Positions 1 through 27,461 of a stretch of DNA of 27,461 bases are shown one piece after another. The stretch's first letter is position 1, and each line of letters starts with the position of its first letter. The DNA is taken from IMG/VR virus record IMGVR_UViG_3300044782_000003, positions 1-27,461 of that record, one strand, 5' to 3'. The translations under genes were made by a program, and so were the position numbers. The notes under the pieces were generated by a model. The model did no database searches and had not been told where the DNA came from. It saw only the letters and a program-made list of their open reading frames with translations. This DNA comes from a virus (lineage: Duplodnaviria > Caudoviricetes).

Positions 1-93
1 TTTTCTGCACCGTATAAATGTGAGGTGATTCATGGCGTTGGGCTGATTCCGCCAGTCGGAATGATTACGGGCTGGATCGATGTTGGTAGATAA
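1..93 (+). CDS. 3' end of a small phage hypothetical protein (partial, truncated by window edge)
   Basis: Frame 1 is open from base 1 and reads FSAPYKCEVIHGVGLIPPVGMITGWIDVGR* (TAA 91-93); same strand as the downstream operon. Confidence 0.5.
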   Translation, partial: FSAPYKCEVIHGVGLIPPVGMITGWIDVGR

Positions 94-143
94 CAGGAAC
101 TATAGCGCACGCATACCGCGAGCGCGTTGAATGGAGGTAGGAC

Positions 144-1007
144 ATGAATCAAAAGCTGGCAGTTATAGAACACGAACCGCGCGCCATGACGGCCAGTGAC
201 ATGCGCGCCCAGGTAAACTTGGTGCAGGAAGTCATGCAGGCTGTTATGCGTAAAGATACGCATTATGGCGTCATTCCCGGCACCAAAAAGCCGAGTCTGT
301 ATAAGCCCGGCGCCGAGGTATTGGCGGCGACGTTCCGGATCGCCGTGAGCTATCGCGTAGACGACCTGTCTGATGGCGATCACGTGCGCTATCGCGTAGC
401 CGCTGTCGGCACACACCAGACTAGCGGCATCGTTCTGGGTGAGGGCATGGGAGAATGCTCAAGCGGCGAGGAAAAATACAAGTGGCGCGGTTCTATCTGC
501 GATGAGGAATTTGATTCTCTTCCTGAGAATCGTCGTCGCATCAAGTTCAGCAAGTATCAGGGCAAGGTCGAAAAGAAAAAGCAGGTACGCACTGAATCTG
601 CCGACCAAGCCAATACCATCCTCAAGATGGCCTGCAAGCGCGCTCAGGTTGCCATGACATTGAATGTCACGGCGGCGTCAGACATATTCACCCAGGACAT
701 TGAAGACCTGCCGGAGGAACTGCGTACAGAAGAAGTGACACAGCCGGCACGCCCAGAACCAGAGCCATATCCAAACGAAAAGCTTGACAGCCTCATTCCG
801 GCCTACACCAAACTCATCCAGGACGGCACGAAAACACCAGCCGCTATTCTGGCGACCATCAAGAGCAAGTACACGATGACAGCCGAGCAGGAGAAGCGGA
901 TCACCGACCTTGCCGTGAAGCCGGCCACACCGGACGCCGTGGACTCGGAATGGGGCGAGCAGTACGACAAGAAAATGAACGATAAACAGAATGGAGAGCA
1001 GGCATGA
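144..1007 (+). CDS. Putative phage single-strand annealing/recombination protein (Redbeta/Rad52-superfamily-like)
   Basis: 287 aa; SD GGAGG upstream; motifs HYGVIPGTKKPSLYKPGAE and NTILKMACKRA...SDIFTQDIED; ATGA overlap with a YqaJ exonuclease, the usual SSAP-exonuclease pairing. Confidence 0.6.
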   Translation: MNQKLAVIEHEPRAMTASDMRAQVNLVQEVMQAVMRKDTHYGVIPGTKKPSLYKPGAEVLAATFRIAVSYRVDDLSDGDHVRYRVAAVGTHQTSGIVLGEGMGECSSGEEKYKWRGSICDEEFDSLPENRRRIKFSKYQGKVEKKKQVRTESADQANTILKMACKRAQVAMTLNVTAASDIFTQDIEDLPEELRTEEVTQPARPEPEPYPNEKLDSLIPAYTKLIQDGTKTPAAILATIKSKYTMTAEQEKRITDLAVKPATPDAVDSEWGEQYDKKMNDKQNGEQA

Positions 1008-2641
1008 AGATCATCCAAGCAGTCCAGGGCAGCGAAGAGTGGCACGCCTTCCGACTCGAACACTTCGGCGCGAGCGAAGCTGCGGCCATGCTCGGCCTGT
1101 CCAAGAAGGTGAAACGCAGCGAATTGTTGCGCGCGAAGCACACCGGGATCGCCAAGGAGTTCAGTGACTGGGTGCAGGCTAACATCCTGGACAACGGCCA
1201 TCGTGTCGAGGCCATGGCGCGTCCGATTGCGGAAGAGATCATCGGCGAAGAGCTATTCCCGGCCACCTACTACGACGGCAAACTGTCGGCGTCCACCGAT
1301 GGCCTGACGATGACAGGCACTATCGCGTTCGAGCACAAGCAGTGGAATGCGGAGCTGGCGTCGTCTGTAAAGGCGGGAATTATTCCAGAAGAACATATTC
1401 CTCAGTGCCAGCAAGTGATGATGGTAACTCGGGCCGGGAGACTGCTGTTCATGGTATCCGACGGCACAAAGGATAACTGCGAATACCTGTGGGTCGAGCC
1501 GGACGCCAAGTGGCTTAAGCGAATCACTCAGGGCTGGGCGCAGTTCGCCGTTGATATGGCCGAGTACCAGCACGTCGAGGCCACGCCCGAGCCGGTAGCC
1601 GCGCCTGTCATGTCCCTGCCGTCAATAACCTACCGACTGAACGGTCTCGTGCTCACGTCGAACCTGGACGAGTACCGTGTCGCCGCCGAGGCTCTGGTAG
1701 AGCGATCCAAGAAGCCATTGGAGACAGATCAGGACTTCGCCGACCAGGACGCCATGAACAAGTCATTCAAGGAAGCCGAAGAACGTATCGCGCTGGTGTG
1801 CGAGCAGGTTGTCGCCGAGATCAAGGACGTGGACGCCTTCACGCGGGAACTAAGTCACGTCGGCGAGTTGATCCGGCAGGCGCGCTTGAACGGAGAAAAG
1901 CAAGTCAAGACGCGCAAGGATTCGATAAGAGAGGAAATACGCCGTTCTGGCGTTGACGACTACGATAAACATATCTGTAGTCTCAATGGCCGCATCGGCA
2001 AGAACTATCTGGCCACTGCATACCGTAATGTTCCAGATCCAGACTTTGCCGGAGTGATGCGAGGAAAAAAGACAATCACCAGCCTGCGTGAGGCCGTCAA
2101 CAACGAGCTGGTGCGTTGCAAGATACTGTCGAGCGAGATAGCCGACCGCGTTCAGATCAACTTGAACAGCTTGCGCGAGCTCGCCGACGGCTATCAGACA
2201 CTATTCAAGGACACCGCCACTATCGTACTCAAGCAGAACGACGACCTAGTGGCGCTGATAAAAACGCGCATCGCGGAACACAAGAAGGAAGAGGCGGATC
2301 GTGTTGAGCGTGAGCGCGTTAAGAAAGAAGCGGATGACGCACGCGCTGCCGCTGCGGTTGAAGTTCCGTCTGCGGCTGTAGTTGTTGCGGCGTCTGGTCC
2401 GGCGCTGCATTCTGCTGTTGCGCCGCAACACGATATTCCGCGCCCGGCATCGTCAGGCGGTAGTTTAGTCACACCACCAGCCGCCAAAATGGCGCGGCCA
2501 AGCGATAATCACATCATCAATACGTTGTCTATTCAATACAGTACACATGAAAGAGTTGTAATCGGCTGGCTGCTCGACATGGACTTGGCCGCCGCCAGTC
2601 AACGGCTGACGGCTGAGACGCTGTCCGGATCGCGCAAGTAA
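1004..2641 (+). CDS. YqaJ/lambda-exonuclease-family viral recombinase with long C-terminal helical extension
   Basis: N-terminal QGSEEWHAFR..FGASEAAAMLG, GHRVE..AR, LSASTDGL, FEHK and QCQQVMMV match the PD-(D/E)XK lambda-exonuclease motifs; the C-terminal half is coiled-coil and Ala/Pro-rich. Confidence 0.85.
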   Translation: MKIIQAVQGSEEWHAFRLEHFGASEAAAMLGLSKKVKRSELLRAKHTGIAKEFSDWVQANILDNGHRVEAMARPIAEEIIGEELFPATYYDGKLSASTDGLTMTGTIAFEHKQWNAELASSVKAGIIPEEHIPQCQQVMMVTRAGRLLFMVSDGTKDNCEYLWVEPDAKWLKRITQGWAQFAVDMAEYQHVEATPEPVAAPVMSLPSITYRLNGLVLTSNLDEYRVAAEALVERSKKPLETDQDFADQDAMNKSFKEAEERIALVCEQVVAEIKDVDAFTRELSHVGELIRQARLNGEKQVKTRKDSIREEIRRSGVDDYDKHICSLNGRIGKNYLATAYRNVPDPDFAGVMRGKKTITSLREAVNNELVRCKILSSEIADRVQINLNSLRELADGYQTLFKDTATIVLKQNDDLVALIKTRIAEHKKEEADRVERERVKKEADDARAAAAVEVPSAAVVVAASGPALHSAVAPQHDIPRPASSGGSLVTPPAAKMARPSDNHIINTLSIQYSTHERVVIGWLLDMDLAAASQRLTAETLSGSRK

Positions 2642-2649
2642 ACCAACCA

Positions 2650-2660
2650 CACAAGGAGTG
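2650..2660 (+). promoter_or_regulatory. Shine-Dalgarno of csrA embedded in a CsrA-type GGA hairpin (CAC-AAGGA-GTG)
   Basis: CACAAGGAGTG forms a 3-bp stem with an AAGGA loop and resembles the CsrA consensus ACARGGAUGU. Confidence 0.45.
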
Positions 2661-2662
2661 CA

Positions 2663-2845
2663 ATGATGCTCATCCTTTCGCGCAAAGCCGACGAATCCAT
2701 AAACATCGGCGACGACATCAAGGTTACTGTCCTAGAAATCCGAGGCAGCCAAGTGCGTCTCGGTATCAGCGCACCGAAGCATATCCAGGTGGACAGGGAA
2801 GAGATTACGGAGCGGAAGAGGATCGAGAACAGACAGGACGTATAA
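2663..2845 (+). CDS. csrA: Carbon storage regulator CsrA/RsmA homolog (RNA-binding translational regulator)
   Basis: [47 protein letters not shown] aligns by eye with CsrA (MLILTR..GE...IGD...VTVL...G.QVR.G..APK...V.REEI); the RNA-binding Arg of (H/D)REE is retained. Start could be 2666. Confidence 0.93.
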
Positions 2846-2847
2846 AC
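2811..2847 (+). repeat. Direct repeat copy 1 (csrA 3' end)
   Basis: agcggaagaggatcgagaacagacaggacgtataaac; 31/37 identical to 3150-3186, first 17 nt identical. Confidence 0.85.
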
Positions 2848-2878
2848 AAGCACCATTATCTAATCGACGGAGGCACAG

Positions 2879-3151
2879 ATGGACATTACAGGAATCGACA
2901 AGGCTAAGATTTTGGCGGCCCTCTACAATGGCTCGCGGCAACAGGGGATGGGCTTCATGAACCAGAGAGGGGCAAGCGGCATGACTGAGGAAGAAGCTCG
3001 GGAAGAGCTTAAACTCAAAGATCACTTCGATTATCTCCACGGGCGCGTCATGAAAATTTCGCTCAAAGGCGATGAACTGAGAACGGATCTCTACAACCGC
3101 GACAATGGCGACGGGGCGGCTGAACGCATCATCGAAGGGCTAAATGGTTAG
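2879..3151 (+). CDS. Hypothetical protein (90 aa)
   Basis: SD GGAGG; globular composition (LAALYN..QGMGF..FDYLHGRVMK..LYNRDNG.GAA); flanked by the csrA-end direct repeats. Confidence 0.8.
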   Translation: MDITGIDKAKILAALYNGSRQQGMGFMNQRGASGMTEEEAREELKLKDHFDYLHGRVMKISLKGDELRTDLYNRDNGDGAAERIIEGLNG

Positions 3152-3186
3152 CGGAAGAGGATCGAGCATAGACAGGAGACATGAAC
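3150..3186 (+). repeat. Direct repeat copy 2 (displaced alternative csrA 3' end)
   Basis: agcggaagaggatcgagcatagacaggagacatgaac; in the csrA frame it reads RKRIEHRQET* versus [10 protein letters not shown]. Confidence 0.85.
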
Positions 3187-3224
3187 GAGTAGAAAGTCTT
3201 GTGAAGTGCGCTACAGAGAAATCT

Positions 3225-3464
3225 TGTCGGGCATGGTGTAGGGGACACATAGCAGGCTGTACGCAAACGGCTATGGCGGCCTACGAAAACGCAACTGGCG
3301 GACAATTAACCTGAGCTGCCCGCCGCTAGGGTAACGCACGAAGCAGGTGTGAGCCACAACACATTAAAACGTGGTTGAGAGATAAAGCGGTCTGCGGATT
3401 AACAGAGTCATTCTCTGTGTCTTTCCGGTTAGCTTCTCTGGTATGGGTATAATCCCGACAGCCA
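3225..3464 (+). ncRNA. Candidate structured RNA with tRNA-like closed ends
   Basis: 5' TGTCGGG (3225-3231) pairs with CCCGACA (3454-3460), followed by G-CCA; several internal hairpins; region lacks a credible ORF. No canonical TTCGA T-loop. Confidence 0.3.
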
Positions 3465-3529
3465 GATGTACGTTCCGGCCAGACCGCCTAATCTTACTTA
3501 ACCGAGGTTGTATTGGTGATGGCGCGGGT

Positions 3530-3814
3530 ATGAAAATGACAGCCAAAGAGCGGTACGAAAAGTTCGAGAAAGGTAAACGTGGTGCTCGTGTGTATGTTCC
3601 ACGTAAGAATCGTTGGCACGGTACTCGGGAAGCACGCTTGGCGTCACAACGGGTCCGCGATGCCGTCAGATACGGAAAGCTTGTAAAGCCAGAAGGCTGC
3701 GAACATTGTTTCATAGTTGGCAAGATTCTATGTGGTCACCATAAAGACTATAAAAAGCCTTTGGAGGTTATCTGGCTTTGTCATTCATGCCATGCAGCAG
3801 AACATAACAAATGA
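3530..3814 (+). CDS. Small HNH-type Zn-binding endonuclease-like protein
   Basis: CEHC...GHHKDYKKPLEVIWLCHSCH motif of small phage HNH proteins; ATG 3530 (or 3536) is preferred over 3443. Confidence 0.75.
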   Translation: MKMTAKERYEKFEKGKRGARVYVPRKNRWHGTREARLASQRVRDAVRYGKLVKPEGCEHCFIVGKILCGHHKDYKKPLEVIWLCHSCHAAEHNK

Positions 3815-3870
3815 TCTGTTACTCAAGCCCGGACGCCATCACCAATACGACTTAACACAGGAGAGAGGCA

Positions 3871-4284
3871 ATGACTAAAGAAACGAAAGCAATAGAAGGA
3901 CCACAGGCAGATGTGCCGGACTCAACGCAACTGTTATGCTACCTGACTCCATCTGAGGCGGTGTTTGATGACGCGGATGAGGCGGAGAGCCTGCGGGCGC
4001 AGCTTGCCGAAGCACATGCCGTCCTGAAAGAACAAGAGGATCTGCTTTTTGCAATCGGCCCAATAACATGCAGGAACGGGATTAAGCACACCAGGATTGA
4101 TAGATGTTTGTACTGTGAGATTGAGAGAATGCGGCCTGTGGTGGTGGTCGCGGAAGATCAGGCAAGGAAGTGTGAAGCAGAAGTAACTGTTATGCATTTC
4201 ACTGAGCGCGGCAGAGAGTTTTTGACGGCGTGCTTAGAAACAGTGAAAGCCTTCCGCGACTACGAAGCCAAGGATAAACCATGA
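3871..4284 (+). CDS. Hypothetical phage protein
   Basis: 137 aa; purine-rich SD (caggagagagg); ATGA overlap with next gene. Confidence 0.65.
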   Translation: MTKETKAIEGPQADVPDSTQLLCYLTPSEAVFDDADEAESLRAQLAEAHAVLKEQEDLLFAIGPITCRNGIKHTRIDRCLYCEIERMRPVVVVAEDQARKCEAEVTVMHFTERGREFLTACLETVKAFRDYEAKDKP

Positions 4285-4577
4285 ATCGAGCACAATTTCT
4301 ACTTACAAAACTGGCGGAAGAGAGTGCCGAAGTCGTACACATTGCACTCAAAACACAACAGTTCGGCTTTAATGAAGTCTGCCCAGACCAATCCTACACA
4401 AACGCGCAACGCGTACATCAAGAGATTGATGATCTTTTCGCTATTGTTGAAATGCTCAACGAGGAGTGCGGCTTTGGTTACAGGCAGAGCCGCACACGGA
4501 TAACGGAAAAGAAAAAGAAAGTGCAGAAGTATTCCGAGTATTCAGAACACCTTGGGCTTATTGGTAAGCAGCCATGA
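4281..4577 (+). CDS. MazG-like nucleotide pyrophosphohydrolase
   Basis: KLAEESAEV...QEIDDL matches the EExxE...ExxD acidic motif of all-alpha NTP-PPases; translationally coupled. Confidence 0.7.
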   Translation: MNRAQFLLTKLAEESAEVVHIALKTQQFGFNEVCPDQSYTNAQRVHQEIDDLFAIVEMLNEECGFGYRQSRTRITEKKKKVQKYSEYSEHLGLIGKQP

Positions 4578-4924
4578 AGCCTGAACAGATAGCGGAGATT
4601 GAAGACTGGTTTGTATCCACGATTAATCTGGCTGGGACTATTTTTAACTCCCGTCCAGCAGAGGAAAACGAATCCGATGGGCACAGATTGCATAGAAAGA
4701 GAGTGACCGAACTTTGCTCCGCTCTGTTGTCCAGATTCGACGATCTGTTAGACCTCATCGCCACCGCAAAAGAGGTGGAGCGGTTGAGGGCGGACGCGGC
4801 TCGTTATTTATGGCTACGAGATTGGGCACAAAGCTACCAGTTGCATGAATGGTTTGAAGCTGGGTTATCGCTTGAGCAGATTGATGGTTCCATTGACGAA
4901 GCCATCGCCAAGGTGTCGGCGTAA
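4574..4924 (+). CDS. Hypothetical phage protein (LRADAARYxWLR motif, common in early phage genes)
   Basis: 116 aa; ATGA overlap upstream, TAATG overlap downstream. Confidence 0.65.
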   Translation: MKPEQIAEIEDWFVSTINLAGTIFNSRPAEENESDGHRLHRKRVTELCSALLSRFDDLLDLIATAKEVERLRADAARYLWLRDWAQSYQLHEWFEAGLSLEQIDGSIDEAIAKVSA

Positions 4925-5111
4925 TGGGTACCATCAAACACGGCCACGCAGTGCGCAACGCATATACGCGCACATACATGATCTGGATGACCATGCGCAA
5001 GCGTTGCTCTAAAGCGTCGGCGCTATCTGGCACAGGATAGAACTGGGCTGGACGCTCGCGAAAACCCTATCAACTTCAAAGCGGAAGCGCAGAAATGAAC
5101 ATATCTCTTGA
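4924..5111 (+). pseudogene. Internally deleted HNH homing endonuclease remnant
   Basis: ATG 4924 gives MGTIKHGH..TRTYMIWMTMRKRC, the N-terminal motif of phage HNH endonucleases, then stops at 5038-5040. A shifted frame gives AIWHRIELGWTLAKTLST, resembling their C-terminal motif. The catalytic core is absent. Confidence 0.6.
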
Positions 5112-5271
5112 AGAACAGATTGAGTATATGTTGGAACTCAGACTATTTTACGGGGAACACGGCGATACTGAGCAGGCGGAGAAATGCAAAGCCATCCTCG
5201 CCACCCTTGAGGCGGTGAGAGACAGCCCCAGAGCCTCCCAGATTACCGACCCGCTACCAAGTACCACCTAG
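5095..5271 (+). CDS. Small hypothetical phage protein (58 aa)
   Basis: MNISLEEQIEYMLELR...CKAILATLEAV...*; below the ORF-track cutoff, translated by hand. Confidence 0.55.
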   Translation: MNISLEEQIEYMLELRLFYGEHGDTEQAEKCKAILATLEAVRDSPRASQITDPLPSTT

Positions 5272-5363
5272 CCTGTTTGCGCGCCTCTCAGGGCATCCAC
5301 GGCATTTGTGATAAACGCAATTATTTTTTTAGTCACTAGTGAATAACTGGCATGATATTTAAT

Positions 5364-5384
5364 AAGTGACAAATAACGTCACTT
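5364..5384. promoter_or_regulatory. Operator-like palindrome 1: AAGTGAC-N7-GTCACTT
   Basis: Perfect 7-bp inverted arms; overlaps the -35 of the putative sigma70 promoter. Confidence 0.7.
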
Positions 5385-5394
5385 TATGTACAGT
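5366..5394 (+). promoter_or_regulatory. Putative sigma70-type promoter for the HNH-HTH gene
   Basis: GTGACA (5366-5371), 17-nt spacer, TACAGT (5389-5394) in an AT-rich intergenic region. Confidence 0.45.
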
Positions 5395-5397
5395 AGT

Positions 5398-5414
5398 GTG
5401 ACAATAATTGTCAT
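5398..5414. promoter_or_regulatory. Operator-like palindrome 2: GTGAC-N7-GTCAT
   Basis: GTGAC AATAATT GTCAT with inner perfect TGACAAT-A-ATTGTCA; 32 bp from site 1; covers the predicted transcription start. Confidence 0.7.
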
Positions 5415-5431
5415 ACAGGAATAAATAACCA

Positions 5432-5968
5432 ATGAAGCCGAAATGTGTTGTTTGTAATGAGACTGTTCTTAAATCTCAAAATACCATGTGCGGAAACTGC
5501 CTAGCGGCAAAGGTAATAATCCAGCGATCAGCCGCCTCCATGATGGCGCTTCACGGCATTACGCGGGCGTCTGGCGTGTGCGTTGATTGCGGAATACGTC
5601 CTGCCACCTGCCGCGATCACAGGCACTATGCAAGCCCGTTAAAAGTAGACTTTACCTGTAGTCCGTGCAATATCAGGCGCGGCGCTGCACTTGACCTTAT
5701 TGAACTGATAAAGGCGCACAGAGGTTTAATAGCTATCCAGGCGAATGAACCAAAACCTGACTTATGTGAATATAAAAGAGATGATTCTGTGCTACCTGAC
5801 TTCGCGGCCGGTTTCAACCTTACAAAATACATATCCGAATTTGAACAGTTAGTCATTCAAAAAGCTATCGCTCAAACTGGTTCAAATAAAACAAGTGCAG
5901 CAAAATTACTGGGTATATCCTTTCGAGCACTGCGTTATAAGCTAGAAAAACTTGGCCTTGATATGTGA
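5432..5968 (+). CDS. HNH-like Zn-finger domain fused to Fis-type HTH (PilR/NtrC-like C-terminus); putative regulator
   Basis: CxxC..CxxC, then CVDC..DHRHYASPLKVDFTCSPCN (HNH-like, same family as 3530-3814); C-terminal ISEFEQLVIQKAIAQTGSNKTSAAKLLGISFRALRYKLEKLG is a Fis-type HTH; no GAFTGA/AAA+ or receiver domain. Confidence 0.8.
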   Translation: MKPKCVVCNETVLKSQNTMCGNCLAAKVIIQRSAASMMALHGITRASGVCVDCGIRPATCRDHRHYASPLKVDFTCSPCNIRRGAALDLIELIKAHRGLIAIQANEPKPDLCEYKRDDSVLPDFAAGFNLTKYISEFEQLVIQKAIAQTGSNKTSAAKLLGISFRALRYKLEKLGLDM

Positions 5969-5981
5969 CGCTATTGGTCAC
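5965..5981. promoter_or_regulatory. Palindrome 3: GTGAC-N7-GTCAC, at enhancer (UAS) distance from the sigma54 promoter
   Basis: GTGAC GCTATTG GTCAC overlapping the stop codon of the HTH gene; centre ~97 bp upstream of the predicted +1. Confidence 0.65.
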
Positions 5982-6043
5982 CTGCGCCATGATAGATTGC
6001 ATCTCACTATCACTAAAACACTGTGTTTACGTATACGCCAACT

Positions 6044-6059
6044 TGGCACGGTGGTTGCA
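6044..6059 (+). promoter_or_regulatory. Sigma54 (RpoN) -24/-12 promoter
   Basis: TGGCACG-GTGG-TTGCA is an exact match to the TGGCACG-N4-TTGCW consensus; intergenic; predicted +1 near 6070. Confidence 0.75.
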
Positions 6060-6070
6060 CTAATTATGGC

Positions 6071-6157
6071 ATGCGAGACCTAGCCGAGATCATCGAATAC
6101 CTGCTCAGGCGACTCGCTGACCGGATCGCCAAGTGGCGGAAAAAGGAGACTCCATGA
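6071..6157 (+). CDS. Small amphipathic peptide (28 aa), probably leaderless
   Basis: MRDLAEIIEYLLRRLADRIAKWRKKETP*; ATG at the predicted sigma54 start; ATGA overlap with next gene. Confidence 0.45.
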   Translation: MRDLAEIIEYLLRRLADRIAKWRKKETP

Positions 6158-6363
6158 AAAAGATTCGTGACCTATCGGAAACACAGCTTAGGGCCAAGCT
6201 GGAAAAGCTTGGGTTCAAGCCGAACGGATTTATGGGCTATTACTCGCTGCCATCTCCATGTGCAGCGATCAGCATTAGCAAGTTTAATGCTGGTTCAAAC
6301 AGACGCGCACAGCTCGCCTATCTGGTTCGCGAGTTCAACAAATACAAAAAGGATGGCCCATGA
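6154..6363 (+). CDS. Small basic hypothetical protein (69 aa)
   Basis: Strong SD AAGGAG before ATG 6154; MKKIRDLSETQLRAKLEKLGF... Confidence 0.7.
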   Translation: MKKIRDLSETQLRAKLEKLGFKPNGFMGYYSLPSPCAAISISKFNAGSNRRAQLAYLVREFNKYKKDGP

Positions 6364-6494
6364 CCACATGCACCGCACTCGTGATATTCCTGCTGGGGTT
6401 CCTGGTGGGATGTCTGTTCAAACTGTTCCAGCTGCGCCGAGCTAATTCGGCTTGTCAGCGCGAGCTGGTGTTTCTCAAGAGGCAGGCGGATTAA
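6360..6494 (+). CDS. Small single-pass membrane protein (44 aa)
   Basis: MTTCTALVIFLLGFLVGCLFKLFQLRRANSACQRELVFLKRQAD*; ATGA overlap; hydrophobic helix followed by basic residues. Confidence 0.55.
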   Translation: MTTCTALVIFLLGFLVGCLFKLFQLRRANSACQRELVFLKRQAD

Positions 6495-6558
6495 CGACAG
6501 AACGATTCCGCTGCCAGTTTGTCAGCGTTGTGCGCTTCAATCGTCGCCGCCAACTCTT

Positions 6559-7092
6559 TTACCAAGTAAGCCCCCCGCCGACGAAGTAGCGTCCAGACGT
6601 GTCTGCTTGTCCGTGGACGGTTACGTGCAATCGCTTTATTTGTGCAAACTCATACTGAGCAAGCCCCAGAAATACGCCGTTTTCTTCATCGTTTATTCCG
6701 TAAAACGCGCCCAATTTCAAACGGCGGTCAAATGCCAGCCATGGCGTAGGATCGCGCCTTACGTACATGTCTACCTTACCTGATTCTATATTAGCCAATG
6801 CCGATACAGTATGCGGGTAATCGCTGGCCTTTACTTGGGTCGAGCCGACAATCTTTTGTACAGGGTCTTTAACCACTGCCGCAGGGAGTGAAAGTTTTCG
6901 CTTAACGCGATCTGGATAGACAACGATAGGTCGGCAAGACAAAGTTTCAGGCTTTTCATTCTTCAACTCCTTGGCGGGTTGGGCGAGGATGGAAGGTTCG
7001 GTGATTTTCTTCAGAGCGTTGTAGGCGCAGGTTCCCGCTATCAGTGCGGCCCCGGCGATGGCGGCTAGAGAGTGCGAGGCAAAACTGTTCAT
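6559..7092 (-). CDS. Envelope protein of the lysis cassette; N-terminal hydrophobic anchor and C-terminal amphipathic beta-strands (spanin-like candidate)
   Basis: SLAAIAGAALIAGTCAY N-terminus; ends GRYFVGGGLTW; last gene of the late operon, in the position where spanins usually lie. Confidence 0.6.
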   Translation of the reverse strand: MNSFASHSLAAIAGAALIAGTCAYNALKKITEPSILAQPAKELKNEKPETLSCRPIVVYPDRVKRKLSLPAAVVKDPVQKIVGSTQVKASDYPHTVSALANIESGKVDMYVRRDPTPWLAFDRRLKLGAFYGINDEENGVFLGLAQYEFAQIKRLHVTVHGQADTSGRYFVGGGLTW

Positions 7093-7478
7093 GGCTTTGG
7101 CGTCTCCGTGGTGGTTTTCTTCGAGGATGACGGAGCAGGCGTCTCGACGATTGTTTCAATGGTTCCGCGGCGCGCGCGCAATGTTGCTGCATAGCCAGAT
7201 ACACCACCGAGATAGGCAAGCGCCACACCCATGATTGCGGCGAGCCCAACCGCATCGGATCTTTCGGAGTGTGCGTAAACGGCCGGCAACCACACACACA
7301 TCACAACCCCGGCGCCCTGGCCGATACGGTTCCAGTCTGCATACTGTTTTCCGTCCTGTCCTTTGGAAGAGATCAACTGTGACCATTCAAGATTGTTGTC
7401 AAGGCTGTTCACCACGCGGATGAACGCGTAGGCGAGCAGCAGGACAAAGACAACGAAGACACCGAATACCAGGCTCAT
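7089..7478 (-). CDS. Putative holin (three hydrophobic segments, hydrophilic C-tail)
   Basis: Hydrophobic stretches at about residues 3-22, 52-68 and 75-97; charged Thr/Pro-rich tail; located in the lysis cassette. Confidence 0.55.
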   Translation of the reverse strand: MSLVFGVFVVFVLLLAYAFIRVVNSLDNNLEWSQLISSKGQDGKQYADWNRIGQGAGVVMCVWLPAVYAHSERSDAVGLAAIMGVALAYLGGVSGYAATLRARRGTIETIVETPAPSSSKKTTTETPKP

Positions 7479-7567
7479 TTTTCCTGCCTGAAACTCATGA
7501 CAAAATTACAGGCAAACCAGATCAGCAACGCTGCGATGACCAGCATCAAATACAACTTCGCCGTCAT
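7475..7567 (-). CDS. Tiny single-TM protein (30 aa) of the lysis cassette
   Basis: MTAKLYLMLVIAALLIWFACNFVMSFRQEK*; ATGA overlaps at both ends exactly fill the gap between neighbours. Confidence 0.65.
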   Translation of the reverse strand: MTAKLYLMLVIAALLIWFACNFVMSFRQEK

Positions 7568-7836
7568 GGTCTTCTGCCGGTATGGGTTCTCTGATGTACA
7601 TAAGCGTCCACCCTGTGCCTCTCCAGTTCGGCATTAATCGTCGCCACATCCTTTCCTATGATGGCAATCTGGATGGCGTTCGCTCTCAGATCGGTACTGA
7701 TGTCTCGCAGTGTTGTTCCTACCCATAGAATCCCGGATAGAACCAAGGCCGTAAATACCGTGTTCAGATTTATTCCGACCTCTGCAATGCGGTCTCTCAC
7801 CGGCATTGGGTCTCTTTGTTTCCGCTCACGCTTCAT
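7564..7836 (-). CDS. Single-TM plus coiled-coil membrane protein (holin/antiholin-like)
   Basis: LNTVFTALVLSGILWVG TM segment followed by a heptad region; coupled overlaps. Confidence 0.6.
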   Translation of the reverse strand: MKRERKQRDPMPVRDRIAEVGINLNTVFTALVLSGILWVGTTLRDISTDLRANAIQIAIIGKDVATINAELERHRVDAYVHQRTHTGRRP

Positions 7837-8288
7837 ATGTGCTTCCCTGAGTCAGCGCGTATAGTCTTGAATTGCTCGCTCACGCGCTCCATGAGCGCCT
7901 TGGAACATTTTTCAATCTGTGTGGCAACGGTATGGTTAAGTGATTCTCCGAGACCGTGTAACTGTGTCGTCCATACTACCTGTTGACGCTCGAACAAAAC
8001 CCTGAGCTCGTTGACGCTCCCAACGATGTCGGCCACGGTTTCATTCAGAATCTTATGCTTGCCAACAAATTCCTGCTCAATGCGGCTGACAAGACCCTGC
8101 GTCTCAGGTCGCCCCATCCAGTCATCCTTGAAGCCAAGAACCTGTTTTTCCAGAAACTCAATGCGCCTCGCCTTCTCGGCCAAGTCGCGCTGATAGGCCC
8201 ATGAAATGAGGCCGATGACGACCATGACAAGGATAGAAATGATGGAGCCAGCTACTGCAACGACAAATATAAGGGTTTCTTTATCCAT
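7833..8288 (-). CDS. N-terminal TM plus coiled-coil protein (lysis-associated)
   Basis: LIFVVAVAGSIISILVMVVIGLISWAY TM segment, then a helical region; directly follows the endolysin. Confidence 0.65.
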   Translation of the reverse strand: MDKETLIFVVAVAGSIISILVMVVIGLISWAYQRDLAEKARRIEFLEKQVLGFKDDWMGRPETQGLVSRIEQEFVGKHKILNETVADIVGSVNELRVLFERQQVVWTTQLHGLGESLNHTVATQIEKCSKALMERVSEQFKTIRADSGKHI

Positions 8289-8297
8289 CGTTTGTCC

Positions 8298-8903
8298 TCA
8301 AGTCTGGCAGAACTTGATGATGGCCTCGGCGATCAGCGCGCAGGCGTCGTTACGTGTGGTCTCGATGACATCGCGGTTGAAGATGAACTCGGGTTCGATG
8401 ATGACGCTCGGAAAGCGCGGCGGCGACAAGAACGCCAGCAGCGCCTCGTCACCCTCCACGTCTCCGACGTAGTCGATTCGTCCAGGCTTGTCGGCGCGGA
8501 ACCAGCCTTCCTGTATACCGCGATCGCGATAAATAACGGCCAGGCCATCCTGAATCAACTGCGCGGCGCGCTGGCCACGCTTCGATCCAGGGTAATACAG
8601 CACCTCGCAGCCAGACCCTCTTCGCGCTTCGTTACTGTTGAAGTGGATCTCAGCGGATAGCGCCACGCGATGGCCTTCCGGCAGCCGGTAGGCATTCATC
8701 CACGCCACCTTGTCCTCAATCTGGCCAGTCGGAACCTCGACCACCGGGAACTGCTCACGGATCAGGTTGCCGATCTGGCCTACCCAACGGGCTGCCTCGG
8801 CGTGCTCGCAGAAACGATTCTCTCCGGTCTGTGGCCAGCAGGCGCCGGGCGCTGATGGGTAGTGGCCGGCGGAGAGCAACACAATGTTGGATGCCATGTT
8901 CAT
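8298..8903 (-). CDS. Endolysin, N-acetylmuramoyl-L-alanine amidase (Amidase_3)
   Basis: VLLSAGH...E...EIHFN..GSGCEVLY...VIIEPEF Zn-amidase motifs; start probably 8903 or 8897 (track gives 8939). Confidence 0.85.
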   Translation of the reverse strand: MNMASNIVLLSAGHYPSAPGACWPQTGENRFCEHAEAARWVGQIGNLIREQFPVVEVPTGQIEDKVAWMNAYRLPEGHRVALSAEIHFNSNEARRGSGCEVLYYPGSKRGQRAAQLIQDGLAVIYRDRGIQEGWFRADKPGRIDYVGDVEGDEALLAFLSPPRFPSVIIEPEFIFNRDVIETTRNDACALIAEAIIKFCQT

Positions 8904-9005
8904 AGCCAACAGATGCAGGCGATGATGGCCTGTAGCCATGAAACGTGTTCCGGGTCAGGGGTTGCCATGGTCAGAGACAATCGGATGGTTTCATGTTTTT
9001 GTCCA

Positions 9006-10193
9006 TTATCTGACTGATACCCAAAACGAAGCCGTTATGTCTCTGGAACTTCCGTTCGTGTTTTTTACGTAGATGCGTAAATACCCGGAAGCAGGTGTCC
9101 CGAGAACGGGACTCGCTAGGCTTGGCGCTCTGACATTGACGACGTACCCAAAATCATCAACTATCACCATTTCGGCATCATAGAGACCTGAACTTGTCAG
9201 CACGGCGCCACCCATTCGCATATTTCCTGAGCTAGTGCTGACGAGTCCGTGAGCGAAATCGAAAGACGTGGTTACACCGGTACCGACGGCAGAAAAAACG
9301 TGTGCATCAAATGCAGAAGTTGCTCCTTTTCTTAGGAATCTTGTTTCATAATGCGTTGCAGGATTATTAATCCTGACAATGACAATATCATTGACTTCTA
9401 TTTTTGCATCAGCCAGTACTCCGCTAATATTATTTGCCGCATCATCCCTTACGAGGGTGGCTGATCCAGTAGCAGGACCAAGCAGTGTTACCTCAAACTT
9501 ATTTCCGAGAGTGCTGGCACTTGGAAGATGAATATTAAGTCCTGCGCTGTTTATTTTTATTGATTTCCCTTGATACGTAGAATCCAGCGTTATATCTCCT
9601 GACATGCCGATCGATTCTCCGGCTAGCGTTGTGCGTGCCTCCGCATCTGTTATATCGTCCAGCAATGTGTTGATAAACACAGATACCGGTCCGAGGTCAG
9701 CGGATGTTCCAGCCGCCGCTATCGGTTTCCCGCTTGCATTGAAGGCCAGAAACTTGCTCGCCCTATCAGAATCGATTGGCAATTCCAGCAAACTACCAGT
9801 CTGCGTGTCGGTTTTAGGAACACGAAGGGCGCGAAGAAACAGGGCTTCTATTTTCCCATCGCGTTGCGCCGCCAGATCAAGGCCGTCCTCTACCGTTACC
9901 GATGGGAAGTCTCCGCCCAGCGGAATATCTGAGCTTTGCGTATTCGGCGGTTCAAGGGTGATGACAAGCGTTTCGCCGGTAGCCGGGGCCACAACGGCCG
10001 TGAGCGTGCCGGTGTCGCCTGGATCGGTTAGCGTATAATTCGTGGTTATCACCCACACCGTTTCTGCTCCAGCAGATGATCGCAAGGTCGCGACGACGTG
10101 AGACTTGGCGTTGTATTTCCATGTGACAGGAAACGCAGTGGTGGAGCCGTTGCCTGCGTAACTTAATGGAGTGGGGGCGGTTGATACGGTCAT
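9006..10193 (-). CDS. Tail fibre / receptor-binding protein with T7 gp17-like N-terminal adaptor
   Basis: MTVST....YAGNGSTTAFPVTW...NYTL...G.LT..APATG..L.I and EDGLD; LP....RASKFLAFNASG.P; LLDD....ARTTL; divergent beta-rich C-terminus. Confidence 0.85.
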   Translation of the reverse strand: MTVSTAPTPLSYAGNGSTTAFPVTWKYNAKSHVVATLRSSAGAETVWVITTNYTLTDPGDTGTLTAVVAPATGETLVITLEPPNTQSSDIPLGGDFPSVTVEDGLDLAAQRDGKIEALFLRALRVPKTDTQTGSLLELPIDSDRASKFLAFNASGKPIAAAGTSADLGPVSVFINTLLDDITDAEARTTLAGESIGMSGDITLDSTYQGKSIKINSAGLNIHLPSASTLGNKFEVTLLGPATGSATLVRDDAANNISGVLADAKIEVNDIVIVRINNPATHYETRFLRKGATSAFDAHVFSAVGTGVTTSFDFAHGLVSTSSGNMRMGGAVLTSSGLYDAEMVIVDDFGYVVNVRAPSLASPVLGTPASGYLRIYVKNTNGSSRDITASFWVSVR

Positions 10194-10203
10194 TGCGTGT
10201 CCT

Positions 10204-10905
10204 CTATGCGGCGATCTTGAAATACTCTGTTAGAACGGCCTTGAATGCGATACCGATTACTTCCAGATCTTCTTCGTCTTGGGCCAGTAGCATTAATTCT
10301 TTTTGCTTTTTTCGGTGTAAGAAGTCCCATTCCAAACTACCACCTGAATCTTGTATTACTGATACTGCCGACTCTACCGTTGCCGGATATGCCGTCAGCA
10401 CAAATTCTTGAGTCGTGGCGTTGACGTTAACATCAAGCGCGACATTAGCAGAATATTGCGTCAGAACCAGTGCTTGCGTCGTGGCAAGAACTTCTACGGC
10501 CGTACTGGTTTCAACCGTAGCGGCATAGGCAGTGATGACAAGTTGCTGTGTTGTCGCTTGGACATTTATATCCAGCGCGACATTCGCAGGATAGGCAGTC
10601 AGGACAAGTACTTGTGTTCCGGCCTGTACGTCGGTGGCAACGATAACAGATGCTGGGTAAGCGGTAAGAACAAGCGCCTGTGTGGTGGCGTTTACAGTGA
10701 CGCCGCCACCAGCCTCTGCGGCCTGGACCATCTGGCCGCCGCGAAGCCAAGCATGGTTTGTCCATTCTACTGCGGAAGCGTCGAACTCGATGCCTTCACC
10801 GGAAGATCTGTTGCCAAACCATCCCCAGTTCTTGGCGGCCGCCGCCGTCTCGAATTCTACAAGAATTACTCTCCCGTCTTGTAGAACCCAGACGTTCTCT
10901 GCCAT
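10204..10905 (-). CDS. Putative virion/tail-associated protein with five 22-24 aa repeats
   Basis: Repeats of the form V.ATTQ.LVLTAYPA.V; located in the tail-fibre region. Confidence 0.65.
   Translation of the reverse strand: MAENVWVLQDGRVILVEFETAAAAKNWGWFGNRSSGEGIEFDASAVEWTNHAWLRGGQMVQAAEAGGGVTVNATTQALVLTAYPASVIVATDVQAGTQVLVLTAYPANVALDINVQATTQQLVITAYAATVETSTAVEVLATTQALVLTQYSANVALDVNVNATTQEFVLTAYPATVESAVSVIQDSGGSLEWDFLHRKKQKELMLLAQDEEDLEVIGIAFKAVLTEYFKIAA
10365..10701 (-). repeat. Intragenic tandem repeat (5 x ~66-72 nt, degenerate)
   Basis: VNATTQALVLTAYPASV / VQAGTQVLVLTAYPANV / VQATTQQLVITAYAATV / VLATTQALVLTQYSANV / VNATTQEFVLTAYPATV; boundaries approximate. Confidence 0.8.
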
Positions 10906-11573
10906 TACTCAAATTCTTGTAGACAAATGTTAGTGACAAACTGACGAGTGTCGGCTGTTGTCCCAGCGTCGGGTTGCCAGCAAACAATTCCCTCACCGGG
11001 ACGCAGTATCATCTGACCCACTTCGTTTGGTTCCTCGTACTCTTGCACGCTGGCGATAATATAATCCCAGGCAGCGGTACCAGAAGCAAAGTGCGGGAGT
11101 GACGACCAGAAGGCATTACCGAGCGTTACCGTCATTCCCGTCGAGGCGGTTCTGAAAGTGGACTGTGCCGCCGCATCGGTGGAGTCTCTTTTCGCGTAGG
11201 GCTCGGCTGCTCCAGAAGCTGTACCAGTAAAAGTAAAGAGCGAGCACTGAACCCTCGGCATCGTCGGAACGGTTAGCGCCGTGCTGAACTGGTGAATGAC
11301 CTGAATTTTATGCACCGCCACTTTTATGGTTGACGCGACAGGATTCTGTAACCACCAAAAGCCTGTCGTTGTTCCATTTGTCGCTGCGGCGGTAATTGTG
11401 TGCTTACCGCTGTCTGAACGGTATACGCCAGTCACGCTTCTTAGGCTTATCGGTATGACGAAATCTTCGTGGACAGTATCAGCACCGACGACGCGCGTTT
11501 GCGTGCGCTTCTTCTTGCCGGTGTTGCCGGTGTCGAGCGGGAGGATTACTTTGTCTGCGATAGGTGCGGCCAT
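10905..11573 (-). CDS. Putative structural (tail-associated) beta-rich protein
   Basis: 222 aa, Thr/Ala/Gly-rich, SD AAGGA, late operon context. Confidence 0.6.
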   Translation of the reverse strand: MAAPIADKVILPLDTGNTGKKKRTQTRVVGADTVHEDFVIPISLRSVTGVYRSDSGKHTITAAATNGTTTGFWWLQNPVASTIKVAVHKIQVIHQFSTALTVPTMPRVQCSLFTFTGTASGAAEPYAKRDSTDAAAQSTFRTASTGMTVTLGNAFWSSLPHFASGTAAWDYIIASVQEYEEPNEVGQMILRPGEGIVCWQPDAGTTADTRQFVTNICLQEFE

Positions 11574-11584
11574 TTATGTTTCCT

Positions 11585-12028
11585 TTATGCTTTCGTCATC
11601 GCGGCGAGGCCGCTAGCATTCCAAGTGATCGTCAGCGGTCCAGCGGTCATGTCAACGGGTCCACCCAAATCTAGGTATCCCCATGCGTCATTACCTGCAT
11701 TAGTATCGTTGTAGACGATCCCCCAATAGGCATCCACGTCATTCAAGGCATTCTGCGCCCATGTCGGGTTGGTGGCGGAATCGTAAGTCGTCACGGCTCC
11801 GGCCTGAGTCACGAACGCACCCCATGTTCCGAGTGACGTGCCGCCTGCCACATAGGAACCTGCTGTACCGACCTCTGTGAAGTCGTTCAGCGACGGCGTG
11901 GCGGTCGTGGCCGTGGGCGCCACGGTGTTGTCACAGATGGCGACCTTGATGGTATCGCCGGAAGCCCAACCGCCATCCAGTTGCAGAGCCATGGATTCGT
12001 TGAAGACTACAAAGTCGCCTCTGGCCAT
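11585..12028 (-). CDS. Putative minor tail/fibre-associated structural protein
   Basis: DTIKVAI..TEV...SYVAGG...PTW....AYWGIVYND...GYLDLG...LTITWNASG pattern typical of small phage structural proteins. Confidence 0.65.
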   Translation of the reverse strand: MARGDFVVFNESMALQLDGGWASGDTIKVAICDNTVAPTATTATPSLNDFTEVGTAGSYVAGGTSLGTWGAFVTQAGAVTTYDSATNPTWAQNALNDVDAYWGIVYNDTNAGNDAWGYLDLGGPVDMTAGPLTITWNASGLAAMTKA

Positions 12029-12047
12029 TATTGCATTACCTCAGTCG

Positions 12048-12500
12048 TTACCGTTGCGTCGGTTTTATCTTAACCGTTTTAATCCGGCCATCAAAATCAT
12101 GCGATGTTACCTCGAAATTGAAATCAGGGATTACCGGAACTGGTTTGCTTTTCCCAATCTCAGTGGTAATTCTGGATATCGATATTTGCAGGGAATTGTT
12201 GTGCTTCTCCAGTTCCGCGATACGTCCGTTCATTATCTCTATCTGACTACCAATCTGCCGTGTCTTCTCCATCGCCGCGTCACGAGCAGCGTTGGCGGCG
12301 TCTTTTGCCGTTCGCTCAACGCTAAGCGAGTCCTCAAGACCTTTGTTCTTGGCGGTCAGGTTATCAACATTTTCCTGCAACAGTCCTGTTTTCGATACGG
12401 CCTCATCACGTTCCAGTTCTGCCACCTTAGCTTTCGCTAAGGCTATGGACTCGACATCCACGGGTTCCGGATGCCGTTTGTGCAGTGGCAGTACGTTCAT
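12048..12500 (-). CDS. Coiled-coil hypothetical protein
   Basis: 150 aa with heptad-rich centre; ends HDFDGRIKTVKI. Confidence 0.6.
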   Translation of the reverse strand: MNVLPLHKRHPEPVDVESIALAKAKVAELERDEAVSKTGLLQENVDNLTAKNKGLEDSLSVERTAKDAANAARDAAMEKTRQIGSQIEIMNGRIAELEKHNNSLQISISRITTEIGKSKPVPVIPDFNFEVTSHDFDGRIKTVKIKPTQR

Positions 12501-12528
12501 TTGGCTTTGTGATCGTTAATAATGAAGT

Positions 12529-15174
12529 TCATCGCTCGATAGCTGCGCCAAGAGCTGGCGCGCGGTATGGCGCGAGTTCACCAGGCCCCCACCAAAAATC
12601 CTGTCCGTATTCTTTCGCCGTGCGCTTTCTGATTGACTGAAGGTATCCTGGAGATAGCGTCTCAAATATGTTCTGGAACACCAGATGATCGATCGCGGTC
12701 TTCGTGTACCAGAGGTTTCCTCCTGGAATGAACCCTTTCAGGTCTTGCGCGGTCTGTGCGGCAAGGTGAGTTTCTTTGCCTTCAATGGCTTTCGCTGCGG
12801 CATTCATGGGCTGTACAAGGCCAATCTCCAGCAGCGGACCGACTGTTGGTCCGGCAAGAGATTCAAGGATACCGGACCCGTAACGGGTATGATTCGCGCC
12901 GTAGAGGAAATCACCGTAGATGCCGAGTGCCCCTCCCTGAAGGAAGGACGCCGACCAAAACTTGTACCAGTTCTCATCCATCATCGATCGCGGGTCTTTT
13001 CCGCTAAGCATGTCTCTGGTCTGCATGAGCATGGCCCCTGCCAGAGTCGTGGAACCGATCAGGAAAGCCGTCATTGCCGCCTTGGACGTTGGTCCGTCCA
13101 TGTTTGACACCGCATCCATGCCACGTTGCAAGAACGCCCACGGGAACGACTTAAACTGCAACACGGAGCGCACAATTTCTCCCTTGACGGTGCCGCGTTG
13201 TAGATCACCATAGAACTGAGATCGCTCGCGCCATCCGGGCGTGACAATGGCGAAATCGCTCTCGGTGTTGACAGCGCCAAGGAGCTTCACAACCGCTTTG
13301 CGGCGGATGTCGGCGGCGTCCACGTCAGCACCGAATGCCTTCTTGATGTCGGCGTCCGGAATACGTGCGATGGATTCAGAGGTCAAAACGGCATCGTTTC
13401 CGCGCCCGAGGTCGTCTAGCTTGGCGAGCTTCCAGACATTCCAGTCTGTTTCCGTGATGCCAAAATTCTTTAACGTGCGAGTGTCTGTGTCATGAAGTTT
13501 GCCGAATTCAAGGCCGCCCTTGATCTGGTTTCCAATGGCGCCCATGAGCGACAGACCGAACGCACCCTTTCGGATTTCGTTGATGGCGTTCATGCCGGAA
13601 ATTCTCATCACGGCGTTTCCAATCTTGCCAGCTCCGGACTTGAACGAACCGGACGTACCGGCCCCGCCGCCTCCCAATCCCTCGTACACACGATTCAGGC
13701 CAGATCGAATACCCTCCAACATAAGGCCGTTCTGCTGCAATAGACGACGGTCGGAAGAGTTCTTTGGATTGAGCAGAGCAAGTTCATTCCGCCACCGCTG
13801 AATAATCGGCAGATCGTTCATGTGCGAGACGGCTTCCATCATCGGCTTGTCACCGAAGAACGAGGCAATCGATGCACCACCAAGTTTGCCGGCAACGTTC
13901 AGGCTTGCGATGCCGTCTGCGATGTTCGAGACGGTAAGATTTGCAGATGGCTTGATCTTCCCGGATGCGTAGTTGTAGAAATTATCGAGCTTGTGCGCAC
14001 GTCCCTCAATGTCAGTGGTCTTCGTAGGTTCAGCCTTTGTCATCTTCTGAACGGCGATATCTCGGAGCGTGCTGTAAGTCACATCTGGATTCGGGCCGAA
14101 GTGTTCAACAAAGGCGATGTCGCGGGACATCGTCTCAATGTGTCCGTGCAATATTTCAACGGCGGTCTTCTCTCCGAACATATTCCAGTAATTCAGGATG
14201 GAGTCTGCGTCCGGGAAGTGAATCTGCCTGTGTTCCGCGTGCCGTCCGGCGCGTCGGCCTGAACCAGCGACTACGCCAACTTCCTGCGTGGCATGGCCAT
14301 CTGTGGAAATATTGTCCCATGCCTTTTCAAGCAATCCGCGCAAGTCACCTTCGGCGAACGGGTTTCCTAGGTCGTCGATGTAATACTTTCCTCCGTCTCG
14401 GGTCTTCGACATGAGCGGCAGCATATGGTTAACCCACGCCTTGCGGTTCACGGCCGGGTCGTTGCTCTTTTTGCCGGTGAGGTAAAAGGCCGCATCCGCT
14501 ACCTTCAACTGACTGTGATGCTGAGGAAGGTACGGATCGTTTAGCTTTCCGATGTCGCCGCCGTTCTGGTTGAACACCTGGCGGGCTTCCTCCGCAACAT
14601 CGTGGAACGCTTTGGCCCCATTCTTGGCGATGGCGTTTCCGGTATCTTCGCCGCGTAGTTCCTTGATGAGCACCGTGAGCTTTTCTCGGTCTTGGAAGAA
14701 CCCGAAAAAATCATTACCGAGCGCATCCCACGCCGGTAGCAACCGACTCTGGAAGTAGCTTTTGTACCCGGCGACCTTCTGCTCAAGGCTCTCTATATTG
14801 GTCCGGCCGCTGTAGTCGCGCGCCATCAGGTTCTTAACGGCCTCGATGCCGTCCATATTCTGCATGAGGCCATCGAGTTCAGACTTTCGGGCGCTCAAGC
14901 GCGCTATCTGGAGCTTGGTGCGAGTGGCCGATACTTCCGATTCGTGGATGAGTTCTTTTGCGGCGCGGTCTGCGGCCATCTGGAACAATTGGTCACCGGC
15001 CACTGCCTGCTGAACATTCTTCAGTGGCGCCTTCAAGTCGCCCACGTCCACGCGTCCGGCCTTTATGTCGAGCGCCGCTTTGTGCAGCTTCTCGAAGATG
15101 GTTCGCACCTCGTCGTCGGTCAGGTCACGGCCAGCGGCACGTTTAAGACCTTCGATACATTTGATATAACTCAT
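12529..15174 (-). CDS. Large internal virion (DNA ejection) protein
   Basis: 881 aa, alpha-helical; YLPQHH, HRQIHF.DA, GTVKGEIVRSVLQFKSFP, GGALGIYGDFL and PGGNLWY motifs of epsilon15-like podophage core proteins; last of the ejection genes. Confidence 0.8.
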   Translation of the reverse strand: MSYIKCIEGLKRAAGRDLTDDEVRTIFEKLHKAALDIKAGRVDVGDLKAPLKNVQQAVAGDQLFQMAADRAAKELIHESEVSATRTKLQIARLSARKSELDGLMQNMDGIEAVKNLMARDYSGRTNIESLEQKVAGYKSYFQSRLLPAWDALGNDFFGFFQDREKLTVLIKELRGEDTGNAIAKNGAKAFHDVAEEARQVFNQNGGDIGKLNDPYLPQHHSQLKVADAAFYLTGKKSNDPAVNRKAWVNHMLPLMSKTRDGGKYYIDDLGNPFAEGDLRGLLEKAWDNISTDGHATQEVGVVAGSGRRAGRHAEHRQIHFPDADSILNYWNMFGEKTAVEILHGHIETMSRDIAFVEHFGPNPDVTYSTLRDIAVQKMTKAEPTKTTDIEGRAHKLDNFYNYASGKIKPSANLTVSNIADGIASLNVAGKLGGASIASFFGDKPMMEAVSHMNDLPIIQRWRNELALLNPKNSSDRRLLQQNGLMLEGIRSGLNRVYEGLGGGGAGTSGSFKSGAGKIGNAVMRISGMNAINEIRKGAFGLSLMGAIGNQIKGGLEFGKLHDTDTRTLKNFGITETDWNVWKLAKLDDLGRGNDAVLTSESIARIPDADIKKAFGADVDAADIRRKAVVKLLGAVNTESDFAIVTPGWRERSQFYGDLQRGTVKGEIVRSVLQFKSFPWAFLQRGMDAVSNMDGPTSKAAMTAFLIGSTTLAGAMLMQTRDMLSGKDPRSMMDENWYKFWSASFLQGGALGIYGDFLYGANHTRYGSGILESLAGPTVGPLLEIGLVQPMNAAAKAIEGKETHLAAQTAQDLKGFIPGGNLWYTKTAIDHLVFQNIFETLSPGYLQSIRKRTAKEYGQDFWWGPGELAPYRAPALGAAIER

Positions 15175-17114
15175 GCCAGACCCATAATGCAGCCAGCGGC
15201 TATCTTGAACAGGTTGGCGTCTTCGGTGGCTTTTTTCATAGTGGCGTCGGCTTCGTCAAGCATCTGTTTCGCGCTCTTGGTAATCGGCATTCCGTCTGCG
15301 TCATTGCCGACGTTTATCTTTAGGTCCGGGTTTTCATTCACGAACTGTCTGGCGGCATCGGTTAGTGGATCAACAGAAGTATCATCTTTGGTCTCCGATA
15401 ATCTCTCCTGTTCTTTGCGCATGTTGTCAACAGTCTTGACTTGTTCTTCCGGCGATACAGGCTTACCGTTCACATCAAGAATCTTGACGATACTGTCGTC
15501 GAATACAACGAAGTTAGAGGTTCCTTTACCTGTGCCTCTTGAGGCTTGGTCTAGGTAGCGGATACCGGGGATGCCTTTACTTTTCAGATATTGAGATGCT
15601 TCCGGCCCACGTCCAAGAATGGCCTCGAATGCAGCACCGCCAGCATCTATAATGTCGAATACATTCAAGTTCATCGACTTTGCTACTTTTGCTGATTCGT
15701 CCTCACCCATACCGGCTGTTTTCTGCCAATACTCCGCAAGCCTCGGATGCTTTTTCTTAGCTGCGGCAATTAATGCGTTTCTAACAACCTCCGGTTGCTC
15801 ACTCAAAGGTTTGTCCCAGTCAAGGAAGTTCTTAACGGCTGAGTCGGAGATGTCTACTTTGTAGAGTGATGGTGGATTTATATCTAGCATCTCAACACCG
15901 CCAAACGGTCCATCTCCACCGGGCGTGAAGGTTTTACCGTTCTGCCTTCCTACGGCATAGCTTTTTGCAACACCCGGAGACTCCGCAAAATACAAACCAT
16001 ACCCATAAGCCTGCGCCCCTTCTCCGGTGCCGATCTTGTCCATGCTGAATTTATCGAACTTGTGCGGGGAGCCGTGGTAGGCGATTTGTTTAGGTATGCC
16101 TTCCTCCTGGCGAACCAGATCCGATTCTGTGATGAGGTCACGCAGCCGCGCCATGTTCTCGGCGTCGCGCACCGGATCGGCATCGATCCTTGCGGCCGGC
16201 AGGTCATCCACATTCACCGGCTCGTCCCGAGACATCTGGTCTATGGCCTTTCGCGCTCTGGTCACATGCGCGTCGATGTCGGCCACGTCCACGGGATTAC
16301 CGCCGAGACTGTCGCTATTCAGGTGCTGGGCCTGCCGAAGCACGGCCAACGCCTCGACATCGGATGGCTTCAGGTTCTTTCCCCATGCCTCGATATTCTT
16401 CCAAGCCTCCGATCCCTGCGCACGCTGCGCCGGTGAGACGTGCGCGAGCGTACCGAAGGCGAGACCCAGCAGTACATCGAGCGTGATCTGTTCGCCGTCG
16501 AACGCCTTGAACTGGCCTTCTGCCTTGGTTCCTTCGAGAATTTCCCCGGACACGCCTCGCGTCACGGCACCCTGCACCACGTTGGCGGCGGCACCGCCAA
16601 CCAGCACGCGTTGCACCAGATTCTTTCCGAGGATCGGCAGCCAGACGCCAAGGCCGAAACCGAGCCCCTGCACGGCACCGACCTCCTGCGCCTTGGTGGT
16701 ATCGACACCGGCGCGCGTCAGATCTTCGCCCGTGGTGAGTTGCGTCTTGGCGACAGTGAGAGCCGGCGAGGCAATGACCATTGGCAACGTGGAAAGTAAC
16801 GTGCCGGCCACCTGCCCGGCCAAGCCAACCTCGCCCGGCTTCGGCGTCCAGTAATCCACGGCATCGCCAAACAGTTCGTCATGCGCTTTGAAGTACCGGT
16901 CGCTGGCTTCCGTGCCACCATTCACGGCGTCGTAAAGTACCGGAACAGATGCCATCGCCATACTAAATGCGCGGCCGCCCTCGGCGAAGCCCTTCATGGC
17001 TGTCTGGCCGGTGCCACGAAAGAATCCATCGAAGGCTCCTGGGTCGGAGTGACTGACAATAGGCGTTTCTTCCACGCGCTTCAGGTTGTCGTCCTCGAAC
17101 AGGGATAGGCTCAT
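15171..17114 (-). CDS. Internal virion protein carrying an ADP-ribosyltransferase-like (polyvalent-protein type) domain
   Basis: Gly/Ala-rich hydrophobic N-half typical of ejection proteins; AYHGSPHKFDKFS..IGTGEGAQAYGYGLYFAE...GIPGIRYLD...NFVVFD; ends AAGCIMG. Confidence 0.75.
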   Translation of the reverse strand: MSLSLFEDDNLKRVEETPIVSHSDPGAFDGFFRGTGQTAMKGFAEGGRAFSMAMASVPVLYDAVNGGTEASDRYFKAHDELFGDAVDYWTPKPGEVGLAGQVAGTLLSTLPMVIASPALTVAKTQLTTGEDLTRAGVDTTKAQEVGAVQGLGFGLGVWLPILGKNLVQRVLVGGAAANVVQGAVTRGVSGEILEGTKAEGQFKAFDGEQITLDVLLGLAFGTLAHVSPAQRAQGSEAWKNIEAWGKNLKPSDVEALAVLRQAQHLNSDSLGGNPVDVADIDAHVTRARKAIDQMSRDEPVNVDDLPAARIDADPVRDAENMARLRDLITESDLVRQEEGIPKQIAYHGSPHKFDKFSMDKIGTGEGAQAYGYGLYFAESPGVAKSYAVGRQNGKTFTPGGDGPFGGVEMLDINPPSLYKVDISDSAVKNFLDWDKPLSEQPEVVRNALIAAAKKKHPRLAEYWQKTAGMGEDESAKVAKSMNLNVFDIIDAGGAAFEAILGRGPEASQYLKSKGIPGIRYLDQASRGTGKGTSNFVVFDDSIVKILDVNGKPVSPEEQVKTVDNMRKEQERLSETKDDTSVDPLTDAARQFVNENPDLKINVGNDADGMPITKSAKQMLDEADATMKKATEDANLFKIAAGCIMGLA

Positions 17115-19120
17115 TTATCGTCCATGTTCTTGTTGAGGTCAATCACAATGCGTTTACCGTTCTTGTCGCCAAGGTGAGAATCACCCGACACGAAGACATA
17201 TCGGCCATCCCCAAACGGCTGCAACGGCATGTCGTCCACGCGGCCGAAGTCCATGCCTTTCGCCAGCAATCCGTCCGCCTCAATCTGTTTAATCTGTCGT
17301 CTAACTTCTTCTTTGAACCGACTCTTGTCGTACCCTTGTGGAAGAATGGTTCGCTTTCCGTTGTATTTCTCAACGGGGCCGGTGACAGAAATAATGGCCT
17401 CCTCCCAGCGGCTACCTTTTAGCTCCGACATGTCTTTGTCGCCAGAATCCATTGAGGTTGAGGCGTACACCGCACGCGCTGCCTGGTAGAAGTTGCTTCG
17501 CACAGTGTCGCCCATTCCAACAAAAGCATCTCGCGTTAGGTTGTCGAATTGAAAGCGCATGTCCTTCTCGCTTGGCATGGTAATAAGCGATCCACCGGAC
17601 GGTGATCCGTCCGTCTTCTTGTTGGGGATCAGGATGGCCTGCCCACGCAATATCTGGTTCGAGAGAGACGGGTTTCTATTGGCCTCGACGCCGGCCATCG
17701 CCGTCACCGGATCGTCTGGCGCGATCTGCGCCATAACGGAGCGATATGCCTGTATGTTCTGGCCGCTGGAGTTATACAGATTTCCGAACAAAGCGCTCTT
17801 TTGTTTCGGACTCGCCTGCTTCAGTGTTGTGGATAGATTCTCCGATTCGCTCTTTGTCAGCAACTTCATGGGTGATCCGAACTGATCGGCCATCGACTTC
17901 GCCGCGAGAAACCGATTTGGTATCTCGGTAGAAACAGAGCCCGAGTCGCTGAAATTAATAGGATTTATTGATCCAACACCGTGATCGGCTGCGTACTCTA
18001 TCGGAGTATCGATACGTTCTTTAAGAACCTTGGCGGCTTGTGCTTTTAGCAGGTCTTGGTGTCTCACTTCTTCGGCAAAGTTTTCTGGACGCGCCGTGGA
18101 CGGTGCGTTTGTATCGGTGACGAACTTGATAAGGTCTTCATTACCACGCTGATACAACGAGGCGGCGCCAACGGCGAAACGCACGGATTCATCACGACGG
18201 CGTTTTAGCTGATCCACTCGCTCTGGACTTTTCGGATACGCGGCCTCGATCTCACGGTCGCTGATGAAGTTCTTAGGCGGTATTACGCCGCGCGTGCCCA
18301 TTGCCTCAATGTCTTGCATCTTGTCTGCAACCGATACGCGATATTCAGATGCTTGTTCGCTCTTGCGCGATTGGAGCAAGTTCTGAATCTTAAGACTATC
18401 GTCGGCATCGAATTCACTTTTGTTCGCGTCAAGATATTTCTGTGCGCTGCTGTCGTTAGCGTCAGCGATAAGTTGCAGCGCGATCCCGGAGTGGAAATTT
18501 GATTTGCGACCATCCAGCATCGCTTTTCTCTGAGTGGCATCCATTCCCTTGCGCTCGGCAAGTCCAGCCATTACTTTTTCCTGGTCTTCCCACTCCTGTT
18601 GAACACGGTCGAAATCGCCAGTGCCAGCCGCCTTCTGAGCGGCGCGGGATGAAGCCTCAACAAGTTTGCTGTCAACGCTGTCGTAATGATTGTCCATCTC
18701 GGCGGCGATATAATGACTCGACGACCGGTTAAGGCCGACACGCCAATTCCCCTCTACTTCCCGAAAAGCCAGCCGTTGCCTGTCGTTTTTAAGCCGTTTA
18801 TTGATCTGCGCCGTGCGTTCTGTAACCGCCTTGTCTAGCTTAGACTTGGCCTCGAAAACATTCTCGCCCTTTTGTTTGGAAAGCCAATCGTTCTGTTCTG
18901 TCTCGAAATCGAGTAATTCACGGCGCGCATCGTTCACCGTAGCGTTGTCTATTCTGTGCTCTTCTTCTCTCACCACAGCGGCAACGGCACCAATTCCTGG
19001 AGCGAGTTCTCCTGCAAATGCTCCGGCTCCGGACTGGAACGCCGCAATCGGAGCCGAGACCCCAGGATCTCGCGCCGGAGCTACGTTTGCAACGTCTTGG
19101 TAACTCGGTAATTTCGGCAT
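17111..19120 (-). CDS. Internal virion protein (gp15-like position)
   Basis: 669 aa, helical; MPKLPSY N-terminus; sits between the small ejection protein and the larger core proteins. Confidence 0.75.
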   Translation of the reverse strand: MPKLPSYQDVANVAPARDPGVSAPIAAFQSGAGAFAGELAPGIGAVAAVVREEEHRIDNATVNDARRELLDFETEQNDWLSKQKGENVFEAKSKLDKAVTERTAQINKRLKNDRQRLAFREVEGNWRVGLNRSSSHYIAAEMDNHYDSVDSKLVEASSRAAQKAAGTGDFDRVQQEWEDQEKVMAGLAERKGMDATQRKAMLDGRKSNFHSGIALQLIADANDSSAQKYLDANKSEFDADDSLKIQNLLQSRKSEQASEYRVSVADKMQDIEAMGTRGVIPPKNFISDREIEAAYPKSPERVDQLKRRRDESVRFAVGAASLYQRGNEDLIKFVTDTNAPSTARPENFAEEVRHQDLLKAQAAKVLKERIDTPIEYAADHGVGSINPINFSDSGSVSTEIPNRFLAAKSMADQFGSPMKLLTKSESENLSTTLKQASPKQKSALFGNLYNSSGQNIQAYRSVMAQIAPDDPVTAMAGVEANRNPSLSNQILRGQAILIPNKKTDGSPSGGSLITMPSEKDMRFQFDNLTRDAFVGMGDTVRSNFYQAARAVYASTSMDSGDKDMSELKGSRWEEAIISVTGPVEKYNGKRTILPQGYDKSRFKEEVRRQIKQIEADGLLAKGMDFGRVDDMPLQPFGDGRYVFVSGDSHLGDKNGKRIVIDLNKNMDDK

Positions 19121-19139
19121 CTGTTTTTTCTATCGAAAA

Positions 19140-19589
19140 CTAATTTCTATAAGCATTGGAGATGCCAGACAACAATGAAGAACCGGCACGTCCATAACCG
19201 GCGCTTTGCGCACTTTCCCCAGCCATTCTGTAAAGACTACCTTGCTGCTCTAAACGACTGGCGCGTATATCTCCACCGCTGCGGATACGCAAGGCATTCC
19301 GCTCCGATTCGCCCTCGAAATCCGATAGCGCCAGCAATGGTGTTCCGGTGCTGGTATCTGTCCCAGAGGCCCCCATGGAAGCGCGTATTTGTGCTAGCCT
19401 GCTGGCTTGCGCCTTGCGATAATCGCGCTCACTTTCGGCGGCAGCAAGCCTTTCTTGTTCTGCTTGCTGGCCGGCGACTTTGTCTTGAAAATCACCTTGT
19501 TTATTTGTGGCTTGGGCCTGTGAAATACCACCGGCAGCAGCGGCGGCTGCGCCGATGAGGCCGATGACAGCAGATGTAGTCAGGGCCAT
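19140..19589 (-). CDS. Small internal virion protein (T7 gp14 / P22 gp7-like)
   Basis: Hydrophobic Ala/Gly N-terminus, Gln/Ala-rich, RASMGASG.D..TGTPL motif. Confidence 0.75.
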   Translation of the reverse strand: MALTTSAVIGLIGAAAAAAGGISQAQATNKQGDFQDKVAGQQAEQERLAAAESERDYRKAQASRLAQIRASMGASGTDTSTGTPLLALSDFEGESERNALRIRSGGDIRASRLEQQGSLYRMAGESAQSAGYGRAGSSLLSGISNAYRN

Positions 19590-20041
19590 TATTCTAGACT
19601 CCTGGTAAAGATTGACTCGAACTTATTAAGTCCTCTCCGCTCATAGAATTGTTCTATGTGTTTCGGGCTTGTGTCGAGTGAACGGAACATCGGTCTGGCT
19701 CCTTTTTCTTCAATTCGTTTCATAGCGAAATCGAACAACGCCGATCCCGTTTTGAACGGGGCATTAGGCGCTGACCACCAGAACAACTCATCGCCGACCA
19801 ATATTGAATGGTTCCAGATGAACGGGACATAAACGATTCCAATTCCGCCCACGATCTTGCCTTCATGTTCGGCCACGGTTATTTCAAGATTATCCAGAAC
19901 CATTAGTTTCGATACATCCTCGATGAAATAGTCCCCGTTCCTAAACCACGAAGCGAGCGACGTGCTTTGTGAAAACTCACGAGCACCGTCAACGATGGCT
20001 AATGCGTCTGTGTTGAAATTTGCTGGACGGATAGAGATCAT
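19589..20041 (-). CDS. GNAT-fold protein (T7 gp13-like position, acetyltransferase-like)
   Basis: MISIRPA, VAEHEGKIVGGIG, ELFWWS..P, GSALF, FYERRG GNAT pattern. Confidence 0.75.
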   Translation of the reverse strand: MISIRPANFNTDALAIVDGAREFSQSTSLASWFRNGDYFIEDVSKLMVLDNLEITVAEHEGKIVGGIGIVYVPFIWNHSILVGDELFWWSAPNAPFKTGSALFDFAMKRIEEKGARPMFRSLDTSPKHIEQFYERRGLNKFESIFTRSLE

Positions 20042-20703
20042 TTATTACGTTTTACCTTGCGTTTCAGATATCTCATTTGACTTCTGCGGCCACATTCTCT
20101 GCAATGGCGTGAACGGCCTCCTGGCGTTGAATATAAATTCACACCACTATACTGGTGCCCTTGAGGGCAATGTGTCTTTGTCGCGTTCGTATAACCACGG
20201 TGTGTATTCACTATGGGAAGCACGACCTCAAGATGTTTTGGATTGACGCAATTCCGTACTCTACACAGATGATCTATTTGCATTCCGCTAGGAACATGGC
20301 CAACATGAAGGTTGTACGAAATTCTGTGCGCCAATGTCGATCCGTTCTTAACGCCCATAATTCCATATCCGTTTGCATTAACTGCTGCCGTCCATATCCA
20401 GCACGGATCAAAATCCGGCCTGTATGCCGGTATCGGCCCGTCTTTATTCACCTTCTCCCAGAATTTTTCCGCCAGCGGTCTGGCTCTCTCTCTTGATGAG
20501 GACCTTCTCAAACAGCCACAAGATTTTGTTTTTCCTGATGTCAGATCATCTACAGAAACAGTCTTGCGTACACCACAATCACAAACAACAACCGCATAGG
20601 CACGAGTTCGTTTTCTCTTATGTTGAACGGCAACGCGTGTTAACGACTCAACTTTAAGTCGTCCGAATCGGTTTCCTTGCACTTCATTTGAATGGCTGAG
20701 CAT
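20038..20703 (-). CDS. Free-standing HNH homing endonuclease
   Basis: GNRFGRL.V..CDCG..GKTKSCGC; FWEKV..CWIWT...NGYG..AHRISY...IDHLCRVRNCVNPKHLE; C-terminal KTHCPQGH..RHCREC; interrupts the tail B-gp13 synteny. Confidence 0.9.
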   Translation of the reverse strand: MLSHSNEVQGNRFGRLKVESLTRVAVQHKRKRTRAYAVVVCDCGVRKTVSVDDLTSGKTKSCGCLRRSSSRERARPLAEKFWEKVNKDGPIPAYRPDFDPCWIWTAAVNANGYGIMGVKNGSTLAHRISYNLHVGHVPSGMQIDHLCRVRNCVNPKHLEVVLPIVNTHRGYTNATKTHCPQGHQYSGVNLYSTPGGRSRHCRECGRRSQMRYLKRKVKRNK

Positions 20704-20706
20704 GGC

Positions 20707-20740
20707 TATAACTCCTGAATTAAGTTCAGGAATTATATCA
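20707..20740 (-). promoter_or_regulatory. RBS-sequestering hairpin with overlapping extended -10 promoter for the HNH gene
   Basis: Minus strand TATAATTCCTGAA-CTTAA-TTCAGGAGTTATA: a 13-bp stem (one G-U) hides AGGAG; TGATATAAT at 20740-20732. Confidence 0.7.
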
Positions 20741-20743
20741 TAA

Positions 20744-23239
20744 CTACTTAAGACTGTTTATAACGATCTCTGGAGCCAGACCTAACAAAGTGAACGGAGC
20801 CGGATCGGACGACTGAATTACGATGCGCGCATCCTCCGTCCAGCCACCCGGAAACTCGACAAACTTCTCGCCTGTGAATAGCGGGGCGCCAGCATCCATG
20901 GAATCGCTAACAAGGCGGAAGTCTCGTTCCGAAAGGTTATCGGCGTCCGGCCCGTATTTAATCGTATGACTGTTCAGTAAAACGAATGTCAGCCCGTATA
21001 TCCGCTTTTTCTTACCGATCGGTGTACCGGCTGGGTTTCCGGCCTTGACCTTGAGAGTCTTCAGCGTGTGGGTGTAACCTAACCCGGCCTGAACAACCGT
21101 CTTGGCTGAATCGAGCACGATCTGACCACCCGTTACGGTCTTGCTTGGATGAATCGCGCCGTTCGCCCATATTTTCGCAGTCTGACCTTCGAGGTGATCG
21201 AAACCACTCAGCGTCGTGGCTGATGTGCTGTCGTAGGTCACCATCGAATCGACTAAGTAGGCATCCTCTTGTGCGTCTCCGGTCTCGAACGATTGTTCAA
21301 AGAATTCAACATAACGCTTCGTCGCACCGTTTATCGTGCGCTTAACAATCAACCATACCTCGTCGCGTGACGATGAATCCTGCACCTGCCCTGAACCGTT
21401 CGTTCCCGGGATTACGGTTACCGATTCAACCACGGCGTCACCGGAACCAAAAACACCACCGAGGATATGTCTTCCCCATCCAACAACTTCTTCATCCCGT
21501 CTGTAGGTCATCGATAACAACTGGCCGTCATTGCGAACCACCCACACGATGGACTCCGGCTCCTCGGCATAATCCATTTCCACGACACCGCCGCGCGTTA
21601 TGTGGTTTGCTAAGCGAGTCATGTCGGGGGCAACATAGGTATCACTTACAGACTGCTGAGAGAGGCTGAATTCCCTTATCTTGCGTTTGGCGCGCTGTAC
21701 AAACAGCACCACGCTACCAACTCGTACCGGTTGTACTTTGGCGGAACCGTGTTTTGTCTGTCTCCTGGCGCTTGCGTCAAGCGCCGTCAAGGAGTCTCCG
21801 GTAGACCTCGTAACCCACTCACCACCAGTTGTACCGATGGTGAGCCGGTCCTCACCAGCGGATATCCAGTAAATCGCGTCAACAGTATCCGCATATAAGG
21901 TGCGGTCAAATGCGTCGTCCGCCGCCACCACATCATCATTGTTGTCCGGTTTTTGATTCTCAAAGTCGTCAAACTGAGACGCCCAAAATGTCTGCGGCTG
22001 TTCGGTCGTATTGGCTGCGTAGAGGCGCTGTTCAAAGAACGTCGCGGTTGTCGGAAACCCAGTGGCGTTCGACCACGCGCCAAGACGCCAACGCGTATCA
22101 GCCGTGATGGCGGCAAAAGCACTCTTTACGTGTACCGTTACGACAGTTGTGGAGGTCCGTGCAACGATAATGCCCCAGCCCCACGCTATCGCTGCAGCAG
22201 GGTTGTCGATACGCACCAGACGGCCGATATCGTTGGTTTGGAATCCGGTGTTGTCGTTGATGCCGACGATGCTGGACGCTGTGACCGTGATAGCCACACC
22301 AGTTGTGGCGGATGGCGTCATGGTGGTAGTCGTGATGTTCTGGTCGAGATACGGACCATCCTGCCAAGCTACTTCAACCAGCGACCACGACGTATGTCCA
22401 TAGCGTTGCAGCTTGTAGGTTGGTGTGGCGTCGTGGAAAAGATACAGAACGTCCGCTGTCTGCGGTCCTTCCACATCGTATAACTCAGCCTCTGGCCAAG
22501 GGGAGACTATCTCAAGCGGTGCGTTGTCGATAATGGAAACGTCATCGATAGAGACGGTTTTATTTGCGTTCGATCCGATATTCCTGAATTGCACATAAAA
22601 AGGACTCGTGGTGGGAGTAAAGGCGACGCAGTGATAACCTACCTCTTTTTCTACCGCCGCCAGAGTCTGGGCGCCGGATGCTGCCGTTCCTACCTGAAAC
22701 TCGATCTTGTCACCTGGCGCACCGACAACACGGAACTTGATAACGTGTTCCTGACCAGTGTTCGTCGTAGTAATGTCCTGTTCGGCCCAGCCAATATCTG
22801 TTACCGCTGTCCCGCCAGGAATCAGGTTTAAGTCAAGGTTCGTGGCGTCGTGAGCGATTGACCCGCCACCCGTCGAGCGATTGTCCCAGTCTGTAATGCC
22901 GGCTGGAAAGGTTCCGTTGCTAACGGCGGCGTCTGTGTTGGCCACCGTGATGCGCGCTTGGTTGCGATAGAAGCGCAGCGCAGAATCGCCCATCTCAATA
23001 GCGTAAGCCTGCGTTGTCGAGAACTGGAATTTCTTTAATCTACCCTTGACGCTGCTCGATTTAACCTCAGCCGCGTAGCGTGTTCCGGGTCGGCGCGTAA
23101 CGCCGCCCTCTGAAAGAGGAATAAGGTTCTCGCAGGTTTCCAGAGCCGCAGGATATTTGGAGAAATCAAGCCTCCCGGCGAGACGGTCTGTAATTTCTCC
23201 GGCGCTGAACGACGCCTGCAAATCATGAAGTCTTGGCAT
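20744..23239 (-). CDS. Tail tubular protein B / nozzle (T7 gp12, P22 gp10-like)
   Basis: QASFSAGEI..L.GR.D...Y....CEN.IP..EGG..RRPGT; FFEQRL; FWASQ; DMTRLANH; GWGRH motifs; follows tail tube A. Confidence 0.9.
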   Translation of the reverse strand: MPRLHDLQASFSAGEITDRLAGRLDFSKYPAALETCENLIPLSEGGVTRRPGTRYAAEVKSSSVKGRLKKFQFSTTQAYAIEMGDSALRFYRNQARITVANTDAAVSNGTFPAGITDWDNRSTGGGSIAHDATNLDLNLIPGGTAVTDIGWAEQDITTTNTGQEHVIKFRVVGAPGDKIEFQVGTAASGAQTLAAVEKEVGYHCVAFTPTTSPFYVQFRNIGSNANKTVSIDDVSIIDNAPLEIVSPWPEAELYDVEGPQTADVLYLFHDATPTYKLQRYGHTSWSLVEVAWQDGPYLDQNITTTTMTPSATTGVAITVTASSIVGINDNTGFQTNDIGRLVRIDNPAAAIAWGWGIIVARTSTTVVTVHVKSAFAAITADTRWRLGAWSNATGFPTTATFFEQRLYAANTTEQPQTFWASQFDDFENQKPDNNDDVVAADDAFDRTLYADTVDAIYWISAGEDRLTIGTTGGEWVTRSTGDSLTALDASARRQTKHGSAKVQPVRVGSVVLFVQRAKRKIREFSLSQQSVSDTYVAPDMTRLANHITRGGVVEMDYAEEPESIVWVVRNDGQLLSMTYRRDEEVVGWGRHILGGVFGSGDAVVESVTVIPGTNGSGQVQDSSSRDEVWLIVKRTINGATKRYVEFFEQSFETGDAQEDAYLVDSMVTYDSTSATTLSGFDHLEGQTAKIWANGAIHPSKTVTGGQIVLDSAKTVVQAGLGYTHTLKTLKVKAGNPAGTPIGKKKRIYGLTFVLLNSHTIKYGPDADNLSERDFRLVSDSMDAGAPLFTGEKFVEFPGGWTEDARIVIQSSDPAPFTLLGLAPEIVINSLK

Positions 23240-23240
23240 T

Positions 23241-23855
23241 TCAATCGCTCAAGAAATCGTCACGACGAAATCCGCCGCGCGAGGATGCCCAAGAACCTCG
23301 AGGCCGTAGCTCCGGGAACCCGCCTAGCGCATCCGCTGAACGGGCACGCGCCAAGACTCTAGAAGCTTCCTTGGAATACTGTTCTTGCATGGTGTTCGAT
23401 GACGACAACGGAATAGCCAAATCCCGCGCCAGTGATAATTGAAAGGCGCGCCTGAAATCAGCGGACATCAGATTCTGATCCGTCACGCGATAGACGTATC
23501 TCAGGTATATGGCGTCACTGTATGCCACGATGGCGTTTTGTCCGTCTACCTGCTCGGTACGGTATAGAACTGAACCGTGGCCGGCATCGTTATCGTGGAC
23601 GGATATCGTCCGCAGCCAGTCCGAAGGGTGAGCATAGGCATAGTCAAACTCAAACGCCGGGGCCGTGCTAAGTCTGGCGAGCTGCACTCTCTTGGTGGCG
23701 AAGTTCCACGGGTGAGAGCGCAGCAGATCATCCAGAACTTCCGTGAAGAGATCGTCTACTACATTAGCCGTTGGAGATCCATCCGTAAGGCTTGTGATCG
23801 GTGTTTGACCGACAAGCCTTAACGCGACGTTGGCTGAATCCGTGTCAGACGCCAT
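23241..23855 (-). CDS. Tail tubular protein A / adaptor (T7 gp11-like)
   Basis: MAS..D.AN.AL..VG..PITSL.D; LLRSHPWNFATKR..LA; YAY..P.DWLR; LRYV; F..AF...LA..LA.PL. Confidence 0.9.
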   Translation of the reverse strand: MASDTDSANVALRLVGQTPITSLTDGSPTANVVDDLFTEVLDDLLRSHPWNFATKRVQLARLSTAPAFEFDYAYAHPSDWLRTISVHDNDAGHGSVLYRTEQVDGQNAIVAYSDAIYLRYVYRVTDQNLMSADFRRAFQLSLARDLAIPLSSSNTMQEQYSKEASRVLARARSADALGGFPELRPRGSWASSRGGFRRDDFLSD

Positions 23856-23872
23856 TTCGTTACCTCTTTTAT

Positions 23873-24325
23873 TTACTGATTAAGCTGCGTTCTGCGGACG
23901 TACTTTCGTTTAGGTACTTCTGATTCTGCATCTTTTTTAATCAATGGTGGGTGGACGATGGATGTCTCTTTAAACCCCTCATCAAGCATCAAGCCAACCG
24001 TCGGCCACCATTCTCCGATCTGCACGGCAACCCTTGAGAACACCGTTTTCGTCATGGGCTGATATGGGTTGGCGTCGTTCGTTTGTATCGTCTCAATTTC
24101 CTCGCACACCACGAATCGACCACACGCCAGCAGTTTCGTTTTATCGTGGTTCAGGAACATGATGTTGAACAGAGTTCCACACCCCCAGCCTTGCGCGTGA
24201 AGGATTCTCGGAAGCTCTTTGTGAAGGTCAACCTGGTCGCGCGGTTGATTGAACTTGATGGTCGGGCAGTCCGGTGTGGCTTGAATGTCAGGGTAGATAA
24301 GCATGCTGTTTTCTCCAATTGTCAT
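23873..24325 (-). CDS. Hypothetical protein (start may be 24304)
   Basis: Open frame between the glycosyltransferase and tail tube A; basic C-terminus PKRKYVRR. Confidence 0.6.
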   Translation of the reverse strand: MTIGENSMLIYPDIQATPDCPTIKFNQPRDQVDLHKELPRILHAQGWGCGTLFNIMFLNHDKTKLLACGRFVVCEEIETIQTNDANPYQPMTKTVFSRVAVQIGEWWPTVGLMLDEGFKETSIVHPPLIKKDAESEVPKRKYVRRTQLNQ

Positions 24326-24908
24326 AGATCAGTTTGTCTTGCCGCTTTTGGTGCTTTCGGTATGTTTCGTCAATCAATGCTTTACCGTTACTGAAATGGT
24401 GATGCTCCAACTTTACACCGGCAACTTCTCTGTACACGCCTCTGCTCTTCGACACGTCGCCCCAGACAGTGTCGATATAGATTCTGTCTAATCCTGGAAG
24501 TGAGAGCCATCCCATCGAACGAACGAGGTCTTCACCAATCACGAAGTGCGGGCAACCTCCGGTCGTTTCGCCACCAGCGGGAACGGCCATGCCGTCGTTA
24601 CCTGCTACTTCAATCAGTTTTGTGTCCCAGCCGTGGGTGATCGGCACAACATCATCGGCGATGAATCCATACCACGGCTCGTTCGGATGACGTTCAAATG
24701 CGTGGTTGTAAACTCTCGCCAATCCGCCGCGAGACTCAAACACGACATTCCAATTTTCAAATGGGGTTTTTATCTCTTCGTATTGCTCACGGAACGGGTC
24801 GTCAAGGTCTAAGCACAGTTCGCACGGTGTCGATGCGCCAGTCAGATGCCAAGCACCGATAAGCCGCAACAGATTATGCGGTCGTGAGCGAGTCGGAATT
24901 ATCCACAT
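24288..24908 (-). CDS. GT-A (family 2-like) glycosyltransferase
   Basis: IIPTRSRP N-terminus, YGFIADDVVP..GWD (DxD-like), YIDTVW, LEHHHF..GKA..DETY. Confidence 0.7.
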   Translation of the reverse strand: MWIIPTRSRPHNLLRLIGAWHLTGASTPCELCLDLDDPFREQYEEIKTPFENWNVVFESRGGLARVYNHAFERHPNEPWYGFIADDVVPITHGWDTKLIEVAGNDGMAVPAGGETTGGCPHFVIGEDLVRSMGWLSLPGLDRIYIDTVWGDVSKSRGVYREVAGVKLEHHHFSNGKALIDETYRKHQKRQDKLIYDNWRKQHAYLP

Positions 24909-25797
24909 ATTGCTTTATTGCGCCACGCCCGGAACCAATTGCACGCTTTAACATCTCCATGTAAATCATCTTCGGGTGATACCGTGTTCTGACTTCTTCA
25001 GACAGTCTTTGCGCGTAACGGTCAATCGTGGCGTCGTCTATATCTCTGGCGATATCGGCGGCTTCTTTCGGGTCTCGGTAGATCATGTAGCAATCTGATG
25101 GAAACCAGTTCCCGATGGGGGAACCTTCTGATTCCAACAGGGCGCATCCGGCCCACCCGGCTTCCAGAACTCGGCCCTTTATGTGGTTCCTGTGACCAGA
25201 GCCGGTCAGTGAAATATTCAATACCATCCGACAACGACGTAAGAAACGCGCATGGTCACGGTAAGTATCACCGCTTTGACGATGACGAACTTCAAGGCCA
25301 CCAAACCACTCCAAGGACTTCACGATTTCAGAACGGCCGTTCCACTTTCCAACGGACCCGGAAAAACCAAACCGGATATCCTTCTCTACCTTGATATCGA
25401 ATGGTCTGGTATCAACCGGCGTCAGCGTGGATAGATCGACCGGCGCGTCGGATGGTCCGTCTATCCCGACCTGTAAATCAAAGCACCGCATGCGAGTGTA
25501 AGTTGCCAGCACCGGATGCCAAGGTCTATCAGCGGAGTCTGAGCAGAAATTAATGGTTGGGGCGATACGCCTCAATTCCTGGTATGTCTCGGGACGCGGG
25601 TTGCCTAACCCCTTCATCGCGCCTATGTAGAAGATCACATCAGGTTTTGCCGCTCTGACGGCATCGATAATCACCTGATCGTTACGGATTCCTTCGTGAT
25701 TGAACGTCACTTGTTCTGCTGGGCCGAATGCGGATTCCCACGCCATGACGTGGTTGATGCAATCGCTGGTTGAGGTCGTGAGAAAAAGACCCTTCAC
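24874..25797 (-). CDS. GT-B glycosyltransferase (CgeB / Glyco_trans_1_2-like)
   Basis: KPDVIF, DI.FGFSGS...R, RMVLNIS..HIKGRVLEAGWAGCALLE, EVRTRYHP; GTG start overlapping the kinase stop. Confidence 0.7.
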   Translation of the reverse strand: MKGLFLTTSTSDCINHVMAWESAFGPAEQVTFNHEGIRNDQVIIDAVRAAKPDVIFYIGAMKGLGNPRPETYQELRRIAPTINFCSDSADRPWHPVLATYTRMRCFDLQVGIDGPSDAPVDLSTLTPVDTRPFDIKVEKDIRFGFSGSVGKWNGRSEIVKSLEWFGGLEVRHRQSGDTYRDHARFLRRCRMVLNISLTGSGHRNHIKGRVLEAGWAGCALLESEGSPIGNWFPSDCYMIYRDPKEAADIARDIDDATIDRYAQRLSEEVRTRYHPKMIYMEMLKRAIGSGRGAIKQYVDNSDSLTTA

Positions 25798-26768
25798 GAA
25801 ATCACAATCTGGCTTCCGCCGTTCTCAATCTTAAACGGGATATCGTGCAATCCGCCCATAGCCTCTCGTACCGAAGCATGGCGATCTTCTGGTACGTAGA
25901 ATAGAAAGAACCCGCCGCCACCGGCTCCCAGTATCTTGCCACCAATGGCCCCTGCTTCGCGGGCCGCTGTGTATAGGCCGTCTATTTCCTTATTGGACAC
26001 CTTGTCGGACAGTTCTCGTTTAAGCATCCACGTCTCGTCCAATAGTTTACCAACGTCATCCAGTCTTCCATTCGTCATGGCTTCGAGTGCTTGCGGGACG
26101 AGTCTTTGAATAGCCTTCAGCTCGAATTCTTTGCGATCGATGTTCGATACCTGGGCATCGGCGATCTCGGATGAATTGCGCTGTAGTCCGGTAAAGAACA
26201 GCATGAGTTTCCCTTCCAGAACCGCTTTGCGCTCAGGAGGTATAATCACGGGACGCAACGTGTATTCACCGTCTCGGTGTATCTCAATCAGGTTAAGCCC
26301 ACCATGGGAACATTCTATCTGGTCCTGAATGCCAACGGTTTCCTTCAGGACGACCTGCTCCACTTCAATAGCCTCACGGGCAAGCCGGTCTTTACTGACA
26401 TGCCTGCCTTGAAGGGCGTGCAGGGCGTGCAGCATCCCAACCGTGAAGGCAGAGGATGATCCAAGCCCAGACCTTGCCGGTAGGTCTCCTGCATGGTTTA
26501 TCTCGAATCCTTCATCGACACCCATGTACTGGAGACACCCACGAACGCCTGAATGCTCAATCTCTCTCAGAGAATTGACACGTTCCATCTTCGACCAGCA
26601 GGCGTTGTATTTGTATCCTAGAAATGCAGGCATGTAGCGGACTGACAGGTAGCAATACCTGTCGATGGTGCTGGTCAGCACCATACCGCCGTGCTCTTTA
26701 TACCAACGCGGATAGTCTGAACCACCGCCGAACAGAGAGCACCTATACGGAGTCCTCGTTATTATAAT
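25794..26768 (-). CDS. hddA: GHMP kinase, D-glycero-D-manno-heptose 7-phosphate kinase (HddA-like); non-canonical ATT start
   Basis: (I)IITRTPYRCSLFGGGSDYP..Y..HGG; DLPARSGLGSSSAFTVG; VGIQDQ; LFFTGLQR; GAIGGKILGAGGGGF. The conserved N-terminus extends 28 codons above the track's ATG (26684) to ATT 26768. Confidence 0.85.
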   Translation of the reverse strand: MIITRTPYRCSLFGGGSDYPRWYKEHGGMVLTSTIDRYCYLSVRYMPAFLGYKYNACWSKMERVNSLREIEHSGVRGCLQYMGVDEGFEINHAGDLPARSGLGSSSAFTVGMLHALHALQGRHVSKDRLAREAIEVEQVVLKETVGIQDQIECSHGGLNLIEIHRDGEYTLRPVIIPPERKAVLEGKLMLFFTGLQRNSSEIADAQVSNIDRKEFELKAIQRLVPQALEAMTNGRLDDVGKLLDETWMLKRELSDKVSNKEIDGLYTAAREAGAIGGKILGAGGGGFFLFYVPEDRHASVREAMGGLHDIPFKIENGGSQIVIS

Positions 26769-27160
26769 GACGCTCTCTCCCTTATGAATTCTCTAGAAGA
26801 CCTTAGTTTCCCACCACCAATACCGAATAATTCCGTGATCCTTAATCGTTCGCACGCAACATGTTCACGCGGGTCGGCTTGCGTTCTGTCACCGCCATTC
26901 GCAAAGTACGTCGGCATTATCTTTTCCATGGCTTCGCAAGCTGTACCATCGCTATCGTCGAATGGCACAACGTGGGCCACATGGCGAAAAGCCAAAAGTA
27001 CTTCGGCTCTCTCTGCCCACGGTACCTGTGGAGATCCTTGTTTGCGCGCCAACCACTCGTCTGAGTTGAGCGCCACAATCACGTCTCCAAACTCAGCCGC
27101 AGACTGGATCAGTCGAACATGTCCTATGTGTATTATTGAAAATCCACCGGACACCATCAC
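26762..27160 (-). CDS. Cytidylyltransferase-family nucleotidyltransferase (RfaE/HldE domain II or TagD-like)
   Basis: VSGGF..IHIGH (HxGH), VALNSDEWL.RK, ER.EVL, FANGGDR, GGGK..SS. Confidence 0.85.
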   Translation of the reverse strand: MMVSGGFSIIHIGHVRLIQSAAEFGDVIVALNSDEWLARKQGSPQVPWAERAEVLLAFRHVAHVVPFDDSDGTACEAMEKIMPTYFANGGDRTQADPREHVACERLRITELFGIGGGKLRSSREFIRERASL

Positions 27161-27461
27161 CGTTGTAATGGGGAACCTCGCTTTACCTTATCTCGCCAGT
27201 AGGTCAAAAGGTCTTTCATGGTTTGCTCGAACGGTATTACTGGTTCCCACCCGGTTCTTGCTTTGAACTTAGCGCAGTCTGGAACCTGTAGGTCCGCGTC
27301 TACCGGCCGCAGGCGGTCAGGATCAACCTCAATACATATCTTGTTTGTGGACATGGAAAGCAAGGTATTGAGGATGTCTCCTACTGTGCAAGTGTGCGAA
27401 CCGCCTATGTTGTACACCTCGCCAGGTGTTGGATTAACAGTCAGCAGCATGTGATACGCCC
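27157..27461 (-). CDS. NAD-dependent GDP-sugar 4,6-dehydratase/epimerase, C-terminal part (GMD/Rmd/WcbK-DmhA-like; partial)
   Basis: RAY.ML, GEVYNIGG, VDPDRLRPVDADLQVPD..KF...TGWEP.IPFEQTM.DLL.YWR; the frame is open to the window edge. Confidence 0.85.
   Translation of the reverse strand, partial: AYHMLLTVNPTPGEVYNIGGSHTCTVGDILNTLLSMSTNKICIEVDPDRLRPVDADLQVPDCAKFKARTGWEPVIPFEQTMKDLLTYWRDKVKRGSPLQR

Follow-up and report, generated by a model that had tools for sequence, protein, structure and literature searches.

The window analysed here, which is the whole 27,461-base record of an uncultured phage (best match, a sediment metagenome run), carries a swappable cassette (5299–6102, no strand assigned; 804 bp; G+C 43% against 50–53% in the flanks) composed of a regulator gene, three palindromic boxes and a sigma54 promoter. 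The preferred reading is that the host pilin activator PilR drives a mini-operon from this promoter and that the phage regulator, itself autoregulated, competes for PilR boxes, perhaps also those of host pilA; as a whole, this reading is given about an even chance of being correct. Its parts differ in strength: judged from the sequence, PilR-type activation of the promoter through box 3 and binding of the phage protein to the predicted boxes are each quite probable, action of that protein without cutting is nearly as probable, and a measurable effect on host pili is tentative.

On the + strand arm of the window, which runs up to 6494, lie genes for a RecE-like exonuclease and CsrA together with small genes; those on the − strand arm specify lysis, tail and internal virion proteins. 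The PilR-type module sits at the end of the + strand arm, at the point where both arms converge. The largest virion protein is ∼36% identical to its counterparts in the podoviruses phiV10 and SPN1S. The CsrA homologue (2663–2845) scores above the NCBIfam cut-off and is a second copy of a host regulator within this arm. A virion-region protein (15171–17114) contains an ART-PolyVal-like insert at residues 337–394, slightly under the Pfam cut-off, and a sugar-nucleotide and glycosyltransferase gene set (24288–27450), comprising a GHMP kinase, a cytidylyltransferase, a dehydratase fragment and two glycosyltransferase-like ORFs, lies upstream of the tail genes.

A search of the window for GTGAC-N7-GTCAY gave six strand matches at four places, compared with a mean of 0.19 and a maximum of two in shuffled sequence, and confirmed the three palindromes of the original prediction; none of 300 simulated windows reached three. 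The fourth place (654–670), a one-sided match within an ORF, reaches 13.7 bits with a matrix built from 36 pilin-promoter boxes, compared with 22.5–25.3 bits for the other three. This pilin-box matrix ranks the sites at 5366, 5965 and 5398 first within the window. Predicted box 1 (5366–5382, no strand) has the top score of 25.3 bits and overlaps the −35 element of a weak sigma70-like promoter; predicted box 2 (5398–5414, no strand; 22.5 bits) lies 32 bp, or three helical turns, past box 1 and spans the expected transcript start of the regulator gene. The two flank the 5′ region of the regulator gene itself. Box pairs 31 bp apart are also found upstream of pilin genes at two loci (L051 and L053). 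The sigma70-like promoter that had been proposed beneath boxes 1 and 2 (5366–5394, + strand; a 9/12 match) does not rise above chance, with one such candidate found and 2.6 expected. Just 5′ of box 1, at 5347–5363, an element resembling a sigma54 −24 is paired with a −12 that departs from the consensus; it may be the remnant of a second promoter. Predicted box 3 (5965–5981, no strand; 22.7 bits), the candidate enhancer, overlaps the stop codon of the regulator gene. It had been placed ∼97 bp upstream of the sigma54 promoter; this distance is correct from the box centre to the predicted transcription start, but the end of the box is 62 bp from the sigma54 site itself. This spacer matches pilA promoters in helical phase, at 9.5 compared with 9.35.

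The nature of the palindrome was examined in cellular genomes, with a reference set consisting of the best 80 cellular matches to the helix–turn–helix (HTH) domain of the phage regulator from a metagenome scan, 72 of which extend 400 bp or more downstream. A type IV pilin gene lies within 900 bp in 28 of these 72 pilR-type loci. TGAC-N7-GTCA occurs no more than 400 bp after the activator gene at 18 of the 28 pilin-adjacent loci and at one of the 44 others (Fisher p = 5 × 10−9; background 0.016 per 410 bp), and in host pilR–pilA regions the boxes often begin 12–60 bp past the activator stop codon. A strict sigma54 core is present in just two of the 28 pilR–pilin loci. A genome-wide pattern of a box, 45–75 bp and a sigma54 core gave 120 matches from 18 of 64 parts of the collection, and a type IV pilin gene follows in 37 of them; these pilin-preceding promoters come from Massilia, Pseudomonas, Thioalkalivibrio, Deltaproteobacteria, Holophagae and others. 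For five genomes with a box-preceded promoter, the best match to the phage HTH was in each case an AAA+ activator with an R-x-[LMI]-R-Y helix. The suggestion that the recognition helix recalls PilR and that the palindrome would be found upstream of pilA is thus supported from both the protein and the DNA side, and GTGAC-N7-GTCAY is very likely the PilR box, as assigned by comparative genomics.

Some of the same data would fit another sigma54 activator with a PilR-like helix, in which case the circuit would read a signal other than pilus demand: 83 of the 120 genome matches have no pilin within 500 bp, 44 of the 72 top HTH loci have no adjacent pilin, and in an HTH tree the window protein groups firmly with no PilR clade. 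This alternative is improbable, since the box goes with the pilin gene and not with the activator gene, and the pilin alone recurs clearly downstream in several phyla. In the same tree one origin is not rejected (p-AU 0.124), and the tree does not distinguish one capture from several; a nearest-neighbour count of 18/33 is biased, the reference set having been chosen with the window protein.

The published hallmark of Pseudomonas aeruginosa PilR is worded as TGT-N11-AGA with GTCT elements in the available part of PMC6058289. The box consensus found here differs from that wording, which counts against the preferred reading. No PilR footprint at pilA with TGAC was found in the open-access full-text literature, and the accessible portion of the eLife SELEX atlas holds no PilR motif. 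In Steroidobacteraceae and other gammaproteobacterial bins (L143, L153, L167, L182, L186, L195, L230, L234, L236; L149, L151, L156, L190, L219) the box and sigma54 promoter recur before a small gene, ∼200 bp before a DnaJ-like gene; these loci are possible further PilR targets.

The consensus sigma54 −24/−12 promoter (6043–6059, + strand) was verified, with an exact TGGCACG-N4-TTGC core at 6044–6058 and a predicted start at ∼6070. An exact core arises by chance in 28 of 300 simulated windows and is weak evidence taken alone, but it gains weight from its position. As described in the excerpted text of PMC7170775, sigma54 promoters require an AAA+ activator. None is encoded anywhere on the window contig, so activation would have to come from the host, most likely from PilR at box 3. 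No IHF-like site was found between box 3 and the promoter, and a search against Rfam gave no match.

The three coupled ORFs downstream are present as predicted, joined by ATGA overlaps. The 28-aa ORF (6071–6157, + strand) has no Shine–Dalgarno sequence and no family match, and its ATG lies about one base past the predicted start, so the transcript is likely leaderless; this ATG is also the exact point at which X2 and X9 contigs join the window. The 69-aa ORF (6154–6363, + strand) encodes a soluble, optional protein of a small family with seven relatives at 48–62% identity; it has no relative in the viral contigs and no Atlas match above 0.80, and it is skipped (6151>6358) in contigs of X1, X2 and X4 and in the related phage contig L406. 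The 44-aa ORF (6360–6494, + strand), the last gene of the + strand arm, has one predicted membrane helix (hydropathy 2.41 over 19 residues) and a weak LapA_dom match under the cut-off, and is retained in relatives that lack the cassette, such as L406.

Related phage contigs leave the window at 5298 and rejoin it at 6055, 6071 or 6103. One X2 contig has other upstream DNA and another spacer, yet keeps TGGCAT-N5-TTGC at the sigma54 position. L406 is 80–88% identical in DNA in the flanks, with 529 unrelated bases filling the cassette slot, where neither a box nor a sigma54 core nor a regulator gene is present; of the downstream ORFs, the 69-aa one is missing and the 28-aa one has lost its start. 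The alternative cassette in that slot (L406:1472–2000) contains a hairpin resembling a terminator, short repeats and an ORF of 53 aa. Gene, boxes and sigma54 site are missing together in L406, and the 44-aa ORF is present. The module is thus accessory and the 44-aa ORF can occur without it; the association of the downstream ORFs with the gene, boxes and promoter is loose.

The order of HTH end, box and sigma54 site copies that of host pilR–pilA regions, which suggests an origin by capture. The cassette might then be a relic without a regulatory role, formed when recombination joined a host pilR 3′ end and pilA promoter to a phage HNH-like gene; its dispensability in L406 would agree with this. 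Such a relic is very improbable: at least 37 fusions at 30–90% identity retain both domains, two further boxes lie upstream of the gene, and the sigma54 core persists in the relative with other upstream DNA. Capture could account for how the cassette arose and still leave it a function.

The regulator is a 178-aa fusion protein (5432–5968, + strand) in which an N-terminal endonuclease-VII/HNH-like domain (residues 1–100, eight cysteines) is joined by a flexible linker to a Fis-type HTH (residues 130–174) with a PilR-type recognition helix. The HTH matches Pfam HTH_8 at residues 135–174 (E = 5 × 10−12) and is identical to its best cellular match at 30 of 40 positions. No AAA+ domain was matched in the protein with Pfam or NCBIfam, in which activator models match residues 117–178 only, in agreement with the proposal that the protein has the HTH but no AAA+ domain. 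A receiver domain is likewise absent, the N-terminus being the cysteine-rich endonuclease-VII-like domain; lacking these two defining domains, the protein falls outside the PilR family. Sequence searching recovered 13 full-length relatives and 82 matches to the HTH alone, and 35 of the 40 named HTH-only matches are called PilR, as the original prediction had expected of a BLAST search. Equipped with the PilR recognition helix but no motor, the protein likely reads PilR sites and should sit on these boxes without activating.

Further relatives came from a profile search covering 1.84 billion representatives. Classification by script gave 53 rows covering both domains, 32 with a strict PilR-type helix, a set that includes near-duplicates and some misassigned rows. 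The alignment referred to below comprises 37 hand-picked fusions at 30–90% identity that combine a Zn/endonuclease-VII-like domain with a PilR-type HTH and lack AAA+; a different, RTTL-type helix is found in four of the 37. No loci of other fusion genes were found in the viral contigs or genomes searched. Eight further proteins (P0129, P0132, P0135, P0137, P0138, P0143, P0148 and P0150), 190–310 aa long, consist of two to four tandem PilR-type HTHs and have no other Pfam domain, and one tandem PilR-type HTH cluster has a Deltaproteobacteria bin record.

Residues C50, C53, H63, C76, C79 and N80 are invariant among the 37 aligned fusions and D62 is at least 90% conserved, giving the CxxC..DH..CxxCN motif of Endonuclease VII/HNH (His-Me finger) nucleases; D62, H63 and N80 fit the D-H...N active-site pattern of endonuclease VII and are putative active-site residues. 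The HNH label that the N-terminal domain had been given is weak, as the Endonuclease_7 match (E = 0.003) lies below the Pfam cut-off. Endonuclease_7 matches occur in 14 of 61 family members, the domain has a profile match with the window's own phrog_2340 endonuclease ORF (probability 95%), and its best Foldseek match is the HNH nuclease PacI (E = 0.054). The likeness is consistent, but reaches significance neither by Pfam cut-offs nor against solved structures. Structure prediction for the N-terminal 100 residues is confident (pLDDT 96); a homodimer prediction scores 0.34 against a mark of 0.42 and is given no weight. The domain is also found standalone in phages such as Xanthomonas phage CP2, which was considered as a second carrier of the module and rejected, as it has the N-terminal domain only and no boxes.

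These features raise the alternative that the protein is a nuclease guided by PilR boxes, the HTH bringing the endonuclease-VII/HNH-like domain to PilR boxes. It would cut the host pilA promoter or promoters that PilR drives in rival phages, or would help the cassette to spread through homing, with its own boxes as operators. Conserved putative nuclease residues count against the preferred reading because a pure repressor would not need them, and the sharp cassette edges and a second phage fusion, in L002, also favour cutting. Free-standing homing endonucleases of the I-TevI type have a separate DNA-binding domain and repress their own expression through operators, a parallel for such a nuclease. 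Like them, the window system has a nuclease-like domain, a linker and an HTH, operator-like sites at its own 5′ end and a swappable cassette; unlike them, its HTH is borrowed from a host activator, and a nuclease or homing role here is putative. Three boxes within the phage's own genome speak against a nuclease of this specificity, which is considered unlikely. The cassette-free slot of L406 (one allele) contains no PilR box as a homing target. The gene in L002 (5692–6162, beside terS) is an independent fusion of a nuclease-like T5orf172/MUG113 domain to a PilR-type HTH, and is flanked by TTGAY-N6-GTCAA palindromes that overlap sigma70-like −35 elements.

The HTH superposes on Fis and on the DNA-binding domains of the NtrC family. 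This similarity, together with the lack of an IHF site, would also suit a protein that assists the host activator, bending DNA like Fis or pairing with PilR and so raising the activity of the phage promoter. Little probability is assigned to such a role, as a protein sharing PilR's recognition helix should occupy the site that PilR needs, and boxes 1 and 2 overlap the protein's own predicted promoter.

The same promoter type is present in other viruses. The box and sigma54 pattern occurs in 50 viral contigs (L083–L132), compared with seven for a control with a six-base sigma54 spacer and four for a control with an eight-base palindrome spacer, and the 50 contigs form 36 independent clusters of unrelated viruses. 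The spacers of the 36 clusters show a 10.5-bp periodicity (Rayleigh test, p = 0.0016) with a phase of 9.0, against 9.35 at pilA promoters and 9.5 in the window; a count of 31/36 in phase used bins chosen after seeing the data, and the Rayleigh test is relied on instead. Extra boxes accompany the promoter in 20 of the 36 viral clusters and in none of the seven controls. In a neighbour scan covering at most four ORFs per locus, 12 of the 36 clusters have a gene for the terminase large subunit upstream in the opposite orientation, so that the promoter heads the other arm.

Among 77 clusters chosen for tandem boxes only, a strict sigma54 core lies within 200 bp in ten and in none of the remaining 67, and cores with a spacer of 3, 4, 6 or 7 are found in none of the 77; at least four of the ten core-bearing clusters are contigs already among the 50. 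No homologue of the 178-aa protein was found at the viral box and sigma54 loci or at the tandem-box loci. The module is also absent from all 16 cultured phages searched, including phages found by terminase comparison. Several of these are pilus-dependent, and pilus dependence therefore does not imply the module. In the L087 group the box and sigma54 promoter drives an anti-restriction gene, and a 117-kb viral contig (L100:2500–3100) has, between the genes for portal and DNA polymerase, a type IV pilin gene equipped with a box and sigma54 promoter of its own. A Ca. Aalborgicola genome bin (L144) shares its promoter, first ORF and terS-like gene with viral cluster L122, possibly reflecting a host link or a binned phage contig.

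The evidence counted for the preferred reading thus comprises the association of box, pilR and pilA, the matrix ranking, the phased spacer, the HTH identity, the occurrence in viruses, the joint absence in L406 and the sigma54 core kept under divergence in the X2 contig. Counted against it are the genome matches without a pilin, the scarcity of strict cores at pilR–pilin loci, the lack of an IHF-like site, the sigma70 candidate at chance level, the cultured phages without the module and the RTTL helix in some fusions. Under the preferred reading, when the host calls for pilin, PilR-phosphate at box 3 would open the sigma54 promoter and the 28-, 69- and 44-aa ORFs would be expressed. The phage protein on boxes 1 and 2 would limit its own transcription, and host PilR on these boxes would likewise limit the regulator gene, giving a mutual-exclusion switch. 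Competition between the phage protein and PilR at box 3 and at host pilA boxes would damp both the mini-operon and pilin synthesis, and with fewer pili, rivals that use the pilus would infect less. The main role of the N-terminal domain would be Zn-stabilized DNA contact or oligomerization.

In its −24/−12 core, its palindromic boxes at pilA-like spacing and its PilR-type helix the module resembles the PilS–PilR/sigma54 control of pilA in P. aeruginosa and Xanthomonas oryzae, as far as the excerpts of PMC7170775 and PMC6058289 describe it. It differs in being phage-borne, in driving small phage ORFs, in a protein without receiver or AAA+ domains and in the box consensus. The closest precedent in the partial texts available is that of the CtrA-regulated pilitropic and flagellotropic alphaproteobacterial phages and their 'lytic deferment' (PMC9437464), in which phage promoters also carry sites for the host regulator of the appendage. 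Here the regulator and sigma factor are different and the phage also encodes its own predicted site-binding protein; PilR and sigma54 are absent from the text of the CtrA paper. Phage pilus inhibitors for superinfection exclusion, Aqs1 acting on PilB and PfsE on PilC, bind assembly proteins (PMC12939059, in part). The proposed outcome of fewer working pili and the small accessory genes are shared with these, a likeness at the level of proposed role, whereas the 178-aa protein would act on pilin transcription. Promoter P015 of Pseudomonas phage YuA is labelled 'sigma54-like' in the available text (bioRxiv 10.1101/2023.10.13.562163; PMC10914365), and was rejected as a precedent since its listed 50 bp lack TGGCAC-N5-TTGC and YuA lacks the box and sigma54 module. 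No description of a phage-encoded PilR mimic, or of phage control by sigma54 or PilR, was found in the open-access literature.

Type IV pili commonly serve as phage receptors. By reading and jamming the DNA code of the pilin activator, a phage would tie its gene expression to receptor status and would have a transcription-level route to superinfection exclusion. A broader and rather unlikely proposal is that many phages unrelated to one another use copies of the host pilA promoter to drive early genes, and that a widespread phage family of nuclease-like domains fused to PilR-type HTHs silences or cuts PilR boxes in the host pilin locus and in the early promoters of rivals. If true, this would be a weapon aimed by the DNA code of a host activator, with L002 as a second, independent version. 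The results yield a testable cross-phylum PilR box and 36 independent viral promoter lineages that are predicted to need RpoN and PilR, and the fusion family could serve as a tool for switching off pilin transcription.
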